A stretch of 64,000 bases of DNA from Bdellovibrionales bacterium (GTDB taxonomy: Bacteria > Bdellovibrionota > Bdellovibrionia > Bdellovibrionales > JAUICD01), in contig OZ253553.1 in NCBI GenBank assembly GCA_965262715.1, positions 1,120,001-1,184,000 of the forward strand, given 5' to 3'. The translations under genes and the position numbers were made by a program. Position 1 is the first letter of the stretch, and each line of letters starts with the position of its first letter. This document shows positions 1 to 64,000 of the stretch, piece by piece. Below the pieces are notes generated by a model that saw nothing but the letters and a program-made list of their open reading frames with translations, made no database searches and had not been told where the DNA came from.

Positions 1-295
1 TTCCAGCAACAACGACCTTATTAATAGGGTCTTCAAAGCCTAAAGCCTTAGCCTTCTTTATAACACCATCTAAATTTCCTGTACGAATATCTTTTTCAAA
101 TTGAAGTGCTATCCTTTTTTGAGTTACACTACGCTTTACATACAACGACCAAAGTCGATCAAAAATAACCACAAAAGAGACCATCTGAATCACAAAAATA
201 AACCACATCCAAAATCCACCTTGGTGAAAAGCTATGGCGATTTGATGAAATATCTCTATTTTATGGAATGCCTCTACTGACAATAATGATCCCAT
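1..295 (-). CDS. MotA/TolQ/ExbB proton channel family protein, 5' part (runs off the window)
   Basis: Manual translation from ATG at 295 (GAGGAG RBS): MGSLLSVEAF...FHQGGFWMWFIFVIQMVSFVVIFDRLWSLY...; the GG-x-M-TM-(E/D)R pattern is typical of ExbB/TolQ. Confidence 0.75.
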   Translation of the reverse strand, partial: MGSLLSVEAFHKIEIFHQIAIAFHQGGFWMWFIFVIQMVSFVVIFDRLWSLYVKRSVTQKRIALQFEKDIRTGNLDGVIKKAKALGFEDPINKVVVAG

Positions 296-492
296 AAGAA
301 AAACTCCTCTTTAGTATTCTATATAATAATACGTGCAGTCCTTAGATAAATAAAGATATCTCATCAAATAAACTCTCTTTAAGACCTACTATAAATAAGC
401 AAAATAGACTTTTATCTCTATATGAATCTCAATTAACCAAGACTTAACCTAGATACATCAATAAATAACAGGTTTCTTAGAGAAATAAAGAC

Positions 493-537
493 TGCGTAAG
501 ATGAGTTAAATTTGTAAAAGTTGCGTAAGGTCAGTTA
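493..537. promoter_or_regulatory. Imperfect direct repeat pair, putative transcription-factor sites
   Basis: TGCGTAAGATGAGTTA (493-508) and TGCGTAAGGTCAGTTA (522-537), 14/16 identical, between the divergent exbB-like and doxX genes. Confidence 0.4.
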
Positions 538-730
538 TAATAACATCTCATAAATTCTAGATTTATAACTATGAAAGTTACCTTTATTTCCAAAAAGACC
601 TTAAAACTCTCTCTTTTTTCTTGTAACCTTTTGCTTTTTTCCTATATAAGTTAGGTGATATATCAATTACTTGATTTAAATAATCCAAAACGTATAAATA
701 TAAAAACAGTTAGAACTATGGAGGTTACAA

Positions 731-1114
731 ATGGTAAGTAGAGATATTGGACTTTTAATATTAAGAGTGGGTTGTGGAAGTATGATATTGCTTTTGCATG
801 GATTACCAAAATTAATGTCTTTTACAGAAAGAATGGATAGTTTTCCTGACCCTCTTGGAATAGGTTCAGCAGCTAGTATGAGCCTTGTTATTTTTGCAGA
901 GTTTTTTTGTTCTTGTGCTGTGATTCTTGGCCTATGGGTAAGATGGGCCACTCTTCCAATTGTTACTGCAATGGCAGTTGCAGGGTTTATTTTTCATGCA
1001 AATGATCCTTGGTCAACAAAAGAGCTACCGATCTTATACTTTGTCCTATTTTTAGCTCTGTTTTGCTTAAATGGTGGTAAATACTCTTTGGATAGATTGA
1101 TTGCCAAGATATAG
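731..1114 (+). CDS. DoxX family membrane protein
   Basis: Four TM segments; GLLILR...HGLPKL, AEF and GGKYSLD motifs; GGAGG RBS. Confidence 0.9.
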   Translation: MVSRDIGLLILRVGCGSMILLLHGLPKLMSFTERMDSFPDPLGIGSAASMSLVIFAEFFCSCAVILGLWVRWATLPIVTAMAVAGFIFHANDPWSTKELPILYFVLFLALFCLNGGKYSLDRLIAKI

Positions 1115-1116
1115 GT

Positions 1117-1953
1117 GTGTGTAATTTGAATATAAGCATGAAATGCCATCTTGGAGTGGGGTTAAGACCGCCCCACTATAATGATGTATTAAATCATAAA
1201 GCTGTCCATCTCAATTGGTTTGAGGTGGTCTCTGAAAACTATATAGACAGTTTTGGCTATCCTAGAGAAGTTCTAAGAAGGGTAAGGCAATCTTATGAAG
1301 TCGCACTTCATGGAGTCTCTTTAAACATTGGCTCTGCAGATCCATTAAATTTTGAATATCTCAAAAAACTAAAGGATCTGTCTAAAGAAATCCAACCTTT
1401 TATTATATCAGATCATTGCTGTTTTACAGGAGTGGGTAAATTTAATGGCCATGATCTTTACCCCATACCCTATACAAAACAGTCCTTAAAACACATTGTA
1501 CAAAGACTTGACAAGGTTCAAGAATTTTTAAAAAGAGATATATTGATAGAAAATATATCTACCTACTTGCAGTTTAAAGAAAATGAATTTACAGAATGGG
1601 ATTTTTTAAATGAAATGGTGAAGCAATCAGGTTGCAGCTTGCTTTTAGATTTAAATAATTTATTTGTGAATTCTTTTAATCATAATTTTGATCCTTATCA
1701 GTTCTTAAACAATATAAATCTATCTTCTGTTAAACAAATCCATCTAGCAGGATTTACTGACAGAAAGACATATTACTTTGACACACACTCCTGTTTAGTT
1801 TCTAAAGAAGTTTGGTCTCTTTATAAAGAGTTTTGTAAGAAGGGTTATAAGGCTCCAGTTTTATTAGAATGGGATGAAGACATTCCCTCTTTTCAAAAAT
1901 TACAAAAAGAAGTTCTTAAAGCTAAAAAATATATGAAGATAAGCCAATTATGA
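1117..1953 (+). CDS. DUF692 family multinuclear non-heme iron oxidative enzyme (MNIO, BufB/MbnB-like)
   Basis: GVGLR, WFEVVSENY, LHGVSLNIG, SDH, ENISTY, LLDLNN, QIHLAG, DTH, LLEWD motifs; ATG at 1138 is a likely start. Confidence 0.95.
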   Translation: MCNLNISMKCHLGVGLRPPHYNDVLNHKAVHLNWFEVVSENYIDSFGYPREVLRRVRQSYEVALHGVSLNIGSADPLNFEYLKKLKDLSKEIQPFIISDHCCFTGVGKFNGHDLYPIPYTKQSLKHIVQRLDKVQEFLKRDILIENISTYLQFKENEFTEWDFLNEMVKQSGCSLLLDLNNLFVNSFNHNFDPYQFLNNINLSSVKQIHLAGFTDRKTYYFDTHSCLVSKEVWSLYKEFCKKGYKAPVLLEWDEDIPSFQKLQKEVLKAKKYMKISQL

Positions 1954-2699
1954 AAAAATCTCTTTTAAAGCAACAAAAGCAATTTTTATCTCAAGTTATC
2001 GATAATACAAAAGTTACAAAAGACATCATAGGAGCTACAAGTCTTTCTGGAAAGCAAGCTATATCTATCTATCAAGAAGCTTATTTTGCTCGATTACAAG
2101 AAGTCTTGTCAGAAAAGTACGAAAGCATTCGACATATCTTAGGAGATGATAAATTTTACAATATCTCTCAAAAATATATCAAACAGAATAAGTCTACAGA
2201 CTACAACTTAGAAAATTATGGTAAAGGATTTAGCAGTTTTTTAAAAAAAGAGCAAAAAATAAAAAAAGATTTCCCTTTTTTAATAGGCTTAAGCGAATTT
2301 GAAAATCTTATGGATCAAGTTTTTCATGCCCCAACAGAAAAACTTAAAAAATACAATGAGAAAACATTTCCAAAACTTAAAGGAACATCCCGTTTTAAGT
2401 TAGCTTCTTATGTAAAGCTACCTATTTTTCAATACAATATTTATGATATTTGGAAAGCCACTCAAGAAAATTCTCAAATTGATATTCTATCAATAACTCA
2501 ATATTTGCTCATTTCTAAAAACAAAAATACTGTTTTTGTTCGAGAAATTGACGGGCTCACATCACATATCCTTAAAAGTTCTTTAAAAGGACAAAACCTA
2601 TCTGAAATTATGAATAGCTATAGAAATATAACCTTTAATGATTTACTATCAAGCTTAGAAAATATTCTTGATTCTTATATCTTGGTTAAAGTTATTTAG
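1950..2699 (+). CDS. DUF2063 family MNIO partner protein (BufC/HvfC-like)
   Basis: ATGA overlap with DUF692; IYQEAYFARL...LGDDKF...YGKGFSSFL...LSEFE pattern. Confidence 0.85.
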   Translation: MKKSLLKQQKQFLSQVIDNTKVTKDIIGATSLSGKQAISIYQEAYFARLQEVLSEKYESIRHILGDDKFYNISQKYIKQNKSTDYNLENYGKGFSSFLKKEQKIKKDFPFLIGLSEFENLMDQVFHAPTEKLKKYNEKTFPKLKGTSRFKLASYVKLPIFQYNIYDIWKATQENSQIDILSITQYLLISKNKNTVFVREIDGLTSHILKSSLKGQNLSEIMNSYRNITFNDLLSSLENILDSYILVKVI

Positions 2700-2711
2700 A
2701 ACTTCTTTTAT

Positions 2712-3308
2712 TTAAAACCTTTGAGATAACTTAGAAATTTCTTTTTTATTAATGGAGCGATTTTGGATAAGGTGCTTTTTGTTGAAAATTTGTGGAGAAT
2801 ATTTTTGTTTACTCTCTATTGTTGCTCCTTCCTCTAGGCAATGAGAACAAATACCATAAAGCTCCATCAAATGATCCGTTAATTTAAATCCAAAATTTAA
2901 AGCTACCTGTTGTTGCAGTCTTTCAATACTTTTATTTTCAAACTCATAAATGGTGTGACAGTTTAGACAAGTTAAATGGTCATGATGCTGTTGATTTGCC
3001 CATTCATACCTAGCCGGCAGTCCTCCTATACGAATTTCTGTAATATAACCACTTTTTGCTAAGTCCCTTAAAAAACGATATACTGTGGCAAAACCTATTT
3101 CTAAGTCCTCTGCATTCTCTTTTTTTAAGTCCTCAAAAATCACTTTGGCAGAAAAATGATTACCTCTTTTTAAAAGTGCATGCAATATTGCAAGACGTTG
3201 TTTCGTAACCTTTAATCCTAAACTTCTGATAATCTCTGTGATCTCTCTTGATATTTTTTGATCTTTATTCGATCTTCTTGGTAAAACCATAAAATCTGAT
3301 AGAGACAT
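2712..3308 (-). CDS. fur: Fur family transcriptional regulator with C-terminal extension
   Basis: GLKVTKQRLAIL, IGFATVYRFL, HHDHLTCLNC, YGICSHC. Confidence 0.92.
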   Translation of the reverse strand: MSLSDFMVLPRRSNKDQKISREITEIIRSLGLKVTKQRLAILHALLKRGNHFSAKVIFEDLKKENAEDLEIGFATVYRFLRDLAKSGYITEIRIGGLPARYEWANQQHHDHLTCLNCHTIYEFENKSIERLQQQVALNFGFKLTDHLMELYGICSHCLEEGATIESKQKYSPQIFNKKHLIQNRSINKKEISKLSQRF

Positions 3309-3345
3309 AAAATCCCCTTATATTGTCCTCTTATATATCTTTAAA

Positions 3346-3366
3346 TGATAATAATTCTTATTATCA
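3346..3366. promoter_or_regulatory. Fur box upstream of fur (autoregulation)
   Basis: TGATAATAA-TTC-TTATTATCA, a perfect 9-3-9 palindrome; the minus strand matches GATAATGATAATCATTATC at 16/19; ~40 bp upstream of the fur ATG. Confidence 0.8.
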
Positions 3367-3554
3367 GAAAACCCATAGGTCAAGAAGATTCATTCATATA
3401 ATTTTTATGAGTCAATACAGGTGCTTTTATCTTCTTGCAGTGCATTGAAACTGCTTTTTAAAGTGCGTGTTGGGTACTTTTGATTTTCTTGGACATTTAA
3501 CCGACCTTAAGCAATCTTTATAATTTTTAAGAGATTTGTTGTTGTATCTATAAT

Positions 3555-3926
3555 CTATAATTGACGAAAATCTTTAATTTCTACAAGAGGATCTTCCCCT
3601 TTGTAAAAGTAATTGATCACATCTATCCATGTCCAAGGCTCATGAATATTATTTGGAACTTTAGCCCCTTCCGTAGGACGATTATCATTTGAAGCAGGCC
3701 AACCATATTGAGTTAAATAATTGGCTGCATGTTGAGGCATCCCATAACCATGATTATTTATGATTCTTCTACGACGAATTACCTCAGAATATCTGTTACC
3801 GAAGCTTGGTAATGTAATTTTGATTTTCGGATTGGTTGCCTCACAATCCCTCCCTTGCTTATCATTAAAAAAAGCCAAAATTTTCAATGAATTTACGAAA
3901 CAAAAGAGGGAATCATGAGTTACCAT
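3555..3926 (-). CDS. Hypothetical protein (possibly a fragment)
   Basis: 123-aa ORF, no recognised motif. Confidence 0.3.
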   Translation of the reverse strand: MVTHDSLFCFVNSLKILAFFNDKQGRDCEATNPKIKITLPSFGNRYSEVIRRRRIINNHGYGMPQHAANYLTQYGWPASNDNRPTEGAKVPNNIHEPWTWIDVINYFYKGEDPLVEIKDFRQL

Positions 3927-4039
3927 AGTATCTTAGAATATATCAATGAATTAGCCAAGTTCTACTTTGTATCTCAGAAAGCTAAAAAGACTGAGATGCT
4001 AAATCATGCTACCGAAATCACCGGACTTCACCGAAAAAC
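3915..4039 (+). pseudogene. N-terminal fragment of an integrase-core (rve)-type transposase, truncated by IS5
   Basis: KAKKTEMLNHATEITGLHRKT resembles the K.K..ILDEF...TGYHRK.AI transposase N-terminus; cut at the IS5 TIR (4040). Confidence 0.5.
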
Positions 4040-5356
4040 GGCCTTGTTGCACAAACATCATTTAGTTTATAAGCCAGAGATTTGTGAAAGGCATTTTCCA
4101 TAGTCCTTAGAGGGCCCCCGTGCCTTGTATTGCTATTATTTTAAGATTTTATTATAGAATAAAATAGTTTAAGAGATATTTACCCTAAGCCGCTAGCCTA
4201 GTCCTATTTCAGAAGTCTTTCACAAATCTCATTCTTAAATTTTTATGCAATAAGATCTTTTATGAGTTTGATATATCTATTACTTTGATTTTTTGTTTTT
4301 AATGATTATAAAATTTACCCATCCCCAACTTTCACAATCACTAAATCAGAAGGAGCTAGAGATGGGTAAAAATAAAAAAATAAACTGGAGTCTTTATAAT
4401 AAGTCTCTAGTCAATAGAGGTCAAATCACTTTTTGGTTTTCAGCAAATATCGTCAAATCTTGGTATGCAAAATGTTCTTCAAAGCAAGGGGGTCAACAAG
4501 TTTACTCTGATAAAGCTATTGAAACTCTTAATATATTAAGATTCATATTTGGTTTAAAATTGCGATCTACAGAAGGTTTTGCTAAATCCCTAGTTGAACT
4601 TATGGGTCTTGATATAGAAATACCTAATTATACAACTCTTTGCAGAAGATTACAGAAGTTATCAGTAAAACTAGAAAGAAAGCTATCTTCTCACAAGAAT
4701 CCTCATATTGTCATTGATTCCACAGGTCTTAAAGTTTATGGGGAGGGAGAGTGGAAAGTCCGTCAGCATGGGTATTCTAAGAGGAGGACATGGAAGAAGC
4801 TACATTTAGCGGTAGATGAGTCAAATTCCCAGATTAAGGCATCTGTTTTGAGTGATAATTCTGTAAAGGATAATGAGGTTTTTGAAGAGTTATTGACAGG
4901 ATATGAAGATGAGATAGGCCAAGTTTCAGTTGATGGGGCTTATGACTGTAAGAATTGTTATCAGTTTACAAGTGATAGAAGTATAAAATTGGTTGCTCCA
5001 CCTAGAAAGAATGCTGTGATTAAGAGGCATGGAAATTGTCGGGGATCGCCGCTTCTTAGAGATACTTATATTAGAGAAATCAAGAAGATGGGTAGAAAGA
5101 AGTGGAAAAAAAAACATAAATATCACAGGAGGTCTATATCAGAAACAGCTATGTATAGATTTAAAACTTTATTAGGTGATAAATTATCTTCTAGAGAATT
5201 TCATCGTCAAGCAAATGAAGTGTTTATTAAATGTAAAATCCTTAATCAGATGATTGTGCCTTCTTCTCTTTCAGCTTGATAAAAAAATATTAAGTAACAA
5301 TCTTACTTAAAAAATAAATAAAATAAAAACTATTTAAATCTTTGTGCAACAAGGCC
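4040..5356 (+). mobile_element. IS5 family (IS903 group) insertion sequence
   Basis: Perfect 16-bp TIRs GGCCTTGTTGCACAAA (4040-4055) / TTTGTGCAACAAGGCC (5341-5356); no target duplication visible. Confidence 0.92.
4362..5279 (+). CDS. IS5 family (IS903 group) DDE transposase
   Basis: NWSLYNKSLVNRG, IDSTGLKVYGEGEW, WKKLHLAVD, DGAYD, YHRRSISETAMYRFK; AGGAG RBS before ATG 4362. Confidence 0.95.
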   Translation: MGKNKKINWSLYNKSLVNRGQITFWFSANIVKSWYAKCSSKQGGQQVYSDKAIETLNILRFIFGLKLRSTEGFAKSLVELMGLDIEIPNYTTLCRRLQKLSVKLERKLSSHKNPHIVIDSTGLKVYGEGEWKVRQHGYSKRRTWKKLHLAVDESNSQIKASVLSDNSVKDNEVFEELLTGYEDEIGQVSVDGAYDCKNCYQFTSDRSIKLVAPPRKNAVIKRHGNCRGSPLLRDTYIREIKKMGRKKWKKKHKYHRRSISETAMYRFKTLLGDKLSSREFHRQANEVFIKCKILNQMIVPSSLSA

Positions 5357-5414
5357 TTTTTATACTATAAATAAATACTCATAGGCTTATTTTAGATAGA
5401 GATATTGGATTTTT

Positions 5415-6326
5415 ATGCAGAAACCTATTCAGATCACTCAAGTTATTGAAGATAGTGCAAAAGAAATTTATCCTTTTCTTCGCTTTGCTTTTTTTTGGTT
5501 ATTTTTACTTCTATCTCCCTTTCTACTCAGTAATTTGTTGTTGGTAGCTTTTCCTTCTTTATTTTTGTTAGAACATGTATTAGTTGTAACTGATGGGTTT
5601 GGTTATCTTGTATGGATTATATCAATACCTTACTTGCTACAATGTTTTTACAAAAACAAACCGCCTTCTTTTATTCAAATCCTTCAGCAACTCAAAGCAC
5701 ATTTTTTCCCAATATTGATTGAGGTATTGAGGATCGCTGGCCGTCTCATTTTTATTGCTTTTCTCCTTGCAATCATCTTAATTATTCCAGCCTTTATATT
5801 TGCTTCCCTTCCTGTGTTTTCCGATCGTCAATTTCTTGCTATTATTTTGAGTCCTATATTTTTTTCACTTGTGTTAACAGTCATGTTTGCATTTACTTTT
5901 GTGTGGCCACGTTTTTTGTTTATCCCTTTAATTTGTCTATTTAATAAGTCTTATCAAAAAAAACAGATTGATGTCCTTGAGTACTCTAAAGTTTTGACTG
6001 AAGGCTACAGATCCTCCATCTTTATTTGGATTTTTACTATACTCTTTATTATTAAGTTTCTTAATCTTTTTCCTTATATCTTGTTTATTCTGCGCTCTCC
6101 CCATAGACTTCTCTACCTCGATTTGGAGCTGCCATACGAAGAAATCAGTTCTTTAACCTTAGAAGAGTGGGTTTTATCATCCTTCTCTTCCTACTTTTTT
6201 GTTCCTTTTTCTATTATAGTTTATTATAAGTTCTATATGCTTTTGGAAGGCAGACTTCAAGACTTAGACACTGAAGAGCTTAATAAAAAAGAAGGGATAA
6301 GTAACTTCTTTAAAGTTCTATTTTAA
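5415..6326 (+). CDS. Polytopic membrane protein, paralog of 18401..19258
   Basis: About 6 TM segments; shares PFLRFAFFWLF, LKAH, LEYSK.LT.GYR, VYYKFY and LQDLD with 18401. Confidence 0.8.
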   Translation: MQKPIQITQVIEDSAKEIYPFLRFAFFWLFLLLSPFLLSNLLLVAFPSLFLLEHVLVVTDGFGYLVWIISIPYLLQCFYKNKPPSFIQILQQLKAHFFPILIEVLRIAGRLIFIAFLLAIILIIPAFIFASLPVFSDRQFLAIILSPIFFSLVLTVMFAFTFVWPRFLFIPLICLFNKSYQKKQIDVLEYSKVLTEGYRSSIFIWIFTILFIIKFLNLFPYILFILRSPHRLLYLDLELPYEEISSLTLEEWVLSSFSSYFFVPFSIIVYYKFYMLLEGRLQDLDTEELNKKEGISNFFKVLF

Positions 6327-6330
6327 ATTT

Positions 6331-6502
6331 GGTGGATTCAAGTTGTAAGTGCAACTCCTTGCATAGTTGTTTAAAGGGGGTTAGAGGAATACTCTAATCA
6401 ATAACTTTACATAACGAAAGGAGTATTCCATGAGTAAGTACACTCATCTAACCCAATATGAGAGATACCAAATTTTAGCTTTTTTGAAAAGTGGAAATTC
6501 AT
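6331..6502 (+). mobile_element. IS30 family left-end remnant
   Basis: End sequence GGTGGATTCAAGTTGTAAGTGCAACT, then MSKYTHLTQYERYQILAFLKSG (IS30 HTH start, ATG 6430), truncated. Confidence 0.75.
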
Positions 6503-7001
6503 TACATGAAGACCCTCTGCTGCTAGTAAAAAAGCCTGCCAAAAGACACTAATGATAACTAATGTATCTCTAACAAATCAAAAATACAATTTCAATTTCT
6601 CTTTAAAAAAAATTCTTTAATCTCTCACAAGATTAAGAAATCCCATTGCATATTAAAAAACAAATAAGCTTTTATATCTGATTGAAAAGTAGAGTAGAGA
6701 TAAGATGTTGAATTTATCTCTTTTTTCTGTTTTTTCTTCTGACTTTAAATTACGAGAAGATTGACTAGGTGATGCCATATCCCTAGTTGCTTTGATAATA
6801 GCAAAATACTAAATAACAAACTTAAAAAATAAATGAAAATACAATCTACTTAAAGGTTCATGCAATAACGGTCTTTCCAATTCAAAATTGAGGGACCATC
6901 TTATTTTTAAGAGAGGTACAGCTCTTAGACGTTGTTATTTCAATGATTATTGTTTTTCGGATTGTCAGTGGAATAATCGTTAAGAAACTGACCTTATCGA
7001 T

Positions 7002-7820
7002 TTAGCCATCTGCGAACATGCGCGAGTGGTTAAGTATTGCTGCACCTAGTCCAACGGTTAGAGCATCAATAACATCTAAATATTTTTCTCCAGAGTGTTC
7101 ATTGCAATAGATTTTCTTGATTTCAGTTGGAAGTACCAAAATATCTTCGGGTCTGGCGCAAACGTGATGGGCCAAGTACCCTCTTCCAAAAAAGACTTTA
7201 TTCTCTTCTGTCGTATTAATAATATCTGGTAATTTTATTTTTAAAAGCTGAGATAGCCATTCTTGAATTTGATTTCTATATCTCCTAGATAGCTGCTTTG
7301 TCCCAACATTAAATACTGGAGCATCCTCCCCGATTCGTTTAAAATTGTAGGAGTGAATATCATAAACGACACATTTAGAGAACTTTTGAGTGATTTTTGT
7401 TAAAAGCGCATCAAAAATCTTATAAAAGAAAGCGTGTTTTTCTCTGGATACTCTTAAATCGTCTTCGCTCAATTTTTCTTTCCAAACAGTTTGTCCCCAA
7501 GCTTTATCTTCATAAACACACGCATCAGACTTTCTATTGAGATCATATTCATAGCGACTGTCTTTGGCCACAATCCTAATAGGCATTGAAAAAATAAAAT
7601 CACCTGTTAAAGGGTCTTCTTCCCTCCACCTCTGAATATCTGTGAGCGCACACTTGCTCTTTAAACTTTCGCGTAAGTTCGTGCCATGGTGAATGGCAGC
7701 GCACACAAAGGGTTGGTATTTATTAATTTCTATAAAAAATGAATTGTCGAAGGATGTACATGAAAAAGTTCTTTCATTTTCAATGTTTGATAAAATTTCA
7801 CTGGCCTCAAGTGCTATCAT
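7002..7820 (-). CDS. N-formylglutamate amidohydrolase family protein
   Basis: AIHHG, REEDP.T, SRYEYDLNR, YDIHSYN, FNVGT, GYL motifs. Confidence 0.88.
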   Translation of the reverse strand: MIALEASEILSNIENERTFSCTSFDNSFFIEINKYQPFVCAAIHHGTNLRESLKSKCALTDIQRWREEDPLTGDFIFSMPIRIVAKDSRYEYDLNRKSDACVYEDKAWGQTVWKEKLSEDDLRVSREKHAFFYKIFDALLTKITQKFSKCVVYDIHSYNFKRIGEDAPVFNVGTKQLSRRYRNQIQEWLSQLLKIKLPDIINTTEENKVFFGRGYLAHHVCARPEDILVLPTEIKKIYCNEHSGEKYLDVIDALTVGLGAAILNHSRMFADG

Positions 7821-7841
7821 TTGCCATCCTCTCCAAAATTT

Positions 7842-8882
7842 CTATAATGTTGTCATTTCTCGGTTGTCGAAACTTCTATGATAATAACTCATATATCGCA
7901 CCTTGTTTTCAAAAGAATCAATCACCGCATCTGAAAAATTCACTTTCTCAAATTGTTGCGCGCTTCCAAGACCACCTGGACTAAACACGTTTATTTCCAT
8001 AAGTTTATTTCCAACAATATCTAGCCCAACTAAGAACATTCCATCTTGAACTAGCTTGGGTCTTACCATTTCTGCAAGTTCGAGGTGTTCATCGGTTATA
8101 ATTGCAGCAGCCTTTTTTCCACCAGCGTGGATATTACTTCGAATATCGTCACCTTGTCGAAGTCGTTGAAACGCCGCATATTTACCTTTGTGTTTAAGGG
8201 GTATTCCATTCATCATAAACAGCCTTATATCGCCCACCGAGGCCGCAGTGAGATACTCTTGGCCAATGATATACCCTCCTTTAGACAATGATTCAATAAT
8301 TTGGTTTAAATTAGACTTGTCGTGTTTGGTTAACTTAAAAACACCAGAACCACCTGATCCTTGCAAGGGCTTTAGAATGGCTTGACCACCCATTTCATCA
8401 ATAAAGTCAGTTAACCTTTCACGTTTTCGAGTAATAATGGTTTTTGGTCTAACTTGCTCTGGAAAAGTCTGGAAATAAGCTTTGTTCATAGCCTTCGAAA
8501 GACCGTTTGGATCGTTAAGTACTATAACCCCATGTCTCATGGCGATACGTCCAAAATCTAATCCCGCCATTTGTCTCCATAGTTTCTTGTCGTCAGAGGG
8601 GTTATTTCTTAACATCAAAATATCTAAGTCATCAACAGTGATATTCTCCGCTCTAGCTTTCGGCCCATTAAGATCAGCTAAGTACTGTTCTCCCTTTTTG
8701 TAATTTTGTCCTGGGGCCATACGAGCCAAGGCATGTATTTTTTCATCAAGGCCATAGGATAAATCTCCAACGCCAAAGACCCATGCCTCATGACCTCTTT
8801 TCAATGCGCTTATAGCCAATCTTGAGGTGGTGTATCCAGCCCCTTCAGTTATGAAATCGTTGATCAAGAATCCTACTCTCAT
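7842..8882 (-). CDS. Glutathione synthetase (GshB)-like ATP-grasp ligase
   Basis: MLRNNP, ILKPLQGSGGSGVF, QEYL, GDIR, RSNIHAGG, GLDIVGNKLMEINVFSPGG. Confidence 0.88.
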   Translation of the reverse strand: MRVGFLINDFITEGAGYTTSRLAISALKRGHEAWVFGVGDLSYGLDEKIHALARMAPGQNYKKGEQYLADLNGPKARAENITVDDLDILMLRNNPSDDKKLWRQMAGLDFGRIAMRHGVIVLNDPNGLSKAMNKAYFQTFPEQVRPKTIITRKRERLTDFIDEMGGQAILKPLQGSGGSGVFKLTKHDKSNLNQIIESLSKGGYIIGQEYLTAASVGDIRLFMMNGIPLKHKGKYAAFQRLRQGDDIRSNIHAGGKKAAAIITDEHLELAEMVRPKLVQDGMFLVGLDIVGNKLMEINVFSPGGLGSAQQFEKVNFSDAVIDSFENKVRYMSYYHRSFDNREMTTL

Positions 8883-8893
8883 AGTAATCTCCC

Positions 8894-10807
8894 TTAATTA
8901 TTGTAAAGGCCTAAGACAGACATGCCTGCCTTTGCTTTCTTTAATCTTTCAATAGCTAAACTATCGTTTAAAATTCTTGGCCTTAGTGGGGCCGGTTTTA
9001 GTATCTTTCTTAATTCAAGCTCTCGAATAATATCAATATGTGAAATGGAAAACTTACCTAGGAAGAAAGGCTCAAAATCATTACCTTCTTTTAAGTAATC
9101 CAATAAATTTATCAATCCTTTTAAGTATACCATGTCTTTTGTAAGACCACCACCTCTAAACACTCGGAAAGTTATATTAAACGCCGCAGTTCCAGATAAA
9201 TTATATTCTTCAGTCAGTTGACTATATATCTCGGAAAAAGATTTACCTTGAGTCATTTGAAAAACTGCGACAACTCGGGCAGCAAGCAATCGAAGTCGCG
9301 AGCCAGATAACTGACCACATAAGTATTCTGAAAAAACTGCAAGTGCCTCTTGGGTTTCGTCATACCCAGGCAAACCTATATACATCTGCTGAAAAGGTTG
9401 GGCTTTTCCATTGTAATAAGTTAATGCATGAGTGCCAATTTCATGATGTATGACTGCTTGAGTTCTTGATTTTTCAATTTCTAAATTTTCATTAATTAAA
9501 AGATTTCCACAAGAAACCATGACTCCAGAAATGTCTTTACGAAGAAAGACTTTAGTGCCAAATTCAGGGTATAGTTTTTTATAATAATCGATTTCCTTTT
9601 GCGCTAACAGTGCAAATTCACGGGCACTAATTCTTTTTGATTTGGCACCCTGCTTAGGTTTAGAGATACTAGCTAAAATTTTCTTTGCGGTTTTCAACAA
9701 CGAAGATTCAATTGAGCCATAGAGCTGAAAACTCTCATGCATAAAGTGCTTTAAGTTGCGATCAGATAACATAGTCAACATACATTCAAGATACAATTGC
9801 TGTTTTCGAAACAAATGAGAAAGACTCGGGTCTTCAATTTTTTCAATAGGTACTTTATATAATTGTCTTTTTATTAAGATTGGATCAATCGGCATAGGAC
9901 GATACAAAAAATCTGGTCTTCGTTGAAACTTGCTCCTTTTAAATTCTCCCCATGCTTCGTCAATATTGACCGGTGTCGCCAAAAGTAAGAAGTCAAATGA
10001 ATTGCCAATTTCCGCTAGCTGCCTGTCAACCTCCCATACAGCCTTAACCATTCTTCGACGGCCCAGTGACTGAAAGTGCTTTGGCCTAAGATTGGTATTG
10101 TTTTTAGTAAACTCAAAAACCGCTTTTCGTAATGACTTTGAAAAACCTCTTTCTATTTTTTTGTGTATCAGAGGAAATGTCTCACCAGTCACTCTATTCA
10201 GGTAAACAGGAGAAACTTCAATGCCAATTGAGTTCCATCCCATACTTTTAAGCTCTTTTGGTGAAAACAACCCGACGTAATTTCCTTTTAAAGATTCATT
10301 TCTGCTAAGCACGTTAATTTGAGAAAAATTGTCTTGTACTTTAATTTTAGATAGTTCAGTTTCAAAAACTTCAATGGCAGAACTCACGCCTTCTGTTGGC
10401 CGATAAATATCAAATTTTGGTTCTTTTTCATTGGAATTTAACACTTCATTAGAAGACCAGACTTCAATAAGAAGAAAGCCACCAAATTCCTCACAAAGAG
10501 TGGAGCCTACTGCTTTAAGTAAAGATTTATGATCTTTTGAAAAGTTAGAAGGAAGCTTTGTATATGATGCTTCACTAGTAACTAGAAAATCAGTGCCCCA
10601 ATCAAACACCTCTTTAACTTGGCGATACAGCACAAGGAAGGGCAATTGTCTATCGATGTGTATCCGGCCCCACTCCGAAAAATTACGGCGAATTGGCTTG
10701 CCTTGTTTTAATCGAAACGTGATATCACTAATCGTTTCTTTAGAGATATCCTTGATTTTAAAATCTCTTTTTTTAGGTGTCATCGCTTCACCAATCATTG
10801 AATCCAA
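8894..10807 (-). CDS. DUF1704 / TIGR02421 (QEGLA-motif, MATCAP-like) zinc peptidase with N-terminal extension
   Basis: HHEIGTH (HExxxH), ETQEALAVFSEY, RVFRGGGLTKD.VYL.G. Confidence 0.85.
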   Translation of the reverse strand: MDSMIGEAMTPKKRDFKIKDISKETISDITFRLKQGKPIRRNFSEWGRIHIDRQLPFLVLYRQVKEVFDWGTDFLVTSEASYTKLPSNFSKDHKSLLKAVGSTLCEEFGGFLLIEVWSSNEVLNSNEKEPKFDIYRPTEGVSSAIEVFETELSKIKVQDNFSQINVLSRNESLKGNYVGLFSPKELKSMGWNSIGIEVSPVYLNRVTGETFPLIHKKIERGFSKSLRKAVFEFTKNNTNLRPKHFQSLGRRRMVKAVWEVDRQLAEIGNSFDFLLLATPVNIDEAWGEFKRSKFQRRPDFLYRPMPIDPILIKRQLYKVPIEKIEDPSLSHLFRKQQLYLECMLTMLSDRNLKHFMHESFQLYGSIESSLLKTAKKILASISKPKQGAKSKRISAREFALLAQKEIDYYKKLYPEFGTKVFLRKDISGVMVSCGNLLINENLEIEKSRTQAVIHHEIGTHALTYYNGKAQPFQQMYIGLPGYDETQEALAVFSEYLCGQLSGSRLRLLAARVVAVFQMTQGKSFSEIYSQLTEEYNLSGTAAFNITFRVFRGGGLTKDMVYLKGLINLLDYLKEGNDFEPFFLGKFSISHIDIIRELELRKILKPAPLRPRILNDSLAIERLKKAKAGMSVLGLYNN

Positions 10808-11013
10808 GTTCTTAGTTGTACCTTTATTTATAAACCCAAGCTATCAAAGCAAGAGATGAAAGTATACTATTTACTATTTCAAATAGTCACTAATAACAAC
10901 TTTGTTCCACAAAGACTTAAGATAAAGAGGTTTGGCTAAGTATTTTTTTATATTTTCAACATTTGAGATATTCAATGTCAAACAAATGAAACTTGTATTA
11001 AGGTTTATAACTA

Positions 11014-11545
11014 GGGGCTGTTGCCATTTCGTAGAGGTATAAAAATACAAGCTAAAGCTAACATGCCCATATAATTTCTTTTAAGTTTGTCATATCTTGT
11101 AGCAATAGAACGGAAATGTTTAAGTCTTGCAAATGCATTTTCTACAAGATGACAATGTTTATAAAGAGACCAATCCATCTCTTGATTATTTTTATTTAAT
11201 GAATTTTTTCTTTTAGGAATTATTGAAATGGTATCCTGCTTTCTTATCTACTCTTTTAAACTATCACTGTTATAACCCTTATCTGCAATAAGATTGAAGA
11301 GCCGGTAACTTCTTTATAAAGTTTGGAGCAATCTTACAATCATGACACTCTCCTCCTGTAACTTCAAAATGTATTGGCCAACCAAAAGAATCAACAGCTA
11401 AATGGATTTTTGAGGTATTTCCTTCTCGAGATTTACCTATACCTACTTCTTCTCTGCAAGCCGTACCTCTACTGTATTGAGGAGCCTTGATAAGACTACT
11501 ATCAATAAACAGCCATCCCATATCAGGCTGTTCAATGATAGAATA
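11014..11545 (-). pseudogene. IS5 family (IS427 group) transposase remnant with right end
   Basis: IDSS...GNTSKIHLAVD...HD; after a frameshift ADKGY...LVENAFARLKHFRSIATRYDK; end GGCAACAGCCCCTAG. Confidence 0.8.
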
Positions 11546-11661
11546 AAAAAGTTTAATAATTTCTTTAAATTTCGCCTCTGAAACTCTTGAACAGGTAAAA
11601 TACCTTTTTTTCATAGTCATAACAATAAGTTAATAAAAGTTAACTTAAAATGTCATGAGCC
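11546..11661 (-). mobile_element. IS1595 family left-end remnant fused to the IS5 remnant
   Basis: MKKRYFTCSRVSEAKFKEIIKLF resembles IS1595-type N-termini; end GGCTCATGACA. Confidence 0.5.
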
Positions 11662-11985
11662 TAAAAATAAATAAGCCTTTTAAAAAGACTTTAAAACAGG
11701 TATTTATAGGCTTTTACTTCAAAATAGGCAAAAAGATGTACTTTGAAGAGATAATAACGAAAGGAGCTATTCTAAGTTAATATAATAGTTATGAAGTAAC
11801 ACTTAAATGAAGTTTATAAATAAATTTTTATTATTTACACAATTTACACAATGAATGATAGATAACTTTTTATTTTAGTTGATAAAAGTCAATTTAATTA
11901 GTAGTATCATAAGATTCATTTGTTTACAAAGTAGAACGAGATAAAAACACACAGGTACTGTACACATGACGAGGAAACGTTAATA

Positions 11986-13329
11986 ATGAAATGCTTATTG
12001 CTATCATCTCTCTTTTTATCTAGCTTTTTTATTCAAGCAACCTTGACTTATGCCAAAATAACTGAAGTGAATCCTGCTGAAACAAACTTTAATCCTCAGA
12101 CAAATTTATGTGTTTCAGCATGGTTACAATCAGCAACTGTAGATGATATAAATGATGAGTTTAACAAAAATACTATTGACCTCACACTACCTTGTGACAA
12201 TTTAACTAAAAATACACCTTTGCACTTAGCAATTATGGCAGGTGCAAACCTAGAGAAGATCACCACACTCATTGAAAATGGAGCTAATGTTCTTTTAAAA
12301 AATACTGCTGGTGAAAACGCCACTTACCTTGCAGGCTTATATGCTCCTAAAGATGTTTATCAATATATATTAACTACAGAAAATCAGACAGCAGAATTTC
12401 AAACAACCCCTTCAAGTTTAGAAATAGACCACCTTGTCGAAGAACAAATCAATTATTGGCTGAATCAAGAGCGTGCAACGTTAAGTGATTATGCTGCTAA
12501 TGCCTCTGATTATCATAGAACTTATCAAGACCCATCGCATAGAAATGTTCCTGTAGGTTTTTATGTGTCTTTTGATGTAGGTACTGTATTTAAATCAATT
12601 CTTACACAAAACTACATTTCAACAAACTGTGATCAGCCTTCAGAGGGTTCATCTCAAATGCCTTTAAATCATATGAATTGTACAAGTTATACAAATGATC
12701 AAAAGAGTCATGCTTTTACAACACAGAACGGTTCAACAGCTGGTGTAACATTTGGTTATGCTTGGGGAATAGTCGAGGGTACTCCATTTCGCTTACGTAT
12801 CGAAGGTGAATATGCACGTCATCAAATAGACAGGAATACTGATGTACTTCTTACTGATCCTGATTTACAGTTTGTTTCTCAAGTTTTTTCTGGCCTCGAT
12901 ACCAAACAATCTTTTTTGAATCTCTACATAGATCTACCTAAATTATTTGAAAGTGCTGGAGGTGTGTTGAGAAACGCCACTCCTTATTTTGCTGCGGGTA
13001 TAGGTAGTATTGATTTCAGTTTTAAATATAGGCCCAATGAAGAAAATCCATCTACTCAAATGGGGAGTATAGATCTATTAACACCTACTCAATCTCCTGG
13101 AACACAGATTATTGTTGGTACAGATTATTCAATAACAAATAGGATTCTATTGGGAATAAAAGCACGTTACGCAATATTTCATCTAGATATTACAGCATTA
13201 CCAGGTTGGAAGGATATTTTAAGAACACAATATGAATCATCCATGAACTTTACTTCTATCGCAGTAGAAGGGATGAAATTTTCTAATGTTACTCTCCATC
13301 TGAAAATCTATTTAGGTAGACAAAATTAA
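11986..13329 (+). CDS. Secreted ankyrin-repeat + outer-membrane beta-barrel fusion protein
   Basis: Signal peptide; TPLHLAIMAG...LIENGANV ankyrin repeat; C-terminal GFYVSFDVG, LRIEGEY, NLYID, TPYFAAGIG, GTDYSIT, GIKARY strands (OmpA/opacity-like barrel). Confidence 0.75.
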   Translation: MKCLLLSSLFLSSFFIQATLTYAKITEVNPAETNFNPQTNLCVSAWLQSATVDDINDEFNKNTIDLTLPCDNLTKNTPLHLAIMAGANLEKITTLIENGANVLLKNTAGENATYLAGLYAPKDVYQYILTTENQTAEFQTTPSSLEIDHLVEEQINYWLNQERATLSDYAANASDYHRTYQDPSHRNVPVGFYVSFDVGTVFKSILTQNYISTNCDQPSEGSSQMPLNHMNCTSYTNDQKSHAFTTQNGSTAGVTFGYAWGIVEGTPFRLRIEGEYARHQIDRNTDVLLTDPDLQFVSQVFSGLDTKQSFLNLYIDLPKLFESAGGVLRNATPYFAAGIGSIDFSFKYRPNEENPSTQMGSIDLLTPTQSPGTQIIVGTDYSITNRILLGIKARYAIFHLDITALPGWKDILRTQYESSMNFTSIAVEGMKFSNVTLHLKIYLGRQN

Positions 13330-13448
13330 TCATCTTATATAAAAATCCTTAAGTTCTTATTATATTAACCCCTAAACTACCCAGTCTCATCTCCTCCTTT
13401 AAAGTTTTCTAATAAAAAAGGAGATAAAAGAAAGTAAGTAAAAAGTTT

Positions 13449-13955
13449 TTATAAATTACTATGAGAACGATCATGTCCTTCTAATATAGAAGCAATTTGC
13501 TTAAAAACTTCTTGAGATTCAGGTTGTTCTTTATGTTCTAAAATTTGTTTTTCAGCCCAAAATAATGCTGTTTTATCCCAATAGTTTGTAGTGCATGGAT
13601 CAGCTCCTCTTTCTAAAAGTAATCTAACAACATTAATATGCCCATTGAATGTAGCTGTCATAAGCGGAGTCCATGTATTACTACTAGGTAGATCAGCATC
13701 TGCTCCAGCATCTAAAATAATTCTTGTCAACCTCTCATCTCCTCTTTTTACTGCTATATGTAAGGGATGTGATCCAAGAGCTTGAATCATAAGAGCTGAA
13801 TTCACATCAAACCCTTGATTGATAAACTCTTGCACAGTATTGATATTTGCTTCTTCAAAAGCTCCAACAAAATTAATAACAGCTACAGGGAATTCATCAT
13901 TGGCAGTAACATTTATACAAATAAGACTTATAAAAATAGATAATAAAATTCTCAT
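13449..13955 (-). CDS. Secreted ankyrin-repeat protein (copy 1)
   Basis: Signal peptide MRILLSIFISLICINVTA; HPLHIAV, TPLMTAT, TALFWA repeats; GGAG RBS. Confidence 0.9.
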   Translation of the reverse strand: MRILLSIFISLICINVTANDEFPVAVINFVGAFEEANINTVQEFINQGFDVNSALMIQALGSHPLHIAVKRGDERLTRIILDAGADADLPSSNTWTPLMTATFNGHINVVRLLLERGADPCTTNYWDKTALFWAEKQILEHKEQPESQEVFKQIASILEGHDRSHSNL

Positions 13956-13983
13956 ATTGACTCCTTTAAATATCACTTTTTAC

Positions 13984-14000
13984 TTGCAATACTTCTGCCA
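13984..14000 (-). promoter_or_regulatory. Sigma54 (-24/-12) promoter
   Basis: TGGCAGAAGTATTGCAA, GG-N10-GC; upstream palindrome TGTCAC-N4-GTGACA at 14061-14076 may be an enhancer site. Confidence 0.7.
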
Positions 14001-14125
14001 AGATTTCAGCTCTATTTTGGCTGTTTTAATCAACTGTTTTAAGAAAAAAGGGTATTAATTTGTCACTTCTGTGACATAAAGTGTCTTATAAGACTCTAAA
14101 AAGTAACTTTATGAAATGAATAATC

Positions 14126-16072
14126 CTGAGTTTGACAGTTAATTTCAATTTTCGTGATATTTTTGATTCAGAATATTTTATTTATAGGCATTAGCGGTTA
14201 GTTGGTTTAAATTTTGTTAAAAATCCTAGTGAAACATAATTTATAATACAGCGAGTTATCCGCTTTATTTTAGTTGATATTTTGTTTTTTTGTTCTAGTA
14301 TATTTTTATGTTTATAAAGAAGACAAAAAACTCCAGAGGACAAACTTACTACCACATATGTGAAAGCTATTGGAAAGATGGTAAAAGTAACCATAGAACA
14401 CTTATGTCTTTGGGGCGGGCCAAGGAGACTCGCTTAGAAGACCTCCTTGATCTTATAAGCCGTCATTTAGATGTTTTATCTGCCAGTCAAATAGCTAAAA
14501 AGATTGATGTGAAAAACACTTTTATTTTAGGCCCATTCCTTATTATAGATGCTATTTTTAAACAATTAAACCTCTATGGATTATTAACAGATTTAAAACA
14601 GAAGCACCGTAAAGTACAATTTGACTTTGTTAAGATTGTTTTTACATTGGTTATAAGTCGTTTTGTAGAGCCTTGTTCTAAGCTTAAAGTATTTTCACAC
14701 TGGCAGAAGTTATTTTATCCTGATTTTTTAAAAAAGGAGCTTCATCTTCAGGACATTTATCGTTCTTTAGATATTCTATCTAAACATAAGGAAGATATAG
14801 AAAAAAGTCTTTATCATAGAGATAAGGCTCAGTTAAGTTTTTTTAATGAATGTGATGTTATTTTGTATGATTTAACGACATTGAGGTTTGAAAGTACTCG
14901 TGAGGATTTAGATAATTTTCGGAGATTTGGTTATAGTAAGAAGAAGAGAAGTGATTGTACCCAGGTGGTATTTGGACTTTTAGTAGATACAGAAGGTATG
15001 CCCTTAGGATTTGATGTTTATCCTGGGAATACATTTGAAGGTAAAACAATACCTTCAGTTATGACGAAGCTAAAGAAGAAGTTAAAGATCAGAAGATTTA
15101 TATTAGTAGGAGATAGAGGTTTATTTTCTAATAAAAACTTAGAGTTATTTAAAGATCGAGGCCATGAATTTATAGTAGGTTTAAAGTTAGGATTACTTAA
15201 AGATCGTCAGGCTGAGATTTATAACCTGAAGAATTTTAAATGGATGAATGAAGATATAGCGATCTATGAGACAGAATATAAGGGTTATCGTTGTATCATA
15301 ACTTGGTCAAGAAAGAGAGCGGAACGAGATAAGAAAGTAAGAGAAGATATTCTATCTAAAATAGAAGTTCAATTATCAAAGAAGTCAATAAGCGTAAGAT
15401 CCTTTTTAACTAATAGTAATTATAAGAAGTATCTTATTCATCCTAAGAGTAAAAGGAAGCCTACTTTAAATAAGTCAGCTATAGATGAGTCAGAAAGGAC
15501 AGACGGTTTTTTTGGAATAATTACAAATACAGATTTAAGCTCTGAAGAGATTATAATGAACTATAAGCAGTTATGGAAGATAGAGAATTCTTTTAGAGAG
15601 TTGAAGAGTACATTAAAGACACGTCCAATGTTTCATTGGACAGATGAAAGGATATTAGGTCATCTTGTATTGTGCTTCATAGCATATTTGTGTGAAGCAT
15701 ATTTGACTAAGAAATTCCACGACCGTGGTATCATGTTAAATCAGTCAGTTCAAGACAAGACAGTCAAGCCAAGGCCTCTAACAGTGTTAGAAGCAATGAA
15801 ACAGTTGAAGGAAGTAAGAGCTGTACCTGTCACAGTCAAAGATAAGACACTTTGGATCAGAACAGACATAACAGGCAATCTAGCAGATGTATTTAAAGCG
15901 ATAGGAGTAAAGATACCACCTAAGCAATTAAAAGTAGAATAATCACAACTTTAAGTCTCATTGAATTTGCTTACAAACCTTGTCACAAAACAAAAACCTA
16001 GTGGCACAAAATCCCTGAACAATCATAACTTATTAAATTTACTTAACTTTGTTTTTGCAACTGTCAAACTCA
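14126..16072 (+). mobile_element. IS1634 family insertion sequence
   Basis: TIRs (C)TGAGTTTGACAGTT / AACTGTCAAACTCA; flanked by ~735-bp direct repeats. Confidence 0.92.
14308..15942 (+). CDS. IS1634 family transposase (intact)
   Basis: LYDLTTLRFE, FGYSK.KRSD, YPGNTFE, VGDRG, YKQLWKIENSFRELK, RPMFHW...GH. Confidence 0.95.
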   Translation: MFIKKTKNSRGQTYYHICESYWKDGKSNHRTLMSLGRAKETRLEDLLDLISRHLDVLSASQIAKKIDVKNTFILGPFLIIDAIFKQLNLYGLLTDLKQKHRKVQFDFVKIVFTLVISRFVEPCSKLKVFSHWQKLFYPDFLKKELHLQDIYRSLDILSKHKEDIEKSLYHRDKAQLSFFNECDVILYDLTTLRFESTREDLDNFRRFGYSKKKRSDCTQVVFGLLVDTEGMPLGFDVYPGNTFEGKTIPSVMTKLKKKLKIRRFILVGDRGLFSNKNLELFKDRGHEFIVGLKLGLLKDRQAEIYNLKNFKWMNEDIAIYETEYKGYRCIITWSRKRAERDKKVREDILSKIEVQLSKKSISVRSFLTNSNYKKYLIHPKSKRKPTLNKSAIDESERTDGFFGIITNTDLSSEEIIMNYKQLWKIENSFRELKSTLKTRPMFHWTDERILGHLVLCFIAYLCEAYLTKKFHDRGIMLNQSVQDKTVKPRPLTVLEAMKQLKEVRAVPVTVKDKTLWIRTDITGNLADVFKAIGVKIPPKQLKVE

Positions 16073-16131
16073 TCTCCTACTTTAAGATTTTCTAATAAAA
16101 AAGGAGATAAAAGAAAGTAAGTAAAAAGTTT

Positions 16132-16638
16132 TTATAAATTACTATGAGAACGATCATGCCCTTCTAATATAGAAGCAATTTGCTTAAAAACTTCTTGAGA
16201 TTCAAGTTGTTTTTTATGTTCTAAAATTTGTTTTTCAGCCCAAAATAATGCTGTTTTATCCCAATAGTTTGTAGTGCATGGATCAGCTCCTCTTTCTAAA
16301 AGTAATCTAACAATATTAATATGCCCATTGAATGTAGCTGTCATAAGTGGAGTCCATGTATTACTACTAGGTAGATCAGCATCTGCTCCAGCATCTAAAA
16401 TAATTCTTGTCAACCTCTCATCTCCTCTTTTTACTGCTCTATGTAAGGGATGTGATCCAAGAGCTTGAATCATAAGAGCTGAATTCACACTAAAACCTTG
16501 ATCGATAAGCTTTTGTACAGTATTTATATCTGCTTCTTCAAAAGCTTCAACAAAATTAATAACAGCTACAGGGAATTCTTCATTGGCAGTAATATTTATA
16601 CAAATAAGACTTATAAAAATAGATAATAAAATTCTCAT
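16132..16638 (-). CDS. Secreted ankyrin-repeat protein (copy 2)
   Basis: Near-identical to 13449..13955. Confidence 0.9.
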   Translation of the reverse strand: MRILLSIFISLICINITANEEFPVAVINFVEAFEEADINTVQKLIDQGFSVNSALMIQALGSHPLHRAVKRGDERLTRIILDAGADADLPSSNTWTPLMTATFNGHINIVRLLLERGADPCTTNYWDKTALFWAEKQILEHKKQLESQEVFKQIASILEGHDRSHSNL

Positions 16639-16666
16639 ATTGACTCCTTTAAATATCACTTTTTAC

Positions 16667-16683
16667 TTGCAATACTTCTGCCA
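16667..16683 (-). promoter_or_regulatory. Sigma54 promoter (duplicate)
   Basis: TGGCAGAAGTATTGCAA. Confidence 0.7.
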
Positions 16684-17073
16684 AGATTTCAGCTTTATTT
16701 TGGCTGTTTTAATCAACTGTTTTAAGAAAAAAGGGTATTAATTTGTCACTTCTGTGACATAAAATGTCTCATAAGACTTTAAAAATAACTTTATGAAATG
16801 AATAATCTCACCCCTATTCCTAAATGCTCGGTAACTATTTATTATGAAGTAACACGTAGATATTTAGATGTTATTGAGTTAAGATTTGTTTATAACAATC
16901 TAGATTTATGATACTTTCAGTTGACTTTTAGATGTGTTATCTTGTTATTATTTTTATAAAAAAAGATATTTTGATTTAGAAAATAAAAAATGAATAACTC
17001 TTAACATCCCTTTTGGAACAAGAGTGTAACCTACATGTTCAGAGTGTATTATCTTAAAAATAAGGAATAAAAA

Positions 17074-17769
17074 ATGAAAACAATTGGATTGATTGGAGGA
17101 GTAACCTGGCATTCAACAGTCGAATACTACAAAAAAATAAATGAGAAAGTGGCTGCTCAACTTGGAAAACACCACTCAGCAAAAATTGTTATCAGTAGTG
17201 TCGATTTCGAGGAAATTCTTTCAGCTCAAAATACACAAAATTCTGAAAGAATCATTACAGTTTTAAAAACACACTTAAAAAGTGTTGAATCAGCAGGAGT
17301 AGATTTTTTTGCAATTGCGTCTAACACTCTTCACATGTATTCAGATGAGCTAACTGCAATCACAAAACTACCCATGGTTCATATTATAGATGAAACAGCT
17401 AAAGAGGCAAGACTGAGGGGATTAAAAAAACTATGTCTTCTTGGAACTGGTTTTACAATGAGGCATTCATTTTTTATACAACGAATGGATAGTCATGGCT
17501 TGAAAGTTGTAGTACCAACCGATCAAGAAAAAGATGAAATACATCGAAGTATTTTTGAAGAGCTTACTTATGGTAAATTGAAACCCGAAACAAAGAAAAT
17601 GTATCTCAATGTAATAAGAAATGCACAGAATCAAGGCTGTGATGGAATGATATTAGGGTGCACAGAAATTCCTATGATTCTTTATCCTGAGGATGCAAAT
17701 ATTCCATTATTGGACACGACGGAAATTCATGCAAAAGCGTTAGTCAAAAATGCTCTTTCACCTTTTTAA
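17074..17769 (+). CDS. Aspartate/glutamate racemase family protein (YgeA/RacX-like)
   Basis: MKTIGLIGG..W.ST.EYY, SNTLH, LLGT.FTM, ILGCTEIP, DTTEIHA. Confidence 0.92.
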   Translation: MKTIGLIGGVTWHSTVEYYKKINEKVAAQLGKHHSAKIVISSVDFEEILSAQNTQNSERIITVLKTHLKSVESAGVDFFAIASNTLHMYSDELTAITKLPMVHIIDETAKEARLRGLKKLCLLGTGFTMRHSFFIQRMDSHGLKVVVPTDQEKDEIHRSIFEELTYGKLKPETKKMYLNVIRNAQNQGCDGMILGCTEIPMILYPEDANIPLLDTTEIHAKALVKNALSPF

Positions 17770-18040
17770 CTAGAGGTCATCTCAAAATTACTTCTAATGT
17801 CCATGTTTTCAAAACAACCTCTTAACTTAAATACCACACTCAAGAGTTCACAAGACGAGGACTTCATCCTGTATTTAAATAACATGCTAAAATCATCATT
17901 TGTAAAAATCTTAATTTCTTCACAGTAATGATAGAAGACTTTGTAATTTACCTTTGTTATGTAAAACAGTGCTTTAGGATCAGCATCTATACTTATGTAA
18001 TTTGAAAAGTGCTAGACAAATAATATCTATCCTTGCATTA

Positions 18041-18370
18041 TAGTTATAGATAGTTATAGATAGTTATAGATAGTTATAGATAGTTATAGATAGTTATAGA
18101 TAGTTATAGATAGTTATAGATAGTTATAGATAGTTATAGATAGTTATAGATAGTTATAGATAGTTATAGATAGTTATAGATAGTTATAGATAGTTATAGA
18201 TAGTTATAGATAGTTATAGATAGTTATAGATAGTTATAGATAGTTATAGATAGTTATAGATAGTTATAGATAGTTATAGATAGTTATAGATAGTTATAGA
18301 TAGTTATAGATAGTTATAGATAGTTATAGATAGTTATAGATAGTTATAGATAGTTATAGATATTTATAGA
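18041..18370. repeat. Tandem repeat (TAGTTATAGA)x32 plus one degenerate unit
   Basis: 32 perfect 10-bp units at 18041-18360, then TATTTATAGA. Confidence 0.97.
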
Positions 18371-18400
18371 CTCATTTAGAATAAAAGCCTTGGAGTTTCT

Positions 18401-19258
18401 ATGCGGAAATCAATTCAAATCATCCAGATCATTCAAAACAGTATAAAAGAGACTTTTCCTTTTCTTCGTTTTGCTTTTTTTTGGTTGTTTTTTACTATAA
18501 CTCCTGTCTGGTGCTACTTGTTTCTGTTAGAACTTCCTTTTTCTTCCTTATTATTAAAGCTTGCACTAGCCTATGCCTACATCCTTTTTGTAACCTTTCT
18601 ATGGTTTATTACCATACCCTATTTACTCCATTGCTTTTACAAAAAACAACCACCATCTTCTAACCAGTTTTTTCAACATTTAAAAGCACATATTTTTTCT
18701 ATAATGACTGAAATACTCAAACTCATTGTTCATATTTTTCCCATTTTCCTTTCTGTTTTAGTTATTTTGGGTATTCCAATTATTTTATTTCCTTCTAATA
18801 TTTCTGTTATTTGGATCTCTGTAGGTCTTTTATGTCTCTTCTTAATTATATGGACAACTATACTATGGACACGCTTCTTATTCATTCCTTTAATTGTCGC
18901 TTTCAATGACTCCTATCAAAAAGGACAAATTGACACTCTTGAGTATTCCAAAATTTTGACAAAAGGATATAGAGGCTCTATTTTTATTTGTTTTTCTACA
19001 ATCAATATCTTTTCTAATCTTCTCGCTCTTTTTGCCTCATATATCACTTATATTTTTCTTTCTTTATTTTTTAATGAAGAATCTTTACCTAATATCGTCA
19101 TATATCAAGAAAATAACTCTTTATCCTTTTTTATTTTATTTACAATATTATTCTCCTATTTTCTTACCCCCTTTTTTCATATAGTTTATTATAAATTTTA
19201 TAAGTTTCTAGAAGCCTCACTCCAAGATTTAGACTCTAGAAACTTAATGAAAGAATAA
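18401..19258 (+). CDS. Polytopic membrane protein, paralog of 5415..6326
   Basis: Multiple TM segments; shared motifs with 5415. Confidence 0.8.
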   Translation: MRKSIQIIQIIQNSIKETFPFLRFAFFWLFFTITPVWCYLFLLELPFSSLLLKLALAYAYILFVTFLWFITIPYLLHCFYKKQPPSSNQFFQHLKAHIFSIMTEILKLIVHIFPIFLSVLVILGIPIILFPSNISVIWISVGLLCLFLIIWTTILWTRFLFIPLIVAFNDSYQKGQIDTLEYSKILTKGYRGSIFICFSTINIFSNLLALFASYITYIFLSLFFNEESLPNIVIYQENNSLSFFILFTILFSYFLTPFFHIVYYKFYKFLEASLQDLDSRNLMKE

Positions 19259-19451
19259 GTTATCTATTCATTGATGAAACAAGACATATCTCCATTGCAA
19301 ATGCTGATGTAATGGTTGATTAAACTTTGCACTGCTAATAACCAAATGCAAATAAGTAAGAACAAAAACAATAGATGCTTTTATAAATAAACCAGTATTC
19401 TCTAAATATAGTTATTTTTATAGGTAATATATTACCTTAAGTTCCTCTTTA

Positions 19452-20051
19452 TTATCGGAAAAGCTTAAAACTATCAACTACCCCGTCACTTATATGACCA
19501 AATTGCCCTCCAGATATTGTAGGTACAAGAGGCTGTTCTGTAAAAATATCAAAGTCTGTACAAGCATCAACTTCTGCAGTATCTAAAATCATAGGATTGA
19601 CTCCATCCTCTGCCATTAAAGTTTCCTCTGTTATAGGATATCCTTCTTGATAGTATGCTATATACTTTAATAAAAAAATACAAATTCCCTGTCTTGTTTC
19701 CTGATCATTTTGAATTGTATAAGAGATACTATATGCTTTGTGCTGTATATCTTTTGTATCTATAAAGTACTGTGCAACTTCTTGGTTATGAAGCACCCTT
19801 AAAGCTTCCATTTGATAACCTGCTCTTTGAGCTTTACCTAATAGAAATCTTTTGGCAATCCGACACATATAAGTTGGTGCATAAATTCCTTCTTCAGTAG
19901 AACATATCTCATTTTCAGTGGAATTTGTATTTTGCAATACTACAGTAGTAGTGGCAAATACTTGCATATAAAATTGAAATACCAAAACTATCACTAAAAA
20001 CGTAATTGATAAACTAGTTAATTGATTTCTTAAAAGCTGCATTATAAACAT
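19452..20051 (-). CDS. Hypothetical secreted/membrane-anchored protein
   Basis: N-terminal hydrophobic segment ending VFA; AAGGA RBS. Confidence 0.65.
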   Translation of the reverse strand: MFIMQLLRNQLTSLSITFLVIVLVFQFYMQVFATTTVVLQNTNSTENEICSTEEGIYAPTYMCRIAKRFLLGKAQRAGYQMEALRVLHNQEVAQYFIDTKDIQHKAYSISYTIQNDQETRQGICIFLLKYIAYYQEGYPITEETLMAEDGVNPMILDTAEVDACTDFDIFTEQPLVPTISGGQFGHISDGVVDSFKLFR

Positions 20052-20282
20052 CCTTATTTGATGGGATCAAATTGTTTAAATGTTTATATAATTTAAACAT
20101 AATCAAATCAAAGTTCAAGTCTTAAATCATTTTTTTAAATCAAAATGAATTAAAAGAAATCACCAATAGCCTCTCAATATTTGCCTGAACTAAATTTAGC
20201 TCGTCCATGATTAAAATAGCCCTTAGCATATCGAGAAAGCTAAAAAAAGAATATTTCCTTAACATTCATACTAATAAGACTC

Positions 20283-21311
20283 TCACAATCCTAAAGCTGA
20301 AAGAACATTTGTAGAATCATGCTTTCGTGCTGTATCTATAGGTGTTCGACCTCTATCATCTTTAGCATCAAGCAGAGTAGAATTACTATTCTTTAACATT
20401 AAAAAAATATCTACCTGATTGACACGAGCTGCCACATGAATAGGCAACTCTCCATCTTCATTGAGAGTAGTAAGTGATGCCCCTCTCAATAAAAGAACAT
20501 TAACCACATCAGTACGACCGTAGAAAGCAACCCAATGTAGAGGAGATGCTTCAGCAAGACGAGTTGGCCAATTGATAATTCCTGGCTCTGGCCAGTCAAC
20601 AAGAGCCGTTGCATCTAAAATAGCTTTAACCATACTAACTCGATCTCTTACTTCAGGAAAAATTATTGCACTATGAAGAAGTGTCCGGCCCTGTATATCT
20701 TTACTCGTTAAATCTGCTCCATGAGATGCTAAAATACGAAAAACACTTAGATGATTAAATCTGACAGCAAACATTATAGGAGTTACATCCATAAGACTTG
20801 CCTGATTGACTTCAACATTGTTTCTAAGTAAGTGTTCAACGGCACGACTGTGACCACTCGCAGCTGCATAAGTTAAAGGAGAATAGCCTAACACGTCTGG
20901 CGCATTGATATCCGCACCTAATTCTAAAAGAACATCAATAGCGTCGATATGGCCATATGCAGCTGCAGCACTTAAAGGAGTCACCCCCATTTGCCCTCGA
21001 ACATCTACTTTCATACCATTAGATACAAGATATCTTATTTTCAAAATATCACCCTGAAGAGCAGCTATATGCAACTTTGTATATGGAATAGTCTCAGCCT
21101 TGTCCCCCAGAGCATCATAAAGAATTCCTACTTTATCATTATTATCATAAGATGGTGTTTTTAAAAAATCATCTCTTGCTGCATAAAAACTTTTAAGTTC
21201 TTCTCCAAAGCCTAAAGCCTCTGCACAAGTATTATCCTCAGTTGCATTACCCTGATATGCTACTAAACTTGAAACTAAAAGCATAAGTAAAATATATATA
21301 ATCCTTTTCAT
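20283..21311 (-). CDS. Secreted ankyrin-repeat protein (about 8 repeats)
   Basis: Signal peptide MKRIIYILLMLLVSSLVAY; TKLHIAA, TPLSAAA, SPLTYAA, TPIMFAV, SPLHWVA, LPIHVAA. Confidence 0.92.
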   Translation of the reverse strand: MKRIIYILLMLLVSSLVAYQGNATEDNTCAEALGFGEELKSFYAARDDFLKTPSYDNNDKVGILYDALGDKAETIPYTKLHIAALQGDILKIRYLVSNGMKVDVRGQMGVTPLSAAAAYGHIDAIDVLLELGADINAPDVLGYSPLTYAAASGHSRAVEHLLRNNVEVNQASLMDVTPIMFAVRFNHLSVFRILASHGADLTSKDIQGRTLLHSAIIFPEVRDRVSMVKAILDATALVDWPEPGIINWPTRLAEASPLHWVAFYGRTDVVNVLLLRGASLTTLNEDGELPIHVAARVNQVDIFLMLKNSNSTLLDAKDDRGRTPIDTARKHDSTNVLSALGL

Positions 21312-21432
21312 AATTATTGAAAGGTATCTTAAATGGAGATAAAAATCAATATAAAACTCTCTTATTGTATTTTTTATAAAATGGTAACCTAACATGTTGC
21401 ATTTATTACAAAGTCATTATTTTATTATAGCA

Positions 21433-21456
21433 TAACTTCAAGTCGCAAATGCAACT
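21433..21456 (+). mobile_element. Isolated IS30-like terminal repeat (related ends at 25749-25774, ~28139-28163, ~32269-32293)
   Basis: TAACTTCAAGTCGCAAATGCAACT resembles the IS30 end at 6331; reverse-oriented copies occur downstream. Confidence 0.5.
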
Positions 21457-21704
21457 TTTTTATGATTATAGATATTTTTAAAAGTTATATCATTTTAAGA
21501 TTGATATTCCAATAAGATAAAAGCTTTAAAAAAGACTTAAGAAAGAAAGGATTTTTATTTTCTACTTCTTCTTTGACACAAAATTTAATGATAAGCTTCT
21601 ATTAATGAAAAGACAGTTCAGTCAGTAGAAGAATCTATTTCTCTTAAAAAACTTCTAACAGCATCAACTTATAAACAGAAAAATCAACAGCTTAGGAGGA
21701 AATA

Positions 21705-21878
21705 ATGGAAACATTCATTAAACTTATTATAAATATATCATTGATATTTGGGTCAGGTTATTCTGCTAAAAAGCTTTTATTTGATGTTGAAAAGATAACT
21801 ATTAAGAGGATTAAAAAGGGATTTTCATCATCAGAAGGGCTTTCTAGAAAACTCACTGATACAAAGCTATCTCTCTGA
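21705..21878 (+). CDS. 57-aa small membrane protein of the repeated module (copy A)
   Basis: METFIKLIINISLIFGSGYSAKKLLFDVEK...KLSL, AGGAGG RBS; homologs at 36855, 42040, 45167 and a fragment at ~25511. Confidence 0.7.
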   Translation: METFIKLIINISLIFGSGYSAKKLLFDVEKITIKRIKKGFSSSEGLSRKLTDTKLSL

Positions 21879-21996
21879 AATTTATTTATGATTTCATAAT
21901 TTATAGCAATAAGGTTTATTAGCAAAAAGGATTTGTAATTTAATCATCCTGTGCTAGCTATAAACGAACAGCGGTTATCTTAATCAGAGGAGTTTT

Positions 21997-22670
21997 ATGT
22001 CATTAGGTGGTTCTTCTTGTCCTCTTGGTGAGCATTATGTAAGAAGTCATCCCCGCAGTACCAAAAAAAGGATGACACAAGTATCTGCACACTGTCGGAA
22101 AAATCCAAAGGGAAAAGAAAACTTATTAGATGCTTCTAATCTAAGACATATTTATTATTCGAGTGGGCCAAAAAAATATCCTAAATTACCAGCAATTAAA
22201 GGATTTAGAGGTTTTCATAAGTACGATTCGATGATCCAATTTTGGACAGAATACTGGAAAAGCAAGAAAGTGTTACATGAACAAGTAGATCCTTTACTTA
22301 TTAAAGCTCTCATTGCTGCTAAATCGAGCTTTCGCCCTAGAACTCTAAAAGCACAGCAGCAGGACTTATACAAATTACAGGTAGTACTTTGAAAACTCTT
22401 AAAGGGAATCCAGATCATGCTGGGTACATTGAAGTAACAGATTATCCTATTTATCTAGAGAAAGATGAACATTTAGACCCATTGGTCAATATAGCTACAG
22501 GTATTCGATGGTTAGCTCATAAGATAAAGAGACTTCCAAAAAAATACAAATCAAAAGATGTTTCACAAAACATATTTAATGGTTTTAAATATTATCATTC
22601 TTGAACTAAAGAGGGAGAAGATCATGCAAAAAAAGTTTATAGATATTATAATGAAACACTTAAGCAGTAA
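21997..22670 (+). pseudogene. Lytic transglycosylase (SLT-like) pseudogene
   Basis: DPLLIKALIAAKSSF (catalytic E replaced by K); frameshift to AAGLIQIT...DPLVNIATGIRWL; internal stop. Confidence 0.7.
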
Positions 22671-23329
22671 ATTCATATTGGTTATTTTTGTAACTATAAG
22701 TTTTATTTCATGCAGTCATATAACCCATATTGCGTATAATGAAGATTATATATCCTCACAGGATTCTAATGAGGAATATTCTGAGATGAACCCTCAGCCA
22801 AGTAAAGATGAGTATAAAAAAATTTATTGTACTTCAGAGGATGAAAAGAAAGAAATAAAAACGACTATTGATTATCTGCATGTTACTTGTGGCCTTTCAA
22901 AGATTCAACCCATAGATAATAGAACTTTAGAAATCAACCGTGTTTTTTTAGGTATAGAACATCATTCTGATGGTGCTAGGGTACCAATAGGACATCATCT
23001 TTTAATTTTAAAATCTAATGATAAGATTTTACAGGAGATAAAGGTAGAGACAGAGTTATGATATATTTTGGAAAGATGTCCGTTTTGTTAAAATAAGAAA
23101 GGGTGTCTATTGGCAGGACCTCAACAAGGATGGCTATCCTGAGTTTGCCGTATTAAAAACAGACACAGGTAATGCAGCTTATAAAACAGTGGATATATAC
23201 ACTTTAAAAAATGAGTCTCTTCATTTTTATGGAAATGGAAGATATGTATGGACTACAGGTGAATATGTTATGTTTAATTGTCCAAAATGTTCAAGGCGTA
23301 ATTTAGAAGAATGCAAAAAATGCACATAA
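22651..23329 (+). pseudogene. Lipoprotein gene, frameshifted near 23058
   Basis: Lipobox FISC; continues in another frame as YDIFWKDV...DLNKDGYPEF...CPKC...CKKC*. Confidence 0.55.
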
Positions 23330-23489
23330 TTCATCTGATTTTATAAAATCCATCTAAAAAATTTATTTTTCTCTTGTGTTTTATTCAAAATTGTTAGATA
23401 AATTAGGGAGCTGTCCCTGGTAATTCCTCTCCTAAGTCTTAGCTTAGTGATGAATCCAGGGTTTTTTATATCCTAAAAGATAATTCTTT

Positions 23490-23650
23490 ATTTAGGATTG
23501 AATTTGTAATCTACAAAAATAATCATATTTAAATTATAGTAGTCTGTTTGATAAAGGTTCCGTTTTTAGAAGTATGTGCAAAATTTGCACATACTGAATG
23601 TTTTTGTAACTCCTATTTATCTTCTTCCTTAGATATTTTTTTGTGACTGA
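23490..23650 (-). pseudogene. RhuM family fragment
   Basis: SVCANFAHTSKNG / YQTDYYNLNMIIFVDYKFN match the RhuM motif VCANFAHT..DGK.Y....YNLDMIISVGYRVNS. Confidence 0.65.
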
Positions 23651-23655
23651 GTATT

Positions 23656-25197
23656 TTACTTTTTATCTTCAATATCTTTTCCAATAGCAGATTTTAGTAG
23701 TTCCAAAAATTCTTTTTGGCTTTGTTCAATAAATACGTCGACTTCTTTTTGAGTTAAAAGTTGGTTATAATATCTTTCTCTATGAATTTCTTTTTCATTT
23801 TTTTTATTATCAAAAATAATACCTATTTTATACTTAGATGTATCCATTTTTAAATACAAATAAGCTTCCATATCAAAGGGTTCTTTTAAACTTTCATCAT
23901 CATACTCATAATTATGGTATGATAACTCTATATGAATACTTACATGACGAAGAATATCTTCATAGGAAGGAAAATGCGAATAACCTAATAAGTATGATAA
24001 TTTTAATGATGGTGAGGATAGTTGTGATGAGAATACAGATCTTGATAATGTCATAACTCTGTCTTCATCTTCTAATAATCCTAATTTTCCCTTTATATCT
24101 TCTCCATTTTTAAATGTTATTTTGTATCTATTATTCCAATCCCAACTAGCTATATCTTGATGTGAAGGATGTATATGTATGTATTGTTTTATTGCTTCAT
24201 GATTAAAAAGTTTGTTAAATTTTTTGAATTTATTTTTAAAAGTTTTAAAGAGAGTATCTAAACTATCAATCAAATTGATAGCAGATTCTTTTGACAAGTA
24301 CTCATCTAATACCTTACCTGTTCGCTCTTTAACAAAAAGGTCAATCTCCTTATCCACATCACCCGCTTCACTTATATCCTCACCTTTACCCGCTTTGATT
24401 CCAATTTCTAACCAAGAGATCAAAGATTTTCCTAAATAAATAGCTAAACTATCTACATCATCATTGTCGGCTCTTTGCAGTGCTGCAAAATAATTTCTTT
24501 TATCTTCAGATTTAATAACTAAAGGAGGGTAACCAAAATACAACAAAACATAATTTATCCATAAACGAGCTATTCGTCCATTACCATCATCAAAAGGATG
24601 GATAACAATAAATTTATGGTGCAAATGGGCTATAAAAAAAGCGATAGAAAGAGAAGAACTTTCCATCTCTTTATGAAACCACTCCATTAGTTCTTCCATT
24701 TTTATAGGGACATCATAAGGCTCAACAAATTTAAAAATACTGCCTTCTTCTGTTATCACATGGTTAGGCTTTGTTTTATATTGGCCAGGAATAATCTTCT
24801 TTTTGATTTTTTGCCCATCAGAAGTCACAGCGTCTTTCCAAAAAGGTTCTTTTAAAATAATTTGATTTAAATCTCTGATAGTTACTTCATTAAGTTTTCT
24901 TTCTTTATCTTTAGCAAATTCCCTTATTTTACTTACTGCTAGATCATGAGCTTTTATCTCCTTATAATCACGAGGAGGATGAATTCCTTCCTCTTTGCCT
25001 TCATCAAGTAGAGCTTTTGTTCCATTATAAGTTAATGTATTGCCTTCTATATGATTTGAGTGATAGTTCCATTCTAGCCGAACCTTCTTATCAAATCTTT
25101 CTTGATCCTTTGGCTTTAAAAGTTGTAAATTCTTCCACTGATTAAAAAGCTCTTCAATACGAGCATTTATTTTTTCAAGCTCTTGATTTTTTTTCAT
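23656..25197 (-). CDS. Fic family protein (class II) with C-terminal extension
   Basis: Catalytic motif HPFDDGNGRIAR; inhibitory motif SNHIEGN. Confidence 0.93.
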   Translation of the reverse strand: MKKNQELEKINARIEELFNQWKNLQLLKPKDQERFDKKVRLEWNYHSNHIEGNTLTYNGTKALLDEGKEEGIHPPRDYKEIKAHDLAVSKIREFAKDKERKLNEVTIRDLNQIILKEPFWKDAVTSDGQKIKKKIIPGQYKTKPNHVITEEGSIFKFVEPYDVPIKMEELMEWFHKEMESSSLSIAFFIAHLHHKFIVIHPFDDGNGRIARLWINYVLLYFGYPPLVIKSEDKRNYFAALQRADNDDVDSLAIYLGKSLISWLEIGIKAGKGEDISEAGDVDKEIDLFVKERTGKVLDEYLSKESAINLIDSLDTLFKTFKNKFKKFNKLFNHEAIKQYIHIHPSHQDIASWDWNNRYKITFKNGEDIKGKLGLLEDEDRVMTLSRSVFSSQLSSPSLKLSYLLGYSHFPSYEDILRHVSIHIELSYHNYEYDDESLKEPFDMEAYLYLKMDTSKYKIGIIFDNKKNEKEIHRERYYNQLLTQKEVDVFIEQSQKEFLELLKSAIGKDIEDKK

Positions 25198-25510
25198 GTT
25201 TACATCTCTCTAGCTTTTTTACATTTGCCTTGCTAACTTACATCTTAAAATTATGGTATGTTACTTCAACTCTAATAGTCCTTAATTTACAAAGCAATCT
25301 TTCAAGGTGATATTTATCAAATCTTATAAGTTTTTTTAAAAACAAATCCAAATTCTAAAGTACCGCCACAAACACTAGCTATTCGAGAAAGTATAAGACT
25401 CTATATCTGATACAAAGGCATTTTCAGAATACAGTATCATCTTAACTGATGGATAATCAATTTTGATATGTGACCCTCTTGCAACATTGCTATCCAAACT
25501 TTACGATTAT

Positions 25511-25735
25511 TTGGATCAGGTTACCCACGCTAAAAAGCTTTTATTTGATGTTGAAAAGATAATTATTAAGAGGATTAAAAAGGGATGACACAAGTGTCTG
25601 CACACTGTCGAAAAAAATCCAAAAATGGAAAGAGTTCTGGCCTTAGGGTAATGATTTTGAAGTTCAAAAAATCAATTGAATATCCAGCTCAGTACGGTCC
25701 AATGATCCAGTTTTGGACAGAATACTGGAAAAATA
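25511..25735 (+). pseudogene. Internally deleted copy of the 57-aa ORF + SLT module
   Basis: GCTAAAAAGCTTTTATTTGATGTTG...AAAAAGGG joins directly to ATGACACAAGTGTCTGCACACTGTCG and then ATGATCCAGTTTTGGACAGAATACTGG of the SLT gene. Confidence 0.75.
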
Positions 25736-25782
25736 TGTCTAGGCAAAAAGTTGCACTTGCTACTTGAATCCACCATTAATTA

Positions 25783-28038
25783 TTATATGGTATTTTCTAT
25801 ATATTTTAAAAAGTTGCTGTAAAATATCTTTTGAGGATCCCAAAATGTTTTATTCTTTACCCATATATAAATATTTGGATATGCTCTGAGAAGATGTTCT
25901 TTTTTATAATGTCGTCTATAAGGAAGATAGAAACTACCTCCTAAATTTAGAGATTTATCAATAACACTTTGTGTAAATTCCTTCATGTTTTTTTCACTTT
26001 GCTCATCTCTTCCTTGAGAAAAAAGACAAACAACTGAAAAAACGTCTTCTTTGGCATAAGGTAATGAAGATACTGTATCTTTGAGAACCTCGCGAATTGT
26101 GACATTTAAAATATTAACATTATAATAGGTAACCATATCTTTAAATGATTTTAGAAAAGCAATGAGATTTTTCTTTGGCACAAAATATTCATGTAAAATA
26201 TCTTTGCTCTTTCCATAAAGAGGCCACAACACATGTATATCAGAGCTCATAGCGTTATTGCGTGATACAGGAGGACCTTTATCACTCATTTGTTTGGCAT
26301 AGTTTTTTTCAGATAACCATCTAAATATTTTGCCAATGTTAGCGTATTGAGAAGATCTGAAAACTCCTCTTTTAAGAGCTATAAACTTTTCCTGAGCAAT
26401 ATTTTGTTTAGTTGAAAGAGTTTTAGTTTTTTCATACCAAAATAAACCAGCTTCATGGAATAATCCAGGTTTATGAAGTAGGTTTGACCGACTGACAGAG
26501 AAACGACCATAGGCGAGATCTACATTGGAATTATTTGTAATCAATCGTTCAAAATTTAAAATAAAGTCTTCCATTGGCATATAACGAGCATGAAATTTTA
26601 ACATTGTATTGGGTACTGTTTCCAACTCTGCTTCAACAATAACTCCAAACAGCCCATAGCCTCCAACAATAGCACTAAAAAGCTTAGGGTTATTCTCTTT
26701 AGTTACTGTTCTTATTTTTCCATCAGCAGTAACTACCTTCATAAGCAAAATTGTTGACCCAATAGGTTGAGATTTTATTTGCCATCCATGCACATTGACA
26801 CTAATTGATCCTCCAACAGTAAAGATATTGTCCGATTGCATTACCTTAACAGATCGATTGTGCTTGTTAAGTACATACTGTATCTTTTTCCATGTTGCAC
26901 CAGAACCAGCAATTACTGTTTTTGTTTTGGGTTTATACTCTACATGATTTAGGCCAAGCATATTAAAATGTATTGATTTATCTAATTGAGTTTGTCCCCC
27001 CATAGAATGTCTGCGACCACCAATACTGATTTTTGCATTATGTTTTTTAGCAAATTGAATGTTATTAGTAATGTCATCGATATTTTTTACATGTACTATT
27101 CTTCCTGGTTTAAAAAAAGAACCTCCAGCATCATATAATATTTCAGTATTTTCATTAGAGAGTTTAGCGAGCAAATCCGAAGCTTTATTGCTTTGTATTC
27201 CATGAACACCTATAGCAAAAAGTTTCTTTGCAGTATCAACGTTGTTGATTGTCCGAACGATGATTGGATATCCAAATTTTATTAAGTCCTTTAATGTCTT
27301 TTCAGACACATTAAATCCTGGTCCTAAAATATCTGGTCGAATTATTCTTCTAAATTGCTTTTGAACAAAAGGTCTCTTAAATATCCACGGAGTTTGATCA
27401 TATTCAGATTGTATTTCTGATCCTTCATTCTTCATACCTATAAAATCATACATAACAATGATACTCCGATCATGAATTCTCATAGATGTAAGAAAAAGAG
27501 GATTAAGTGATTCTACTATTATGTTTTCTTGAAGGAGATATTTTTTGATTAATGTTGTAATCTTTTCAGCAAATACTCCATTCGTAATTCTTGTAGATTT
27601 TATATCTAAAAAAATAAACTTTTGAGTGCCTACTAGTTCAAAAAGTTCTTCAAGAGTTAGTATTTTTGAACTACGATCATTGATATAATGTAATCTCTGT
27701 AGTTGTCTCCAAGTATGTTCTTCAGGTTTTCCAAATCCATTAGTCTCATGCTCTAACCTTTTTCCATAATATAAAAAAGGAATATTATCCTTTGATAATC
27801 TTACATCAACTTCAATAGCATTTACGAGGCTGGCTAAAGAGCTTAAAACCGCTTCCTGAGTATTACCTTTGTAATCTGTTGAAAAAATTGCTTTATGAGC
27901 AACATATTTAGGAAGATGAACTAGATATTGAGAGGTTGATATAGCAGTGGGTGTATACAGCGGTTCTGTAGATAAATAAAAAAATATAGCTAAAAAAGCT
28001 ATCAAAAAAAATATTGTTAAACGTTTGTTTTTTTTCAT
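25783..28038 (-). CDS. Membrane-anchored GDPD-like domain fused to a FAD-binding (FAD_binding_4) oxidoreductase
   Basis: N-terminal TM; AHKA, NT, IEVDVRLSKD, FLDIK (GDPD-like); GRRHSMGGQ, TVGGSISVNVHG, GGYGLFGVI, YLPY, DPQKIF (FAD-linked oxidase). Confidence 0.85.
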   Translation of the reverse strand: MKKNKRLTIFFLIAFLAIFFYLSTEPLYTPTAISTSQYLVHLPKYVAHKAIFSTDYKGNTQEAVLSSLASLVNAIEVDVRLSKDNIPFLYYGKRLEHETNGFGKPEEHTWRQLQRLHYINDRSSKILTLEELFELVGTQKFIFLDIKSTRITNGVFAEKITTLIKKYLLQENIIVESLNPLFLTSMRIHDRSIIVMYDFIGMKNEGSEIQSEYDQTPWIFKRPFVQKQFRRIIRPDILGPGFNVSEKTLKDLIKFGYPIIVRTINNVDTAKKLFAIGVHGIQSNKASDLLAKLSNENTEILYDAGGSFFKPGRIVHVKNIDDITNNIQFAKKHNAKISIGGRRHSMGGQTQLDKSIHFNMLGLNHVEYKPKTKTVIAGSGATWKKIQYVLNKHNRSVKVMQSDNIFTVGGSISVNVHGWQIKSQPIGSTILLMKVVTADGKIRTVTKENNPKLFSAIVGGYGLFGVIVEAELETVPNTMLKFHARYMPMEDFILNFERLITNNSNVDLAYGRFSVSRSNLLHKPGLFHEAGLFWYEKTKTLSTKQNIAQEKFIALKRGVFRSSQYANIGKIFRWLSEKNYAKQMSDKGPPVSRNNAMSSDIHVLWPLYGKSKDILHEYFVPKKNLIAFLKSFKDMVTYYNVNILNVTIREVLKDTVSSLPYAKEDVFSVVCLFSQGRDEQSEKNMKEFTQSVIDKSLNLGGSFYLPYRRHYKKEHLLRAYPNIYIWVKNKTFWDPQKIFYSNFLKYIENTI

Positions 28039-28205
28039 GCTCTGGTCTATCTATGATTCTTAAAAGGTCTCAAATTACTTTTCTGTATTCTAACAATAAA
28101 AAAATCAAGATATCAAGATAAATAATTCTTAAAAAGAAGCTGCATTTGCAATTTGAAGTTGCGGTAATTTTAAATGATTATATAGCTTTGTTGTTAATTG
28201 TGAAT

Positions 28206-28711
28206 GGCTTTGTTGCACAAAGATTTAAGGAAGTATATAAAAGATTAGAGAATTATGGCAGGCATCTTCCATAGGCTCTAGGCAACCCCCGCGCCTTGTA
28301 TTGCTTTCACTTTAAGATTTTATTATAGAATAAGATACTTTAAGGAATATTTATTCCCTAAGGCACTGGCCTAATCCTATTCCAGAAGCCTGGCAATTGT
28401 AGAGGGTCACCTACTCCTAGAGATGTTCATATTAGAGAAATTAGAAGAATTGGAAGAAAACAGTGGAAAGAAAAAAATAACTATCACAGAAGGTCTATAT
28501 CAGAAACAGCTATGTATAGATTCAAAACTTTATTAGGGGATAAATTATCTTCTAGAGAGTTTAAACGTCAAGCAAATGAAGTATTTATTAAATCTAAAAT
28601 CCTTAATCAAATGAAAACTCCTAACTCCATCATAACCTAAATAACTTAATTGCAAAAATATAAAAAATACTCAACAATATCTTTCTAGCTAAATCCTTCT
28701 GCAACAAAGCC
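28206..28711 (+). mobile_element. Internally deleted IS903-group element (non-autonomous)
   Basis: TIRs GGCTTTGTTGCACAAAG / CTTCTGCAACAAAGCC; retains the transposase 3' end homologous to 5050-5250. Confidence 0.88.
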
Positions 28712-28719
28712 CTTTGTAT

Positions 28720-29367
28720 TTATAGATTCTTTTCCAGAAAAATTGACTTTGAAAGTTTCGAGAAAAAGTCTTTATAGAAAGCAGGACTCTCAAAAGCTTT
28801 TGCTTTGGTGATTTGTCCTGTCGATTTCATCCAAGTGATTTTTTGAAGATTTGCTCTTACTGAAAAATCTCTTTGTACTCGATTTTTTCTCTGAGAGCTA
28901 GGATAGATGATAATAGATATACGTGTCTCTTCAATAAAAGTAACGGGAATAGGTGGAAAATAAAGAGGAGCAGGAGGATGGAGAATATGAGCAGGAGGAG
29001 GTGGTGGTGGTGCTGGTGTAAAGCTTATCATTCGCATCTGTTTTTGAGTTTGTTGTTTTGTTTGTTCCACATACATTATAAAAGAACGTTTTTTAGAACC
29101 TACAAGTATTCCTAGATCATTATCTCCTTCATCAAATTTAAAATTCAAATCTTGCATAACTCCAAGAATAGCAGATATCAATTGCTTTTTTTTCACATTT
29201 TGAAAATGTTGAGTCTGCAAAACTCTTCTTTTTAAAACAGAGTCTTTAACGATAAAAGCATGTTTAGGAAGAGAATATGTACAGCCCATAGTCATTAAAA
29301 ATAATGGGCAGATCATAAAAATGAAAAAAAGTATCTTGAAACCTAACCTCATAAATAAAAACTCCAC
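28720..29367 (-). CDS. Putative lipoprotein with polyproline insert
   Basis: Lipobox-like TMGC; PAPPPPPPA; C-terminal YKDFFSKLSKSIFLE. Confidence 0.7.
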   Translation of the reverse strand: MEFLFMRLGFKILFFIFMICPLFLMTMGCTYSLPKHAFIVKDSVLKRRVLQTQHFQNVKKKQLISAILGVMQDLNFKFDEGDNDLGILVGSKKRSFIMYVEQTKQQTQKQMRMISFTPAPPPPPPAHILHPPAPLYFPPIPVTFIEETRISIIIYPSSQRKNRVQRDFSVRANLQKITWMKSTGQITKAKAFESPAFYKDFFSKLSKSIFLEKNL

Positions 29368-29573
29368 TTCTTACAATTTTATTAACGGTATATTTTGAGT
29401 TTTTATTGATTTTTCCAATATTGAGACACTTTAACATATTATTTTTATCAAAAGTAAAAAACTTAACTTCAAATTTCTACATTTTATGGCAAAGATTTCA
29501 TCTTAAATTTACTTGGTCTAAAAGGGCTAATATTTTAGCTTTTAATTGATTAGCTGTTCGAATTGCTTCACAA

Positions 29574-30209
29574 TTACAGGGTTGCTCCATCTGCACGTAA
29601 AACTTCTGCAATTTCAGTATGACCTTTGTCTTCTGCCCACCATAAAGCCGTCCTTCTACGATCATCTCTTTCATTTACATCCACGCCTCTGGCAATTAAA
29701 GTCTTTACAATGTCAAGACGGTCATGTTTAACAGCAATTATTAAATCTCTACTACCCTTAATGAGAGCATTCACCTTCGCTCCTGCTTCCAGCAAAGCTT
29801 CTACATTTTCAATACGGCCATATGTAATGGCAAACCTTAAAGCTGTGTAATCAGATGTAGTTACACTATCTAAATTGTTGACCCCTGCCTCAAGAAATGT
29901 ATTTAAAATATCAATATCTTCACACAAAGTACTCTGCATTAAAATTGTCCTACCATACACATTTGCTGCATTCACCTCTGCGCCTTGTACAAGCAGCGCA
30001 TGTATTGTATCCAGATTACAGCGATGGGCTGCGAACATCAAAGGTGTTTCACCATATTGATTTGCTCCATTCACCTTCGCTCCACTTACTAAAGCTATTT
30101 CTACACATTCAGTTGTTCTACAAGAGAAAAGAGCTTGGGTAGCTTCTGTAAACCCTGTTAAACAAAAAGATGAAAGGCAAATAATTATATTTAAAAGTTT
30201 AAATTTCAT
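29574..30209 (-). CDS. Secreted ankyrin-repeat protein
   Basis: Signal/TM segment; GETPLMFAA, YTALRFAI, RTALWWA. Confidence 0.9.
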   Translation of the reverse strand: MKFKLLNIIICLSSFCLTGFTEATQALFSCRTTECVEIALVSGAKVNGANQYGETPLMFAAHRCNLDTIHALLVQGAEVNAANVYGRTILMQSTLCEDIDILNTFLEAGVNNLDSVTTSDYTALRFAITYGRIENVEALLEAGAKVNALIKGSRDLIIAVKHDRLDIVKTLIARGVDVNERDDRRRTALWWAEDKGHTEIAEVLRADGATL

Positions 30210-30257
30210 AACAACCTACTCTGTTAAAAGTCTTCATGGAATATCAAAACTGAAACA

Positions 30258-30273
30258 TGCAATAAATAAGCCA
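30258..30273 (-). promoter_or_regulatory. Sigma54 promoter
   Basis: TGGCTTATTTATTGCA, GG-N10-GC, ~50 bp upstream of the ankyrin gene start. Confidence 0.6.
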
Positions 30274-30554
30274 AATTAAAAAGCAATAGATACAATAGAT
30301 ATCGGATACAGTTCCAATAAAAGTGACCTTTTTAGGTCTTTTAGTGACAATATTGAAGAAATATAGATGTTTTTAGGATCATCACTAAGAAATCATAAAA
30401 ATATTACCTTATTCTTTGACTTTCCGTTTATTGAATTGATTTTTATTTGAAAAAATATCAAAAGCACTTAATTTGATTTTAAAAATGGGAGAGGATTTTC
30501 ATAAAGGCTTCCATTCTATTTTTCCAACTACCCAAAAATAGTCAGAGACTCGCC

Positions 30555-30675
30555 TCGAAAAATAACTTTAAATTCTTATTAGAAAATAAACCACGATCTC
30601 CCAACTATAAATCTTCTAACTTGGAACTTCTCTCTCAGCTTGTCAATCACTGAAGACAGTGTTTTACCCTCAAGT
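30555..30675 (-). pseudogene. IS1634 transposase fragment
   Basis: GKTLSSVIDKLREKFQVRRFI / GDRGLFSNKNL, homologous to 15040-15150. Confidence 0.7.
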
Positions 30676-30802
30676 GTAAATAATATCAAAGATTATATTC
30701 AGAAAAATGACTTCTTTTTTCTTAGATTTGTCTATCATAATCTATTTCAAAAGATCATTGTTCAACCTCTGGATGAATCAGAAATACGGCTTAAACTTGT
30801 CT

Positions 30803-31750
30803 TCAAAGTGAGCCACTTCCATCTCGACATGCTGCTATTAAACCTTGCTTGATTCCATGGCTATGAGGTGTTCCAAAAGTTACAAGACCATTGCCAGATA
30901 AGTCTAGGATAGATTGAACAACTGCTGCATCACGTGTTGAAATTAACGATATAATATTATTATTTGCTCTTATCAATTGTCTCATATTTAGACGAGTCAT
31001 AGTAGAACCTTCTGGAACTCCAAGATTATCCAGAAAGCTTTCAAGTCCACTCTCTGAAATCAGAAGACTTCTAATATTCACATCTTCCATAAAAGATAAA
31101 ATTTCTGAATATTGAGCACCTGTAATGTGAGCGTCTTTCCGAATAAGTCCTATCAAATAATTAACTTGGTTTATATTATCAATTGTTTCTTTTTTCAAAT
31201 CCTCATCTTCTAATGGAAATATCCAACCCTATGAAAATCTTCTCGATGAGTTACTCGAGCAATGGCATAAGCCTCAAACACAAGAAAAAGTAATTGATCT
31301 GTTTTATTGGAACTCCATTCTGATGATTGATTCAAATCTGTGTTTACCCTATCTCGAAATCTTAAATAACTATCATTGGCAGTATCAATATAAGCAGTAT
31401 CCGCTTCAGAAACCTCAACGCCAACCCAGTCTATCTTTCCAGATTTAGCCAGTTCTGTGATTTTTTGAGCATCAGATTGCTCAGAGACAATCATCTCTTG
31501 ATAGTCATCAAGCAATTGATTTAAATAAGCCGCAGTCTCTTCTGTTTCATAATTTCTTTCAAAAACATCCGCAACTTCATTAGACTCAGTAGTTAGATGT
31601 TTTGTAAATAAAGTATATACTTGCCGATCACCTATCTGAATGACTTCAACACCTTCAATGTCTGAGTTAGAAAAAACACAAGCTTCTGTCTGAGCAAGCA
31701 CTGACTGATAACTCAACAAACTCACCATATAAAAATTTCCTAGAACTCAT
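30803..31750 (-). pseudogene. Frameshifted secreted hypothetical protein (joins ORFs 31210..31728 and 30803..31198)
   Basis: Frame switch at ...RVG/IFPLEDEDLKKETID; second lesion near the start (ATG 31750). Confidence 0.65.
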
Positions 31751-31798
31751 AGTAAATACCTACTTTATCTTGCATGCTGTATAATATTACAAATTATA

Positions 31799-31814
31799 AG
31801 CAATATACATACCA
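31799..31814 (-). promoter_or_regulatory. Sigma54 promoter
   Basis: TGGTATGTATATTGCT, GG-N10-GC, ~50 bp upstream of ATG 31750. Confidence 0.6.
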
Positions 31815-31884
31815 ACTAAATAAATGTAATAACTTTCTTAAAAAAAGAAGAGTATCTGTCTACTCAAAATAAATAGATTTTTGA

Positions 31885-32154
31885 GGCAGTCAAGTATTTG
31901 CTGACGGTATGAGCCGTCAGGCTGACTGTCTAGTAAAAACCATCACCCTCGAAAGAGTTTAGGTTTTCTAACTCCTAATGAGTTTCATAGACAAAAGATG
32001 GTTTGCTGAAGTTATTCATAGTTTATCCATTTAATTTTACTTATATATAATAACTTCTGAAAATGCTTATTTGACAGCTTGATGTTTATGGCAAAGGATC
32101 GTTCTTCCGCAGAGCTTTAGCTCGAGGACTACGAGACTTTGCCATAAACATCAA
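31885..32154. ncRNA. Candidate structured non-coding element (four consecutive stem-loops)
   Basis: Includes a perfect 18-bp inverted repeat (32079-32096 / 32137-32154) with a nested GAGC-TTTA-GCTC stem; no family recognised. Confidence 0.4.
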
Positions 32155-32348
32155 AATACATTCATTCAAATTAAATAATTTACAATAATCTTTTATGATA
32201 ATTAAAACTTTGTTGGAATATTAATCCTAAAGTGATACAACTTTTAAAAATATCTATAAACACAAAAGAGTTGTACTTGCGATTTGAAGTTACAACATAT
32301 AAGACTTTAATAGTGACAATAACATTATTAATATTTATACTGGTTGAA

Positions 32349-32651
32349 TTAGGCAACAATGTCTGTCACATTCAAAACTGTTTTTAATCCAAAAGGTCTT
32401 AACCATTTATCCAAAGTTTCAGGTTTAGGTATCCTCTCCTTTGACATAAATTTATCTATAGTCTGTGGTTTTGCACTTACTATATTTGCAAAGGCAGTGT
32501 TTCCCACTTGAAGGATTATGAAACGTAAAGCATCTTCAAGAGTCATAGGTTCTTCATCATTTTCCATAAGTGATAAAATATAAGCTTTTGCAAATTCTTG
32601 GTCTTGCATATTTTCAATAAAATCTTTATTAAAAGAATCACTTCTTCTCAT
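32349..32651 (-). CDS. HTH antitoxin (addiction module antidote type)
   Basis: FAKAYI...ALR...P.PETLDKWL..FGL pattern; overlaps the toxin gene. Confidence 0.8.
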   Translation of the reverse strand: MRRSDSFNKDFIENMQDQEFAKAYILSLMENDEEPMTLEDALRFIILQVGNTAFANIVSAKPQTIDKFMSKERIPKPETLDKWLRPFGLKTVLNVTDIVA

Positions 32652-32997
32652 AATAAGTTCTCCAATATTTTTTAACTTTATTTATATCACGTCTTTGAGT
32701 TTTTTTGTTTCCACCTAAAAGAAGCATGATAAAGCTTTTTTTATTACCAAAATAAACTCGATAACCAGAAGCATAATTTATCTTAATTTCATAAATCCCA
32801 TCACCTAATGCCTCAATATTCTTTTGTCCTCCACCTGAAGCAATACGATGAATATAAGATGTTATGATAGCTTTTGCCATTTTATCCAATTTTTTAAACC
32901 ATTCTTGAAAAGGTTCCTTTTCATTATCCAATCGCAATACATGAATCTGCTTTACATTCATTAGAGTTATTCCAACACAAATGTGTTTAAATGTCAA
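32638..32997 (-). CDS. RelE/ParE (HigB-like, addiction module killer) toxin
   Basis: EPFQEWF..LD, LGDGIYEIKI...GYRVYF, LLLGGNKKTQRRDI.K...YW. Confidence 0.9.
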   Translation of the reverse strand: MTFKHICVGITLMNVKQIHVLRLDNEKEPFQEWFKKLDKMAKAIITSYIHRIASGGGQKNIEALGDGIYEIKINYASGYRVYFGNKKSFIMLLLGGNKKTQRRDINKVKKYWRTYYEKK

Positions 32998-33059
32998 GAA
33001 CTATCAATAGGTATATATTTTAAACAAATAACTAATAAAAGATGTTTATACACTTCTGA

Positions 33060-33205
33060 GGTCTTGTTGCAGAAGGATTTATTAAATCTAAAATCCTTAA
33101 TCAAATGAAAACTCCTGCTTCCATGATAACCTAAATAACTTAATCTCAAAAATATAAAAAATACTCAACAATATCTCTCTAGCTAAATCCTTCTGCAACA
33201 AAGCC
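33060..33205. mobile_element. 146-bp MITE derived from an IS903-group right end
   Basis: TIRs GGTCTTGTTGCAGAAGGATTTA / TAAATCCTTCTGCAACAAAGCC (20/22); interior matches 28585-28711. Confidence 0.85.
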
Positions 33206-33602
33206 TTTAAATACTGTAAAAACAGCAAAAAATTAATACCATCTCTGACTTTTTGAGACTTCTAATAATAGTTCTGAATGTAGTCGTTTATGCGATTTCT
33301 GAAGGCATTTTGAATCCATTCGAGGAAGACCGAGGTCTTCTGGAACCAAACGTAAGGATTACCCAATTCTGTAAAAAGAAAGTATTTTTCAAAAGAGAGA
33401 ATAGAAATTGATAAAAGGTATGTAAGGCAAGGTTTAATAAGAATATTGGTCGCTCATAAATTAGGTCATAGCTTATGACTGGCAGATCATCTAAGAGGAA
33501 ACATTTTTGCTCAAGGTGAATATGCAGTCATTTTGTTATGGATGCTCTTTCATTTCATACAAACTATAAACTATTTCTACTGATAAAGGATAGACCTTTA
33601 AG

Positions 33603-34481
33603 TTAGTTGGGAAGGTTACGATAAAAATCATTAAAAATAATCCACTCATTTTTTACACTTTCTTCAGGGGATGTTACATGGGATGTTAAATAATTTATAT
33701 TATCTGCTGCATGGTTTATCTCTTGGTATTGTTCTAAGGCAATAAGAACAAGTGTTCCTGTACCTACTGCAAATGCAACAGTTACAAGTGGAGCACCACC
33801 AAAGGCATAAATGCCTCCTTTTTTTATAAGAACTACAACACCAGCTGACAAGAAAGCAGTCATCCATGAACCAATATTACCACTTCTAACAATCACCTCT
33901 CCTTCATCTAAAGTTACTTGTGGAACTATTCCTGAATATAAAAAATCATGTGTCATAATAACATTCCCTAAAACATTATTTAGAGTTTGATTTTCAAATG
34001 GAATAACTGTCATAAGGATATTTCCATATCCTCTCTTTTTCATTTCAGCTAGAAATGTAGCATCAGCACTTGCACATTGTGTTGGTTGGTCACAAACTTG
34101 ATCATAAGATGTGGAAGATGTAGGTAAATAAGGCAGATGAAAAGACAGGCCATTATCTGAAGGTCTTAAATCAGAGAATAATTGACGCACATTACGACTC
34201 AACCTTTCTCTTAAAGCAGACCTGGCCCTTCTTTTACTTGTTATTTGCGCAGATAATAAAATTAATTCCTGGTTATTAAATTTTAGAGCAAAAGGAACAA
34301 TTAAAACATCTTCTTCATTAGAAGATGGTTCAGCTACTTCTTCACATAAAGGTTGCCCAGGTGAATTTTCAAAACACTCATAATAATCCATTTGCTCAAA
34401 AGGAGTTAAAGGAGTTATTTGAGCAAGCAAAGGACTTGCTGGTAAAATAAGAAAAATAAATACAATCCAACTTTTCATCAC
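33603..34481 (-). CDS. Hypothetical secreted protein with C-terminal Gly/Ala-rich hydrophobic hairpin
   Basis: Signal peptide ...SPLLA-Q; GGAGG RBS; two hydrophobic helices near the C-terminus. Confidence 0.7.
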   Translation of the reverse strand: MMKSWIVFIFLILPASPLLAQITPLTPFEQMDYYECFENSPGQPLCEEVAEPSSNEEDVLIVPFALKFNNQELILLSAQITSKRRARSALRERLSRNVRQLFSDLRPSDNGLSFHLPYLPTSSTSYDQVCDQPTQCASADATFLAEMKKRGYGNILMTVIPFENQTLNNVLGNVIMTHDFLYSGIVPQVTLDEGEVIVRSGNIGSWMTAFLSAGVVVLIKKGGIYAFGGAPLVTVAFAVGTGTLVLIALEQYQEINHAADNINYLTSHVTSPEESVKNEWIIFNDFYRNLPN

Positions 34482-34739
34482 TTACCTCCTAATACATTTT
34501 AATATGTTAACAGTTACTAAAATTACAGATTATTAATTTCTTTTAATTTTTATCTTTAGGTCTACTTCTTTATATATTGCAATTAAATCGTAATTTTGAA
34601 TGTTAACTATGTTGATTCTTAATCGACTCTTTTAACTTTGTATGGTGATTATAATATATAAAATTAAAAGTCAAGCAAATACCTTAAATTTGTATTTTTT
34701 TCACAAATAGCTAGGGGCTAAAGCTCCTTTATGATCTGT

Positions 34740-35162
34740 CTACCTATCATCCAAGTACATTTCATCAAGAGCTTGTAGTTTGGAATAAAGTTCACTCCCA
34801 GCTTCTGGAAGCACTGCACCATGATCTCTTAAAAGTCCTATAATGGTTATGTATCTTTCAAAAATAAAATATCTTCGAGAATCAAAAGCTCTGGAAATAG
34901 CAATATCAAGTGATTTTTCACCAAAAAAATTTGTAGCATTCACATCATTTATACCAGCGTTCAGTAAGGCTTCAACTGAAGCTACTCTTCCCATCAGTGA
35001 GGCGCGATAAAGCACTATATCTTCATGAGAATCATTTGATTTGCCATTGATATCTGCTCCATTTGCAATGGATGTTTGAACACATTCAATATCATTTAAG
35101 CAATGCCATTGGGTAAGAGGGTTAGTTCCTTGTGCTTGTATTTCCATTGAAAAACCTACCAC
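34740..35162 (-). pseudogene. 5'-truncated ankyrin-repeat protein (paralog of 29574)
   Basis: C..IECV....ANGADING and VEALLNAGINDV resemble 29574; the 5' end is replaced by a UvrD fragment. Confidence 0.7.
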
Positions 35163-35412
35163 AATGATTATAGATACGTCTCTTTAAATCATTAGCAGAT
35201 GCACGAGTGTAAGATACTACAAAAATATTATTAGGTTTTACTCCTCAGTTCAACAAATGTGAAATCCTTTGCTCTATAACTTTTGATTTTCCTGTTCCAG
35301 GTCCAGTAACTAAACGAACTAAGGGAGAGGTATCCTGAGCAGCTTTAGCCTGGTTTTCTTCAGCTTCTTTGTATTCTTGAGGATTGAATTTCACTTTTAT
35401 TTCTCTTGTCGA
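35161..35412 (-). pseudogene. UvrD-like helicase N-terminal remnant (paralog of 52613)
   Basis: AAQDTSPLVRLVTGPGTGKSKVIEQRI...N*GVKPNNIFVVSYTRASANDLK. Confidence 0.88.
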
Positions 35413-35509
35413 ATTAAGGTTAGAAAGTTTATTTTAAATAACTTATTTCAAAATCACTCTTCAACTACTAAAAAGTAATTTATAATTTACTTTAATATAA
35501 CTTACAGAG

Positions 35510-35750
35510 TCTATTTTTCAAGTGCTTGTTGACCGCAGTATCCACGCATACCTTTATTCCGTTTCACTTCTCTACAATGTGCTCTTACTACAACCTAACT
35601 GTTTGGCAATTTCGCTTATTGATTTTCCACTTCTCAAAATAGCTGAAATTTGATATCTCTCACATTAAATTAGATAAGCGACCACTCATGGAATACTCCT
35701 CTAACTCCCTTTTAAATAACTATGCAAGGAGTTCCACTTACGACTTGACT
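35510..35750 (-). mobile_element. IS30 family left-end remnant
   Basis: Homologous to 6331-6502; ERYQISAILRSGKSISEIAKQLGCSKST / REVKRN. Confidence 0.75.
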
Positions 35751-35819
35751 ATCTATATCTATTTTTTATGTAAGACATGTAAGAGGTTATAAAATTGCTT
35801 TATAAAGAAAAGGAACAAA

Positions 35820-36179
35820 TTGGAAATGCTCCCAAAATCTAAAATCTATAGTATTATCAATGAATCTCTTTCTGCTGTTTGTTTTGTAATGGATTATGTT
35901 GAGTTTCATTTTGATGGAAAAATAGTTCGATCTCTTACAAATCCTATATTGAAGGTGTCAAATGAAAATTTTGAGTTTCCAGATTCGGGATCACGAGATC
36001 GGTTTTGTTCATTAATAGGACAGACTGTAATTGATATAACTTTAAAAGAAGAAGACAGGATCGAATTAATATTTAATACTGGAAATAAATTAATAATTCC
36101 ATTATTAGAATCTAAACGAATAGGACCTGAAGCGGCGCACTTTATCCATGGTTATAATCAACCAATGGAAGTATGGTAG
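35820..36179 (+). CDS. Hypothetical protein
   Basis: 119 aa, AAGGA RBS; LSAVCFVMDYVEFHFDG...GPEAA; function unknown. Confidence 0.6.
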   Translation: MEMLPKSKIYSIINESLSAVCFVMDYVEFHFDGKIVRSLTNPILKVSNENFEFPDSGSRDRFCSLIGQTVIDITLKEEDRIELIFNTGNKLIIPLLESKRIGPEAAHFIHGYNQPMEVW

Positions 36180-36381
36180 AAAGATGTAAAACAACCAATC
36201 AGAGATCTAAGTATGTAAAGACTGTTGCTATTTTGAGTTCAGACATGGCAGAATTTTTTTTTGCTCTCTTTAAAAATAGTCAACTATGATCGCTTAGTTT
36301 AGTTATTCTAGAAATTTTTAAAAATCCTGTTAAAAAATATTTTTCATAAAAACCATCGTGTTTCCATGGGTTAATAAAGGG

Positions 36382-37307
36382 AATGGTGCACACTACACCT
36401 CTATATGCAGAAAACGTGTTCAATCCTGAGTTTTCAATGGAATCAACTACTTCTATCACATCTTTATCTATGTCTGAAAGCGTGCTCAAACAGAAATATC
36501 TCAAAAACTACCTCTCAATAAGGGAAATTGCAAAAGAATTTTCGTGCTCAAAAACCAAAATCAGAGACTTACTTTTAAAATACAAAATGCCATCAAAGAT
36601 ATGATAGTCGCACTTACGGCAAGAAAAAGATAAATGGTAAAACGATAGATCATAAAAGAGAGTTAAAAACCATTGAGACCATCAAAAAACTTTATATTAA
36701 AGGTATCAATCCAAATACAATAGCTAAGGTATTAAGCACTATGAAAATACCAACTAAACAGCATAAAAAAGAGTGGCATCATCACACAATTATCAATCTT
36801 CTTAAAAGAGAAAATATTTATAAACAAGAAAAATCAATAGCTTAGGAGGAAATTATGGAAACATTCATTAAAATTATTATAAACTTATCATTGATATTTG
36901 GATCAGGTTATTGTGCCAAAAAGCTTTGATGTCGAGGAAGCAACTGTTAAGAGGATTAAAAAGGCACTTTCATCATCAGAGCAATTTGCCAGAAAACTTA
37001 CTGGCACAAAACTGCCTTTCTAAAGTAGGATTTTAGTCTTGTCTAATAGAATAAAGTTTCTTTTGAAGTTCTTAACTTATAGATACACTTGTCTAAGCAA
37101 GATGAAGCAGGGAGGTTATGGGCTCTTAATATATTGAATTATCAAAGCGCATTTACAATAAGTCCCAGATAATTATTTGTATCATTGAGGTTCAATATCT
37201 TTGTAGGGAGCAAACTGTAATGCCATAAGTTCTTTATGTCGATGAGTAACTTATAGATATTAAAAAAATAATTTTTTTACAAAAATAGTTTAAAATATTA
37301 AAAAAGC
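36382..37307 (+). repeat. ~930-bp direct repeat, module copy B (att-like site, frameshifted HTH/recombinase-domain ORF, frameshifted 57-aa ORF, non-coding tail)
   Basis: Matches 41544..42492; carries a 23-bp deletion between AAAATGCCA microrepeats. Confidence 0.92.
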
Positions 37308-37329
37308 AAAAGATAAAAGACAATTTTTT

Positions 37330-37539
37330 TTGGTTACACATAATCCTAACTTAGCTGTAGTATGTGACGCCGAACAAATAATCACTGCTTCTATTGATAA
37401 AATAGGAGATAATGCTGTTAATTACCATTCTGGAGCCATTGAAAATCCTAAGACAAATCAAAATATTATGGATATATTAGAAGGAACACAACCTGCTTTT
37501 GAAAATAGAGAAAGTAAATATCATAAAATAAAAAGGTAA
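37330..37539 (+). pseudogene. C-terminal fragment of an ABC/AAA ATPase (TrlF/Ppl-like)
   Basis: KRQFFLVTHNPNLAVVCDAEQII...GAIEN...ILEGTQPAF.NR. Confidence 0.75.
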
Positions 37540-37983
37540 ATATTTATTCTTTGCTAGATTGAAATTTAATCTTTGCTTGGGTTGCTTTTTTTCAATTTCA
37601 TTATAATTTTACCTAATTTAATGAAAATTAGAAAATTTTACATTGTAGATGTATTTTTCAACAACTTGCAAGAGTCCCTTAATATCCTTATCCATAAAAT
37701 CTTTTACATCTCTAATGAAGTGTAAAAAAGAAGAAATTTTAATAATATATTATTAATTAAAAAAACTTAAAATTTTCCTAATTTCAGTAAATTAAAAATT
37801 AATAAAAAATTATTGTAAAAATAAAGAGGAAGTTAGAAACTGAAATGACTCAACAAGTCTTGTATTATTGTATAATACATGTTGTCACAAGTATTAGATT
37901 CCTTTACAAACACTAAAAAATTTCCTAAAGTCACTAAGTGAAACTAGCATTGGTCAACATTCTGTAAAATTTTTTAAGGTTTT

Positions 37984-38340
37984 ATGAAAAAGAGAAAATA
38001 CTTTCAACATACTTTTGAATTCTTAGTTTTAGAACATAGGCCAGATGGGGAAACTGAAGGACCAGCTTCACGTATTTTGTCATGCTTGAGTTTTTCAAAA
38101 CATGGCATGAAACTTAAAGGCCAGCCAAGATATGACAGCTTTTCAGTTATAATTTCAGCACCTCAAGATGGAGCAAAGCTTAATGCTAGAGTAGAGGTTA
38201 TTAGTGGAGATAGTCACTCCTTTGGTGTGAAATTTATTGACCCCTCACCAGAACTACTTGAAAAACTTTCTTGGTGGGAAGATGATGTTAAGGCTTATCC
38301 TGCTGTATCGCCCTCCCAAAGTGTGGATATCGGCGTTTAA
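37984..38340 (+). CDS. Degenerate PilZ-like domain protein
   Basis: KRKY..., SFSKHGM (D/NxSxxG-like), FGVKFID. Confidence 0.55.
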   Translation: MKKRKYFQHTFEFLVLEHRPDGETEGPASRILSCLSFSKHGMKLKGQPRYDSFSVIISAPQDGAKLNARVEVISGDSHSFGVKFIDPSPELLEKLSWWEDDVKAYPAVSPSQSVDIGV

Positions 38341-41248
38341 ACCAAGTTTCAATTTCTATTTGGTCTTCCTTTGGAATTGCAAAAAGATCATATATTTTTT
38401 CCCAACATTCATTCATTTCTGACTTAGCATAGTTTCCCTTATTTTTTTCTAAGAGAATGGTATCTACACTTTTTATAATATCTTTAAATTGTTCCTCAGT
38501 TGGAACCACAATTGGAATTTGTCTAATAATATCTATTTCGGTCATAACTGTATGTTGTAAAAAATTTTTAGTAAGATATCTAATAAGAGGTGAACATAAC
38601 AAACCCAATAAATATTTGGTAATAGCACCTGTCGATGGAATTATTAAACTACCTTTATCTCCAAAGACCCCTCCAAAACTTAATTCAAAGGTGGGGGCAT
38701 ACAAACCTGCTCGTGAAAATCGAATTCCAGATATGAAATAATATCTTTTGTTTTGAAAACGAGGTTTTTTAGGAGTTCCAGCAGGCCATGTATTTCTTTC
38801 CTTTAAGATAGTTACTGATTTTTTTGACCAATCAATCCAGTAATCCACCGGTGACCAAAATAATCTAAGCTCGCCCTTTTCTGTATTTTGTTCTCCTCCT
38901 TTATCGAAGGGTACAAAATATTTTTCTCGTTTTCTATCTAAAACTTTAATGCCGTTTTCTTTTTCATCAAGTGTGAGAGAAGAAATTTCACTTTGATCGA
39001 TAATACACCTAAGATCTACATCCTTAATGTATTTTCTTCGTGCATTTGGAATAACTCCTGGTGTTTTTCTAAGAAAATACTTATCATCAGCGGTAGCTAA
39101 TCCTTGCTTTACTTGAGCAACTTGCCAAAGCTTGATCATTGGGATCCATTTTTGATTTCTCTTAATTTCAAGACCTTTAATATTACCGATTTTAGGAAAA
39201 TTAATATTTTTCTTTCTTATATAATCTTTGTATTCCTTATCAACACAAAAAAGATAAAGGGATGGAAGACCTGCTACTATTGGAAAAATATGATCTTCAT
39301 GGCTAGTTAAATCAATATCTATACCTAAATTAATATCAGATAGCTTATTTTCTACTTCTTTAGGTTTGGGCGGCATCAATCTGAGATTCATTAAATGTTG
39401 AGGAAAACTATAATTTCCTAAAGATTCTTTTAAAAGGACATGATCTTTATTCTTTGACCACGCTTTCAGTGCTGTTAAAAATTCAGGTTTAGATGGGTGA
39501 ATTGGCCAAGCATCGTAAAAGTGATATAAGTGATCATTAATCTCTTTCTCTTTGGATCTCTTCGTTATGTCAAAAATACAACAGAATACATCTCGATTTG
39601 AAAAAACATTTCTGTGTAAAGTGTAGATAGATTCAATTAAACTATTGTTAAATATTTGTTTCCTTAAATTTTTATGAGTTCTATTGGTAAGAAAAGTACT
39701 GCTTAAGATAAATAACAATTTTCCTTCATTTGGAAGTATATTCAAACTTTTTGAAATAAAACAACCATAAGAGTCATTGCTCCCTACATCAAATTGATCA
39801 GCTATCTTTTTATTCACTTTGATTCCATACGGTGGATTCCCTATCACCAGATCAGGAGCAAATTTAGAAAAATTAATAAAGAATTTGTTTTCAATAAAAT
39901 CTCCCTGTTTAACAACAATAGAGAAATCAAAGTACCCATTTGGAGCAATAGCTTTCCAAAGAGCTGGAGTTTTATACAGTTCCAAAAACATACCTAGTTG
40001 AGTGGTTTGAACTGCAAATGGATCAATATCTATGGCTTTAATGTGAGAGATAGTTTTTAAATGTGCTTGTATAATCTTTTCTTTGTTACCTACTTTACCA
40101 AGATACACATTACACATTCGCTTGTAAATTTCCCTAACAAAATGTCCTGAACCACAAGCTGGCTCGAGGACTTTCTTAGACTTCCATCCGCCAAGTGCTT
40201 TTTCAGCTCTATCAACCATAGAATTAACAATAACCGGAGGAGTATAAACATTTCCAAGAGATTTCACTTGAAGATCAAGCTCTTCTGATCTAACCAGTCC
40301 ATCCCAAATATCACCAATCGGATTATCTCTATCTTCAAAAACCAATGCTTGTGTAATAGATACACTTGACATAACTTCAACAAGAAATTCCTCACAATGA
40401 CTTGAAAAGTCTAAAACATCATATGGTTCTGCTTCTAAGATACCGGGAAAACTTTCTGCATATTTTTTAAATTCCTTTTTTATAGCTTTAGGAAATGGAT
40501 TATCTTGTCTATCTGTAATGATTTTTATAAATAAAACTTTTAATGTAAGAGACAGAGCTATGCTAGAAATGACACTTCTTATGGCTGTTTCTTCAGTTGC
40601 TTTTTCCAATGTGGGATCAACAAATGACTTTCTAGTTTCTAGTACCTTTTCAAATTTAATTTTTCGTGTTTCGAGCTTAGAAGTAGAGAAAATATAACCT
40701 TCTGAAAAGTAGCTGTTAGTTAAGTCATCAAATATTTTTTCTCTTACTATTTTTAATAAGCGTATAACTTGTTTTAGAGTTAATTGCTCCGTGAGCAAAC
40801 CTGATCCTTTTTGCTCTAAGGCTTTAGACCATAGTATTTCGTCACAAGGAGTATATGAGAACTCACCTGATCGATCCTTTAATCTTTTGTACCATTGAAA
40901 ATCTTTACCATTGGAAAGAAGAGCATAAGGAGGAGGAATAGGAAAAGATTCACCTAAGCAATAATCAAACAGTTGATTTTCATCGCTCTTACTGAGTATT
41001 CGCTTTTCACTTTTTGCTTCAACTAAGAGAATGATGCCACTATCATTTTTAAAAGCTCCGTCATAAGGTCCTTTTCTTTTTCCTCTTTTATGAACCCAAG
41101 TTTGTTCATCAAAAAACCTACTTTGACGAGGAGGGTATCCTAAAGACTCTAAATGAGGGTAGATAAGTTTACTAAATGTATTAAATTCATTTTCTCTTCT
41201 AAAATTAGAAATATTAGTTTGTTGTTTTGATTTCTTCTCTTTTCCCAT
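38288..41248 (-). CDS. Type IIG restriction-modification enzyme (nuclease + N6-adenine MTase + TRD)
   Basis: YD...LVEAK nuclease, LLSNG, YTPP, LEPACGSG (motif I), DIDP, GNPPY (motif IV), C-terminal TRD-like region ending IYDLF. Confidence 0.9.
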   Translation of the reverse strand: MGKEKKSKQQTNISNFRRENEFNTFSKLIYPHLESLGYPPRQSRFFDEQTWVHKRGKRKGPYDGAFKNDSGIILLVEAKSEKRILSKSDENQLFDYCLGESFPIPPPYALLSNGKDFQWYKRLKDRSGEFSYTPCDEILWSKALEQKGSGLLTEQLTLKQVIRLLKIVREKIFDDLTNSYFSEGYIFSTSKLETRKIKFEKVLETRKSFVDPTLEKATEETAIRSVISSIALSLTLKVLFIKIITDRQDNPFPKAIKKEFKKYAESFPGILEAEPYDVLDFSSHCEEFLVEVMSSVSITQALVFEDRDNPIGDIWDGLVRSEELDLQVKSLGNVYTPPVIVNSMVDRAEKALGGWKSKKVLEPACGSGHFVREIYKRMCNVYLGKVGNKEKIIQAHLKTISHIKAIDIDPFAVQTTQLGMFLELYKTPALWKAIAPNGYFDFSIVVKQGDFIENKFFINFSKFAPDLVIGNPPYGIKVNKKIADQFDVGSNDSYGCFISKSLNILPNEGKLLFILSSTFLTNRTHKNLRKQIFNNSLIESIYTLHRNVFSNRDVFCCIFDITKRSKEKEINDHLYHFYDAWPIHPSKPEFLTALKAWSKNKDHVLLKESLGNYSFPQHLMNLRLMPPKPKEVENKLSDINLGIDIDLTSHEDHIFPIVAGLPSLYLFCVDKEYKDYIRKKNINFPKIGNIKGLEIKRNQKWIPMIKLWQVAQVKQGLATADDKYFLRKTPGVIPNARRKYIKDVDLRCIIDQSEISSLTLDEKENGIKVLDRKREKYFVPFDKGGEQNTEKGELRLFWSPVDYWIDWSKKSVTILKERNTWPAGTPKKPRFQNKRYYFISGIRFSRAGLYAPTFELSFGGVFGDKGSLIIPSTGAITKYLLGLLCSPLIRYLTKNFLQHTVMTEIDIIRQIPIVVPTEEQFKDIIKSVDTILLEKNKGNYAKSEMNECWEKIYDLFAIPKEDQIEIETWFKRRYPHFGRAIQQDKP

Positions 41249-41543
41249 ACCTAAGTTCACTATATTTCTTTTTTTATTTCATTAGAAATAATGTCAAATA
41301 TAGGAGCTGTTAAGAAGTTTTTGAATTGCTTTAAGAACTGAATTATATTTTTATTTTTGTCATCAGAAGTCTTTCTCATAAGGCTATCCTGACAATCTCA
41401 TCCTAAAAGTCAATCTAAAGCTTCATAGCATCATCCAAATCCTATCTAATTTGTTCATAACCTGCACTAAGTTCTGAATTTGTCTTTAAAGAAGACTCTT
41501 TAAATTCTCGCATATACGAGAACTTTTATTGCCCAATACGAAA

Positions 41544-42492
41544 AATGGTGGACGCTGGCCTTCTATGGGCAAAAAACGTACTCAATCCTCAGTTTTCAAT
41601 GAAATCAACTATTTCTATCACTTCTTTACCTATTCCTGAAAGCGTACTCAAACAGAAATATCTCAAAAACTACCTCTCAATAAAAGAAATTGCAAAGGAA
41701 TTTTCGTGCTCAAAAACCAAAATCAGAGACCTACTTTTAAAATACAAAATGCCATTAAGAAAGCCTTCAAAATGCCATCAAAGATATGATAGTCGCACTT
41801 ACGGCAAGAAAAAGATAAATGGTAAAACGATAGATCACAAAAGAGAGTTAAAAACCATTGAAACCATTAAAAAGCTTTATGCTAAAGGTATCAATCCAAA
41901 TACAATAGCTAAGGTATTAAGCACTATGAAAATACCAACTAAACAGCATAAAAAAGAGTGGCATCATCACACAATTATCAATCTTCTTAAAAGAGAAAAT
42001 ATTTATAAACAAGAAAAATCAATAGCTTAGGAGGAAATTATGGAAACATTCATTAAAATTATTATAAACTTATCATTGATATTTGGATCAGGTTATTGTG
42101 CCAAAAAGCTTTGATGTCGAGGAAGCAACTGTTAAGAGGATTAAAAAGGCACTTTCATCATCAGAGCAATTTGCCAGAAAACTTACTGACACAAAACTGC
42201 CTTTCTAAAGTAGGATTTTAGTCTTGTCTAATAGAATAAAGTTTCTTTTGAAGTTCTTAACTTATAGATACACTTGTCTAAGCAAGATGAAGCGGGGAGG
42301 TTATGGGCTCTTAATATATTGAATTATCAAAGCGCATTTACAATAAGTCCCAGATAATTATTTGTATCATTGAGGTTCAATATCTTTGTAGGGAGCAAAC
42401 TGTAATGCCATAAGTTCTTTATGTCGATGAGTAACTTATAGATATTAAAAAAATAATTTTTTTACAAAAATAGTTTAAAATATTAAAAAAGC
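41544..42492 (+). repeat. ~950-bp direct repeat, module copy C
   Basis: Matches 36382..37307. Confidence 0.92.
41545..42030 (+). CDS. HTH + serine-recombinase-type DNA-binding (Recombinase) domain protein without a catalytic domain
   Basis: SIKEIAKEFSCSKTKI HTH; YG....G....E...I..I......G.....IA..L....IPT....W....I..LL.RE pattern. Confidence 0.7.
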   Translation: MVDAGLLWAKNVLNPQFSMKSTISITSLPIPESVLKQKYLKNYLSIKEIAKEFSCSKTKIRDLLLKYKMPLRKPSKCHQRYDSRTYGKKKINGKTIDHKRELKTIETIKKLYAKGINPNTIAKVLSTMKIPTKQHKKEWHHHTIINLLKRENIYKQEKSIA

Positions 42493-42685
42493 CTAAAAAT
42501 ATGAGAAAAATTCACTTTAAAAATACTCATTATAGTGTTAAAAATACTAATAGATAAAATAATAGAGTGAAATAAAAAAAAGATTGCTTAAGAGTTTTCC
42601 AATATTACAGTGCATTAATGCAATGCACTTAGATATATAATAGTTTTTTGTAAAGCTCATATTAAAATAAAAAAATAAGGATTTT

Positions 42686-43342
42686 ATGGAAAAAATAATA
42701 TTAGCAAATAGTATGATAACTTTGATCACAGAAGATCAACTGAAACCTATCACTCATGATTTTCTAGTTCAAAAAGATATTGTTCCTAAAGACTTTGAAG
42801 TTATCAAAGAAAAAACCATTTATGCTTTTCCTATCAGTCAAATAAGCTATACAAATGGGTTTAGTATAATAATTGAACCAAATAGGACTTTATTTCAAAT
42901 ATTGAATATACCTAACTATAAAGAAAAAAGAGAGAAACCTTTAAATTTATTAAAGGAGATTTCATCAAAATATGTAACCCTTTTTAGAGAGATATTGGAG
43001 TGCAAGTTTATAGGTATTAATTTTGATTTTATAAAGGATGACTTACGTTTTGAAACTTTTGTTGAACAATCTATAAATCCAAACAGTTCATTTTTTAATT
43101 TTGAAGGTAAAAAAAGTGATATTCAAAAGATTGATATATCTTATAGCTTAAAAGGTAAAAAATTCAATATAACTATTAATAAAATTTCAAAAAGAAACAT
43201 TGAAACAAACACTGAAGATTTTATTACATTGTTTAAAATAAATATACATTATGATAGCAAATATGACGATAACGTAGTAAATATTATTAATGAAATGGAA
43301 GAAAACTATGAAAGATCATTAAAGTTTATAGGTGGAGTTTAA
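42686..43342 (+). CDS. Hypothetical protein, gene 1 of triad (TIGR04255-like?)
   Basis: Beta-rich; ISQISYTNGFSIIIEPNR, IGINF, KINIH; family call is weak. Confidence 0.6.
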   Translation: MEKIILANSMITLITEDQLKPITHDFLVQKDIVPKDFEVIKEKTIYAFPISQISYTNGFSIIIEPNRTLFQILNIPNYKEKREKPLNLLKEISSKYVTLFREILECKFIGINFDFIKDDLRFETFVEQSINPNSSFFNFEGKKSDIQKIDISYSLKGKKFNITINKISKRNIETNTEDFITLFKINIHYDSKYDDNVVNIINEMEENYERSLKFIGGV

Positions 43343-43992
43343 TGAATTCTAAAATATATCAAACAATAATAAACTCATTTCTAGAAAATAAATTTTCTAA
43401 TGAAGGAATTAATCCTAAAGGTTTTAAGGTTATCAAAGAAAACCCCTTTGATAGAGGCATGTTTTATAAAGCCCACTATCGCTGTATTGTCGATAAAGAA
43501 TCTATAAACGACTCTTTTAATGAAGATACAAAACCAAATATAAATATAATTTATAACAATAAAGAAAGAGAGTTAAGTAATATTTTGAAAGATTTAGATG
43601 AAGAATGTAAAGAAGAAGGTTATGAAGTTTTTTCTGATAAAGTAAAAAAGAATGCTTTCGAGATGTTAGATTTTGTAAAAAATAACTCTAAATATAATTG
43701 GAGTATCTATCCGACAGAAGATCAGGAAATTGCGATAAATTGTACACCAAAAAAAGGAAGAGGGTTATTGATACTTTGTGATTCAAGAGGGAGTATAGCT
43801 TATTTTAAAGTATTTGATGGAAGAAACACTAGATATAGATGTCAGAACATTAAAGACTTTCCTTTTGATCTATTGAAAACAGAGTTAAGTTTTTTAAATC
43901 CTTATTTATATGATAATAAAAAACTAATTGATACAAGAATACAACTCAAATCTTCTTATCTTATATTGAACAATGAATATCAAATTGCTTAA
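43342..43992 (+). CDS. Hypothetical protein, gene 2 of triad (antitoxin-like?)
   Basis: TAATG coupling to gene 1; C-terminal EEGYEVFS...A...L...SIYPTEDQEIAI...LLILCD..G domain. Confidence 0.6.
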   Translation: MNSKIYQTIINSFLENKFSNEGINPKGFKVIKENPFDRGMFYKAHYRCIVDKESINDSFNEDTKPNINIIYNNKERELSNILKDLDEECKEEGYEVFSDKVKKNAFEMLDFVKNNSKYNWSIYPTEDQEIAINCTPKKGRGLLILCDSRGSIAYFKVFDGRNTRYRCQNIKDFPFDLLKTELSFLNPYLYDNKKLIDTRIQLKSSYLILNNEYQIA

Positions 43993-44440
43993 TTATATAA
44001 ATGACGATGACAAACTTGGAAGATCTAGTTTTTCTAGAAAACAAGCAAGAAGAGCTACTTCAGGTAATATAGACCATAAGATTTTTCTTGACACAAAAGA
44101 CAGGCAAATTATTTCCGTAGATCGTCTTTTTTTGTCTTACTTAGAAAAACTGACAGAAATTCAAGACAAAAATGCTCAAAACCGATCTGAAATTGAAATC
44201 CAAAGATGGAAAAAAGGAGAACTAAAACAAAAAGACCAGCCTAAACAAAGAAGTTTTTATGGATGGGTTAGTTTAACAGCTTTAGATGCTCAACAAGATA
44301 GCAGACAGGTTAAATCAAGCCCTATTACAGAAAATCCTTATCATGCTAATATTATTCTACCTAAAGATACACATGATGCATATATATTACATACAAAATC
44401 ACTTGCAGCAAAATCTGAATGGGTTGAGAGATACAAATAA
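43973..44440 (+). CDS. Hypothetical protein, gene 3 of triad (ADP-ribosyltransferase-like toxin?)
   Basis: LGR...ISVDR...YGW..L...V..SP..ENPYHANI pattern; 20-bp overlap with gene 2. Confidence 0.55.
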   Translation: MNIKLLNYINDDDKLGRSSFSRKQARRATSGNIDHKIFLDTKDRQIISVDRLFLSYLEKLTEIQDKNAQNRSEIEIQRWKKGELKQKDQPKQRSFYGWVSLTALDAQQDSRQVKSSPITENPYHANIILPKDTHDAYILHTKSLAAKSEWVERYK

Positions 44441-44646
44441 AAGAAGTTAGTAATTCAATAGAAAGAACAAAAGAGTTTTTGATCTTTATAGCAAAACTGC
44501 TAATATCATTATTTTTTAAGGTAGACAGTGGGCTTTTACAAGCAGAGAACGTGCTCATTCCATGTTATAGTCTCTATTCGATTAAAAACAAGCAAATTTA
44601 AGAGTTTTTCCCTCTTAGAAATAAACATCATTTAAAACAGGAAAAA

Positions 44647-44694
44647 GGTTCGAATTGGTGTCACTGGTGGACACTGTCGCAACCAATTCGAACC
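44647..44694. other. att-like recombination site (13-bp perfect inverted repeat, 22-bp spacer)
   Basis: GGTTCGAATTGGT ... ACCAATTCGAACC around TGGTGGAC. Confidence 0.6.
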
Positions 44695-44831
44695 CTTTCT
44701 GAAATAGATTTTGAGTTTTGCTGTCAAAGCCAAGAACTTTTTAAATACCAAGAAATTGCCCCAGTAGTTAAGAAAATACTCTCTTAATAAAAATATCCTT
44801 TTTATTTATTATAAATGAAAAAGAATAAAGT

Positions 44832-44963
44832 TTATCTTCTTTTTTTTGTTGGACCTGTTTTAACTGTTTCTCTGACAGTTGTTGCAGGTCTTCTCTTTTC
44901 TGTACCATCAGGAACAAATTGACCACTTTTAGCATCTCTAGTTCTTTTTGACTTTTTAGACAT
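44832..44963 (-). CDS. 43-aa basic small protein (missed by the ORF track)
   Basis: MSKKSKRTRDAKSGQFVPDGTEKRRPATTVRETVKTGPTKKRR*, with AAAGGAGG RBS. Confidence 0.8.
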   Translation of the reverse strand: MSKKSKRTRDAKSGQFVPDGTEKRRPATTVRETVKTGPTKKRR

Positions 44964-45166
44964 AATAACCTCCTTTTTAAAGGTATGAAGCTTATCAATC
45001 CTTAATTTTTTCTATTTTGTCAAGATTTGTCATAGGAAATAAATTATATTTTTCAAAGTTGGTTTTATGATTTAGGTTGTGTAACTGTTCAATTTTAAAA
45101 ACAATTATCACTTTTCGTAAAAAACCCCCTTTATAAACAAGAAAAATCAACAACTTGGGGGGAAAA

Positions 45167-45340
45167 ATGGAAACATTCATTAAAATTATTATAAACTTAT
45201 CATTGATATTTGGATCAGGTTATTGTGCTAAAAAGCTTTTATTCAATATCGAGAAAGTGGCCACTAATAGGATAGAAAAAGGAGTTTCATCATCAGAAGG
45301 GCTTGCCAGAAAACTCACTGGCACAAAGTTATCTTTCTGA
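45167..45340 (+). CDS. 57-aa small membrane protein of the repeated module (copy D, intact)
   Basis: METFIKIIINLSLIFGSGYCAKKLLF...KLSF. Confidence 0.7.
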   Translation: METFIKIIINLSLIFGSGYCAKKLLFNIEKVATNRIEKGVSSSEGLARKLTGTKLSF

Positions 45341-45494
45341 TGAGTTAAGGGATAATGATCTATCTTTAATAAAGACAATCTTTCAAATGTTCTCCAGTTT
45401 GTCTAGCATTGGATTGGTAGATATTAATATATATCTTATTGAATGTAATTATACAAAATTTTAGACATCTCGATTTCACTAAGGCTTGCCGAAA

Positions 45495-45908
45495 CTACTT
45501 TTTAATAAATTTTCTTAAAAGTTGCATCCACCAAGCTGTGTTCTTTAATTTTCGTTGTATGTCGTTTTTTTTATCATGTCTATCTCTAATCCTTCCTATA
45601 TAGATTTCTTCTTCAGACCATTGCTTACACCACTCTGTCTTGCTTTCTTGGATCATATAATGGCTTTTACAAGGAAGTCTCCAGTTTCCTATTGATGGCC
45701 ATAGACTCACTGTTTCTCCATCATATTCAATTTTCCACTCGCTTCGTCCTAAAGGAAGACTTACTTCAATTCCACAACCACATGCGCATATGTGTTCAGT
45801 AAGGCGATGTTTAGTTGATATATACAACTCCCCTTCTTTCATTTTTTCCGGCATATTTTCTGTCCATATAGGATACCATGTCTTAGTTTTCATTTGATCT
45901 TTCTCCAT
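45495..45908 (-). CDS. DUF6527 family protein
   Basis: P..M.EGELYIS, HICACGCG.EV..PL, W, VSLWPSIGNW..PCKSHY.I. Confidence 0.9.
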   Translation of the reverse strand: MEKDQMKTKTWYPIWTENMPEKMKEGELYISTKHRLTEHICACGCGIEVSLPLGRSEWKIEYDGETVSLWPSIGNWRLPCKSHYMIQESKTEWCKQWSEEEIYIGRIRDRHDKKNDIQRKLKNTAWWMQLLRKFIKK

Positions 45909-45987
45909 ATCTAAGACAGATTGATATTCTTACTTGAAGTTTATATTCAATAGAATTTGTTTACTAAGGTGATGAGAATATTTCTTA

Positions 45988-47199
45988 TTACATGAATATT
46001 TTTCCAAAAGATATAGTATAATTTACTATATTATCACTCTTTTCTCGATCATTTCTATAGATTCCTTTTTTTATTTTCCACTCTATGAGAGCCAACGATG
46101 CTCCAAGCATATTTAACTCTGCTGTTTGAATGTTACTTCTATATATATCATTAACAAGCCTTTGCTCATTAGATTCTGAACCTACTTTTTTTTGTATATT
46201 TGGTACTTGATATTCTCGTTCTATTTTGACCATACCTCCGAGTTGATTATTATCTTTTCCTTCTACCTCTATTCCTATCCCTACACTCAAGTGAAATATT
46301 CCCATTTCATTACATTTTTCCTGAATTTCCCTTCGACTCTTTAAATTATCTACGGCAATAAAGACTGTTGTAAATTTTTTTAAGATATCTAGGTTGTTGC
46401 TATCAATTTTGTTTTTATATATATACAAGCCTTTTTTTCTTACATTTTTATAACGATTTTGATGCCATTCCACTTTTGTAGTATGAAGCTCGTTTTTATT
46501 TACTGCTCCAGCTAATCTAAATGCACTATCAGGTTCTATAATATCATCATCATATAAATGTAGTTCTTTAACATTTGTTTTTGCAAGTATATCAACTAAG
46601 TAAGATCCTGTGCCTCCTACTCCTATAACAGCGATTATTTCATCAGATATTTTGTCTTCTATTCCCTTTGTTCCATTGCGGTACAAACTTGTGTTCATAT
46701 ATGTAAAATTTGTATCCACATCAACTTCTGTTATTTTCCCAAGCTTTGAGGATTTTAAAATACCTGGAGTTTTACTTTCTGCATGAAAGCTAACTTCGTC
46801 TACATATGTTTTTATTTGTTCAAAATAGTCCTTGTATGATCGAAGAGTTCCTCCTTGTTTTGGCTTTCTTGACCATTTCATATATACAATAATTTCTTCT
46901 CCAAGCTGAAATCCATCAGGAAATTCTTCACAACACAATTCTTCTTTCATACTTTCTCCTTTAATAGTGTAAGGTATCTCACCGGTCCACCATACAGTAT
47001 GTTCTTTTGGTTGTTTTATTTGATTTGTAGAAGGATCAACACATAGACTTGTCACTATATCAGCTCTTTTGATTGTACTATCTTGTACTACATATAGTAT
47101 GTTTTTTGCGATTAAGTAAGCTCCGCGTATCTCTATATGATACCCTGCCTCTTTTAATCTTAACAAATCTTCACTATGACTTATCGGTGAATTTAACAT
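45988..47199 (-). CDS. DUF6791 (E2-like) + ThiF/E1-like adenylyltransferase fusion
   Basis: ISHSEDL.RL...GY.IEI N-terminus; IGVGGTGSY..D..AKT, D.D, AFR, FIAVD, NIQ.AELN. Confidence 0.9.
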   Translation of the reverse strand: MLNSPISHSEDLLRLKEAGYHIEIRGAYLIAKNILYVVQDSTIKRADIVTSLCVDPSTNQIKQPKEHTVWWTGEIPYTIKGESMKEELCCEEFPDGFQLGEEIIVYMKWSRKPKQGGTLRSYKDYFEQIKTYVDEVSFHAESKTPGILKSSKLGKITEVDVDTNFTYMNTSLYRNGTKGIEDKISDEIIAVIGVGGTGSYLVDILAKTNVKELHLYDDDIIEPDSAFRLAGAVNKNELHTTKVEWHQNRYKNVRKKGLYIYKNKIDSNNLDILKKFTTVFIAVDNLKSRREIQEKCNEMGIFHLSVGIGIEVEGKDNNQLGGMVKIEREYQVPNIQKKVGSESNEQRLVNDIYRSNIQTAELNMLGASLALIEWKIKKGIYRNDREKSDNIVNYTISFGKIFM

Positions 47200-47419
47200 C
47201 GAATTTCATTCCATCAACAATAGGTATTGAATCATTTTCCTTAAGGATTCCCTCTGGTTTTTCCTTTGGCCCATCTTTCCATGTGACATCATATTCATAG
47301 TCTGGCCCTTGTTTTCCATTGGGATAGGCATAATCTACTACTTTATTATAACTTATTTTGTCATCTAAAATTTTGTATTCTCTGCCTCTAATATAAATTA
47401 AGGTTTCCTGTTTATCCAT
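47174..47419 (-). CDS. Ubiquitin-like (Multi_ubiq) protein
   Basis: I.IRGRE......ISY..VV..AY...Y.VTW..GP...PEG.L....S..I.DGM.F.V..TDKS; GGAGG RBS before ATG 47419; overlaps the E2-E1 start. Confidence 0.88.
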   Translation of the reverse strand: MDKQETLIYIRGREYKILDDKISYNKVVDYAYPNGKQGPDYEYDVTWKDGPKEKPEGILKENDSIPIVDGMKFDVKFTDKS

Positions 47420-47869
47420 TTTGACCTCCATTTAAAATATAAGAATAAGATTAATCAGAGAGTGTCAAGGTGAAAAATAAGAGACACTTTTTGATGTTAA
47501 ATCTATATTTTACTTTAGATAAAATTAGTATATCAATTTATAGATGATAATTGAACATTTAAATTACAAAAAATAATTTAATATAAGTATTTGAAATTTT
47601 TGTTAATTTTTTTTTCATCATTTTATCATAATACATTATATAAAAAATGAAAACGTCCTTTTTTGATAAAAGAGGTGTTTTTAAATGAAATATTGACTTT
47701 ATATTCGTGAAACTGATATACTAAATTTATAAATCTAAAGTAGCATCAATGAAAATACATTGTCTTATAAAATCATAAATTTAAAAAAACATCATCAAAT
47801 GAGAAAGCTGTAAAATACAAGATCTGTTGTTTTTGTTGAAGACTCTTGTTATAAGTGGATTAAGTGGAT

Positions 47870-48158
47870 ATGAAATTTGTTGTGTGCTTTTTAGCTTTTA
47901 CATTTATTTGGATATTTAACTCTCCTCAATTATTTGCTGGAAATTGTGTATCCATGGCAACATGACTCTGCTGGCCGCAGATGTGGCGGCAGAGCTGCTA
48001 GTGTAATACATGGTGGACGACTCGGAGGAGATGGTCATTATGTAGATTCCTATGGAAGAGATCGCATTTATGGTAGAGGAAATGATATATACAATGATGA
48101 TTACAACAGCGATAATGAAGATGACAATTTCTCATTTGAATTAAATGATAATGACTAA
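47870..48158 (+). pseudogene. Frameshifted small secreted Cys-containing protein
   Basis: Signal peptide MKFVVCFLAF...FAGNC, then frameshift to YPWQHDSAGRRCGGRAAS. Confidence 0.6.
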
Positions 48159-48199
48159 ATGTTCATACTAAGAAAACTACAATTTAGGATGATGTTTTT

Positions 48200-50101
48200 A
48201 TGTTAAAATTAGAAAAAGTCGTCTTAGAAAACTTTAGATGTTATAAAGAAAGAAGCGATCTTATAATAGATGATGAATTAACTGCTATTATCGGTTGTAA
48301 TGATGCAGGAAAGTCTTCTTTTTTTGACGCTCTTGAAATATTCTTTGAAAATCAAAAAATAGATCAAAATGATTTAAACATTGTATCTGATTCGTTAAAA
48401 GAAGTTTCAATTTCATGTGTATTTAGTAATTTACCAGATTCTATTCTAATTGATGCTGATCATAAAACCACTCTTAAAGGTGAATATTTATTAAACAAAA
48501 ATGAGATGTTAGAAATTAAAAAGATATATGATTGTAATTTCCAAAACCCTAAAATAAATACATTTGTAATATGCGAACATCCAACTCATGAAAATGCAAA
48601 AGATTTACTTAGTTTAAATAATAGTAAACTTAAAAAAAAAGCAGAACAAATTAGTGTTGATTTAGCAAATGTAAATAAAAGCATCAATGCAAGTATTCGA
48701 AAAGCAATACGAGAATCAATAAAAAATGATCTAAAAATTAAAACACAAGATATTTCCTTAGATAAAGATACTGGAAAGGATATATGGAATAAATTAAAAG
48801 AAGAGCTTCCAATATTCTTCCTTTTTAAAGTTGATCGAGAAACTACAGATCAAGATAGCGAAGCTCAGGATCCTATGAAAGCCGCAGTCAAAGAAGCCCT
48901 TAAATTTCAAAAAAACAAATTAGACGACCTCGCTGAGGAAGTCAAAAAAGAAGTTAAAAAAATTGCTGAAAAAACTGTAGATAAAATTAAAGAAATGGAT
49001 CCCTCACTCGCAAATACATTAAGTCCAAAATTTGATAACCCAAAATGGGATAGTGTATTTAAAATTAGATTAAATGCTGATGATGATATCCCTTTAAATA
49101 AAAGAGGTAGTGGTGTGCGCAGGCTTGTTCTTCTTAATTTCTTTATAGCAAAATCTGAAATTGAAGTTCCAGAGGAAAGAAATAAAGGAGTTATTTATGC
49201 TATTGAAGAGCCTGAAACCAATCAACATCCAAATAATCAAAAGAAAATAATAAATGCTTTTATGAGTTTGGCTGAAAAATCTGATTATCAAGTTTTATTA
49301 ACAACTCACACTCCATCTATGGCAAAACTATTACCAGATAAGAACCTAAGATTTATTGAAGTTAAAGAAAAATCAAGAATTATTCATAATACATCTAATG
49401 ATAGAAAGTTATTTGAATTAATAGCAAAAGCTTTAGGAGTTCTTCCTGATCATAATGTAAAACTATTTATAGCCGTAGAAGGAAAAAATGATATTTCTTT
49501 TTTAAACAACATATCATATCTCTTTAAAAAAGAAGACGAAGAAAGCTTTTTAGACCTTAAAGAATTAGAAAATAAAGGAGAGATTATATTTTTCCCTATT
49601 GGAGGAAGTAATTTAGCCTTATGGGCATCTCGTTTAAAAGAGCTTCAAGTGCCAGAGTTTCATTTATATGACCGAGATGTTAGTACAGAAGAGAAATTTC
49701 CAAAACAAAGTGAAATAGATAAGATTAATGAAAGAAGTGGTTGTAAAGCTTTTGTAACAAATAAAAAGGAGGCTGAAAATTATATTTCTAAAAAAACTAT
49801 TCAAAAAGAAGTTAAAGATAAATACAATATTAAAATTTCCTTAGAAATTGATGATTTTATAGATGTTCCTGAATGGGTAGCAAAGAAAATTTATGAAGAA
49901 AAAGAAGAAAAGATTTGGGATGATTTATCACCTGATAAGAAAAAGGGCAAAGAGCAAAAAATAAAGAATTGGTTGAATCGAGACGTAATAAAAAATATGA
50001 ATATAGGTGATTTAGATGAAAATACAAAGAAAGAAATAAGAACATGGTTAGATTCTATAAAACAACTTTATTGTTCACAAAATAGTCAAAATAAATATTA
50101 A
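48200..50101 (+). CDS. OLD-family ATP-dependent endonuclease (ABC ATPase + TOPRIM; GajA-like architecture)
   Basis: GCNDAGKS Walker A, RGSG signature, IEEPE, TTH, VEGKND, DRD, EAENY. Confidence 0.9.
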   Translation: MLKLEKVVLENFRCYKERSDLIIDDELTAIIGCNDAGKSSFFDALEIFFENQKIDQNDLNIVSDSLKEVSISCVFSNLPDSILIDADHKTTLKGEYLLNKNEMLEIKKIYDCNFQNPKINTFVICEHPTHENAKDLLSLNNSKLKKKAEQISVDLANVNKSINASIRKAIRESIKNDLKIKTQDISLDKDTGKDIWNKLKEELPIFFLFKVDRETTDQDSEAQDPMKAAVKEALKFQKNKLDDLAEEVKKEVKKIAEKTVDKIKEMDPSLANTLSPKFDNPKWDSVFKIRLNADDDIPLNKRGSGVRRLVLLNFFIAKSEIEVPEERNKGVIYAIEEPETNQHPNNQKKIINAFMSLAEKSDYQVLLTTHTPSMAKLLPDKNLRFIEVKEKSRIIHNTSNDRKLFELIAKALGVLPDHNVKLFIAVEGKNDISFLNNISYLFKKEDEESFLDLKELENKGEIIFFPIGGSNLALWASRLKELQVPEFHLYDRDVSTEEKFPKQSEIDKINERSGCKAFVTNKKEAENYISKKTIQKEVKDKYNIKISLEIDDFIDVPEWVAKKIYEEKEEKIWDDLSPDKKKGKEQKIKNWLNRDVIKNMNIGDLDENTKKEIRTWLDSIKQLYCSQNSQNKY

Positions 50102-50111
50102 TAGGAAGTAT

Positions 50112-50921
50112 ATGAATACCGTTTTAGATAAAAATAATTGGCAATGTCCTTACTGTGGAATTTTTCAAATCCTTCAATATGGTGAGAATTTGAAAACAAC
50201 AGAAGAATGCAATTTAACCTCCATGAGCAAATATAACGAAATTAGCGTTCGATTGTTTAGTATTTCCTGTCTGAATTGCAAAGAATTGACACTTAATATT
50301 GATTTAGAAAAAAAAATCTATCCAAAACCAAACCTTTACAGAAAAGGTATTATGGATTTCGATAGTGGCCCCTACTTTAAAAACCTGAAATCATGGTCTT
50401 TGATGCCTGATTCTAGAGCTAAACCTCAGCCAGATTATCTTCCTAAAAATGTAATAGAAAATTATAATGAAGCTTGTAAGATTGCTGATTCAAGCCCCAG
50501 AGCTTCTGCTATACTGTCTAGAAGATGTTTAGAGGTTATGATTAAAGACTTCTGTAAAGTTGAAGGCTCAGGAACTCTTTTTGAAAAGATAGAAGAAGTT
50601 CGAAAAAAGTCTATTGAAATCCAAGAAATCACAGAAGAATCAATAGATGCCATTGATCATATTAGAAAACAAGGTAATATAGCAGCACACATACAAAAGC
50701 CAACAAATTTATTGATCGACAACGTGAGTAAAAAAGATTCTGATTTATTGATCGAACTTTTAGAAATGTTATTTCAAGAGTGGTATATTGCCAGGTATAG
50801 AAGAAAAGAAAGATTGGCAAAAATCACAAAGGCAAAAGAAAAAACTAATTCTTTTGCAACCAAGGAACAAAAAAACAAAGAAGGATCAATCCATTCAAAC
50901 ATCTCAAAGCTAAACACCTAA
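50112..50921 (+). CDS. DUF4145 (HEPN) protein with N-terminal Zn ribbon
   Basis: CPYC/CLNC; YNEA...SPRAS..LSRRCLE; IRKQGNIAAH. Confidence 0.88.
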   Translation: MNTVLDKNNWQCPYCGIFQILQYGENLKTTEECNLTSMSKYNEISVRLFSISCLNCKELTLNIDLEKKIYPKPNLYRKGIMDFDSGPYFKNLKSWSLMPDSRAKPQPDYLPKNVIENYNEACKIADSSPRASAILSRRCLEVMIKDFCKVEGSGTLFEKIEEVRKKSIEIQEITEESIDAIDHIRKQGNIAAHIQKPTNLLIDNVSKKDSDLLIELLEMLFQEWYIARYRRKERLAKITKAKEKTNSFATKEQKNKEGSIHSNISKLNT

Positions 50922-50992
50922 AAATGAATAATGTATATTAAAAACTAGCTCTCAAAGAGATATAAAAATTGGAAAATTAAAGGAATTTTAAA

Positions 50993-51811
50993 ATGGCTCA
51001 ATTTCCTAGTTTTTCTGAAGCTCAAGTCAACTCTTTAGCTAAAATACTCGGTGAACTTATTACAGGAACACAAATTACAAATATCTTGAAAACTCATGAT
51101 ATTGAAGACAAATCAGGAGAATCCACTAAATGGAAAAGACTTTATTCGGTCTTTGTAGGGATTCAAAAAAGAGATGGATGCTCCAATAAGATCATAGAGC
51201 TTATTAGAACATCTTTTCTTGATCCTTCAGGTTTTGTTGAACGAAAAGAAGAATTTGAAAAATATCGTCAGAAGCTTAATCAAATACTGAGTTTTTCTGG
51301 ATTAGAATACGGTTCAAAGGGTCAATTTAGATACTGTTCTAAAGCTCAAACAATTGATGAGGCTGAAAAAAGATTTCAAACAATTCAATCAACCTTTAAA
51401 GAAAGAAATATTCATCCTGAAGTGTTAAAATATTGTCGTACTGAGCTTCTAAAAGACAACTTATTTCATGCTGTATTTGAAGCAACAAAAGGATTAGCAG
51501 AATGTCTTCGGGAAAAATCAGGAGTAAAAGATTTGGATGGAACTTCTCTTGTAGAGAAAGTCTTTTCAACTGAAAATCCTATTCTTGCATTTAATACATT
51601 AGAGACTCAAACAGAAAGAAGTGAACATAAAGGTTTTTCTTCTTTATTAAAAGGATGTTTTTCTATGGTTAGAAATCCAATAGCCCATCAACCAAAGGTT
51701 CTATGGAAAAATGAAGATGATATCATAGATTATTTTTCTCTCATTTCATTGCTCCATAGGAAACTTGATAATTGTGTCCCAACACAAATGCGGAAAAATC
51801 ATGGAAGGTAA
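50993..51811 (+). CDS. TIGR02391 family HEPN protein
   Basis: STKWKRL, IHPEV, FHAVFEATK, DG..LV..VF, RNPIAH (RxxxxH). Confidence 0.88.
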   Translation: MAQFPSFSEAQVNSLAKILGELITGTQITNILKTHDIEDKSGESTKWKRLYSVFVGIQKRDGCSNKIIELIRTSFLDPSGFVERKEEFEKYRQKLNQILSFSGLEYGSKGQFRYCSKAQTIDEAEKRFQTIQSTFKERNIHPEVLKYCRTELLKDNLFHAVFEATKGLAECLREKSGVKDLDGTSLVEKVFSTENPILAFNTLETQTERSEHKGFSSLLKGCFSMVRNPIAHQPKVLWKNEDDIIDYFSLISLLHRKLDNCVPTQMRKNHGR

Positions 51812-51914
51812 GTTTAACTCTTATTTAAGATATAAAAATTCAAGCTTCCAAAAAAGGCTAACATAGGCAATTACACAATTTTTATTACAGAGCCAAATTA
51901 ATAGAATATAACAA

Positions 51915-52556
51915 ATGAAGAAATATAATAGAAAAACTTTTTTTGAAAACAAAAAATGTCTTGAGTATCTAAAACAATTTAGACAAATGGTTGAGCATTA
52001 TTCAAAAAAAATAGAGCTAAGTTTATTTGAATTAGGTAGTTTACAAGTAGAAAACTTTAGACAATATGAAGAATATTGTATGAGAAAACCTGTTATAAAT
52101 GAAAATGATTTAAAAAATCTTCGTAAGCAGATCAATGAAAGATTAGAACCCATTCGTCAAATTATTATTGATTCAGAAATAAATCCACTTATTACATATT
52201 CGCCTCCTTTATTTACTGGTGTAGTTGATAAACGAATAATTGATCTTTTAGACAATATATTCAATTTAGGCACAAAAAAAATCTCATATAATTTTGTTCT
52301 TGACTATATAGACCGAGCCATAGGTGTTTACAAAAATGATCAAAGAGCATCTTTAATAAGGACCTTTAATCCTATTTTTTGGATTAAAGAACTTCTTGAA
52401 TCTGTTGTCGGTATTCCTTTTTATTTCTTAAAAAAGTCAGGATTCAGTAATAATTTAGAAGAAACTTTTTTCGCAAAAATCATAAAATTTGTAATATATC
52501 TTATTTCATTAATATCAGGAGCTTGGTTTATTATAGATAAGCTTTTAAGAATGTAA
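51915..52556 (+). CDS. Hypothetical protein with C-terminal TM helix
   Basis: 213 aa; hydrophobic end FVIYLISLISGAWFII. Confidence 0.7.
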   Translation: MKKYNRKTFFENKKCLEYLKQFRQMVEHYSKKIELSLFELGSLQVENFRQYEEYCMRKPVINENDLKNLRKQINERLEPIRQIIIDSEINPLITYSPPLFTGVVDKRIIDLLDNIFNLGTKKISYNFVLDYIDRAIGVYKNDQRASLIRTFNPIFWIKELLESVVGIPFYFLKKSGFSNNLEETFFAKIIKFVIYLISLISGAWFIIDKLLRM

Positions 52557-52612
52557 TTAACTTGAATTTATTGTAACGATTCAAATATATAATTGAACAG
52601 AGAATAGAAAGA

Positions 52613-54661
52613 ATGAATATAGAAATAGAATTTAATTCTACAATAAGAGAATTAGCTGAAAAAAGTCAAGAGATGGCTGCTAAAGATACTTCTCCTTTGG
52701 TTTGCTTAGTAGCCGGTCCTGGAACAGGAAAATCAAAAGTAATAGAACAAAGAGTTTTGTATTTGTTAAAAAAGGAAGTAAATGCTAATAACATTTTTGC
52801 AGTATCCTATACTCGTGCCTCTGCTAATGATTTAAAAGATCGTGTTTATAATTATTGTAAGGAAAAAAAATACAATAATGTCAATGGTGTAGGTATTTCA
52901 ACTCTCCATTCACTCGCTTTAAAAATACTTAAAATATCTGGTGTTTTTTTAAATTTTCCAGTTGATCCAAAAGTATTGGATGACTGGGAAATAGAAAATA
53001 TTTTTGATCGAGAGTTTTCAGAATTAAGTCAGTATAGTAAACGACATGCAAGCAAGATAAGAAAATATCATGAATCAATTTGGAATATAGAAGATGCAGG
53101 CGACTATTCTACATCTCATAATAATATTTCTATTACTATAACTGAAAAAGAAAAAAGAGTTTTTGAGCAATTTTACCTTTACTGGATATACTTATATGCA
53201 GCAATTTTACCGGGTGAAATTATTCGTTCTTGTGTAAAAAAAATCGAAAATAACCTTTCATGTATTAAATCTTATTTAAATATTTCTCATTTAATTATTG
53301 ATGAGTTTCAAGATTTAAATCCGATGGATTTAAAATTCATAGACCTAATCATTAAATCAGGTATTAATGTTTTTGTTGCTGGAGATGATGATCAAAGTAT
53401 CTATAGTTTTCGACACGCATCACCTATTGGACTACAAAATTTTACTCAAAGACCTTCTGCTGAATTACATATTCTTAAGCACTGTTTCAGGTGTCCTTCT
53501 GTTATTTTAAATTCTGCTGTTGCTTTAATTGAAAGATATGGAGGGCAAAATCGGATAAAAAAGCAATACATTTCAATGTATGACAGTTCTAGTCCTAAGC
53601 TTAATGGAATAGTAAAATTATGGAAATTTAAAGGTTATAAGAAAGAAGCAGAAGGTATAGCGAAGTCATGTAAAAAATTGAAAGAAGCAGGTTTGTCTTA
53701 CGATTCAATTCTTGTATTAGTAGCAAATACTCAAATGCAACTTAAAGCAATTAAAGAAGCTTTTAATGATTATAAAATAAAGTACAACTCCCCTAAAGAG
53801 AAAGATTTTCAAGATACAAAAATTGGCAGAGGTCTACTAAGTTTATTGAGACTTGTTGCAACTAATGAAGCTAGAAAAACAGATAAGAGACAAGATGATT
53901 ATATAGCTTTAAGATATATTGTTAAGAATAAAAAAGGTGTAGGTAAAGAAACATTTAATAAAATTGTTAAAACTATTATCTCAAATCAGCTAAATTTTAG
54001 AAATATTTTTGAAAATAGTTTATCTGATAATAAGTTTGATAGAAAAGAAATCAAAGTTATTTTCGCTATTCGTAAATATTTAAAAAATATAGATAGCTGG
54101 CGAAGTGCTGATACAATTGAAGAAAAACGAAATGATATAAAAAATTTCTTATCTCTAACAAACTTTAAACCAATTGAAGTTCAAGAACTTAATGAATTTT
54201 TAGATAGTTTACCTCAACAAGCAAATTTTCAAGAACTTAAAGCTTATATGGAAGCTGATACTTTGAATAATAAAAAAATAGCTGTTAAACATATTTATGA
54301 AAGGCTTGGAATTCAAGATAATATTGATACACCTCAAACAGAAGCCGTTAAAATTATGACCTTACACGGATGTAAGGGTTTATCTGGAGATGTTGTTTTT
54401 ATACCTGGGTTAGAAAAAGGATTATTACCGAATGACAAACAAGTTAATAATGATAAGATAAAAGAAGGAGCAAGAATGCTTTTTGTTGGAATAACAAGAG
54501 CAAAACGTTGTTGTGTTTTGAGTTACTCCACTAAGCGTTGGATATATACAGAGCTAAAAACTCAAGAGGCTTCTGAATATATTTCACACTTAAATAATCA
54601 ATTCGAAGATGGAGATATATTAAGTAAAATTGAATGTGAGAAAATAATAAGTATAATTTGA
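52613..54661 (+). CDS. UvrD/PcrA-like SF1 helicase (GajB-like)
   Basis: AGPGTGKS, STLHS, IDEFQD, GDDDQSIYSFR, FRCP, MTLHGCKGL, FVGITRAK. Confidence 0.93.
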   Translation: MNIEIEFNSTIRELAEKSQEMAAKDTSPLVCLVAGPGTGKSKVIEQRVLYLLKKEVNANNIFAVSYTRASANDLKDRVYNYCKEKKYNNVNGVGISTLHSLALKILKISGVFLNFPVDPKVLDDWEIENIFDREFSELSQYSKRHASKIRKYHESIWNIEDAGDYSTSHNNISITITEKEKRVFEQFYLYWIYLYAAILPGEIIRSCVKKIENNLSCIKSYLNISHLIIDEFQDLNPMDLKFIDLIIKSGINVFVAGDDDQSIYSFRHASPIGLQNFTQRPSAELHILKHCFRCPSVILNSAVALIERYGGQNRIKKQYISMYDSSSPKLNGIVKLWKFKGYKKEAEGIAKSCKKLKEAGLSYDSILVLVANTQMQLKAIKEAFNDYKIKYNSPKEKDFQDTKIGRGLLSLLRLVATNEARKTDKRQDDYIALRYIVKNKKGVGKETFNKIVKTIISNQLNFRNIFENSLSDNKFDRKEIKVIFAIRKYLKNIDSWRSADTIEEKRNDIKNFLSLTNFKPIEVQELNEFLDSLPQQANFQELKAYMEADTLNNKKIAVKHIYERLGIQDNIDTPQTEAVKIMTLHGCKGLSGDVVFIPGLEKGLLPNDKQVNNDKIKEGARMLFVGITRAKRCCVLSYSTKRWIYTELKTQEASEYISHLNNQFEDGDILSKIECEKIISII

Positions 54662-54918
54662 AACTTCAGTAACTAAGAAAACTCTGATTTTAGCTCTGTA
54701 ATAAAAATTGTGTAATTACCTATTTAGTAGTATAAGCTTTTTTTGAAAGGTAATAGGTAACTTATGAACATAGAGACAATTGGCAAAGCATAAAATTTAC
54801 TAGTGTCGACCCCCTTTCTTCTTAGTCACTTGCAATTTCAAGATATTTGGATTAAGTGTAATAAAAAGAAGTAATTTACAAACTCCTACTATTATAATCC
54901 TAAGGAAAGGTATTTATT

Positions 54919-55713
54919 ATGGATTTAGGAACAGGGCTCGCTATTTTTGGTTCAAAGGACATTATTGTCAAATTATTAGGTCCAACTGCAGATTACTTAG
55001 GTGGTGAGTTACAATTTTTTATACAAAAGCGGATTCAAAATATTAAACAGATACTTGAAAATGCTTGGGTGAAATTGCAACAACAAGGTAGAGATCAGAT
55101 TAATGGGACTGTATCGCCAAAGGTTTTAAAGGGAATCATTAATGAAGGCTCTTATGCTGAAGATTTTTTAAGTATAGAATACTTTGGAGGTGTATTAGCA
55201 TCATCTAGAACTGATATATCTTATGATGACAGAGGAGCATATTTTAATTCACTTATATCAAGATTGTCTACGTATCAATTAAGAATGCATTATGTATTCT
55301 ATCATATTTTAAAACAAGAATTTCATGGAGAAAACATCAATTTTGGTATTGATACTGAAAGAAATAAGTTGAGATTATTTATACCTTTTTCATCTTGGAT
55401 TAAATCAATGAATTTTACAGGTAAAGAAGTAGATCAAATTGGTACTTATTTCGACCATATAATAAATGGCCTATTAAGAGAACAATTAATTGATACATGG
55501 TTTCACTTTGGAGAAGTAGAATATTTAAAAAAACATTTTGAAAAAGCTTTAGAAAGTGGAGTCATGCTTCAACCAAATAGACTTGGTTTTGAGCTGTTTT
55601 ATTGGGCTTATGGATTAGGTACAGAAAATACAAGAACTTTTTTTCAAAAAGATAAATATTTTAAAATATATGAGGATGTCACTATTGATAATAACTGCAA
55701 ACGAGTAAATTAA
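54919..55713 (+). CDS. Abi-alpha / DUF4393-like protein
   Basis: LGPTADYLG...VSPKVLK.II..GS..ED.....FGGVLASS...F.SLISRLS pattern. Confidence 0.6.
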   Translation: MDLGTGLAIFGSKDIIVKLLGPTADYLGGELQFFIQKRIQNIKQILENAWVKLQQQGRDQINGTVSPKVLKGIINEGSYAEDFLSIEYFGGVLASSRTDISYDDRGAYFNSLISRLSTYQLRMHYVFYHILKQEFHGENINFGIDTERNKLRLFIPFSSWIKSMNFTGKEVDQIGTYFDHIINGLLREQLIDTWFHFGEVEYLKKHFEKALESGVMLQPNRLGFELFYWAYGLGTENTRTFFQKDKYFKIYEDVTIDNNCKRVN

Positions 55714-55961
55714 ATATGGAATTATAGAGGGGACTTTACTGACTTTAATTATCAGTCACTAGAGTAGAAAGACAAAACTTGAAAAATAGAAATGCAATAA
55801 AAGAGTTTAGAAATACAACTACAGGTAATACTAGAAACTTATGGAAAAGGGATAAAAAAATTAATTTAAATAAGTCTATGATAAATTTAGATTCCAATTG
55901 ATAGACTATAATATAAAATCTAAGCAATAAAAATTGAACAAGATTGTGATTAAGGTTTGTT

Positions 55962-57974
55962 ATGGATAATTTCAATGAAAAAGTAAGTTTTATTTGGTCA
56001 GTGGCAGACTTGTTGCGTGGCCCTTACCGTCCAAATCAATATAAGAATGTAATGTTACCTCTTACAGTTTTAAGAAGACTTGATTGTGTCTTAGAACCAA
56101 CAAAAGACAAAGTTCTTGCAAAAGTAAAAACTCTAAAAGGTGGTAAGATTAAAAATCTAGAACCAATTCTCAATACAATTGCAAAGCAAAGTTTTCACAA
56201 CAAAAGCCGATTTACTTTTGAAAAATTAAAAGGCGATCCAAATAACATTGCGGCAAATCTAACAAACTATATAAAAGGTTTTTCTAAAAAAGCATTGCAG
56301 ATTATTGAGCATTTTCAATTTGAAAATCATATAGCTAAGCTTGAAAAAGCAGACCGCTTATTTCTAGTGATTTCTAAATTCTGTGATATTAACCTTCATC
56401 CTAAAAAAGTCAGTAATATTGAAATGGGCTATATATTTGAAGAACTTATTAGAAAATTTAACGAGGCAAGTAATGAAGAAGCGGGATATCATTTTACTCC
56501 TCGTGAAGTTATTCGGCTTATGGTAGATCTTATTTTTCTTCCTGATAAAGACATTCTCACAAAAAAAGGAGTGGTGAAGACTTTGTTTGATCCAGCTTGT
56601 GGTACTGGAGGAATGTTGTCTGTTTCAGAAGAATATGTGAGAGAGCTTAACCCAGATGCTCAACTTGAAGTCTTTGGTCAAGACTACAATGATCAGGCTT
56701 ATGCTGTATGTGGTTCTGATATGATGATTAAAGGTCAAGATATTGAGCACATCAAATTTGGAAATAGCTTTACTGAAGATCATTTTTTAGGAAAACAGTT
56801 TGATTATATGCTTGCCAATCCACCTTTTGGAGTAGAATGGAAACCTGAAGCTAATTTTATAAAAAAAGAATATAAAGAGCAAGGCTTTGGAGGTCGGTTT
56901 GGTGCTGGCCTTCCTCGTATTAATGATGGCTCATTATTGTTCTTACAGCATAAAATTAGTAAAATGAAATCTATCAAAGAGGGAGGCACCCGGCTAGCTA
57001 TTGTATTTAATGGATCTCCTTTATTTACAGGCAGTGCTGGTTCTGGTGAAAGTGAAATACGTTGTTGGATTATTGAAAATGACTGGTTAGAAGCCATTGT
57101 TGCGTTGCCAGATCAGCTTTTTTACAATACTGGCATTCATACCTATCTTTGGATACTTACTAATCGTAAGGAAAAGAATAGAAAGGGTAAAATTCAACTT
57201 GTTAATGCCACAAGTTTTTTTCAAAAAATGCATAAATCTTTAGGCAATAAGCGTAATGAAATTAGTGATGAATATAGAGATGAAATAACACGTATTTATG
57301 GAAAATTTACTGAAAGTGAGTATGTACGTATTTTTGATAATAAAAATTTTGGTTATCATAAGGTTACAGTTGAACGTCCTCTTAAGCTCAATTTTGCTGT
57401 CAATGATGAACGTCTTGAAAAATTGAAACAGACAGAGAAATTTAAAAAATTGGCAATTAGCAAAAAACGTAAAAATATTCAAATAGCCTCAATTGAGATT
57501 GAGAAAGGAAAAACCCTTCAAAAATCAATTTTATCTGCTCTTATTTCTTTATCTTCAAAAGATCTTATTAAGAATAGAAAACAATTCACCAAATTGATGA
57601 AATCATGTTTTCAAAAAGCTGGATTTAATCTTCAGACAAATCTTTTTAAAGCTATTCTTATGACATTAAGTGAGCGAGATGACACAGCAGATATTTGTAG
57701 AAATTTAAAAGGAGAGCCTGAATCAGATACTGAACTTAGAGATTATGAAAATGTGCCTTTAAAAGAAGATGTTCAAACTTACATGAAAAAAGAAGTTTTA
57801 CCTCATGTTCCTGATGCTTGGATCGATAAATCTAAAACTAAGGTAGGTTATGAAATCAATTTCAATCGGTATTTTTATAAATATGTTCCACCTCGTCCAT
57901 TAGAAGAGATTGAAAAAGACTTAAGAGGAGTTGAAAATGAAATTGCTTTTTTGTTGAAGAATGTGATAAAGTAA
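55962..57974 (+). CDS. hsdM: Type I RM methyltransferase subunit
   Basis: FIWSVADLLRG, HFTPREV, FDPACGTGGML, ANPPFG. Confidence 0.96.
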   Translation: MDNFNEKVSFIWSVADLLRGPYRPNQYKNVMLPLTVLRRLDCVLEPTKDKVLAKVKTLKGGKIKNLEPILNTIAKQSFHNKSRFTFEKLKGDPNNIAANLTNYIKGFSKKALQIIEHFQFENHIAKLEKADRLFLVISKFCDINLHPKKVSNIEMGYIFEELIRKFNEASNEEAGYHFTPREVIRLMVDLIFLPDKDILTKKGVVKTLFDPACGTGGMLSVSEEYVRELNPDAQLEVFGQDYNDQAYAVCGSDMMIKGQDIEHIKFGNSFTEDHFLGKQFDYMLANPPFGVEWKPEANFIKKEYKEQGFGGRFGAGLPRINDGSLLFLQHKISKMKSIKEGGTRLAIVFNGSPLFTGSAGSGESEIRCWIIENDWLEAIVALPDQLFYNTGIHTYLWILTNRKEKNRKGKIQLVNATSFFQKMHKSLGNKRNEISDEYRDEITRIYGKFTESEYVRIFDNKNFGYHKVTVERPLKLNFAVNDERLEKLKQTEKFKKLAISKKRKNIQIASIEIEKGKTLQKSILSALISLSSKDLIKNRKQFTKLMKSCFQKAGFNLQTNLFKAILMTLSERDDTADICRNLKGEPESDTELRDYENVPLKEDVQTYMKKEVLPHVPDAWIDKSKTKVGYEINFNRYFYKYVPPRPLEEIEKDLRGVENEIAFLLKNVIK

Positions 57975-58018
57975 ATAAAAAAACTTATCATATTTTATTA
58001 TGAATGGATCAATAAGTT

Positions 58019-58486
58019 ATGAAGTTCAACACATCTTTTTTACTTATTTTAATTTCGATTACAATTGCTATAATGTTTATATATATTGGATCAAATCGTC
58101 AATTGACTACATTGGAAAATGTATTATTTCAGTTGATTATATTATCTATTGGCTTAATAGGATCATTTCTTTTTGGAAGAGTTAAGTCTAAAGAAATTGA
58201 TAAACCACGTCTAAGATCCGCTTTTCGTAGACTTATTTCTCTTTATCGAAGTCTTTCTCGTATGGCTTTTATTGTTAGTGAAAATCAAGAACGAGGAGGA
58301 CAAGAAGACAAAACAACACTTTTAAAAATTGAATCAATAATTACAGAACAAATATTTGCTGTCGATGATGCAATGTTAGATTGGTATGATATAACACCAG
58401 AAGAAGTTAAAGATTTATATAAGTCTAAAAATTTATTTTTTGATGATACTTTAAGACAAACCAAGAGGGAGTCAGATAGTGAATGA
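58019..58486 (+). CDS. Two-TM membrane protein inserted in the hsd operon
   Basis: Two N-terminal TM helices plus a helical soluble tail. Confidence 0.75.
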   Translation: MKFNTSFLLILISITIAIMFIYIGSNRQLTTLENVLFQLIILSIGLIGSFLFGRVKSKEIDKPRLRSAFRRLISLYRSLSRMAFIVSENQERGGQEDKTTLLKIESIITEQIFAVDDAMLDWYDITPEEVKDLYKSKNLFFDDTLRQTKRESDSE

Positions 58487-58919
58487 CCTTATTCGAGGCA
58501 AGGTTGCTAAAATTCTGAACTCTCGTGAGGTGGCTATAAATATTGGTTCTCATCACGGAGTGAGAGAAGGAATGTTATTTGATATTCTTGACCTTAGTGG
58601 CAAAAATATCATAGACCCTGACACAGAAGAAAACTTAGGTTCAATTGAAAGGCCAAAAGTGAGAGTTCAAGTCAAACATATAAGAGATAATTTTTCTATT
58701 GCCTCAACATTTAAAAAAAATGAGATAAATATTGGAGGTAAAGGAGGTGGCTTTGCCTTGTTATCTAAAGCATTTCTTCCACCAAAATGGGTTACCAAGT
58801 ATGAAACATTAAAAACAGCAGATCAAACATGGGAATCTATTACAGAGGATCAGAGCTATATTAAGATTGGAGACCCCATAATTCAAGTTTTTGAAGACAA
58901 TAAAGAAAAGGTTAAGTGA
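58479..58919 (+). CDS. FlgT-C-like small beta-barrel protein inserted in the hsd operon
   Basis: GKVAKI....VAINIG...GV.EGM.F.I...IIDPDT.E.LG pattern; overlaps the previous gene. Confidence 0.65.
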   Translation: MNDLIRGKVAKILNSREVAINIGSHHGVREGMLFDILDLSGKNIIDPDTEENLGSIERPKVRVQVKHIRDNFSIASTFKKNEINIGGKGGGFALLSKAFLPPKWVTKYETLKTADQTWESITEDQSYIKIGDPIIQVFEDNKEKVK

Positions 58920-58926
58920 GTTAATA

Positions 58927-60339
58927 ATGATAATTTTGAAACCTTACATAGAATACAAAGATTCTGGTATAAAATGGATTGGCAATATTCCTAGTCACTG
59001 GGAGACAAATAAGTTAAAATTTTTACTATCTGAACCGTTAAAATATGGAGCAAATGAGCCTGCTGAATACGATGAACTTTCTTGGCCAAGATATATTAGA
59101 ATTACTGACATAGATGAAAAAGGTTTATTAAAAAAAAAGACTTTTAAATCCATCTCTGAAGACATTGCCTATCCTTATCTTTTAAAAGATGGAGATATAT
59201 TATTTGCACGTAGTGGTGCTACTGTAGGTAAAACTTTTTTTTATTTAAAATCATTTGGCAAATCTGCTTATGCAGGATATTTGATACGTGCAAGATTTAA
59301 AAATAAAAAAGTTTTTTCAAAATTTATTTATTACTTTTCTCGTTCTAATATCTATTGGGAATGGATTAAAAGTAATTTTATACAAGCTACTATTCAAAAT
59401 ATTAGTGCTGAAAAATATTCTAATTTATTACTTCCTCTACCTTTATCTCTTAAAGAGCAACAAGCTATTGCAAGTTATCTTGATGATAGGACAAAACAGA
59501 TTGATTCTCTTATTGAGAAGAAACAACAACAGATCAAATTACTTCAAGAAAAAAGATCAGCCCTTATTACCCATAAAGTGACCAAAGGACTTGACCCTAA
59601 AGTTAAAATGAAAGATTCTTATGTGAAGTGGCTAGGAAAAATCCCAGCACATTGGACAGCTAAAAAGCTAAAGTATTTAGCAATAGTTAATTCTAGCAAT
59701 GTTGATAAAAAAACAAAAGAACATGAAAAAGATATTTTATTATGCAATTATGTTGATGTTTATAAAAATGATTATATTGACAATGGGATTAACTTTATGA
59801 AAGCTACTGCATCAGATACTCAGATAAAAAAATTTCGACTTCAAAAAAATGATGTTATTATCACAAAAGATTCAGAATCTCCAAATGACATTGGAGTACC
59901 TGCCTTTGTCTTAAAGGATTTTGAAGATATTGTTTGCGGATATCATCTAGCTCAAATAAAACCTAAAACTATAATAGGTTCTTTTTTGTTTAGATGCTTT
60001 CAAACTAAGTGGCTTCAAGCATACTTTGAAATATCTGCCAAAGGTATTACTCGCTATGGATTAAGTGTTAGCGACATCAATTCTTCTATAATACCTATTC
60101 CTACAATAATAGACGAGCAAAAAATAATTGCTAATTTTCTTGATAAAGAAACTTCTAAAATCGATACTTTAATTTTAAAAATTAAACAATCCATACAACT
60201 TTTAAAAGAATACCGACCTGCTCTTATTACTGCTGCTGTTACAGGTAAAATAAATGTTCAGAAAAATACAGAAGTTATAAAAACCTCTAGTAAAAAAAAT
60301 AGAAAAATAAAAGAAAACTATAATGACGACACAGTATAA
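58927..60339 (+). CDS. hsdS: Type I RM specificity subunit
   Basis: YKDSGIKWIG.IP.HW and MKDS..WLG.IP.HW repeats, two TRDs, EQ..IA..LD, ALITAAVTGKI. Confidence 0.95.
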   Translation: MIILKPYIEYKDSGIKWIGNIPSHWETNKLKFLLSEPLKYGANEPAEYDELSWPRYIRITDIDEKGLLKKKTFKSISEDIAYPYLLKDGDILFARSGATVGKTFFYLKSFGKSAYAGYLIRARFKNKKVFSKFIYYFSRSNIYWEWIKSNFIQATIQNISAEKYSNLLLPLPLSLKEQQAIASYLDDRTKQIDSLIEKKQQQIKLLQEKRSALITHKVTKGLDPKVKMKDSYVKWLGKIPAHWTAKKLKYLAIVNSSNVDKKTKEHEKDILLCNYVDVYKNDYIDNGINFMKATASDTQIKKFRLQKNDVIITKDSESPNDIGVPAFVLKDFEDIVCGYHLAQIKPKTIIGSFLFRCFQTKWLQAYFEISAKGITRYGLSVSDINSSIIPIPTIIDEQKIIANFLDKETSKIDTLILKIKQSIQLLKEYRPALITAAVTGKINVQKNTEVIKTSSKKNRKIKENYNDDTV

Positions 60340-63328
60340 AGAAATTGCTTTTGAAAATGTTATTGAACAGCATCTTTTAGAAAAAGGGGGCTATACCAAA
60401 GGTGATCCTAAAACCTTTAATCGTTTAAAAGGACTTGATCCAAGTGTTCTATTTGCTTTTCTAAAAGAAACTCAAGCGGAGCAATTGGCCTACATTCAAA
60501 ACCTTCAAAAGGATAAAACAGAAGATATTATTATTGAATCTTTATGTCAGGCTCTAGATTCAAAGTATGAAGGATGTCTTAAAGTTTTAAGACATGGGTT
60601 TAAATGTTTTGGAAAGCTTTTTAAAGTTGCTTATTTTGCTCCAGCCAGTGGTTTAAATCCAGATATTCAAAAACTTTATGAAAAAAACCAATTAACAGTG
60701 ACAAGACAACTTCAGTATAGCAACAGACATAAAAACTCTCTTGATATGGTCTTAAGCTTAAATGGATTACCAATTGTTACATTAGAGCTTAAAAATCCAA
60801 TAACAGGTCAAACATGGCGAAATGCCATTCATCAGTACAAACAAGATAGAGATTCAAATGAGTTGATTTTTCAATTTAAAAAGAGAACATTAGTTCACTT
60901 TGCTGTGGATACGGATGAAGTCTATATGACAACCAGACTCAATGGAGATAGAACCTTTTTTCTGCCATTTAATTTAGGGAATAATCAAGGAGCAGGAAAC
61001 CCTGAAAATTCAAAAGGCTATAAAACTTCTTACTTATGGGAGGAAATTCTTAATAGAGAAAGCTTATTAGATATACTTGCTAGATTTATCCATCTTGAAG
61101 TAGAGGAGAAAAAATTTCAGAATAGAAAAAATACAGAGGAAACGATGATATTTCCTAGATATCATCAACTTAACTGTGTAAGAAAGCTTATCGATGATGT
61201 ACAAGAAAAGAAAACAGGAACAAACTATCTCATTCAACATTCTGCTGGAAGTGGAAAAAGCAACTCCATTGCATGGTTAGCTCATCGTTTGTCAACTCTC
61301 TATGATAATGCTGATGAAAAAATATTTGATTCTGTAATTGTTATCACTGATCGTTTAGTTTTAGATCAACAACTTCAAAATACAATATATCAATTTGAGC
61401 ATAAACAAGGTGTTGTTAAAAAAGTTGATGAAGATTCAACACAGCTGGCTAAAGCTATTACTTCTTGTGACCCTATTATCATCACAACACTTCAAAAGTT
61501 TCCTTATGCTACAGAGAAAATGGAATATCTATCAAGCAAGAAGTATGCTGTCATTATTGATGAAGCTCATAGTTCACAAGGAGGTGAGTCAGCTACAAGC
61601 CTAAAAGGCCTTTTGTCAGGAACAGTTATAAAAGAGGAAGCAGAAAAACAAGCCAGAGAAGAAGGGCTTCTAGATTATGAGGAAGAAATTATACGTTCTA
61701 TGAAAAAAAGAGGTCAGCAAAAAAATATCAGTTTTTTTGCATTTACTGCAACACCTAAATATAAAACGTTAGAAATTTTTGGCAAATATGGAGAAGATGG
61801 AACTCCTAAATCATTTCATCTATATAGCATGAAGCAAGCTATTGAAGAAGGTTTTATTTTAGATGTTTTGCAATATTATACAACTTATAAGACGTATTAT
61901 CGACTTATTAAATCGATAGAAGATGACCCAGAGGTTGATAAAAGGCGAGCTGCTCGCAGTCTTGCTCGTTTTATGAGTTTACATCCACATAATATCTCTC
62001 AGAAGACAGAAATTATAGTAGAACACTTTATACATTTTACTCGTCATAAAATAGGAGGTAAAGCTAAGGCCATAGTGGTCACTTCCAGCCGTTTACATGC
62101 TGTTCGATATAAGAAGTCTTTTGATGAGTATATCAAAGATAAAAAATATCGAGGAATTAAAACTTTAGTTGCTTTCTCTGGTAGAGTTCCTGATCCTGAT
62201 ATCAAAGAAATTGAATACACTGAAGTCAGTATGAATAAAGGGATTAAAGAAAAAGAACTTCCTGGAAAGTTTGCCACTAATGAATATCAAGTTCTTCTTG
62301 TTGCAGAAAAATATCAAACAGGTTTTGATCAACCTCTCCTACATACAATGTATGTTGATAAAAAGCTCTCTGGAATTCAAGCAGTGCAAACGTTAAGCCG
62401 TTTAAATAGAACTTCTATAGGTAAGGAAGATACATTTGTACTTGATTTTGTAAATAGGCCAGAAGACATTCAGGAAGCATTTCAGCCTTACTATGAAAAA
62501 ACTCTTATCGAGGAAAGAGTCGAGGTAAAACATCTTTATGAGTTGCAATCAAGATTAGATGTTCAGCAAGTTTACTATAGAACCGAAGTGGATGAATTTT
62601 GTAGGATTTTTTATAAACCAAAGAAAAATCAAACATCCTCTGATCATGAAAGAATAAATGTTTGTATTGATCCTGCTGTTATGCGTTTTAATAAATTAGA
62701 TCAAGAAAAACAAGATGAGTTTAGAAAGTTACTTTTGTCTTTTCTTGATAATTATGCCTTTCTATCGCAAATTATCCCATTTCAAGACTCAGATCTTGAA
62801 AAGCGTTATTCTTATATACGTTTTTTACTTAAAAAATTACCTAAAAGAGAATCCGGACCAAATTATTATTTTGATAATGATATTGCACTTAAATATTATA
62901 GACTGCAAAAAATCAGCGAAGGTTCGATTCATCTTGAAGATGGAAAAGGAAGTAAGGTTTCTGGTCATGTTTCTGTGGGAGCAAGCTCTTCAAATGATGA
63001 AAAAATAGAGTTATCACAATTGATAGACATTCTTAATGAACAGTTTGGCACACAGTTTACTCAAGCAGATCAGTTATTCATAGACTCTATAGGAGAGGAA
63101 GCTGTCTCTGACCCAAAGTTAAGACAAGCAGCAAAAGCGAACTCTATGGAAAACTTTGGTTATGTTTTCCGAAAAGCTTTGGAAAAACTATTTATTGATC
63201 GCATGGAACAAAACGAAGATATTACAGCTAAGTTTATGAACGAAAAAGAATTTAAAAAAGTTATAGGAAAAGCTTTACTTGAGAGAGTTTATAAACAAAT
63301 TCACAGTGAGGATACAGACAATAATTAA
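60323..63328 (+). CDS. hsdR: Type I RM restriction subunit
   Basis: D...NGLP...ELKN, HSAGSGKS, IDEAHS, FTATPK, QTGFDQP, QTLSRLNR. Confidence 0.96.
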   Translation: MTTQYKEIAFENVIEQHLLEKGGYTKGDPKTFNRLKGLDPSVLFAFLKETQAEQLAYIQNLQKDKTEDIIIESLCQALDSKYEGCLKVLRHGFKCFGKLFKVAYFAPASGLNPDIQKLYEKNQLTVTRQLQYSNRHKNSLDMVLSLNGLPIVTLELKNPITGQTWRNAIHQYKQDRDSNELIFQFKKRTLVHFAVDTDEVYMTTRLNGDRTFFLPFNLGNNQGAGNPENSKGYKTSYLWEEILNRESLLDILARFIHLEVEEKKFQNRKNTEETMIFPRYHQLNCVRKLIDDVQEKKTGTNYLIQHSAGSGKSNSIAWLAHRLSTLYDNADEKIFDSVIVITDRLVLDQQLQNTIYQFEHKQGVVKKVDEDSTQLAKAITSCDPIIITTLQKFPYATEKMEYLSSKKYAVIIDEAHSSQGGESATSLKGLLSGTVIKEEAEKQAREEGLLDYEEEIIRSMKKRGQQKNISFFAFTATPKYKTLEIFGKYGEDGTPKSFHLYSMKQAIEEGFILDVLQYYTTYKTYYRLIKSIEDDPEVDKRRAARSLARFMSLHPHNISQKTEIIVEHFIHFTRHKIGGKAKAIVVTSSRLHAVRYKKSFDEYIKDKKYRGIKTLVAFSGRVPDPDIKEIEYTEVSMNKGIKEKELPGKFATNEYQVLLVAEKYQTGFDQPLLHTMYVDKKLSGIQAVQTLSRLNRTSIGKEDTFVLDFVNRPEDIQEAFQPYYEKTLIEERVEVKHLYELQSRLDVQQVYYRTEVDEFCRIFYKPKKNQTSSDHERINVCIDPAVMRFNKLDQEKQDEFRKLLLSFLDNYAFLSQIIPFQDSDLEKRYSYIRFLLKKLPKRESGPNYYFDNDIALKYYRLQKISEGSIHLEDGKGSKVSGHVSVGASSSNDEKIELSQLIDILNEQFGTQFTQADQLFIDSIGEEAVSDPKLRQAAKANSMENFGYVFRKALEKLFIDRMEQNEDITAKFMNEKEFKKVIGKALLERVYKQIHSEDTDNN

Positions 63329-63779
63329 AAAATATAGATTTTCCTTTAAAATTCATTCATACTGTTAAACTTTTCTTTAAATAACAAAGCCTTTGAGAAC
63401 AAATCTTTTATTAAATAACTTTGTCAAAAATATCCATTGTAGATTCTTCAACAATTCCTTTAAGAAAATGGTAACCAGAAGATTCTTGTTTTGCATTAAA
63501 ATGACTTGTTGCCACATAGAGGTTTTTAAAGCCTTTTTGATACTTTCTTTTAATTAAAAGTTTGGCTTTTCCAAACTCATAATCAACCAATATAGGTATG
63601 TTTGTATCGATTGAGAGCTTATCAAATTCTCTCTCACTAGAAACACACAAGCAATTTTTACCTTAGTTAAATTATTTTTATATTTTTTATAATTACTTTT
63701 TTTGTTTATAGAAAGCCCTTTGCAGGTGTAGTGTCCCTGCAAAGAGCTGGAGATAAAAAATTATCAAATTATATAACTA

Positions 63780-64000
63780 TTAAAGGCCGTTCTTTATATT
63801 TATCATGTATTTTCCAGTAGGTTTAGGTGCAACTTGACCTATACCCATCTCCCAATGATCTTCTTGTGCTCCTCCTAAATTACCAACTGCAATAATAATA
63901 AACTTAGGTGCGAATTTATCTGTGTTGTCTATCTTTGCTTCTGTAGGAATTGTGAATGTTCCAGTAGATAAATAAGTACAATCATCTGAAGTATTACAAA
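63780..64000 (-). CDS. 3' end of a CDS, possibly a type IV pilin-like protein (runs off the window)
   Basis: Open frame ...CNTSDDC...KFIIIAVGNLGGAQEDHWEMG...NIKNGL*; F...A.GN...D.W resembles deltaproteobacterial pilin C-termini. Confidence 0.45.
   Translation of the reverse strand, partial: CNTSDDCTYLSTGTFTIPTEAKIDNTDKFAPKFIIIAVGNLGGAQEDHWEMGIGQVAPKPTGKYMINIKNGL

Follow-up and report, generated by a model that had tools for sequence, protein, structure and literature searches.

We analysed a 64,000-nt stretch of the Bdellovibrionales contig OZ253553.1 (hereafter, the window), which carries three co-oriented minus-strand genes, none of them with internal stops, and an overlap between the first two:

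47174..47431, minus strand: bubA, a single beta-grasp ubiquitin-like protein (Ubl) of 85 aa counted from the first ATG, ending in FTDKS-stop; Pfam PF14452 Multi_ubiq, E 1.2e-5 (a second ATG at 47419 gives 81 aa).
45988..47199, minus strand: bubBD, 403 aa; Pfam DUF6791, E 1.3e-26, and ThiF, E 6.3e-16.
45495..45908, minus strand: bubE, 137 aa; Pfam PF20137 DUF6527, E 2.1e-21.
47174..47199, minus strand: bubA/bubBD overlap, 26 nt, in which the terminal TDKS-stop of BubA is co-encoded with the BubBD start MLNSPISHS in the +1 frame.

These full-length ORFs and their Pfam domains agree with a preliminary description of an intact three-gene operon at 45495..47470, whose start stands and whose end precedes the first ATG (47431) by 39 nt. 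Gene order and Pfam content are those of Type II Bub, defined as BubA (the Ubl), BubBD (an E2-E1 fusion) and BubE (with DUF6527) and as a rule lacking a JAB peptidase, with ~400 operons on record (Ye et al., PMC11601596). The operon at 45495-47470 is therefore an intact copy of a system already described (PMC11601596), also known as the 6E.2 or DUF6527 operon (PMC11601596; PMC11601603) and recorded earlier, by Iyer et al. (2006), as "6e" with a Cys-less E2. Searches for Prok-JAB (PF14464), which returned matches in 8 of 14 control genomes, found none in the operon or in the 92.7%-complete genome, as the preliminary description had noted for the operon. Likewise, its claim of a ThiF domain devoid of CxxC zinc motifs is accurate: BubBD has only four cysteines in 403 aa (53, 89, 90 and 296) and no CxxC. 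Neither absence sets this copy apart, since both are normal for Type II Bub.

The window operon shares with the Type II Bub of E. coli ZDHYS365 (BubA WP_053069300.1, PDB 9CD2; BubBD WP_063617865.1; BubE WP_074146335.1; PMC11601596 and PMC11601603) the three genes and their order, the E2-E1 fusion, the lack of JAB, the TDKS end, the E2 Ser, the E1 Arg, the crossover Tyr, and the BubE Ser-His dyad with four Cys. With the Type I Bub of Citrobacter sp. RHBSTW-00271 (BubAB, BubCD and BubE; PDB 9EA4, 9EA5, 9EA8, 9EAE and 9EAV) it has in common a DUF6527 protease and, by analogy, probably the Tyr/Ser oxyester chemistry. The Citrobacter Ubl, however, is made as one protein with E2 and is cleaved after Gly229 by a JAB that is itself joined to E1, whereas in the window a Ser-ended Ubl with its own stop and the E2 are encoded by separate, overlapping genes, without JAB. 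Bil and the Cap2 of Type II CBASS resemble the operon in being E1/E2-type conjugation genes in defence islands, Cap2 also as an E2-E1 fusion; those systems rely on catalytic cysteines and on a JAB peptidase and were shown to be anti-phage (PMC11601596). On the other hand, the window operon contains no separate E2, JAB or E1 with Cys domain, as Bil (type I/II) would, and no CD-NTase; neither a CD-NTase nor a Cap3 JAB, the marks of Type II CBASS, was found among the scanned neighbour genes. No CapH/P, WYL or CapK/S regulator was found adjoining the operon; such neighbours occur at two loci of the long-branch subclade described below, as a WYL gene (L011) and as an HTH gene with an IrrE-like peptidase (L013).

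A search of PDB sequences with BubA retrieved the E. coli ZDHYS365 BubA (9CD2) as sole match, with an alignment extending through TDKS. The AF2 model of the window protein (pLDDT 90.6) superimposed on 9CD2 with TM 0.85-0.86 and rmsd 1.5-1.6 A, which predicts a beta-grasp fold like that of E. coli BubA. The latter has three beta-grasp domains and the window protein one; single-domain Ubls make up 218 (40%) of the Type I/II Bub Ubls catalogued in PMC11601603. Consistently with the single-domain Ubl without C-terminal Gly of the preliminary description, the protein ends in FTDKS and has its final Gly at position 74 of 85, 11 residues from the C-terminus. As the terminal beta-strand of the model spans residues 71-79 of 81, a protein shortened to that Gly would lose part of its fold, and processing of BubA to a Gly end thus appears implausible from both sequence and model. 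E. coli BubA, which conjugates in vitro, also ends in TDKS (PMC11601596, Table S2).

To place this end in the family, we aligned the Ubl termini. In 84 non-self close homologues, 51-86% identical to window BubA, the protein closes with TDKS (72), TDRS (10), TDRA (1) or an unrelated tail (1), that is, with Ser in 82/84 and with Gly in 0/84. A wider sample comprised 38 loci from taxa including Gamma- and Alphaproteobacteria, Bacteroidota, Bacillota, Actinomycetota, Cyanobacteriota and Bdellovibrionota, 11 of them plasmid loci hand-picked for taxonomic spread out of 127 matching records. Three loci had no junction and five junctions were duplicates, leaving 30 distinct ones, the window's own included, and T-x-[K/R/Q]-S-stop closed BubA in every one (TDKS 15, TGQS 3, TDRS 3, TNRS 3, TIQS 2, TSRS 2, TYKS 1, TVQS 1). 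On these alignments the Ser C-terminus is the family norm for Type II BubA, not the peculiarity of one copy for which it had been taken at first. The initial proposal that this terminus is activated very likely holds, and directly so, with the conjugating, TDKS-ended E. coli BubA as precedent.

The arrangement of the junction itself proved equally constant. In all 30 distinct junctions, drawn from the 35 junction-bearing loci of the 38, bubBD opens in the +1 frame, its start 26 nt ahead of where the bubA stop ends, and public annotations of relatives show the identical offset. The terminal Ser codon of bubA is TCG in 13, TCA in 12 and TCT in 5 of the 30, a choice that turns BubBD residue 8 into Arg, His or Leu, respectively. 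Since this BubBD residue varies while Ser stays, Ser is presumably selected through BubA rather than through BubBD. The overlap likely couples translation of tag and enzyme. A programmed frameshift yielding a BubA-BubBD fusion is unsupported: the BubBD frame is closed at most two codons upstream of its start in 16/30 junctions, and no shared slippery motif was visible by eye across the 30; these observations leave room for a frameshift within the 26-nt overlap itself. We found no mention of the Ser end or of the 26-nt overlap in preprint PMC11601596 or in the available part of PMC11601603; either may already be in print.

BubBD consists of an E2 domain (DUF6791, approximately residues 1-155) followed by a ThiF-like E1 adenylation domain (approximately 160-403). 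NCBIfam PRK06153 models matched it below all their cut-offs, and PADLOC E1-E2 models weakly and over the E1 part only (best E 1.9e-9). A structural model (pLDDT 82.4, pTM 0.58, with pLDDT <50 at the crossover loop 336-352) found Citrobacter BubCD as best match in VIA-align (Z 23.6, rmsd 3.2 A over 212 residues), in a near tie with MoeB (Z 22.6), and at ranks 1-4 in Foldseek. Matches to the E1 domain took up the searches with the whole model, so that the fold result, with BubCD as closest solved structure, covers E1 only; an E2-domain profile gave no meaningful match among PDB sequences (best E 0.82). The residues on which we focused are as follows:

46999..47001, minus strand: His67, likely the His that assists at the E2 active site, matching E. 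coli H66 by eye.
46921..46935, minus strand: Cys89-Cys90..Phe93, an insert of the subclade described below, with conserved Cys90.
46864..46872, minus strand: Ser110-Arg-Lys112, the E2 nucleophile motif, matching E. coli S106/K108.
46516..46518, minus strand: Arg228, the adenylation-site Arg (E. coli R219), within DSAFR rather than HNAFR.
46141..46143, minus strand: Tyr353, the crossover-loop Tyr, sharing its motif with E. coli Y342 (Citrobacter Y370).

The E. coli positions were mapped onto the window by counting by eye from Table S2 of PMC11601596, and we infer H66 to be the His meant in that work. Published data place the E2 nucleophile at the Ser of a W/F-S-x-K motif (PMC11601596). Incubation of E. 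coli BubA and BubBD with ATP, without protease, resulted in a BubA-BubA conjugate that was lost in the R219A, Y342F and S106A mutants and retained on K108 mutation (PMC11601596); this conjugate is called "apparent" from the gel, and the preprint leaves its linkage unmapped to the Ser end (PMC11601596).

We aligned window BubBD with 119 close homologues (from the best 120 of 243 hits) and 24 canonical loci of <40% identity, leaving out its own locus, duplicates and four fragments. His67, Arg228 and Tyr353 were each invariant in the 119 close (best 120 of 243) and the 24 canonical homologues. Ser110 was likewise present in 119/119, and in 22/24 canonical loci, the other two having Cys, while Lys112 was found in 114/119 and 19/24, respectively. 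The E2 domain thus carries the Ser nucleophile with Lys (S110, K112) and His (H67) and no canonical Cys, and the E1 domain the crossover Tyr (Y353) and the adenylation Arg (R228). The search for a catalytic Cys by homologue alignment proposed in the preliminary description accordingly ended on a conserved nucleophile column that is Ser110. The same description had pointed to GEIPY (BubBD residues 73-77) as standing where homologues have PC. Column 77 is indeed Cys in 18 of the 24 canonical loci (H 4, Y 1, F 1), yet it is H (52), Y (47) or F (20) among the 119 close homologues (best 120 of 243). The idea that GEIPY marks a lost catalytic Cys was rejected, as the column is never Cys in the 119 and non-Cys in 6/24 canonical loci; it is variable, and its Cys is therefore not the nucleophile. 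The CC pair remarked upon there is present (residues 89-90), 12-13 residues after Y77 instead of 11, and only C90 is conserved.

A quick tree of BubBD (50 rows), flagged with a long-branch warning, placed the window protein and 25 others together on a single long branch (length 1.5, SH-aLRT 100). This subclade of 119+ mostly metagenomic proteins is distinguished by HTVWWTG and by a Cys90/Trp93 insert absent from canonical members, to which the window protein is ~30% identical. It is through this long-branch membership, these subclade motifs, DSAFR and the lack of a detected adjoining regulator that the window differs from E. coli ZDHYS365. Among the 119 subclade proteins (best 120 of 243 hits), C90 occurs in 116, C89 in 18 and W93 in all, with F93 in the window; column 93 is a gap in 24/24 canonical loci.

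Such conservation, together with the absence of Cys90 from the five commonest residues at that position in the 24 canonical loci, could suggest a subclade chemistry in which Cys90 carries a thioester beside or instead of Ser110. The model places it at the start of a beta-hairpin (89-100/103-110) whose second strand ends at S110. However, none of the 119 close homologues (best 120 of 243) departs from S110 or Y353, three subclade proteins dispense with Cys90 (I, I and H), and a buried structural Cys accounts equally well for its conservation, which leaves a changed chemistry decidedly unlikely. A broader version, in which the subclade would be a chemically distinct Bub with a Ser-ended tag, with Cys90 as an additional thioester carrier or as a redox switch, and with targets of another class, is also quite unlikely; were it true, the relay would mix oxyesters and thioesters, and the 26-nt overlap would tie tag and enzyme to each other as they evolve.

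Some features of the window copy could alternatively mean that this Bub is weakened or in decay and its ATP site impaired, namely the change of HNAFR to DSAFR, the lack of a detected adjoining regulator, and three private changes, W93F, R164N and A368S, in columns 98-100% conserved among close homologues (best 120 of 243). Residue 225 is N in 24/24 canonical loci, S in the window and 12/119 close homologues, and T in 5/119 (best 120 of 243). Nonetheless, Ser225 is common to the three closest homologues among the matches listed, the three frames are full length, and comparison with the orthologues of a single Bdellovibrionales MAG locus (L001), by simple counting on this one pair, gave dN/dS of 0.23 for bubA, 0.22 for bubBD and 0.14 for bubE at dS 0.66-1.06. 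We hence regard decay, a possibility contemplated from the beginning, as very unlikely; judged from these substitution rates and intact frames, the operon is under purifying selection and the copy is not degenerate.

BubE displays the motifs H39-x-C41-x-C43-G-C45 and C80-K-S-H83, as recognized beforehand (H-x-C-x-CGC and C-x-SH), and its homologues favour a start at Met6 (45893). Among 119 homologues (from the best 120 of 199 listed), S72, C80 and H83 are invariant and C41/C43/C45 occur in 118, the remaining one showing a gap. E. coli BubE has predicted zinc cysteines C34/C36/C38/C73 and a dyad S65/H76 (PMC11601596). By sequence correspondence, C41/C43/C45/C80 match this predicted structural zinc site and S72/H83 are the predicted protease dyad, so that window BubE carries both a Ser-His dyad and a C4 site; a search against PDB sequences gave no match (best E 0.27). 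Experimentally, Citrobacter BubE showed weak Ser-His protease activity and stripped conjugates in cells in a Ser/His-dependent manner (PMC11601596), and Type II BubE is known in that preprint from modelling, the assays having been performed with the Citrobacter protein. The preliminary description had left DUF6527 as peptidase, ligase or thiol carrier; the peptidase agrees with these data, and the four Cys, which fit the predicted zinc site, argue against the other two roles.

A related alternative holds that BubA is a pro-protein trimmed by BubE, or that BubE serves the forward pathway as ligase or thiol carrier. The lack of a detected JAB in the genome and the cleavage of a BubA-GFP fusion by BubE (PMC11601596) are compatible with it. 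Yet E. coli BubA is conjugated without BubE, Citrobacter BubE removes conjugates via its Ser and His (PMC11601596), window BubA has neither residues past the conserved Ser nor a Gly near its end, and the four Cys of BubE correspond to the predicted zinc site. We consider this alternative highly improbable.

Collectively, every residue required in characterized systems is retained in the window: R228 and Y353 in E1, H67 and S110 in E2, and S72/H83 plus four Cys in BubE. From sequence, models and analogy to these systems, the operon very probably encodes an intact Type II Bub in which BubBD activates a Ser-ended BubA, a Tyr353/Ser110 oxyester relay passes it on to Lys, and BubE deconjugates it. 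In the steps that we infer for this copy, the same reaction as in E. coli would take place: BubBD would adenylate the Ser carboxylate of BubA with ATP, without trimming; the tag would move to Tyr353 and then to Ser110, each time as an oxyester; the Ser110-borne tag would be ligated to a target lysine through an isopeptide bond; and BubE would remove it from targets. Translational coupling by the overlap would be a further trait of this copy. The non-canonical conjugation chemistry surmised in the preliminary description is thus borne out, the Tyr/Ser oxyester residues being kept and no catalytic Cys needed; its statement that no mechanism was known is superseded by the published Tyr and Ser oxyester relay and BubE Ser-His protease (PMC11601596).

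The surroundings of the operon are rich in defence genes. They include an Eco57I-like methylase/RM gene, an OLD/GajA-like ATPase, a PD-T7-4-like DUF4145 gene, another gene that is PD-Lambda-3B-like, a UvrD/GajB-like helicase and all genes of a type I RM system; this content makes the "defence island" label of the preliminary description a fair one. At 0.30-0.31, the GC content of the 44-48 kb region resembles that of the rest of the window, a promoter scan gave no signal (19 sites versus 20.3 expected), and no tRNA was found in the 64-kb window. On the plus strand, 48200-54661 encodes the OLD/GajA-like ATPase (48200-50101) and the UvrD/GajB-like helicase (52613-54661) with three genes between, one DUF4145/PD-T7-4-like, one TIGR02391/PD-Lambda-3B-like and one without assignment; this may be a Gabija-like pair into which defence genes were inserted. 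Three co-oriented plus-strand genes of 218, 216 and 155 aa at 42686-44440, the last two junctions overlapping, lie in the lowest-GC part of the window (0.25) and had no Pfam, PADLOC or NCBIfam match. At 58019-58919, two small inserted plus-strand ORFs of 155 and 146 aa, the latter with a FlgT_C-like match, separate the methylase gene of the type I RM system from its specificity gene. Both the window (41545-42030, plus) and L001 (6894-7757, minus) have a short recombinase/HTH-type ORF downstream of bubE and on the strand opposite to it, which hints at related integrative elements.

Distribution of the operon is patchy (3/61 related genomes and 5/401 phylum genomes, its own counted), and the same-genus copy (L002) is of the canonical type on the tree, a picture that fits separate horizontal gains. 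tblastn with BubBD gave no match among 50,697 phage genome records; in viral contigs, the subclade BubBD profile detected one locus and the Cys-for-Ser variant none. That variant was seen in three Type II-like loci on metagenome contigs (L020:4001-5233, L021:1673-2905 and L022:65-1297, the latter two of 69% GC), which combine a TDKS/TDRS Ubl and the 26-nt overlap with Cys in the E2 catalytic Ser column (HTFCVRP, HTFCIKP). The crossover Tyr is retained in L020 and L021, L022 is broken into two frames, and phmmer found no bubE in any of the three, which may represent a natural Tyr-oxyester to Cys-thioester variant without deconjugase. In a Methylomonas plasmid (NZ_CP014361.1; L030:2679-4103), an IS256 transposase follows bubBD and only a weak bubE match is found there, so that bubE appears interrupted in that sequence.

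As for function, a role in defence or stress response is likeliest from genomic context. The probably anti-phage role initially put forward agrees with the defence-rich setting but not with the finding that no Bub operon protected E. coli against phage (PMC11601596), restated in a 2026 preprint from the same group. As a system, the operon is a further copy of a catalogued family with published chemistry and adds little; its compact single-domain form makes it a reasonable test case, with no special handle on the Bub target or role. The facts worth recording concern the family as a whole: Type II BubA is Ser-ended, and the 26 nt that specify this end always specify the start of its enzyme too. 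A conserved Ser end of this kind would mean that the E1 of Type II Bub activates a non-glycine Ubl end without processing.
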